Source: a virus
Taxonomy: Duplodnaviria > Heunggongvirae > Uroviricota > Caudoviricetes
Reading direction: 5' to 3' (one strand)
IMG/VR virus record: IMGVR_UViG_2563366825_000008
Length of the DNA: 6,528 nucleotides
How positions within the stretch are numbered: the first letter of the stretch is position 1; every line of letters begins with the position of its first letter. Positions 1-6,528 of the stretch are shown piece after piece. The translations under genes were made by a program, and so were the position numbers. The notes beneath the pieces were generated by a model. The model had not been told where the DNA came from, ran no database searches, and worked only from the letters and a program-made list of their open reading frames with translations.

Positions 1-642
1 CCCTGCGTGAATATCTCCGGTGAGCCAGAGGATTATTTCCGGATGTCGCCGGAGGACTGGCTGCAGGCAGAAATGCAGGGTGAGATTGTGGCGCTGGTCC
101 ACAGCCACCCCGGTGGTCTGCCCTGGCTGAGTGAGGCTGACCGGCGGCTGCAGGTGCAGAGTGATTTGCCGTGGTTGCTGGTCTGCCGGGGGGCGATTCA
201 TAAGTTCCGCTGTGTGCCGCATCTCACCGGGCGGCGCTTTGAGCACGGGGTGACGGACTGTTACACGCTGTTCCGGGATGCTTATCATCTGGCGGGGATT
301 GAGATGCCGGATTTTCATCGCGAGGATGACTGGTGGCGTCACGGTCAGAATCTCTATCTGGATAATCTGGAGGCCACAGGGCTGTATCAGGTGCCGTTGT
401 CAGCGGCGCAGCCGGGCGATGTGCTGCTGTGCTGTTTTGGTTCATCGGTGCCGAATCATGCCGCCATTTACTGCGGCGACGGCGAGCTGTTGCACCATAT
501 TCCTGAACAACTGAGCAAACGAGAGAGGTATACAGACAAATGGCAGCGACGCACACACTCCCTCTGGCGTCACCGGGCATGGCGCGCATCTGCCTTTACG
601 GGGATTTGCAACGATTTGGCCGCCGCATCGACCTTCGTGTGA
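1..642 (+). CDS. K: Tail tip assembly protein K, 5'-truncated by the window edge; JAB/MPN (JAMM) metallopeptidase-like domain followed by NlpC/P60 cysteine peptidase-like domain
   Basis: Frame 1 is open from nt 1 (translation begins PCVNISGEPEDYF...) to TGA at 640-642. The Met at nt 7 in the ORF track is internal, not the true start. JAMM-type motif HSHPGGLPWLSEAD (H-x-H-x7-S-x2-D) is encoded at nt 100-141. A candidate NlpC/P60 catalytic Cys lies in GVTDCYTLF (codon 259-261), with downstream His in PNHAAIY (codon 457-459) and LLHHIPE. The product is recognised as lambda gpK-like from memory. Confidence 0.88.
   Translation, partial: PCVNISGEPEDYFRMSPEDWLQAEMQGEIVALVHSHPGGLPWLSEADRRLQVQSDLPWLLVCRGAIHKFRCVPHLTGRRFEHGVTDCYTLFRDAYHLAGIEMPDFHREDDWWRHGQNLYLDNLEATGLYQVPLSAAQPGDVLLCCFGSSVPNHAAIYCGDGELLHHIPEQLSKRERYTDKWQRRTHSLWRHRAWRASAFTGICNDLAAASTFV
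521..528 (+). promoter_or_regulatory. Candidate Shine-Dalgarno (GAGAGAGG) for gene I, lying inside the 3' end of K
   Basis: Purine-rich GAGAGAGG sits 11 nt upstream of the I start codon at 540. The spacing is on the long side. Confidence 0.35.
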
Positions 643-1211
643 AAACGGGGGCTGAAGCCATCCGCGCACTGGCCACACAGCTCCCGATGTTTCGTCAGAA
701 ACTGAGCGACGGCTGGTATCAGGTACGGATTGCCGGGCGGGACGTCAGCACGTCCGGGTTAACGGCGCAGTTACATGAGACTCTGCCTGATGGCGCTGTG
801 ATTCATATTGTTCCCAGAGTCGCCGGGGCCAAGTCAGGTGGCGTATTCCAGATTGTCCTGGGGGCTGCCGCCATTGCCGGATCATTCTTTACCGCCGGAG
901 CCACCCTTGCAGCATGGGGGGCAGCCATTGGGGCCGGTGGTATGACCGGCATCCTGTTTTCTCTCGGTGCCAGTATGGTGCTCGGTGGTGTGGCGCAGAT
1001 GCTGGCACCTAAAGCCAGAACTCCCCGTACACAGACAACGGATAACGGCAAACAGAACACCTATTTCTCCTCCCTGGATAACATGGTTGCCCAGGGTAAT
1101 GTTCTGCCGGTTCTGTACGGTGAAATGCGCGTGGGGTCACGCGTGGTTTCTCAGGAGATCAGCACGGCAGACGAAGGGGATGGTGGTCAGGTTGTGGTGA
1201 TTGGTCGCTGA
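540..1211 (+). CDS. I: Tail tip assembly protein I (223 aa); ubiquitin-like/beta-grasp N-terminal part ending in Gly-Gly, followed by a Gly/Ala-rich hydrophobic segment
   Basis: ATG at 540 to TGA at 1209-1211. The translation MAATHTLPLASPGMARICLYGDLQRFGRRIDLRVKTGAEAIRALATQLP... is recognised as lambda gpI-like. It overlaps the K 3' end by 103 nt in a different frame. Residues about 100-157 (nt 837-1010) form a GxxxG/AxxxA-rich hydrophobic stretch (GGVFQIVLGAAAIAGSFFTAGATLAAWGAAIGAGGMTGILFSLGASMVLGGVAQMLAP). Confidence 0.92.
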   Translation: MAATHTLPLASPGMARICLYGDLQRFGRRIDLRVKTGAEAIRALATQLPMFRQKLSDGWYQVRIAGRDVSTSGLTAQLHETLPDGAVIHIVPRVAGAKSGGVFQIVLGAAAIAGSFFTAGATLAAWGAAIGAGGMTGILFSLGASMVLGGVAQMLAPKARTPRTQTTDNGKQNTYFSSLDNMVAQGNVLPVLYGEMRVGSRVVSQEISTADEGDGGQVVVIGR

Positions 1212-1229
1212 TGCAAAATGTTTTATGTG

Positions 1230-1259
1230 AAACCGCCTCCGGGCGGTTTTATCGTTTAT
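1230..1259 (+). terminator. I-J intergenic stem-loop with downstream U-rich tract; possible weak intrinsic terminator, attenuator or RNA-stability hairpin
   Basis: Perfect inverted repeat AAACCGCC (1230-1237) / GGCGGTTT (1242-1249) around a 4-nt loop TCCG, followed by TATCGTTTAT. The 60-nt I-J spacer is otherwise unexplained. Confidence 0.35.
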
Positions 1260-1263
1260 GGAG
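1260..1263 (+). promoter_or_regulatory. Shine-Dalgarno (GGAG) for J
   Basis: GGAG lies 8 nt upstream of the J ATG at 1272. An in-frame TGA at 1266-1268 excludes a longer N-terminus. Confidence 0.6.
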
Positions 1264-1271
1264 CATGACGA

Positions 1272-4200
1272 ATGGGTAAAGGCAGCAGTAAGGGGCATAC
1301 CCCGCGCGAAGCGAAGGACAACCTGAAGTCCACGCAGCTGCTGAGTGTGATCGATGCCATCAGCGAAGGGCCGGTTGAAGGTCCGGTGGATGGATTAAAA
1401 AGCGTACTGCTGAACAGTACGCCGGTGCTGGACAGTGAGGGGAATACCAATATATCCGGCGTCACGGTGGTGTTCCGGGCCGGTGAGCAGGAGCAGACAC
1501 CGCCGGAGGGATTTGAATCCTCCGGCTCCGAGACGGTGCTCGGTACAGAAGTGAAATATGACACGCCGATCACCCGGACCATCACGTCGGCAAACATTGA
1601 CCGTCTGCGTTTTACTTTCGGCGTGCAGGCACTGGTGGAAACCACCTCAAAGGGGGACAGGAATCCATCGGAAGTCCGCCTGCTGGTTCAGATACAACGT
1701 AACGGTGGCTGGGTGACGGAAAAAGACATCACCATTAAGGGTAAAACCACTTCACAGTATCTGGCCTCGGTGGTGGTGGATAACCTGCCGCCGCGCCCGT
1801 TCAGTATCCGGATGCGCAGGATGACGCCGGACAGCACCACAGACCAGCTGCAGAACAAAACGCTCTGGTCGTCATACACCGAAATTATCGATGTGAAACA
1901 GTGCTACCCGAACACGGCACTGGTCGGCGTGCAGGTGGACTCGGAGCAGTTCGGCAGCCAGCAGGTGAGCCGTAATTATCATCTGCGCGGGCGTATTCTG
2001 CAGGTGCCGTCGAATTATACCCCGCAGACGCGGCAATACAGCGGTATCTGGGACGGAACGTTTAAACCGGCATACAGCAACAACATGGCCTGGTGTCTGT
2101 GGGATATGCTGACCCATCCGCGCTACGGCATGGGGAAACGTCTTGGTGCGGCGGATGTGGATAAATGGGCGTTGTATGTTATCGGCCAGTACTGCGACCA
2201 GTCAGTGCCGGACGGCTTTGGCGGCACGGAGCCGCGCATCACCTGTAATGCGTACCTGACCACACAGCGCAAGGCGTGGGATGTGCTCAGTGATTTCTGC
2301 TCGGCGATGCGCTGTATGCCGGTATGGAACGGGCAGACGCTGACGTTCGTGCAGGACCGACCATCAGATAAGGTGTGGACCTATAACCGCAGTAATGTGG
2401 TGATGCCGGATGATGGCGCGCCGTTCCGCTACAGCTTCAGCGCCCTGAAGGACCGCCATAATGCCGTTGAGGTGAACTGGATTGACCCGAACAACGGCTG
2501 GGAGACGGCGACAGAGCTTGTTGAAGATACGCAGGCCATTGCCCGTTACGGTCGTAATGTCACGAAGATGGATGCCTTTGGCTGTACCAGCCGGGGGCAG
2601 GCACACCGCGCCGGGCTGTGGCTGATTAAAACTGAACTGCTGGAGACGCAGACCGTGGATTTCAGCGTGGGTGCTGAAGGGCTTCGCCATGTACCGGGCG
2701 ATGTCATTGAAATCTGCGATGATGACTATGCCGGTATCAGCACCGGTGGTCGCGTGCTGGCGGTGAACAGCCAGACCCGGACGCTGACGCTCGACCGTGA
2801 AATCACGCTGCCATCCTCCGGTACCACGCTGATAAGCCTGGTTGACGGAAGTGGTAATCCGGTCAGCGTGGAGGTTCAGTCCGTCACCGACGGACTTAAG
2901 GTGAAAGTGAACCGGGTTCCTGATGGCGTTGCAGAATACAGTGTGTGGGGGCTGAAGCTGCCGACGTTGCGTCAGCGCCTGTTCCGCTGTGTGAGTATCC
3001 GTGAGAACGATGACGGCACGTATGCCATCACTGCCGTGCAGCATGTACTGGAAAAAGAAGCCATCGTGGATAACGGGGCGCACTTTGACGGCGACCAGAG
3101 CAGCACGGTGAATGGTGTCACGCCGCCAGCGGTGCAGCACCTGACCGCCGAAGTCACCGCAGACAGCGGGGAATATCAGGTGCTGGCGCGCTGGGACACG
3201 CCGAAGGTGGTGAAGGGCGTGAGCTTCCTGCTCCGTCTGACCGTAACAGCGGATGACGGCAGTGAGCGGCTGGTCAGCACGGCCCGGACGACGGAAACCA
3301 CATACCGCTTCACGCAACTGGCGCTGGGGAACTACAGGCTGACAGTCCGGGCGGTAAATGCGTGGGGGCAGCAGGGCGATCCGGCGTCGGTATCGTTCCG
3401 GATTGCCGCACCGGCAGCACCGTCGAGGATTGAGCTGACGCCGGGCTATTTTCAGATAACCGCCACGCCGCATCTTGCCGTTTATGACCCGACGGTACAG
3501 TTTGAGTTCTGGTTCTCGGAAAAACGGATTGCTGATATCAGGCAGGTTGAAACCACAGCCCGCTATCTTGGCACGGCGCTGTACTGGATAGCCGCCAGTA
3601 TCAATATCAAACCGGGCCATGATTATTATTTTTACGTTCGCAGTGTGAACACCGTTGGCAAATCGGCATTCGTGGAGGCTGTTGGTCAGCCGAGTGATGA
3701 TGCATCCGGCTATCTGGATTTTTTCAAAGGCGAGATAGGGAAAACCCATCTGGCTCAGGAGCTGTGGACGCAGATTGATAACGGTCAGCTTGCGCCTGAC
3801 CTGGCTGAAATCAGGACGTCCATTACGGATGTCAGCAATGAAATCACGCAGACCGTCAATAAGAAACTGGAAGACCAGAGTGCGGCAATTCAGCAGATAC
3901 AGAAGGTTCAGGTTGATACAAATAATAACCTGAACAGCATGTGGGCTGTGAAGCTGCAGCAGATGCAGGACGGACGCCTTTATATCGCGGGTATTGGTGC
4001 CGGTATTGAGAACACCCCTGACGGCATGCAGAGTCAGGTGCTGCTGGCGGCGGACAGGATTGCGATGGTTAATCCTGCGAATGGCAACACAAAACCGATG
4101 TTTGTTGGTCAGGGCGATCAGATATTCATGAACGACGTGTTCCTGAAACGCCTGACGGCCCCCACCATTACCAGCGGTGGAAATCCACCGGCATTTTCCC

Positions 4201-4751
4201 TGACACCGGACGGAAAGCTGACTGCTAAAAATGCGGATATCAGTGGCAGTGTGAATGCGAACTCCGGGACGCTCAACAACGTCACGATTAATGAGAACTG
4301 TCAGATTAAGGGGAAACTGTCAGCCAATCAGATTGAAGGCGATATTGTCAAAACAGTGGGTAAGGCTTTCCCGCGGGACTCCCGGGCACCGGAGCGGTGG
4401 CCATCAGGGACCATTACCGTCAGGATTTATGACGATCAGCCTTTTGACAGGCAAATTGTTATTCCAGCGGTGGCATTCTGCGGCGCTAAACATGAGCGGG
4501 AGAATAACGATATTTATTCGTCATGCCGCCTGATAGTGAAGAAAAATGGTGCTGAAATTTATAACCGTACCGCGCTGGATAATACGCTGATTTACAGTGG
4601 TGTTATTGATATGCCAGCTGGTCACGGCCACATGACGCTGGAGTTTTCGGTGTCAGCATGGCTGGTAAATGACTGGTATCCCACAGCAAGTATCAGCGAT
4701 TTGCTGGTTGTGGTGATGAAGAAAGCCACCGCAGGCATCAGTATCAGCTGA
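1272..4751 (+). CDS. J: Central tail fibre / host specificity protein J (1159 aa), tail tip protein with FN3-like internal modules and a variant C-terminal receptor-binding region
   Basis: ATG at 1272 to TGA at 4749-4751, with a good SD. The N-terminus [42 protein letters not shown]... and most of the first ~800 residues are recognised as lambda gpJ-like. The conserved stretch [60 protein letters not shown] is present. The C-terminal ~150 aa differ from my recollection of lambda J. Confidence 0.95.
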
Positions 4752-4768
4752 ATTTTATAACCCATATA

Positions 4769-4795
4769 CGGGCGCCAGAAATGGCGCCTTTTTTA
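4769..4795 (+). terminator. Rho-independent terminator downstream of J
   Basis: Stem GGCGCCA (4771-4777), loop GAAA, stem TGGCGCC (4782-4788), followed directly by TTTTTTATT. On the minus strand the hairpin is not followed by a U-run, so it is + strand specific. Confidence 0.7.
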
Positions 4796-4807
4796 TTGCA
4801 GAAAAGC

Positions 4808-4813
4808 GAGAGG
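4808..4813 (+). promoter_or_regulatory. Shine-Dalgarno (GAGAGG) for lom
   Basis: GAGAGG lies 5 nt upstream of the ATG at 4819. Confidence 0.6.
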
Positions 4814-4818
4814 TAATT

Positions 4819-5418
4819 ATGCGTAAAGTTTGTGCAGCCATTTTGTCCGCAGCCATCTGTCTGGCCGTATCCGGTGCGCCTGCATGGGCGTCTGAGCAGC
4901 AGGCCACACTGAGCGCAGGGTATCTTCATGCCCGTACGAACGCTCCCGGCAGCGATGATCTGAACGGGATTAACGTGAAATACCGTTATGAGTTTACGGA
5001 CACGCTGGGGCTGATTACGTCATTCAGTTATGCCAACGCTGAAGATGAGCAAAAAACGCATTACAGCGATACCCGCTGGCATGAAGATTCCGTGCGTAAC
5101 CGCTGGTTCAGCGTGATGGCGGGGCCGTCTGTGCGCGTGAATGAATGGTTCAGCGCGTATGCGATGGCGGGTATGGCTTACAGCCGTGTTTCGACTTTCT
5201 CCGGAGATTATATCCGCGTAACTGACAACAAGGGGAAAACGCACGATGTGCTGACCGGAAGTGATGACGGTCGCCACAGCAACACGTCTCTGGCGTGGGG
5301 GGCTGGCGTGCAGTTTAACCCGACCGAATCCGTGGCCATTGATATTGCTTATGAAGGCTCCGGCAGTGGTGACTGGCGCACTGACGGTTTCATCGTGGGT
5401 GTCGGTTATAAATTCTGA
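4819..5418 (+). CDS. lom: Lom-like outer membrane protein (Ail/Lom/PagC/OmpX family 8-stranded beta-barrel), 199 aa with N-terminal signal peptide
   Basis: ATG at 4819 to TGA at 5416-5418. The N-terminus [24 protein letters not shown]|SEQQ looks like a Sec signal peptide with an AxA cleavage site. The C-terminus ...[28 protein letters not shown] ends in an aromatic residue (OMP beta-signal) and matches my recollection of the lambda Lom C-terminus. The position immediately after J is as in lambda. Confidence 0.9.
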
Positions 5419-5444
5419 TTAGCCAGGTAACACAGTGTTATGAC

Positions 5445-5471
5445 AGCCCGCCGGTTCAGGCGGGCTTTTTT
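5445..5471 (+). terminator. Rho-independent terminator downstream of lom
   Basis: Stem AGCCCGCC (5445-5452), loop GGTTCA, stem GGCGGGCT (5459-5466), then a T-run to 5471. Confidence 0.75.
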
Positions 5472-5482
5472 GTGGGGGGAAT

Positions 5483-6528
5483 ATGGCAGTAAAGATTTCA
5501 GGTGTACTGAAAGACGGCACAGGAAAACCGGTGCAGAACTGCACAATCCAGCTGAAAGCTAAACGTAACAGTACCACGGTGGTGGTGAACACGCTGGCAT
5601 CTGAAAATCCGGATGAAGCCGGGCGTTACAGCATGGACGTTGAGTACGGTCAGTACAGCGTTATTCTGTTGGTGGAAGGGTTCCCGCCGTCACATGCCGG
5701 GACCATCACCGTGTATGAAGATTCCCGACCCGGTACGCTGAATGATTTTCTCGGTGCCATGACGGAGGATGATGCCCGTCCGGAGGCTCTGCGCCGTTTT
5801 GAGCTGATGGTGGAAGAGGTGGCGCGTAACGCGTCCGCAGTGGCACAGAACACGGCAGCCGCAAAGAAGTCAGCCAGCGATGCCGGCACATCTGCCCGTG
5901 AGGCGGCAACCCATGCGACTGATGCTGCAGACTCAGCACGCGCAGCCAGCTCGTCAGCCGGACAGGCCGCGTCGTCGGCTCAGTCAGCGTCTTCCAGCGC
6001 AGGAACGGCATCAGCAAAGGCCACTGAAGCATTAAAAAGTGCTGCCGCTGCAGAGTCCTCAAAAAGCGCGGCAGCTACCAGTGCCAGTGCCGCGAAAACG
6101 TCTGAAACGAATGCTGCAGCGTCACAACAATCAGCAGCCACTTCTGCATCCACCGCGACTACGAAAGCGTCAGAAGCTGCCATCTCAGCCCGGGATGCGT
6201 CGGCTTCAAAAGAGGCGGCAAAATCATCAGAAACGAACGCATCCTCGAGCGCCAGTAGCGCAGCTTCCTCGGCAACGGCGGCAGCAAATTCCGCGAAGGC
6301 GGCAAAAACGTCCGAGACGAACGCCAGGTCTTCTGAGACGGCAGCGGGACAGAGCGCCTCAGCTGCGGCAGGCTCAAAAACAGCGGCTGCGTCGTCTGCC
6401 AGTGCCGCGTCAACAAGTGCCGGGCAGGCCTCAGCCAGTGCCACCGCCGCCGGAAAATCGGCAGAAAGCGCCGCATCATCCGCTTCAACAGCCACAACGA
6501 AGGCTGGCGAAGCCACTGAACAGGCCAG
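5483..6528 (+). CDS. stf: Side tail fibre protein Stf, N-terminal part; 3'-truncated by the window edge and therefore absent from the ORF track
   Basis: ATG at 5483, preceded by a G-rich SD (GGGGGGA, 5474-5480). Frame 2 is open through the end of the window (about 348 codons). The translation MAVKISGVLKDGTGKPVQNCTIQLKAKRNSTTVVVNTLASENPDEAGRYSMDVEYGQYSVILLVEGFPPSHAGTITVYEDSRPGTLNDFLGAMTEDDARPEALRRFELMVEEVARNAS... is recognised as lambda Stf (orf-401)-like, followed by an Ala/Ser/Thr-rich low-complexity shaft region. Confidence 0.85.
   Translation, partial: MAVKISGVLKDGTGKPVQNCTIQLKAKRNSTTVVVNTLASENPDEAGRYSMDVEYGQYSVILLVEGFPPSHAGTITVYEDSRPGTLNDFLGAMTEDDARPEALRRFELMVEEVARNASAVAQNTAAAKKSASDAGTSAREAATHATDAADSARAASSSAGQAASSAQSASSSAGTASAKATEALKSAAAAESSKSAAATSASAAKTSETNAAASQQSAATSASTATTKASEAAISARDASASKEAAKSSETNASSSASSAASSATAAANSAKAAKTSETNARSSETAAGQSASAAAGSKTAAASSASAASTSAGQASASATAAGKSAESAASSASTATTKAGEATEQA
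6089..6329 (+). repeat. Degenerate in-frame repeats inside stf encoding A-A-K-[ST]-S-E-T-N-A motifs within an Ala/Ser-rich tract
   Basis: Three related ~30-nt units: GCCGCGAAAACGTCTGAAACGAATGCT (6089-), GCGGCAAAATCATCAGAAACGAACGCA (6215-) and GCGGCAAAAACGTCCGAGACGAACGCC (6299-), each encoding AAK(T/S)SETNA. Confidence 0.55.

Follow-up and report, generated by a model that had tools for sequence, protein, structure and literature searches.

The window that we analysed, by which we mean the whole stretch of DNA at its full length of 6,528 nt, contains the genes K, I, J, lom and stf. By its sequence, the K/I region corresponds to genes K and I of a lambdoid (lambda-like) phage, which serve in tail-tip assembly, and its DNA shares 98% identity with phage 21 and about 97.5% with lambda. 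All coordinates below refer to the plus strand. Gene K (1–642; frame 1, stop codon at 640–642) is truncated at its 5′ end and encodes residues 35–247 of a 247 aa protein. It shares 99% identity with P0126, a complete protein of 247 aa, and its counterpart in the phage 21 record is annotated as a homologue of lambda K. Gene I (540–1211; frame 3) encodes a tail-tip assembly or tip plug protein of 223 aa, identified by its identity to lambda gpI (221 of 223 residues; PDB 8iyk, 8iyl, 8k35 and 8xcg) and by matches to Pfam Lambda_tail_I PF06805 (98.4 bits, E=3e-28) and phrog_32 (PHROG 32; E=3e-83). It lies between K and J in the K-I-J gene order of the siphophage tail module, the position that a Lambda tail assembly protein I requires.

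K and I overlap out of frame by 103 nt (540–642), an arrangement that is also annotated in phage 21. A Shine–Dalgarno sequence of gene I (GAGG, 525–529), read directly from the DNA, is situated within the K coding region, at the position where the phage 21 annotation marks a ribosome binding site. A by-eye reading of the K frame across the overlap revealed no XXXYYYZ slippery heptamer for programmed −1 frameshifting. Natural K-I fusion ORFs are present in the database (P0009, P0013, P0144 and P0180), each with part of one domain missing. The gene pair in the window is essentially that of lambda gpK/gpI (TAPK/TAPI), with which it shares the 103 nt overlap, the order L-K-I-J-lom-stf and the domain architecture. 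Relative to lambda, I carries the substitutions A50M and I164T and K carries a few substitutions, none of which falls at a catalytic or conserved residue. For a wider comparison, the loci of nine distant phages and of phage 21 were collected by tblastn against phage records, and a K gene with JAB and NlpC domains was positioned directly upstream of I in eight of the nine distant phages sampled.

K carries a JAMM/MPN+ metal-binding motif, H68-S69-H70 ... S78 .. D81 in full-length numbering (100–141), with the sequence HSHPGGLPWLSEAD starting at nt 100. The initial annotation, which was made from the sequence alone, described this motif as intact. That description holds for the HxH...S..D signature and for no more than this, because the first 34 residues of K fall upstream of the window edge; the JAMM glutamate (E19 of P0126, conserved to at least 90%) is encoded there. 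On alignment the metal-binding residues were kept: H68, S69, H70, S78 and D81 show no variation among nine distant K proteins (phages of Escherichia, Providencia, Burkholderia, Shigella, Klebsiella, Stenotrophomonas, Pseudomonas, Salmonella and Acinetobacter) or in alignments of 24 and 36 sequences. The Prok-JAB family PF14464 scored 25.1 bits against the window fragment of K and 53.2 bits (E=3e-14) against full-length P0126, with a cut-off of 25. The top NCBIfam match of K was 'desampylase', under the cut-off, and a PDB sequence search with K returned no solved relative. An AF2 model of K (pLDDT 85.6), for which the alignment was built from closer homologues only, had its best match in Pyrococcus furiosus JAMM1 (5ld9 and 5lda), including the complex with SAMP2. 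Foldseek matched the model to Rpn11, AMSH, CSN5 and PfJAMM1 with a probability of 1.00, indicating an MPN fold.

The JAMM domain of K is joined to an NlpC/P60 (C40) papain-like peptidase domain (229–570), recognized from Pfam, conservation and Foldseek. NLPC_P60 PF00877 matched residues 77–190 of the K fragment (E=4e-13), and this part of the model matched LytE, Acd33800 and MepS in Foldseek. The catalytic positions are Cys121 (259–261), His187 (457–459) and His199/His200 (493–498). D120-C121, H187 and H199 do not vary between distant phages, C121, H187 and H199 being present in all nine K proteins, so that the cysteine-peptidase-like Cys/His set first noticed in the translation is borne out. 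The two folds that had been anticipated for K, JAB and NlpC/P60, were both recovered by AF2 and Foldseek.

Both domains are hydrolases, and the usual function of the NlpC/P60 family is as a peptidoglycan endopeptidase. In lambda, gpK was not detected by mass spectrometry of virions (PMC10721106) and was not resolved by cryo-EM (PMC12617516). Since K is not detected in virions, it is unlikely to help in penetrating the cell wall at entry. K is not part of the virion, yet its Cys-His-His triad is invariant in very distant phages, and for this reason we considered whether the NlpC/P60 domain might, instead of acting on peptidoglycan, cut a second substrate during tail assembly. We judge this distinctly unlikely and put it forward as a small chance. 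One candidate substrate would be the tape measure protein gpH, which is cleaved to gpH* in a Gly-rich region by a protease that is stated to be unknown (PMC12617516).

Structure prediction of I located the beta-grasp fold that the initial annotation had sought. The N-terminal domain (residues 14–97; 579–830) was modelled by AF2 with a pLDDT of 94–97 over residues 11–90, as a confident beta-grasp spanning residues 13–92, and with strands at 13–19, 29–34, 60–64 and 87–92. Its best Foldseek matches in the PDB were SAMP1, MoaD, CysO, Urm1, ThiS and ubiquitin (TM 0.68–0.77 on the target). On the strength of the model, the domain is assigned to the beta-grasp, ubiquitin-like fold of the ThiS/MoaD/SAMP/Urm1 clade. 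It is followed by a predicted hydrophobic, Gly/Ala-rich helical hairpin, H1+H2 (residues 101–158; 840–1013), defined by hydropathy, composition and the AF2 helices at 100–129 and 136–155. This segment had been described as a GxxxG-rich hydrophobic tail of approximately 57 residues. The length is right, as residues 102–158 comprise 57 aa, and the segment is rich in small residues, with 14 Ala, 11 Gly and 16 small-xxx-small motifs, but there are only three strict GxxxG motifs in the whole of the I protein. Nor is the segment a tail, since a plug and beta-strand region of 65 residues (159–223; 1014–1208), delineated from the cryo-EM literature, follows it and is built into the virion. The two hairpin helices, which are resolved in the structure of closed tails, have been predicted to span a membrane (PMC11101478). 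The gpI trimer plugs the tip lumen, with beta-sheet augmentation involving gpJ, and holds the C-terminus of gpH (PMC10721106; PMC12617516; PMC11101478).

The junction between the ubiquitin-like domain and the hairpin contains two dipeptides of interest. The Gly-Gly that had been reported at residues 100–101 is indeed present (G100-G101; 837–842). I consists of 13.5% Gly, about 4.0 Gly-Gly dipeptides are expected and four are seen, and the probability that one begins inside a given span of 7 residues around the domain boundary is about 0.12; by itself, a Gly-Gly in I is within chance expectation. What exceeds chance is conservation, which points to G96-A97 (825–830). Among 50 diverse I homologues, P92 is present in all 50, G96 in 48 and A/S97 in 47 (Ala in 39 and Ser in 8, with Gly in a further 2), and the spacing P92-x3-G96-[AS]97 is fixed, placing G96 four residues past the invariant P92. 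In hhalign comparisons, MoaD, SAMP1 and ubiquitin each have their terminal Gly-Gly placed on G96-A97, so that G96 aligns with the penultimate Gly of each, in weak single-sequence matches (E 0.001–0.03, low probability). The ubiquitin-like domain of I lacks a literal C-terminal Gly-Gly, having Gly-Ala as the aligned pair, and G100-G101 comes three residues later, within a linker whose length varies, where helix H1 begins. We regard G96-A97 as the likely conserved equivalent of the ubiquitin/MoaD C-terminal Gly-Gly, and predict that the scissile bond follows this pair rather than G100-G101; the ubiquitin-like domain probably does not extend to the latter.

A different placement of the cut would have K cleave I exactly after G100-G101, with the ubiquitin-like domain ending in a canonical Gly-Gly and mature I starting at V102. 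JAMM deubiquitinases usually cut after Gly-Gly, a Gly-Gly is present at this position, and G101 is found in 42/50 homologues and is invariant in a sample of 10 distant phages. Because the AF2 helix H1 starts at residue 100, the Gly-Gly also occupies a structural hinge; to this extent it does lie at the domain junction claimed for it, whereas the domain itself probably ends at G96-A97. The conservation pattern argues against a cut at this site: G100 is found in only 25/50 homologues, a Gly-Gly in the register of the window in 21/50, and 19/50 have no Gly-Gly anywhere in the linker. The length of the linker from residue 97 to the helix differs by several residues among homologues, in contrast to the fixed spacing upstream of it, and the hhalign matches end MoaD, SAMP1 and ubiquitin at A97. 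In addition, residue 101 of gpI is reported, in one sentence, to be resolved in mature closed tails (PMC11101478). We therefore consider cleavage exactly after G100-G101 to be rather unlikely, although the fairly good conservation of G101 means that a cut at or beside this residue is possible.

These analyses show what the domains are, that the catalytic residues are conserved, and where the conserved Gly lies. That cleavage occurs, and that K is responsible for it, is taken from the literature. Iyer, Burroughs and Aravind proposed in 2006 that the JAB domain of TAPK probably frees the ubiquitin-like domain of TAPI by a cut at the C-terminal-most glycine (PMC1779556), in agreement with what the initial annotation attributed to these authors. 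The K/I finding is real but not new, the genes, folds and processing model having all been published at that time. In cryo-EM of virions, gpI is resolved only from residue 134/135 (PMC10721106; PMC12617516), and in closed-state tails from residue 101, according to the sentence cited above; the N-terminal domain is absent from all virion and tail density (PMC10721106; PMC12617516; PMC11101478). Mass spectrometry of virions yielded one gpI peptide (9.87% coverage), corresponding to the 22 aa C-terminal tryptic peptide 202–223, while residues 1–93 hold several tryptic peptides of detectable size. [quoted passage not shown] The best explanation, which we hold to be very probable, is that I is a precursor whose ubiquitin-like domain is removed by K during tail-tip assembly. 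We infer that the cut is made by the JAMM domain and not by the NlpC/P60 domain.

Related systems support comparison at several levels. The best structural matches came from the archaeal SAMP/JAMM pairs (Haloferax volcanii SAMP1 and HvJAMM1; P. furiosus JAMM1 and SAMP2), the N-terminal domain of I matching SAMP1 and the JAB domain of K matching PfJAMM1, both alone and in complex with SAMP2. The likeness extends to the reaction, in which a small JAMM protease cuts a MoaD-like ubiquitin-like protein (Ubl) from what follows its C-terminus, and to the SAMP end 'FPPVSGG', which hhalign aligned with 'IVPRVAGA' of I. Unlike the archaeal systems, the phage pair lacks an E1 and any sign of conjugation, its Ubl is a linear fusion to a structural protein with a terminal Gly-Ala rather than Gly-Gly, and its JAMM domain is fused to NlpC/P60.

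The F-pyocin proteins PA0639 and PA0640 of Pseudomonas aeruginosa are K and I homologues in a phage-tail-derived bacteriocin, a tailocin rather than a phage, and are distant in sequence. I matched PDB 25vf (E=1e-17), which we take to be PA0640 (200 aa, with a matching name). The F-pyocin particle shows only residues 127–200 of PA0640, the N-terminal domain being removed at a 'proteolytic checkpoint'; the N-terminal region is missing from mature particles and present in stalled precursors, and deletion of PA0639 gives tubes without tips, with no protease assigned by the authors (bioRxiv 10.64898/2026.02.24.707460). The statement in the initial annotation that processing of I was untested is overtaken both by this loss of the PA0640 N-terminus and by the gpK cleavage reported in summary at the conference. 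The plug domain of the phage T5 hub protein pb3 resembles the C-terminal tripod of gpI in position and role, closing the tube lumen, and insertion into the outer membrane has been suggested for it (PMC10721106). It differs in being an insertion within one large hub protein, without a ubiquitin-like pro-domain or a dedicated peptidase. The Tai defence paper was also considered, and had no relevance to K and I.

Three other roles for the pair were weighed against processing. The N-terminal domain of I could be retained in the virion but be flexible and invisible to cryo-EM, with K acting as a chaperone only or on another substrate. Missing density cannot separate disorder from cleavage, as the authors of two of the structures say, and Ge and Wang call the domain 'unseen' rather than absent (PMC11101478). 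The mass spectrometry speaks against retention, as virion coverage is confined to the C-terminal gpI peptide despite the detectable peptides in residues 1–93. So do the PA0640 N-terminal peptides, found in stalled precursors and not in mature particles (bioRxiv 10.64898/2026.02.24.707460), the invariance of the JAMM catalytic residues, and the gpK cleavage stated in the conference report. Retention is, in our judgement, extremely unlikely. The same virion data bear on a conjugation system, in which the Ubl of I would be covalently joined to another tail protein and K would reverse or mature the linkage, because neither Ubl density nor N-terminal gpI peptides are found in virions. Like conjugatable Ubls, the beta-grasp domain of I does have a conserved Gly at its C-terminus, and bacterial hosts can defend themselves by conjugating a Ubl onto the central tail fibre (bioRxiv 10.1101/2023.09.04.556158). 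However, no E1- or E2-like gene is present in the window, nor in the L-K-I-J modules of the nine other phages, which leaves conjugation without support, and both K domains are hydrolases. We give this possibility almost no credence, and of the initial suggestion that K 'processes or conjugates' I, only the processing half agrees with the literature.

Hör et al. proposed a counter-defence function, on the grounds that the Bil defence system attaches a Ubl to the central tail fibre (bioRxiv 10.1101/2023.09.04.556158); the deubiquitinase domain of K would then serve mainly to strip the host Bil-type Ubl from the fibre and not to act on I. Tail assembly requires K in hosts that lack Bil (PMC12617516; bioRxiv 10.64898/2026.02.24.707460), the adjacent gene encodes a Ubl substrate in eight of the nine distant phages sampled, and I is the substrate named in the conference report. 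As the main function of the domain, counter-defence is very unlikely, but stripping of the Bil Ubl could be a secondary activity of K.

Under the favoured reading of I as a K-processed precursor, I would be made in three parts: a MoaD/SAMP-like Ubl domain (14–97) with a conserved Gly-Ala end, then, after a short Lys/Gly linker, the hydrophobic two-helix hairpin (101–158), and finally the plug (159–223). K, with its JAMM zinc-peptidase domain fused to an NlpC/P60 cysteine-peptidase domain, would act as a non-structural enzyme. During tip assembly, I would dock onto the J/L hub, and the JAMM domain of K would then remove the Ubl, in the manner of a deubiquitinase or deSAMPylase acting on a linear Ubl fusion. 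Removal of the Ubl would be a checkpoint ahead of the tip engaging the tape measure and tube. From about residue 98–101 onward, I would stay in the virion as the trimer that plugs the tip lumen, and its hairpin may enter the outer membrane at a later stage.

The cryo-EM and mass spectrometry studies of 2023–2026 fit the processing model, and direct experiments have been publicly presented, as far as the conference summary describes them. To this body of work the window contributes another near-identical copy of the K/I pair and one refinement, the testable prediction that the ubiquitin-like domain ends at G96-A97 and not at G100-G101. The K/I pair is among the simplest natural partnerships of a ubiquitin fold and a JAMM peptidase outside eukaryotes, one in which the ubiquitin-fold domain would be a pro-domain whose removal sets the timing of a virus assembly step.

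The window represents the distal tail module of a lambdoid phage or prophage, opening with gene K (nt 1-642, lacking its first 34 codons). Then come the tail-tip assembly gene I (540-1211), J (1272-4751; 1159 aa, carrying the full Pfam domain set of the lambda tip attachment protein), lom (4819-5418) and the 5' part of stf, the gene for the side tail fibre, which starts at 5483 with MAVKISGVLKDGTGKPVQN and continues beyond the window end at 6528. The stf portion (5483-6528) reaches an Ala/Ser/Thr-rich repetitive region, and a minus-strand ORF of 178 aa (5980-6516) is an antisense shadow of stf. Across nt 1-1300 the DNA is 98.0% identical to phage 21 and ~97.5% identical to lambda isolates, and I has 2 substitutions in 223 residues relative to lambda gpI. 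In the phage 21 record, K, I, their 103-nt overlap and the ribosome-binding site of I are annotated likewise, as is a terminator downstream of I. The annotated terminator corresponds to a hairpin in the I-J gap within the late tail operon (1228-1252; AAACCGCCTCCGGGCGGTTTT, then ATCGTTT), which was not flagged by a simple terminator scan of the window.

The initial annotation described K as a JAB plus NlpC/P60 protein, and this was borne out: Pfam Prok-JAB and NLPC_P60 both exceeded their gathering thresholds, in agreement with the predicted folds. The full-length K model (pLDDT 85.6, pTM 0.77) matched Pyrococcus furiosus JAMM1, both free and in complex with the ubiquitin-like protein SAMP2, as well as Rpn11, AMSH and CSN5, while its second half matched the peptidoglycan endopeptidases LytE, Acd33800 and MepS (Foldseek). 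The JAMM motif HSHPGGLPWLSEAD starts at nt 100, but is not complete in the window as had been claimed; the catalytic glutamate lies upstream and is seen in the 99%-identical full-length database protein P0126.

Homologues of I were found by tblastn in 1710 phage records. Nine distant loci were compared, from phages of Providencia, Burkholderia, Shigella (T1-like), Klebsiella, Stenotrophomonas, Pseudomonas, a cyanobacterium, Salmonella (SSU5) and Acinetobacter. In eight of the nine, I is directly preceded by a gene with both domains, JAB+NlpC/P60, so the pairing of K with a ubiquitin-like gene is old and stable. In Cylindrospermopsis raciborskii virus RM-2018a, the K gene is absent beside I, and its upstream neighbour, an M-like gene, runs in the opposite direction. 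Residues H68, S69, H70, S78, D81, C121, H187 and H199 (247-residue K numbering) are invariant in the K proteins of the distant loci, so that both peptidase domains look catalytically competent.

Pfam Lambda_tail_I covers I residues 14-97. A structure model built from a 50-sequence alignment (homologues 32-60% identical) has beta-grasp topology over residues 13-92 at pLDDT 94-97, the fold anticipated for this domain, and its top PDB matches by Foldseek were SAMP1, MoaD, CysO, Urm1, ThiS and ubiquitin (TM 0.68-0.77 on target). An enzymatic role for residues 14-97 (window 579-830) is unsupported, given this confident beta-grasp with MoaD/SAMP matches.

Among 50 diverse I homologues, P92 is conserved in all, G96 in 48, and Ala or Ser at residue 97 in 47, with constant P-x3-G-[AS] spacing; G100 and G101 are found in 25/50 and 42/50. 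Beyond residue 97 comes a Lys/Arg/Gly-rich linker differing in length by several residues, then a hydrophobic helix. The Gly-Gly falls in the window's register in 21 homologues, and 19 have no Gly-Gly in the linker. The cyanobacterial virus I homologue (2507-3094 of its locus) retains P-x3-G-A, and Klebsiella phage vB_KpnS_GH-K1 (1980-2579) is a rare G96 exception, with Ala-Arg ('IPKARKNGG') replacing Gly-[Ala/Ser]. The I N-terminal profile was aligned by hhalign with Escherichia coli MoaD and Haloferax volcanii SAMP1, their sequences both confirmed in PDB, and with ubiquitin. All three alignments stop at A97, placing 'FFPPVTGG', 'LFPPVSGG' and 'LVLRLRGG' over 'IVPRVAGA'; despite weak scores (E 0.001-0.03), these ends agree with the structural match and the conservation. 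Conservation, fixed spacing and alignment ends together indicate that G96-A97 (nt 825-830) corresponds to the Gly-Gly of ubiquitin. The initial annotation had assigned the domain end to G100-G101; that dipeptide is indeed at nt 837-842, but lies three residues past A97, at the start of the AF2 helix. Its presence is unremarkable, because I is 13.5% glycine and its four GG dipeptides equal the number expected. Residues 102-158 are the 57-residue Ala/Gly-rich hydrophobic stretch described, though not a tail, as 65 further residues follow.

The K/I processing model was already published in 2006 by Iyer, Burroughs and Aravind, who recognized the TAPI ubiquitin-like domain, its conserved C-terminal glycine and glycine-rich linker, and described the JAB+NlpC/P60 architecture of TAPK (PMC1779556). 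The model, called untested in the initial annotation, has by now been addressed experimentally: a conference summary reports that gpI is cleaved only once bound to other tip proteins, enforcing stepwise assembly. Our literature search found no full paper on gpK-gpI cleavage beyond this summary. In F-pyocin, peptides from the N-terminus of the I homologue PA0640 occur in assembly-stalled mutants and are missing from mature particles, a loss termed a proteolytic checkpoint, and when the gpK homologue is deleted, the tubes that form lack tips (bioRxiv 10.64898/2026.02.24.707460). In lambda, gpK is absent from virions, and gpI is visible only from residue 134/135 in virion and tail structures (PMC10721106; PMC12617516) and from residue 101 in closed tails, as stated in the paper text (PMC11101478); its N-terminal domain is seen in none of them. 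The virion mass spectrometry table lists a single gpI peptide with 9.87% coverage, a value that the 22-residue C-terminal tryptic peptide 202-223 matches precisely.

We consider it very probable that I is processed by K, and slightly more likely than not that the scissile bond lies after G96-A97. Cleavage after G100-G101 is unlikely, since residue 101 is reported to be still present in mature tails (PMC11101478, paper text). An uncleaved but flexible N-terminal domain would also escape detection in structures, and is highly improbable in the face of the lambda and F-pyocin mass spectrometry and the conference report. The initial annotation allowed K either to process or to conjugate I; a conjugation system is barely conceivable, as neither this module nor the nine others contain a gene for an E1 or E2. 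Phage tail DUB domains have been proposed by Hör et al. to counter the host Bil defence (bioRxiv 10.1101/2023.09.04.556158). For K, such a function is very unlikely to be the explanation, as it leaves unaccounted for an essential gene whose substrate is encoded by its neighbour, though it may be a secondary activity.

K and I overlap out of frame by 103 nt (540-642), as in phage 21; the overlap is 97 nt in Providencia phage PSTCR8lys and 4-26 nt in the remaining distant phages. The C-terminus of lambda-type K is extended by ~25 residues (AF2 helix 230-246), and I carries 13 additional N-terminal residues ahead of strand 1; Met14 is the start of I in many database entries (P0012, 210 aa, 5268 members). 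Numerous K-I fusion ORFs exist in public genomes (database proteins P0009, P0013, P0029, P0144 and P0180; 1-2 sequences each). Their frames are joined at differing points in the overlap or close to it, and they resemble the outcome of frameshifts or deletions rather than a designed fusion; reading the K frame of the overlap by eye revealed no slippery heptamer.

In the processing model, I would be a precursor from which K removes the ubiquitin-fold pro-domain during tip assembly; which K domain would make the cut we infer from family behaviour. [quoted passage not shown] Mature I (~125 residues) would form a trimer that plugs the tip lumen and holds the tape measure C-terminus, with the hydrophobic hairpin possibly entering the outer membrane at a later step. 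The K and I of the window are a textbook lambda pair, whose biology is real and already known; the sole refinement we offer is that the ubiquitin-like domain of I ends at the conserved Gly96-Ala97.

Follow-up and report, generated by a model that had tools for sequence, protein, structure and literature searches.

The distal third of an intact lambdoid J gene is very probably built from exchangeable modules, and it ends in a tip that probably binds OmpC. The gene lies on KE136669.1, a contig of the draft NCBI assembly GCA_000407805.1; this entire contig of 6528 bp, on which a lambdoid prophage has its distal tail genes, is the stretch of DNA analysed here and is called the window below.

Gene J and its neighbours

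What kind of protein does the window encode? Its genes stand in the order K–I–J–lom–stf, annotated likewise in lambda, in PhiR55_1, in 2G7b and in the prophage of E. coli ATCC 8739. K, present as its 3′ part (with NlpC/P60 and JAB, by Pfam), comes first in the window, and I (Lambda_tail_I, also by Pfam) lies between K and J. Gene J itself (nt 1272–4751, plus strand) is an uninterrupted frame with no stops over its 1159 residues, compared with 1132 in lambda J; the same length of 1159 is found in PhiR55_1 and ATCC 8739. Six Pfam gpJ models match the protein in the order FNIII-A_GpJ, Phage-tail_3, Ig_J, Ig_J_second, Phage_Tail_Tip and Ig_GpJ_C, with E values from 1e-31 to 1e-43, far above the gathering scores. 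Phage_Tail_Tip covers aa 872–1000 and Ig_GpJ_C (PF12421) aa 1029–1159 (E = 2.6e-37). By its domain architecture, its gene context and its full-length frame, the protein is a lambda-type tip attachment protein J, the central tail fibre protein.

Downstream of J, on the same strand, a consensus scan finds a terminator-like hairpin with a T run (nt 4770–4797), situated between J and lom; phage 21 has an annotated terminator at the matching position after J. The lom gene (nt 4819–5418, plus strand), which encodes an Ail/Lom outer-membrane β-barrel (Pfam Ail_Lom, E = 1e-126), is a further diverged module. It is 61% identical in nucleotides to the lambda lom and 98% identical to that of ATCC 8739, and phage 21 is without lom. 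The last gene called is stf, for the side tail fibre, which is present as its 5′ part (nt 5483–6528, plus strand) and runs off the contig. This part is 81–88% identical to lambda stf, and after nt 5760 it is 55–57% identical to PhiR55_1, 2G7b and phage 21; in its N-terminus, stf resembles lambda more than it does the phages with which J has its tip in common.

Modules of J and their nearest relatives

How far does J follow lambda, and what does it follow where it departs? To answer this, we made a global protein alignment against lambda gpJ (P03749, from J02459) and a blockwise nucleotide comparison with five sequences: lambda, phage 21, PhiR55_1, 2G7b and the ATCC 8739 prophage. Domains of the central fibre (shaft, β-prism and Ig tip) are named after the scheme of PMC11101478. 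All segments described below lie on the plus strand.

Over aa 1–820 there are about 21 differences from lambda, an identity of roughly 97%, in agreement with the first-pass annotation, which had described the first 800 or so residues as lambda-like. The underlying scaffold (nt 1272–3690), comprising the hub domains and two FNIII/Ig domains, is 95.9% identical in nucleotides to lambda; indeed it is 95–97% identical to all five comparators, except for a patch of about 90% at nt 2836–3015. The proximal junction (nt 3680–3731) occupies the end of FNIII-2 and includes the conserved motif GYLDFFKG (aa 813–820). From nt 3680 on, mismatches to lambda are dense, and by nt 3732 they have become continuous.

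The first divergent block (nt 3732–4094, aa 821–941) is only 33% identical to lambda in amino acids and has a net insertion of 28 residues. Its nucleotide identity to lambda falls to 45–47% (46.6% in the blockwise comparison), and to 2G7b it is 46.0%. On the other hand, the block is 97.0% identical to phage 21, 98.1% to PhiR55_1 and 100% to ATCC 8739; in amino acids the agreement is 118/121 with phage 21 and 121/121 with PhiR55_1. Alignment to the lambda domain scheme places this block in the α-helical shaft and the upper β-prism, outside the receptor binder. Judged by these identities and by the 28 additional residues within its 121, it represents the long-shaft variant of the phage 21 type.

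The block is followed by a conserved island (nt 4095–4275, aa 942–1001) in the lower β-prism. It corresponds to lambda residues 914–973, matches them at 58 of 60 positions and contains a perfect run of 52 nt at nt 4224–4275. At 93.9% over nt 4095–4275, or 94%, lambda is its nearest relative, the other comparators reaching 86–89%. The island is the site of both a natural and an engineered recombination joint.

Beyond the island, identity to lambda drops again, to 55% over nt 4276–4751. The neck (nt 4276–4361, aa 1002–1030) agrees with lambda at 17 of 29 residues (59%) and with PhiR55_1 at 25 of 29, and is 86% identical to the tip called 1A2; it is A8-like, for 28 of its 29 residues are those of the A8 gpJ chain in 9wca. 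The Ig-like receptor-binding domain (nt 4362–4748, aa 1031–1159), recognized by Pfam, identity and fold, retains 54 of 129 residues of the lambda Ig domain, which spans lambda aa ~1003–1132 (42%; 59% in nucleotides). Its close relatives are PhiR55_1 (125/129, 97%) and 2G7b (122/129, 95%), followed at some distance by phage 21 (63%) and A8 (76/125, 61%).

Since identity to lambda shifts stepwise by 40–50 points at sharp block boundaries, and the divergent blocks are 92–100% identical to other sequenced phages or prophages, the pattern is not due to chance. The breakpoints that had been proposed from inspection (about nt 3730, about nt 4090–4290 and the end at nt 4751) prove accurate to within about 15 nt. 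The alignment with lambda gpJ and other lambdoid J proteins thus maps the identity breakpoints and confirms the mosaic, and with 42% identity in the Ig domain it excludes the possibility that the last 150 or so residues are essentially those of lambda. The earlier description of the divergent sequence as a C-terminal receptor-binding region holds for the Ig domain (aa ~1031–1159, PF12421), but not for the first divergent block, which belongs to the shaft and upper prism.

Recombination, divergence in place or assembly artefact

If the blocks are so sharply bounded, by what process were they brought together? The nearest neighbour of J, as measured by blockwise nucleotide identity, changes from block to block. 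Two of the comparators are particularly instructive. The J of 2G7b combines a lambda-type shaft with a window-type tip, while that of phage 21 combines a window-type shaft with an A8-like tip (105 of 130 residues identical to A8). From these opposite combinations it follows that the shaft and tip modules assort independently, and independent assortment is a signature of recombination rather than of local divergence. These comparisons support the view, already put forward in the first-pass annotation, that the distal third of J is a recombinational mosaic. We note in addition a probable further crossover at the boundary between neck and Ig domain, which would make the mosaic finer-grained than was first described. 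The exchange of distal modules may proceed through homology within the island, which is conserved in all of the lambdoid J proteins compared.

Might the divergent blocks instead have arisen in place, by point mutation under selection, so that the tip could still use LamB? Diversifying selection is known to act on receptor-binding domains, and the fold of the tip is conserved with that of lambda. However, the blocks have only 46–59% nucleotide identity to lambda, far beyond the divergence of about 4% in the flanks, and with sharp boundaries they match at 92–100% phages that differ elsewhere. In view of this blockwise identity to other phages we reject divergence in place, a reading to which we attach next to no probability. 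We likewise reject a LamB-binding tip, given the 42% identity to the lambda domain together with the activity of 1A2 in lamB-deleted cells, in which wild-type lambda gpJ is inactive (PMC11338833, source data for Extended Data Fig. 2).

A second concern is that the mosaic is an artefact, the draft contig having been pieced together or condensed from several lambdoid prophages resident side by side. The window is after all a whole contig whose ends fall within repeated prophage genes; in E. coli genomes that match the region at all, the median number of matching places is three; and the exact 1159-residue protein is on record for this one contig. Against this, the finished genome of ATCC 8739 matches nt 3600–5200, a stretch containing all the distal breakpoints, at 100% identity, and the sequenced phage PhiR55_1 has a J of the same architecture and length. 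The identity to a complete genome rules out a chimera in the distal part, and an artefactual origin of the mosaic is most improbable. The proximal 3.6 kb, which differ from ATCC 8739 by 3–4%, might represent several prophage copies merged into a consensus, since the exact protein is recorded for this contig only.

We infer, then, that recombination assembled the distal third of J. It had also been suggested that a variant domain was acquired on a conserved lambda scaffold. The mosaic part of that suggestion stands, but its polarity is arbitrary, because the window form is common among E. coli prophages and the lambda form is rare.

Predicted structure of the shaft and tip

What might these modules look like? 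An AF2 model of aa 972–1159 was built on 28 homologues, the homologue search having returned mostly partial E. coli fragments. It gives a confident β-sandwich for the Ig domain (pLDDT 77–96). Against this model Foldseek ranks 9wca and 9wcb highest (A8 gpJ, unbound and OmpC-bound), followed by 8xck and 8xcj (lambda gpJ, unbound and LamB-bound). The prediction for the C-terminal end is accordingly an Ig-like β-sandwich, a fold common to the A8 and lambda tips. By sequence, too, the closest PDB entry is ‘A8 gpJ 713’ (9wca/9wcb, E = 5e-129), the title of 9wcb being ‘Open state of A8 gpJ 713 central tail fiber with OmpC G17 from E. coli EDL933’.

For the shaft region we used a single-sequence AF2 prediction of low confidence (pLDDT 46), which places helices at aa 812–836 and 842–899 with a break at NGQLAP. 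The heptad signal of the shaft is modest. A longer helical shaft in the window J is plausible, if weakly supported.

The receptor of the tip

If the tip no longer resembles that of lambda, to which receptor does it bind? The most informative comparison is with the work of Brödel et al. (Nature 2024, PMC11338833), in which the C-terminal parts of natural E. coli gpJ variants were joined to lambda gpJ at residue 964, a junction that falls within the conserved island. The A8 and 1A2 chimeras delivered DNA to cells from which lamB as well as ompC had been removed, but only if a plasmid provided OmpC (PMC11338833). A8 used the OmpC of MG1655 (K-12) and that of EDL933, 1A2 only that of EDL933, and one or both of the two were active on 21 of 23 OmpC variants (PMC11338833).

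The 1A2 tip was read, by frameshift-tolerant alignment, from an OCR-derived, codon-recoded DNA listing with indels in the supplement of PMC11338833. Five positions of this sequence are ambiguous, and a few of the mismatches may be OCR errors. At unambiguous positions the window agrees with 1A2 in 136 of 153 cases over aa 1002–1159 and in 112 of 121 (93%) in the Ig domain, with no indels. On the strength of this high identity and matching indel pattern, we class the window tip as a 1A2-type domain. It is not of the A8 type: the Ig domain lacks close identity to A8, and only the neck and the C-terminal tail match, although the fold is shared. Nor, at 42% amino acid identity, does the sequence class it with the LamB-binding domain of the lambda type. 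Because the tip is of the 1A2 type, OmpC is the best-supported candidate receptor of the window allele, by homology. The earlier proposal that its receptor specificity differs from that of lambda is borne out to this extent: the tip is 42% identical to a LamB-binding domain, about 93% identical to the OmpC-dependent 1A2 and 97% identical to PhiR55_1.

The PhiR phages were reportedly isolated by Brenes & Laub in 2025. No outer-membrane receptor is given for PhiR55.1 in the SNIPE paper.

Might a few substitutions be enough to redirect the tip to another outer-membrane protein, for example OmpF or another porin, or to a narrow set of OmpC variants unlike that of 1A2? Four substitutions separate the Ig domain from that of PhiR55_1 (window residue first: C1070S, N1078H, N1079T and K1090R), and 1A2 departs from it at about nine of the 121 readable positions. 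Several of these lie in or near HERENND, a segment in which A8 carries a 5-aa insertion and which is plausibly a receptor-contact loop. Since some of them lie in a segment that is variable in indels, the OmpC allele preference could differ from that of 1A2. Moreover, A8 and 1A2 share a receptor yet differ in allele range at 61% identity, and lambda J can be turned to OmpF by a handful of point mutations (a case discussed in PMC11101478). But the domain is 93–97% identical to a proven OmpC-type domain, OmpC is the receptor throughout the 1A2/A8 clade as far as it has been tested (PMC11338833), and the identical domain occurs widely among E. coli, with 105 records at 99% or more. We regard such a redirection as unlikely, and an OmpC-binding tip remains the preferred reading.

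How would an OmpC-binding tip act? Judged by its homology to 1A2 and its more distant homology to A8, the tip, a trimer, would most likely insert its bottom loops into OmpC, the outer-membrane porin, and not into LamB. Among OmpC alleles it would be expected to show a preference like that of 1A2, taking in the EDL933 type and many other variants but not the OmpC of K-12. In lambda, binding to LamB opens the receptor-binding domain, twists the prism and flips the shaft, which partly refolds (residues 841–861 passing into β-structure); this refolding frees the FNIII strings and opens the tail. Binding to OmpC may similarly trigger the refolding of β-prism and helical shaft that opens the tail.

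There is a small chance that the window J is more than another member of this series. The substitutions at C1070, N1078/N1079, K1090 and D1134 might shift the set of OmpC alleles used, or the combination of a long shaft, an A8-like neck and a 1A2-type tip might alter the length of the fibre or the kinetics of its triggering. Were either so, the window would hold a functionally distinct host-range variant and not another copy of a known type.

Prevalence and significance

How common are the two kinds of tip? Of 5426 complete E. coli genomes, 3804 have matches to the window-type tip (nt 4290–4751), including the 105 records mentioned above, and 3621 to the long shaft block. The lambda tip finds matches in only 98, all at 99% or more, and the matches listed come from laboratory strains, with several DE3 derivatives among them. 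In E. coli prophages, then, the window tip is the rule and the lambda tip the exception. Of the records in the phage collection, 56 have this tip at 90–95% amino acid identity, among them many Stx-converting phages of O157.

The finding is in essence already known, because the modular exchange of J and OmpC-type tips have been published and the identical sequence is annotated in many RefSeq genomes; such tips have been structurally characterized and put to use in engineering, OmpC-specific ones already serving in therapeutic lambda particles. What the window adds is a finely resolved example of the natural joints, at the end of FNIII-2, in the island at lambda residues 914–973 and, probably, at the boundary of neck and Ig domain. 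It is also a reminder that the LamB-binding tip is rare among E. coli prophages and the OmpC type common. For annotation, J proteins with such a C-terminus may be taken as probable OmpC binders.

Comparison with known systems

How does the window J stand beside the J proteins already described? With lambda gpJ (P03749; 8IYK, 8XCK, 8XCJ) it shares the position of the gene, the six-domain architecture and the Ig-like fold of the tip. The lambda block of shaft and upper fibre is, however, 28 residues shorter, and lambda binds LamB where the window type would bind OmpC.

The 1A2 tip has the Ig length, the indel pattern and the C-terminal tail of the window, and differs by substitutions at C1070, N1078/N1079, K1090, D1134 and S1157. 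It was borne on the short shaft of lambda, whereas the window tip sits on a long shaft of the phage 21 type. A8 gpJ (9WCA, closed; 9WCB, open with EDL933 OmpC) is the best match to the window in the PDB by both sequence and fold, and its last 20 or so residues are identical to those of the window. Its Ig domain is set apart by indels of 4 and 5 aa (RDSRAPERW in the window and RTN----SY in A8; HE-----RENND in the window and HENFNSNNQQSY in A8). Phage 21 J (OL657228) has a long shaft block like that of the window but an A8-like tip.

Two systems are closer still. The J of PhiR55_1 (PV340571) matches the window over its full length; the differences lie in the island (89% nucleotide identity), the neck (84%) and gene I (74%). 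The prophage at the ydfJ/Qin locus of ATCC 8739 (WP_000515744.1) is identical to the window over nt 3600–5200, a stretch that takes in the J–lom spacer and most of lom; over nt 1–3600 it diverges by 3–4%, and stf differs in places as well.

Proposed exchanged segments within J

How is the distal block of J itself assembled? Across window 4276–4365, the neck (J aa 1002–1030) matches the gpJ of A8 (PDB 9wca), one of the natural E. coli tip types, at 28 of its 29 residues. The Ig domain that lies 3' of the neck is of the 1A2/PhiR55_1 type, its identity to A8 being 61%. The aligned sequences point to an additional crossover within the distal block, in this same interval.

A smaller irregularity lies in the J scaffold. 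Window 2836–3015 (J aa 522–581) shows about 90% identity to each of the five comparators (lambda, phage 21, PhiR55_1, 2G7b and the E. coli ATCC 8739 prophage), the surrounding scaffold standing at 95–97%. This patch may be another small exchanged segment.

Genes flanking J

Upstream of J, the gene I of PhiR55_1 (L002 1892–2440) has 74% nucleotide identity to window 643–1211, while the window's gene I is 98–99% identical to those of lambda and phage 21. This difference marks a further module boundary, upstream of J.

What of the genes that follow J? The window carries a diverged allele of lom (4819–5418, Ail/Lom, 199 aa), with nucleotide identities of 61% to lambda lom, 87–89% to those of PhiR55_1 and 2G7b and 98% to that of ATCC 8739. 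Phage 21 is without lom at the corresponding position. Terminator-like GC hairpins, each with a T run, lie on the + strand directly 3' of J (4770–4797) and directly 3' of lom (5445–5476); the scan found three terminator-like sites, against 0.9 expected from shuffles. The N-terminal region of stf (window 5483–6528) is 81–88% identical in nucleotides to lambda stf but, after nt 5760, only 55–57% identical to the phages having the window's J tip. Lambda is thus nearer in this region than those phages are, and the mosaic therefore extends downstream of J. The Ala-rich antisense ORF at 5980–6516 probably arises only because the stf coding sequence is repetitive and rich in Ala and Ser.

Distribution of the tip types

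A search of 5426 complete E. coli genomes with the LamB-type tip of lambda (query L001 5440–5904, the 3' end of lambda J) gave matches in only 98, none of them below 99% identity; the five matches listed are all from laboratory strains, including several DE3 derivatives. Matches to the window-type tip occur in 3804 of these genomes. The exact full-length J protein has a sole record, contig KE136669.1 (GCA_000407805.1), whose entire length is window 1–6528. Its ends fall within K and within stf, a typical picture for prophage pieces bounded by repeats in draft assemblies. The complete genome best matching the whole window, at 97.7%, is that of E. coli SCU-104. There, at L005 4272–9179, the annotation gives J as a pair of pseudogene fragments, which apparently reflect a partial duplication together with a frameshift; the J of the window is intact.

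Follow-up and report, generated by a model that had tools for sequence, protein, structure and literature searches.

The window analysed here, a 6,528-nt stretch of tailed-phage DNA, carries a lom gene between the tail genes J and stf, and this arrangement raises the question of whether lom forms a self-contained cassette, how it is transcribed from between two hairpins and what its product may do at the cell surface. The sequence-only reading had described a terminator-bracketed, moron-like cassette carrying a variant outer-membrane barrel of the Lom/Ail/PagC kind.

Layout of the J–stf interval and identity of the lom allele

Positions 4752–5482 correspond exactly to the J–stf interval, with the stop codon of J at 4749–4751, the ATG of lom at 4819 and the ATG of stf at 5483. 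The interval is the standard lom accessory locus of lambda-like phages with a 434-type allele, and lom, its position between J and stf, its moron status and the window allele are all already present in public annotation and literature. No Rfam family was found anywhere in the window. The features are as follows:

1272–4751, plus strand: tail-tip host-specificity gene J, 1159 aa (ORF list)
4752–4769, plus strand: spacer after the J stop codon, carrying the motif TTTATAACCC (alignments)
4770–4797, plus strand: intrinsic terminator ending J (terminator scan, RNA fold, covariation, phage 21 record)
4798–5470, plus strand: lom insert proper, 673 bp (phage 21 J–stf joint aligned to both window flanks)
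4808–4813, plus strand: Shine–Dalgarno sequence GAGAGG, 5 nt 5' of the lom ATG (sequence and alignment)
4819–5418, plus strand: lom, 199-aa precursor, 434-type allele (Pfam, PHROG and PDB sequence matches, AF2 model)
5335–5340, plus strand: mosaic joint inside lom, approximate (DNA identity to lambda)
5445–5471, plus strand: intrinsic terminator belonging to the lom insert (terminator scan, RNA fold)
5483–6528, plus strand: start of stf (side tail fibre), running off the window (ORF list, comparison to lambda)

The encoded protein is 91% identical to the Lom of phage 434, both being 199 aa long, and 43% identical (90/207) to lambda Lom (NC_001416). An identical C-terminal end had been noted before, and it comprises the last 25 residues, spanning half of strand 7, loop 4 and strand 8; the differing part, given earlier as the N-terminal two-thirds, is larger and covers residues 1–174 (~87%). 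The allele is not an unusual variant, as had been supposed, since the 434 type is the commonest in E. coli and the lambda type is rare. Of 5426 complete E. coli genomes, 4802 gave a DNA match, with a median of 2 and a maximum of 14 copies, and matches were also obtained in 222 phage records. Lom is thus carried by about 88% of the complete E. coli genomes, often in multiple copies.

Phage 434 (OL657227; also lambda h434 hybrids) has the same leader, a similar upstream hairpin (a GGGCACC...GGTGCC variant) and the same J–stf position, but the receptor-binding end of its J is only 49% identical to that of the window, and an extracellular patch at residues 72–82 reads AGDKNRQLTRY in 434 Lom and has another 11-residue sequence in the window protein. 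Lambda lom (NP_040601) similarly shares position and architecture (hairpin with T-run, ~29 nt, ATG; lom; terminator; 64-nt spacer to stf), together with a homologous leader and a near-identical downstream terminator, while its upstream hairpin is unlike that of the window in sequence. The window Lom is 8 residues shorter than lambda Lom in loop 1, this gap being the only indel between the two proteins.

Along the DNA, J is about 94–100% identical to lambda up to ~3650, and the receptor-binding end (4300–4751, ~150 codons) shows 43% protein identity to lambda J. DNA identity to lambda is ~50–60% before 5335–5340 and ~95% after it (lom end, terminator and stf start), a jump which places a mosaic joint inside lom; the first 60 residues of Stf are 95% identical to those of lambda. 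The terminator-bracketed cassette was consequently rejected as the unit that differs from lambda, as the divergent block runs from ~4300 in J to ~5335 in lom and both joints lie in coding DNA. Across the population, the cassette does hold as a reassorting unit, though not for the window–lambda pair.

Two terminators and the boundaries of the insert

A terminator scan placed two plus-strand sites, the hairpins upstream and downstream of lom, at the top of the ranking for the whole window. The upstream stem-loop (4770–4789, GGGCGCCA-GAAA-TGGCGCCT) has eight pairs, six of them G-C, a GAAA loop and a T-rich tail, TTTTT-A-TT, up to 4797 (T6-A-TT), and RNA folding gave −15.7 kcal/mol (z −3.0), with 2 of 200 shuffles equally good. 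The downstream stem-loop (5445–5466, AGCCCGCC-GGTTCA-GGCGGGCT) has eight pairs, seven of them G-C, a 6-nt loop and a T-run at 5466–5471 (T6), and folds at −20.7 kcal/mol (z −2.6; 4/200 shuffles equally good). Both thus consist of a G+C-rich stem-loop with a T-run directly behind it on the transcribed strand, and neither has such a run behind it on the minus strand. The proposal that lom is flanked by two strong intrinsic terminators was accordingly borne out, at 4770–4797 and 5445–5471 on the plus strand. The distance of ~24 nt given between the upstream terminator and the lom ATG is also correct, amounting to 21 nt (4798–4818) from the end of the T-rich tail and 24 nt from the end of the T6 run.

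The upstream hairpin was present at 119 of the 120 J–lom junctions scanned, in all three Lom types and 27–30 nt before the ATG; at the sole junction lacking it (L120), the leader is deleted. In the alignment, 94% of stem cells were paired and 13 were altered on both sides, involving three pairs (GC to AU in 6 sequences, CG to UA in 4 and AU to UA in 2), and the covariation score was reached by none of 500 shuffles. The T-run is invariant beside this stem that varies by compensatory substitution. The structure of the upstream hairpin is maintained by selection. Different stems also occupy the site elsewhere, with another one at equal distance at a Citrobacter locus and an unrelated one at the same place in lambda. 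The loop of the upstream hairpin occurs in flipped form (AGAAAT to ATTTCT) at six loci. The downstream hairpin is kept in nearly all loci in which stf starts 64 nt after lom, with a different hairpin in its place in three loci; here 96% of cells were paired, no covariation was seen and the whole spacer is 97% conserved. The GAGAGG Shine–Dalgarno sequence is unchanged in the alignment columns of all three Lom types.

Loci without lom define the limits of the insert. The gene is missing in phage 21 and in 60 viral contigs, all of which have the same J–stf joint, and according to the phage 21 alignment this joint equals the window up to 4797 connected directly to 5471 onward. The unit of presence and absence therefore spans from T-run to T-run (4798–5470). 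Within this unit, a 21-nt leader bearing the ribosome-binding site precedes lom, and a 26-nt spacer then leads to the downstream hairpin, most of whose T-run is included; stf begins 12 nt after the end of the unit. Among the 60 contigs, the lom-less joint adjoins 21-type, window-type and 434-type J ends. The J–stf junction of phage 21 (OL657228) has the same post-J motif, an identical hairpin, which is annotated as a terminator in its record, and the same stf start, but is without the 673-bp insert. The upstream terminator is hence part of the end of J, present with or without lom, and its earlier assignment to the lom unit does not stand, as it ends J even in lom-less loci. That this terminator is conserved independently of lom is a point of modest use.

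The same Lom type (92–100% identity) was found beside J ends that are 100, 79, 67, 52 and 47% identical to that of the window, and between loci sharing a Lom type, identity resumes at the J stop codon. The lom insert reassorts as a module, with its left joint at the J stop codon or terminator and its right joint within the final ~80 nt of lom, which are conserved; the present/absent polymorphism is bounded by the two T-runs. Since the mosaic joints and the lom indel lie at or beside the hairpins, it could also be proposed that the hairpins serve chiefly in recombination, as conserved joints, or in stabilising RNA, and not in terminating transcription, and the loop flip in six loci fits recombination across an inverted repeat. 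We consider this very improbable. The T-run stays constant next to a stem that changes in a compensatory manner, and lambda and Citrobacter have unrelated stems, again with T-runs, at this position. Only on the plus strand do the two hairpins have the geometry of canonical terminators, and the joints relative to lambda lie in coding DNA, away from the hairpins.

Lom has been named as a moron product (PMC3594210). In common with the morons defined in HK97 and HK022 (Juhala et al. 2000, reviewed in PMC3594210), it is an extra gene between conserved tail genes, variably present and with its own terminator behind it. The description of the cassette as moron-like was thus upheld in so far as the insert is present in some relatives and absent in others at one site, and has its own terminator (5445–5471) inside it. 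Unlike the HK97/HK022 morons, however, it has no recognisable promoter of its own, starting only 21 nt before the ATG, and its base composition is ordinary. The G+C content of lom (55.0%) is like that of the flanking K-I-J region (56.6%), so that the compositional hallmark of a moron is absent; the corresponding values in lambda are 54.4% for lom and 57.1% for J.

Transcription of lom

With the cassette delimited to the base (4798–5470) and promoter-free, the long-standing problem of lom transcription in lysogens becomes sharper. A sigma-70 consensus scan found no promoter near lom, and a weight matrix gave best scores of only 3.7 in 4700–4815 and 6.1 in 4300–4835, compared to 9.7–13.2 for the control promoters lacUV5, pR, pL and pRM (pRM scoring 9.7). 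A start that departs from the consensus or depends on an activator is still conceivable. The earlier remark that the gap between hairpin and lom leaves no room for a promoter agrees with these results. Two further candidates were discarded. The first, a sigma-32-like CTGAA...CCCATAT after the J stop codon recognised by eye, has a spacing of about 8–9 nt, the sigma-32 consensus spacing being about 13–14 nt, and also occurs in lom-less loci. The second, a promoter-like site on the minus strand from 4780 to 4752 (score 7.3), is not unusual for the window and has no conserved counterpart in 207-aa-type loci.

For lambda lom, expression in lysogens and a strong rise late in infection have been reported (PMC12366544, PMC7067206, PMC1151598). 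Expression in lysogens implies some start site, and none was located in the promoter scans performed here. One way to account for it is to regard lom as a self-contained moron of the classic kind, driven in the lysogen by a promoter of its own that is situated in the last J codons or overlaps the hairpin; in one variant, transcription would start in the left arm of the hairpin, so that lom's own transcripts escape the terminator while transcripts from upstream are stopped. Besides the reported expression of lambda lom from the prophage (PMC7067206, PMC12366544, PMC1151598), this is favoured by the Lom-like gene of Stx phage 24B, whose expression in lysogens was similar to that in induced cells (PMC3342100), although the 24B protein belongs to a different, fourth Lom type and is ~41% identical. 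Around the J stop codon, a weak pair, ATGAAG-17-CAGTAT, lies in the conserved last J codons and has a counterpart in the 207-aa type, the two scoring 3.7 and 5.0, and the motif after the stop codon is conserved in two Lom types as well as in lom-less loci (as TTTATAACCC in 434-type and lom-less loci, and as TTTATTAACCC in 207-aa-type loci). Its conservation where lom is absent, however, speaks against a promoter serving lom, and every candidate site scores far below even the weak pRM. Moreover, the variable insert begins 21 nt before the ATG, so a promoter would belong to the end of J, and the protein sequences of J ends that adjoin the same Lom type diverge by as much as 53%, with only ~100 nt of upstream DNA shared. 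Taken together, a promoter dedicated to lom appears unlikely.

The best explanation, and in our view a probable one, is that lom is a terminator-bounded, promoter-less insert expressed by Q-dependent readthrough, which encodes a surface barrel and reassorts as a module. During lytic growth, Q-modified RNA polymerase from the late promoter would pass both hairpins, as it must because stf and tfa lie further downstream, and lom would in consequence be made in abundance late in infection. In a lysogen, the locus would be insulated by the two hairpins, and low-level transcription of lom may come from polymerase leaking past the J terminator, or else from a weak start that lacks a sigma-70 consensus. 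The T-rich tail behind lambda's hairpin includes a TATTAT that is missing from the window allele (TTTATTGC), and the two alleles may therefore differ in expression.

The predicted Lom barrel and its relation to the receptor-binding end of J

The family assignment of the protein is clear, with Lom matching Pfam PF06316 Ail_Lom over the full length (420 bits against a cut-off of 23, E=1.3e-126, residues 1–199 to profile positions 1–199) and PHROG 108 'Lom outer membrane protein' (E=6e-110). Sequence matches in the PDB were lambda Lom (9wso), OmpX and Ail, with E about 1e-18 to the latter two. The AF2 model, built from a shallow alignment of close homologues, so that strand and loop borders are approximate, has a mean pLDDT of 65 and displays seven clear long strands, while strand 1 and loop 1 are poorly placed. 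Its top Foldseek matches were Ail 3qrc (E=7e-10, TM 0.67 on target) and OmpX 1qj9. With moderate confidence, the model points to an eight-stranded antiparallel outer-membrane barrel of the Ail/Lom/OmpX type. A signal peptide is predicted at residues 1–24 (…APAWA|SEQQ; AWA|S at 22–25) as read from the sequence, and the C-terminus carries an aromatic beta-signal, …GVGYKF, with GVGYRF as its counterpart in OmpX. Ail (Yersinia), OmpX (E. coli) and PagC/Rck (Salmonella) belong to the same Pfam family or clan and have the fold in common with Lom, but they are only about 25–30% identical to it, and Lom is phage-borne and lies inside the tail operon. Compared to OmpX, Lom has longer outward-projecting strands and loops (199 aa precursor versus 148 aa mature).

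The divergence from lambda Lom is unevenly distributed, with 22% identity in the predicted extracellular half and 56% elsewhere (Fisher p=7e-5). The check by topology prediction thus came out in favour of the expectation that divergent residues concentrate in the external half. The narrower claim that they sit in surface loops was correct in part only, as the membrane strands differ too; at 56% identity in these strands, the window protein is a deeply diverged allele rather than one altered in its loops only. The product would accordingly be a Sec-exported eight-stranded barrel of the Ail/OmpX type, judging from homology and the moderate-confidence model, whose membrane half is similar to that of lambda Lom and whose outward-facing half appears almost unrelated. 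By analogy with lambda Lom (43% identical overall, ~22% in the exposed half), it may act at the surface through its external face. For lambda Lom, adhesion to host cells, specifically buccal cells, has been reported (cited in PMC7067206 and PMC3594210), as has interference with phage adsorption.

An alternative view of the locus is that each Lom allele masks the receptor used by the J tip of its own phage and so counteracts adsorption, in which case the outer face of the window allele would recognise a porin other than LamB, and the J end and lom would form one functional unit. For lambda Lom, two observations hint at masking. One is a deposited complex, PDB 9wso, in which the protein occurs with lambda's receptor, the maltoporin LamB; a paper describing this Lom–LamB structure was looked for in the literature and not found. 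The other is lambda-specific protection, as lambda-vir is blocked when lambda Lom is overexpressed and T7 is not (PMC12366544). The Lom type also correlates with the neighbouring J receptor-binding type, though not one-to-one. J ends of the 21 type occurred with the 207-aa Lom type in 27 cases and without lom in 40, and those of the lambda type with lambda Lom in 10, while the 434-type Lom was found with window-type J ends in 72 cases and with 434-type J ends in 15, the same two J types being without lom in 16 cases and 1 case, respectively. In addition to this strong association, the receptor-binding end of J and lom diverge together relative to lambda, the divergence of Lom is concentrated on the predicted outer face, and the hypervariable patch at residues 72–82 tends to track the J type within the 434 type.

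Strict one-to-one linkage between Lom and J was nevertheless rejected, because one Lom type stands beside at least five J-end types, including window- and 434-type ends that are only 49% identical, and lom-less loci share the same J types and are common. The patch alleles show exceptions in both directions, PADLOC gave no match, and with the two genes ~70 nt apart an association is expected by linkage alone. Receptor masking as the explanation of the locus is therefore a reading we regard with doubt. Its extension to the diverged alleles as a set (the lambda, 207-aa, 434/window and podovirus Stx-phage types), as specificity variants each masking the receptor of its own tail, seems rather improbable. 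If it were true, the outer face of the window allele would target a different porin, and the receptor-binding end of J and lom would be a co-adapted pair, kept by selection despite the recombination joint between them. The three or four very different Lom alleles constitute a ready panel for testing allele-specific receptor masking.

The 'LomW' of the EHEC vaccine papers is the protein of BP-933W, which probably belongs to the fourth, podovirus Lom type.

Layout of the locus and its two terminators

Judged by its open reading frames, the window (6528 bases) covers the distal part of the tail genes of a lambda-like phage or prophage. In a scan of its full length, the two top-ranked terminator-like sites on the plus strand lie on either side of lom, in agreement with the sequence-only reading, which had set the gene between two strong intrinsic terminators.

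Features of the window
7-642, end of gene K
540-1211, gene I
1272-4751, gene J (1159 aa; stop codon 4749-4751)
4770-4789, plus strand, upstream terminator-like hairpin: GGGCGCCA GAAA TGGCGCCT, then TTTTTATT
4808-4813, Shine-Dalgarno sequence of lom, GAGAGG
4819-5418, plus strand, lom (199 codons; ATG at 4819)
5445-5466, plus strand, downstream terminator-like hairpin: AGCCCGCC GGTTCA GGCGGGCT, then TTTTT
from 5483, start of the side tail fibre gene stf

Both hairpins are predicted to fold stably (-15.7 kcal/mol, z -3.0 upstream; -20.7 kcal/mol, z -2.6 downstream), and the minus strand shows no T-run at either. Given the positions of the hairpin end, GAGAGG and the ATG, only 21-24 nt separate the upstream terminator tail from the lom start codon, close to the ~24 nt estimated earlier. 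Among 155 surveyed loci with lom, 120 included the J-lom junction, and a hairpin with a T-run ending 27-30 nt 5' of the ATG was found in 119 of these, across all three Lom types (lambda type, 207-aa type and the 434 type of the window). The sole exception, L120 (207-aa type), has its leader deleted, so that the hairpin T-run abuts the ATG (…GGTGCCTTTTTATG) and the reading frame spans 215 aa, making it a naturally occurring form that lacks the usual ribosome-binding site.

Changes in the upstream stem compensate one another (GGGCGCC/GGCGCC, GGGCACC/GGTGCC and GGGCGTC/GACGCC; CGTCCG/CGGGCG in lambda and GAGCGC/GGCGCT in Citrobacter), while the T-run and leader 5' of lom are invariant in the alignment. 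In the set of 22 distinct sequences, pairing holds in 94% of cells and both partners have changed at three pairs (13 cells); neither the covariation score nor the paired fraction was reached in any of 500 shuffles. In the downstream hairpin 96% of cells pair, with no covariation signal because the 64-nt lom-stf spacer that holds it is 97% conserved over all Lom types; at three loci it is replaced by another hairpin with a T-run. Both hairpins are conserved features, and the compensatory changes mark the upstream one as selected.

Six loci (L009, L016, L021 and similar) carry the upstream loop, equivalent to window 4777-4782, flipped from AGAAAT to its reverse complement ATTTCT with the stem unchanged, as expected from recombination across an inverted repeat. 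A motif directly behind the J stop (window 4752-4769; TTTATAACCC, or TTTATTAACCC in the 207-aa type) is kept in loci with and without lom (L092, L161, L163-L222) and not in lambda; it did not reach a plus-strand promoter score.

The lom insert, its transcription and its joints

Phage 21 has no lom, and its record gives J, an annotated terminator and then the side tail fibre gene. Its junction reads ...TGA ATTTTATAACCCAGATAC GGGCGCCAGAAATGGCGCC TTTTTTATT | TGTGGAGTGAATATG (stf), in which the first part equals the window's upstream spacer and hairpin, fused straight to the sequence 3' of the window's downstream hairpin. This lom-less joint also occurs in 60 viral contigs, beside 21-type, window-type and 434-type J ends (variants of the C-terminal receptor-binding end of J). 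The piece that is present or absent is therefore window 4798-5470 (673 bp): lom, preceded by a 21-nt leader that includes the ribosome-binding site and followed by a 26-nt spacer and the downstream hairpin. The joint sits in the T-runs. From these limits it follows that the upstream terminator is part of the J end and exists without lom, and that the insert carries its own terminator and no promoter. The proposed terminator-bracketed cassette was essentially right, and has to be amended in that the upstream terminator belongs to J. The lom-less arrangement of phage 21 could be ancestral, or could have arisen by deletion from one T-run to the other. The three Lom types have a homologous leader and the same flanks in common, which makes them diverged alleles of one locus rather than independent insertions.

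A consensus scan found no plus-strand promoter near lom. When scored with hexamer weight matrices and spacer penalties, window 4700-4815 reached at best 3.7 and window 4300-4835 at best 6.1, compared to 13.2 for lacUV5, 12.7 for pR, 12.4 for pL and 9.7 for pRM. The 120 nt upstream of lambda lom reached 3.9; lambda differs in having TATTAT in the T-rich tail of its hairpin, but without a -35 element. These scans bear out the earlier point that the short stretch behind the upstream terminator leaves no room for a canonical promoter. Since no promoter was found and the G+C content of lom (55.0%) resembles that of its flanks (56.6%), lom lacks two classical marks of a moron, an accessory insert in a phage operon. 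A promoter-like pair on the minus strand (TTCTGG-17-TAAAAT, 4780 to 4752, score 7.3) overlaps with the hairpin, facing back into J; about eight such scores occur on that strand of the window, and the pair may be due to chance.

For lambda lom, the literature reports expression in lysogens and a strong rise late in infection (PMC12366544; PMC7067206; PMC1151598). The simplest reading of the locus anatomy is that lom would be expressed mainly by Q-antiterminated late transcription, which cannot arrive at stf and tfa without passing both hairpins, and that in the lysogen it would be transcribed only by leak or from a non-consensus start.

In a sliding comparison with lambda, DNA identity runs at 94-100% up to ~3650, drops to 24-65% at 3700-4100 inside J, recovers to 90-95% in an island at 4100-4300, falls to ~50-62% from ~4300 to ~5330 and returns to ~95% from ~5340 through the stf start. 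Compared with lambda, both the J end and lom differ, placing the joints at ~4300 and ~5335, both in coding DNA. Across the population, J C-terminal domains beside the same Lom type (92-100%) are 100, 79, 67, 52 or 47% identical to that of the window, which sets the left joint of the module at the J stop and terminator; in those loci near-identity to the window returns at the last 20-60 nt of J. On the right, the module is joined within the conserved lom end; the C-terminal 27 residues of Lom vary independently of the remainder (81-100%).

J itself is mosaic relative to lambda, with the divergent stretch and the island followed by a divergent receptor-binding end. In related loci, J residues -300 to -150 reassort independently of the final 150, a window-like or lambda-like middle being combined with either end. 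Long minus-strand reading frames inside J (461 aa, 2364-3749) and stf (178 aa, Ala-rich, 5980-6516) are probably by-products of sense-gene composition; the lambda record likewise annotates the antisense orf206b within stf. A 207-aa subgroup (L124-L127) has a different C-terminal tail (…DLAYEVAGHGDWRTDAFIVGIGYRF) and downstream hairpin (GAAGCCCGTGGCATTACTGCTGCGGGCTTT), with stf beginning 149 nt behind lom, and two of its members adjoin a 77% lambda-like J end. Two Shigella flexneri chromosomal loci (L247, L252) have flanks near-identical to the window's, both hairpins included, a Lom match of 46-51% in the best segment and point changes in the leader or T-run, and are probably decaying pseudogene copies.

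Identity, abundance and predicted barrel of the Lom allele

The lom product matches Ail_Lom over its full length (420 bits, E=1.3e-126) and is assigned to PHROG 108, 'Lom outer membrane protein'; the main elements of the locus were known and annotated before. The protein shares 91% identity with phage 434 Lom and 43% with lambda Lom (NC_001416), the lambda alignment having a single gap of 8 residues. Its final 25 residues equal those of lambda Lom, as the sequence-only reading had noted for the end of the protein, whereas the divergence covers residues 1-174 rather than the N-terminal two-thirds. That reading had also called the protein a variant, but the allele is the common one. A cluster of 6,993 member sequences is 94% identical to it, the 821-bp lom region matches 222 phage records, mostly Stx-converting phages, and 4802 of the 5426 complete E. 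coli genomes carry a match to it (median 2, maximum 14 copies per genome). Beyond Escherichia and Shigella, only a 69% relative was found, in Citrobacter. The 207-aa type is also frequent (~57% identical to lambda Lom, ~43% to window Lom), and 24B and other short-tailed Stx phages carry a fourth type, ~41% identical over residues 50-199. The lambda type was seen only in lambda itself and near-identical contigs. Genome contig matches to it (L234-L245, L253-L254, L259-L262; 43% to the window's) come from assemblies of unrelated organisms, e.g. Neobacillus, Kitasatospora, Pseudomonas, Shewanella and Bradyrhizobium, on contigs about 48.4-48.5 kb long or at ~1x coverage, and are almost certainly lambda control-DNA contamination.

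An AlphaFold2 model built from 23 close homologues (moderate, pLDDT 65) predicts strands at 54-60, 65-82, 87-108, 111-135, 141-166, 172-181 and 188-198, with Ail and OmpX as closest structural matches. Topology was taken from the model and an OmpX alignment, and periplasmic turns were set at the short connections 61-64, 109-110 and 167-171. On this predicted topology, identity to lambda Lom is 64% in membrane segments and 28% in outward strand extensions and loops, or 56% and 22% without the recombinant identical tail (35/63 vs 15/69 matches, Fisher p=7e-5), and the single 8-residue indel falls in loop 1. The suggestion that divergence lies in surface loops would accordingly hold as a tendency, but the membrane strands differ too; as they are far from identical, the allele is old and not a loop variant. 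Variation among the 104 distinct 434-type proteins falls on the signal peptide, on loop 1 and on residues 74-82, close to the tip of strand 3.

Lom types and the neighbouring receptor-binding domain

A PDB sequence search showed that lambda Lom has been solved (9wso), in an entry with two Lom chains, three chains of maltoporin LamB, the same LamB construct as in the J-LamB complex 8xcj, and no J; we found no paper on this structure. It suggests that lambda Lom binds LamB, the lambda receptor. Overexpressed lambda Lom protects against lambda-vir and not T7, and an anti-adsorption role late in infection was proposed (2025 study, PMC12366544). In view of the structure and this protection, Lom type was compared with the neighbouring receptor-binding domain.

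Lom types beside each J type (number of loci)
21-type J: 207-aa type Lom 27, no lom 40
lambda-type J: lambda type Lom 10, no lom 0
window-type J: 434 type Lom 72, no lom 16
434-type J: 434 type Lom 15, no lom 1

A few further combinations occur, and the association is strong without being one-to-one. Linkage alone could produce it, as the genes lie ~70 nt apart. Window-type and 434-type J ends are only 49% identical, yet share one Lom type. That allele-specific masking of receptors by Lom takes place is possible, albeit unproven and rather improbable. Possible receptor-specific roles of Lom alleles are, together with the route of lom transcription in lysogens, the testable points of the locus. 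Within the 434 type, patch 72-82 is mostly one 11-residue sequence beside window-type J and mostly AGDKNRQLT[HR]Y beside 434-type J, with exceptions in both directions.

Follow-up and report, generated by a model that had tools for sequence, protein, structure and literature searches.

The 5' part of a lambda-like side tail fibre gene encodes an Ala/Ser heptad coiled coil, and the long open reading frames antisense to it are very probably not genes

Positions 5483-6528 of the 6528-nucleotide stretch of caudovirus DNA analysed here (the window; IMG/VR record IMGVR_UViG_2563366825_000008) are, with a probability of about 95%, the first 348 codons of stf, a side tail fibre gene from a lambda-like prophage whose host is Escherichia coli or a close relative; they encode an Ala/Ser heptad coiled coil, and the open reading frames (ORFs) antisense to it are not genes. 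The gene is ordinary and well characterised, and everything found here is already in the literature.

Results and discussion

Genomic context of stf

The window is the whole of contig KE136669.1 (6528 bp, draft assembly GCA_000407805.1), so that what the initial annotation called the window edge is a true contig end. Genes on the same strand are ordered K-I-J-lom-stf, as in lambda and E. coli UMNK88. K (NlpC/P60 family), I and J (1159 aa) show 97%, 99% and 84% identity, respectively, to their lambda counterparts, while lom (Ail/Lom family) shows only 45%. KE136669.1 was the only contig found to encode this J, and no sequence downstream of the stf fragment was recovered. The start of stf and the elements just before it are:

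5445-5475 (+): terminator-like hairpin and T-run, 3' of lom and just before the stf ribosome-binding region; the hairpin itself (5445-5466) has an 8-bp stem with seven G-C pairs, a 6-nt loop and the tail TTTTTGTGGG
5474-5479 (+): GGGGGG, stf ribosome-binding region, read from the sequence
5483-6528 (+): 5' part of stf, 348 complete codons, open to the contig end

A search of the window against Rfam revealed no RNA family, and a search of both strands between 4700 and 6528 gave no sigma-70-like promoter.

Identity of the reading frame

The ATG at 5483 is the sole in-frame start after the upstream stop at 5441. On translation the frame proved open for 348 codons, with no stop between 5483 and the contig end, as the initial annotation had claimed; it had also correctly noted that stf is missing from the ORF list, which is because the frame runs off the contig end. 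Residues 1-134 match the Pfam family 'Prophage tail fibre N-terminal' (PF08400) over the full profile (positions 1-134 of 134; E = 2e-72, 241.9 bits against a gathering cut-off of 26.6). Lambda orf-401 aligns with the translated product over all 348 residues without a gap (80% identity), and in 44 phage records genes annotated as encoding side tail fibres match the region at 95-98% nucleotide identity. The counterpart in UMNK88 (97% identity) has 1035 codons and is followed by tfaQ and pinQ. Gene order, PF08400, the orf-401 alignment and a structural match of the N-terminal domain thus uphold the identification as stf.

The N-terminal part of the protein comprises two elements:

5483-5755 (+): StfN collar domain, residues 1-91, a beta-sandwich predicted to attach the fibre to the tail; PDB match, AF2 model, limits taken from Ur-lambda (PMC12617516)
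5756-5785 (+): flexible linker, residues 92-101; limits by homology to Ur-lambda gpStf

Residues 1-94 match the 94-residue chain 'Tail fiber protein' of PDB entries 9e7m and 9mgh, the Ur-lambda collar domain (E = 1.6e-52). An AF2 monomer model places beta-sandwich strands at residues 2-77 (pLDDT about 83), and confidence falls below 50 at residues 92-98, in the linker. In Ur-lambda, residues 1-91 of gpStf form the collar and residues 92-101 a linker, and residues 102-393 make up a trimeric proximal coiled coil; four such trimeric fibres are present, and together their twelve N-terminal domains encircle the tail at the gpV/gpM junction (PMC12617516). By analogy, StfN (residues 1-91) of the window would join such a twelve-copy collar at that junction.

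Lambda Stf (gpStf in Ur-lambda; orf-401 plus orf-314 in lambda PaPa; P03764) lies after J and lom, as does the gene in the window, and the two have in common the StfN collar (PDB 9e7m), the linker, the Ala/Ser heptad coil and AAKTSETNA motifs. Their sequences diverge more after residue about 285. The comparison is of the proximal part only, since the distal half, the receptor-binding domain and the PaPa frameshift site fall outside the window; hinge, Pf2 repeats, receptor-binding domain and tfa are present in relatives of 97-98% identity, for example UMNK88 (1035 aa plus tfaQ), and in 48 of the 58 complete IMG/VR relatives.

Truncation at the contig end

Assembly collapse between co-resident lambdoid prophages is the likeliest cause of the truncation, because contig breaks inside the shaft are very common in draft assemblies. 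Eighteen of 76 IMG/VR loci run off the contig end inside stf, and 'partial' PF08400 fragments (113-235 aa), numbering in the thousands and grouped into hundreds of clusters, were retrieved by a protein search. Most of the window is contained in 3860 of 5426 complete E. coli genomes, at a median of three places per genome and up to 15. On this reading stf would be cut only where the draft contig happens to stop.

Laboratory lambda provides a precedent for a defective gene. Its PaPa frameshift follows '...DETNRKA' at about residue 395 of orf-401, which corresponds to about residue 500 in the long-shaft class, roughly 450 nt past the contig end; the initial annotation was therefore right to place that region beyond the window. 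The gene in the window might likewise be a broken remnant (frameshifted, interrupted by an insertion sequence or recombined), with the contig ending at the disruption. Ten of the 58 close relatives with a stop in view miss the canonical C-terminus (NYIVRLA; lengths 388-1257 aa), and in two complete genomes an IS2 lies in the J region of the locus. However, the other 48 relatives reach that C-terminus (942-1176 aa), the 348 codons present carry no defect, and breaks in the shaft, being common in drafts, fit the collapse of a sequence present at a median of three places per genome. A broken remnant thus has a small though real chance of being correct, and assembly collapse is preferred.

The Ala/Ser heptad shaft

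Beyond the linker the sequence becomes regular and continues so to the end of the contig:

5798-6528 (+): proximal coiled-coil shaft, residues 106-348 and beyond, about 35 A-x-x-S-A-x-x heptads without a break, cut by the contig end

From residue 121 on, Ala makes up 39%, Ser 25% and Thr 11% of residues, as expected from the initial description of an Ala/Ser/Thr-rich shaft; these three comprise 75% of the shaft, and Leu, Ile and Val are nearly absent. The heptad register does not shift once from residue 106 to the contig end. Of the 34 heptads counted from residue 113, 32 have Ala at position a (the other two have Val), 27 have Ser at d and 25 have Ala at e. Self-identity of residues 111-348 reached z = 9 at a lag of 7 and z = 6-8 at all multiples of seven up to 70, whereas at other lags it was at or below expectation. 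UMNK88 keeps the same register unbroken over residues 106-462 (51 heptads).

Two further descriptions of the region, 'GC-rich' and 'repetitive', hold in part. GC content is 59-61% compared with 56% elsewhere in the window, a modest difference that parts of J equal; the striking feature of composition in the stf region is the second codon position, which is 80% GC. The protein is repetitive in its heptad period, but Tandem Repeats Finder detected no tandem repeat in the DNA between 5400 and 6528.

AAK(T/S)SETNA copies and variation in shaft length

A nine-residue motif occurs three times in the shaft:

6089-6115 (+): AAKTSETNA, copy 1, residues 203-211, from the motif count
6215-6241 (+): AAKSSETNA, copy 2, residues 245-253, left end-point of a 16-heptad deletion in loci L078, L070 and L074
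6299-6325 (+): AAKTSETNA, copy 3, residues 273-281, from the motif count

The copies are spaced by six and four heptads and stand in constant register, A-K-T-S-E-T-N occupying positions a to g; in full-length relatives the motif recurs at residues 357-365 (copy 4), nine residues beyond the contig end. A plain count of repeated 9-mers was not significant, as 25% of heptad-preserving shuffles reached three copies. When 9-mers with at least five residues other than Ala or Ser were counted, three copies were reached in none of 500 shuffles that kept the composition of each heptad position, and the AAK(T/S)SETNA copies are therefore real internal duplications. The shaft had initially been called modular: the duplications are genuine, but they are embedded in a continuous heptad coiled coil rather than forming a set of modules.

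Shaft length was compared among 76 IMG/VR loci, lambda, UMNK88, ev099 and a few GTDB loci. The IMG/VR and GTDB loci were used in place of a homologue search with residues 1-134, which returned almost only short partial fragments. GTDB matches outside the Enterobacteriaceae were rejected as relatives, being mostly lambda DNA contamination.

In 65 of 68 loci, LMVEEV (residue 108) and the KGIVQL hinge are 358 aa apart. In lambda this distance is 253 aa, so that the proximal coil is shorter by 105 aa (15 heptads) than in relatives of the window's type. In L078 it is 246 aa, shorter by 112 aa (16 heptads), and L070 and L074 share this deletion; L079 lacks one heptad. The single exception to the whole-heptad rule is L018, from which 3 aa are missing. 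Shaft classes of 35, 36 and 51 heptads were seen. Total Stf length in intact relatives spans 942-1176 aa; most length variation is therefore in the distal part.

The 112-aa deletion joins copy 2 to copy 4 ('...KEAAKSSETNA|KASET...'), which share GAAACGAACGC at the DNA level. The cross-over point differs between loci, as the left side of the junction is copy 2 in L078 while in L070 the AAKT part is already that of copy 4, which suggests that the deletion arose in more than one event. Recombination and length variation, anticipated from the repeats in the window, were thus seen when repeat copies were compared among related prophages, as whole-heptad length classes and a junction within copies 2 and 4. 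The AAK(T/S)SETNA heptads, as internal duplications with about 11-14 nt of exact identity, act as cross-over points, and unequal recombination between them adds or removes whole heptads while keeping the register of the coil. It is doubtful that these heptads are maintained as built-in cross-over sites, with length switching in whole-heptad steps tuning the reach of the fibre tip through O-antigen or capsule layers that differ in thickness.

Antisense ORFs

Three ORFs on the minus strand of the stf region are listed exactly as initially reported:

5980-6516 (-): 178 aa, counterpart of lambda orf206b and member of phrog_560; judged non-coding
5706-6062 (-): 118 aa; judged non-coding, no family match
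6159-6497 (-): 112 aa, in the same frame as 5706-6062; judged non-coding

The sense codons of the shaft are mostly GCN, TCN, ACN, AGC and AAR. A stop in the antisense frame read across N3, N1 and N2 needs a codon ending in T or C before Tyr, or one ending in T before His or Gln, and such pairs are rare here. The stop at 5980-5982 is one of them (GCT-CAG, Ala-Gln), and from 5983 to the contig end the frame is stop-free. A sense strand dominated by GCN, TCN, ACN and AGC nearly lacks TTA, CTA and TCA in two of the three antisense frames, which therefore stay open automatically.

This was assessed by permuting synonymous codons 2000 times among the positions of each amino acid. The longest stretch without a stop in the frame of the 178-aa ORF was 181 codons compared with a shuffle mean of 200 (61% of shuffles equalled or exceeded the observed run), and three stops were observed compared with a mean of 3.3. 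In the frame shared by the 118- and 112-aa ORFs, the longest run was 122 codons against 95 ± 28 (18% of shuffles equal or longer), and the stop count was marginally low (5 compared with 9.8; 2.3% of shuffles at or below the observed value). As the shuffles match the observed runs, protein sequence and codon usage suffice to explain the antisense ORFs. Among 53 unique homologues, the 118-/112-aa frame showed 15 synonymous and 80 nonsynonymous changes and was interrupted by a stop in 39; this frame is not conserved.

The ORF at 5980-6516 has a history in databases. In the lambda reference record orf206b (lambdap90, NP_040603.1; 20147-20767, minus strand) occupies the same antisense frame of stf, and its stop is equivalent to that at 5980. 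Both match the same PHROG, phrog_560 of 'unknown function' (E = 1.9e-86 for the 178-aa ORF, 1.7e-59 for orf206b). Lambda orf206b starts at ATG, whereas the window counterpart has only GTG before the contig end, and in long-shaft relatives the opening spans 262-445 codons, with varying starts; no sign of expression was found for any of these. In the record of phage ev099, which is 98.3% identical, three antisense 'hypothetical proteins' replace the first 455 stf codons, and the annotated 'tail fiber' CDS starts in-frame at stf codon 456 (position 5366 of locus L001); the stf frame of ev099 is nevertheless open from codon 1 for 722 codons. One of its antisense products (RefSeq YP_009909922.1) falls into one cluster with 47 further 'hypothetical proteins' of E. 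coli and Shigella. On KE136669.1 itself, a gene caller predicted 5980-6528 (minus strand) as a gene. The concern that such ORFs could be taken for genes has thus already been borne out in lambda, in ev099 and on this contig. An exact-sequence look-up in a protein collection found neither lambda orf206b nor the 178-aa ORF.

Could the orf206b counterpart be a real gene overlapping stf in antisense? Apart from its annotation in lambda and ev099 and its strong phrog_560 match, other features of the frame would favour this: none of the 53 unique homologues has a stop in it over stf codons 168-250, its 3' stop falls at stf codon 167 in nearly all loci, and its ratio of synonymous to nonsynonymous changes (55/40) resembles that of stf (66/36). 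However, a frame this open is entirely to be expected given the amino-acid sequence of Stf, and the 55/40 pattern is forced by the wobble position that the two frames share, which makes them inseparable by this measure. The 5' end is not conserved: depending on the locus the frame stays open for anything from 83 to 445 codons, its first start falls anywhere from stf codon 268 to 590, and in most loci there is no ATG. Most of the frame is removed by the natural deletions of 15 and 16 heptads. No promoter-like site was detected between 4700 and 6528 on either strand, neither the 5980-6516 nor the 5706-6062 product matches Pfam, and in a CRISPRi screen of lambda orf206b was scored nonessential, like all its neighbours (PMC10695390). 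An overlapping gene is very improbable, and less likely than adaptive switching of shaft length. The initial view of the antisense ORFs as by-products of composition is the one retained, since they also arise in synonymous shuffles and begin at no conserved position; artefacts of this kind are known.

Architecture of the fibre

By homology the Ala/Ser region is the known alpha-helical coiled coil of Stf and of EHEC prophage fibres ('PCoil'). The homologous PCoil domain was found by experiment to be alpha-helical and trimeric, with cooperative and reversible melting, and its length differences are multiples of seven (PMC3368898); in cryo-electron tomography (cryo-ET) the proximal fibre of Ur-lambda appears as a rigid rod (PMC12617516). 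The AF2 monomer model of the window's protein has one helix over residues 101-281, past which pLDDT falls below 50, where the alignment rows (all at most 235 aa) end. It is hardly credible that the Ala/Ser/Thr-rich stretch is instead an intrinsically disordered spacer of low complexity: its composition (75% Ala, Ser and Thr; almost no Leu, Ile or Val) and an AF2 confidence that is moderate and collapses after residue 281 would suit one, but a spacer would not maintain strict register over about 35 heptads (51 in relatives), natural indels measure 7, 105 and 112 aa, the homologous PCoil is helical and trimeric, the Ur-lambda fibre is a rod, and AF2 confidence drops just where the alignment rows stop.

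The PfN-PCoil proteins of EHEC prophages (EPclA-D, collagen-like tail fibre proteins; Ghosh et al. 2012, PMC3368898) resemble the window's product in having a PF08400 domain followed by Ala/Ser-rich, Leu/Ile/Val-poor heptads, and their coils vary in length by multiples of seven, as in relatives of this stf. They differ in that the EHEC coil is short (88-116 aa) and leads into collagen triple helices, whereas the coil in the window is at least 243 aa long (357 aa in relatives) and in relatives leads to a lambda-type hinge and Pf2 region.

By analogy with these systems, the shaft of the window is probably three-stranded. It would form a parallel alpha-helical coiled coil with a core of small residues, Ala at a and Ser at d. 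In complete relatives 51 heptads would measure about 53 nm at 0.148 nm per residue; lambda has 36 heptads. Side fibres of Ur-lambda bind OmpC and speed up adsorption (PMC12617516). A shaft of this kind would keep the receptor-binding tip off the tail, so that the fibre would meet the cell surface ahead of the central J fibre.

Conclusions

Draft E. coli contigs routinely break in the stf shaft, and the 'partial' PF08400 fragments are assembly artefacts, not pseudogenes. A coiled coil of small residues, encoded by GCN, TCN and ACN codons, has given rise to long antisense ORFs in reference annotations (lambda orf206b, RefSeq ev099 gp24, phrog_560 and dozens of 'hypothetical proteins' of E. coli and Shigella). 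A gene caller can then cut off the true N-terminus of stf, as in ev099, where the gene is annotated from codon 456 only. The whole-heptad shaft classes may interest those who engineer chimeric lambda Stf fibres.

Annotation of stf in related sequences

In phage ev099 (LR597635.1), whose locus is 98.3% identical to the window, three antisense hypothetical proteins (3937-5360, -) were deposited in place of stf codons 1-455, and the CDS named 'Phage tail fiber protein' (5366-6169, +) starts at an internal in-frame codon of stf. The same three hypothetical proteins are present in the RefSeq copy, NC_049953. Among partial Stf fragments in NCBI that carry PF08400, the N-terminal domain of Stf, some are labelled 'short-chain fatty acid transporter, partial' or 'peptidase S74, partial' (protein-search matches P0016, P0036, P0041 and P0031). 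These names look like propagated misannotations.

Contigs in GTDB carry Stf sequences with 86 to 92% identity to the window (L086-L093, L095, L096, L098, L100, L101, L103, L104, L107 and others). Their assembly names include Leeuwenhoekiella, Pseudomonas, Desulfosporosinus, Kitasatospora, Neobacillus and Vibrio; some of the contigs are about 48.4 kb long, and coverage is very low. The product of L086, the sole such GTDB locus to be translated, is the lambda-like 401-aa orf-401, the 5' part of lambda PaPa stf. The low-coverage contigs are almost certainly lambda DNA that contaminates the assemblies, rather than relatives.

In the 97% identical prophage of E. coli UMNK88 (positions 14590-15853 of locus L002), stf-tfaQ lies at the Qin locus (ydfK, ynfT, ydfJ), and next after it comes pinQ, which encodes an invertase. 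This raises the possibility that some relatives carry, or once carried, an invertible segment at the fibre tip.

An ORF antisense to J and the start of gene I

The strand opposite J also carries a 461-aa ORF (window 2364-3749, -), which is read in the codon-aligned frame and greatly exceeds the ORFs antisense to stf in length. A Pfam search with it gave no significant match (best E = 0.019, below the cut-off). When J is divided into windows of 1044 nt, this antisense frame stays open for a mean of 259 codons; the probable cause is the rarity of TTA, CTA and TCA among the sense codons. This ORF is likely to be one more pseudo-ORF.

Gene I has two candidate starts, and the choice between them is ambiguous (window 540-1211 and 639-1211, +). 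With the ATG at 540 the product has 223 aa, as in the lambda annotation, and is 99% identical to lambda I; the start at 639 gives 190 aa and was chosen by the gene call on the window contig and by PGAP in UMNK88.

Divergence of J and Lom from lambda

The features of the J-lom-stf region are as follows.

3672-4751, +: diverged part of J (residues about 801-1159)
4770-4799, +: strong terminator-like hairpin, 3' of J
4819-5418, +: lom
5445-5475, +: strong terminator-like hairpin, 5' of stf

Strong terminator-like hairpins thus flank lom on both sides, an arrangement that fits a 'moron' which would be expressed separately within the late operon. Lom is only 45% identical to its lambda counterpart.

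As far as residue 800, J shares 95 to 100% identity with its lambda counterpart; beyond this point identity is 36%, with a 28-aa insertion, at residues 801-900 and 35 to 51% in the C-terminal receptor-binding domain (residues 1001-1159). The receptor of the central fibre may be other than LamB, or a LamB variant.
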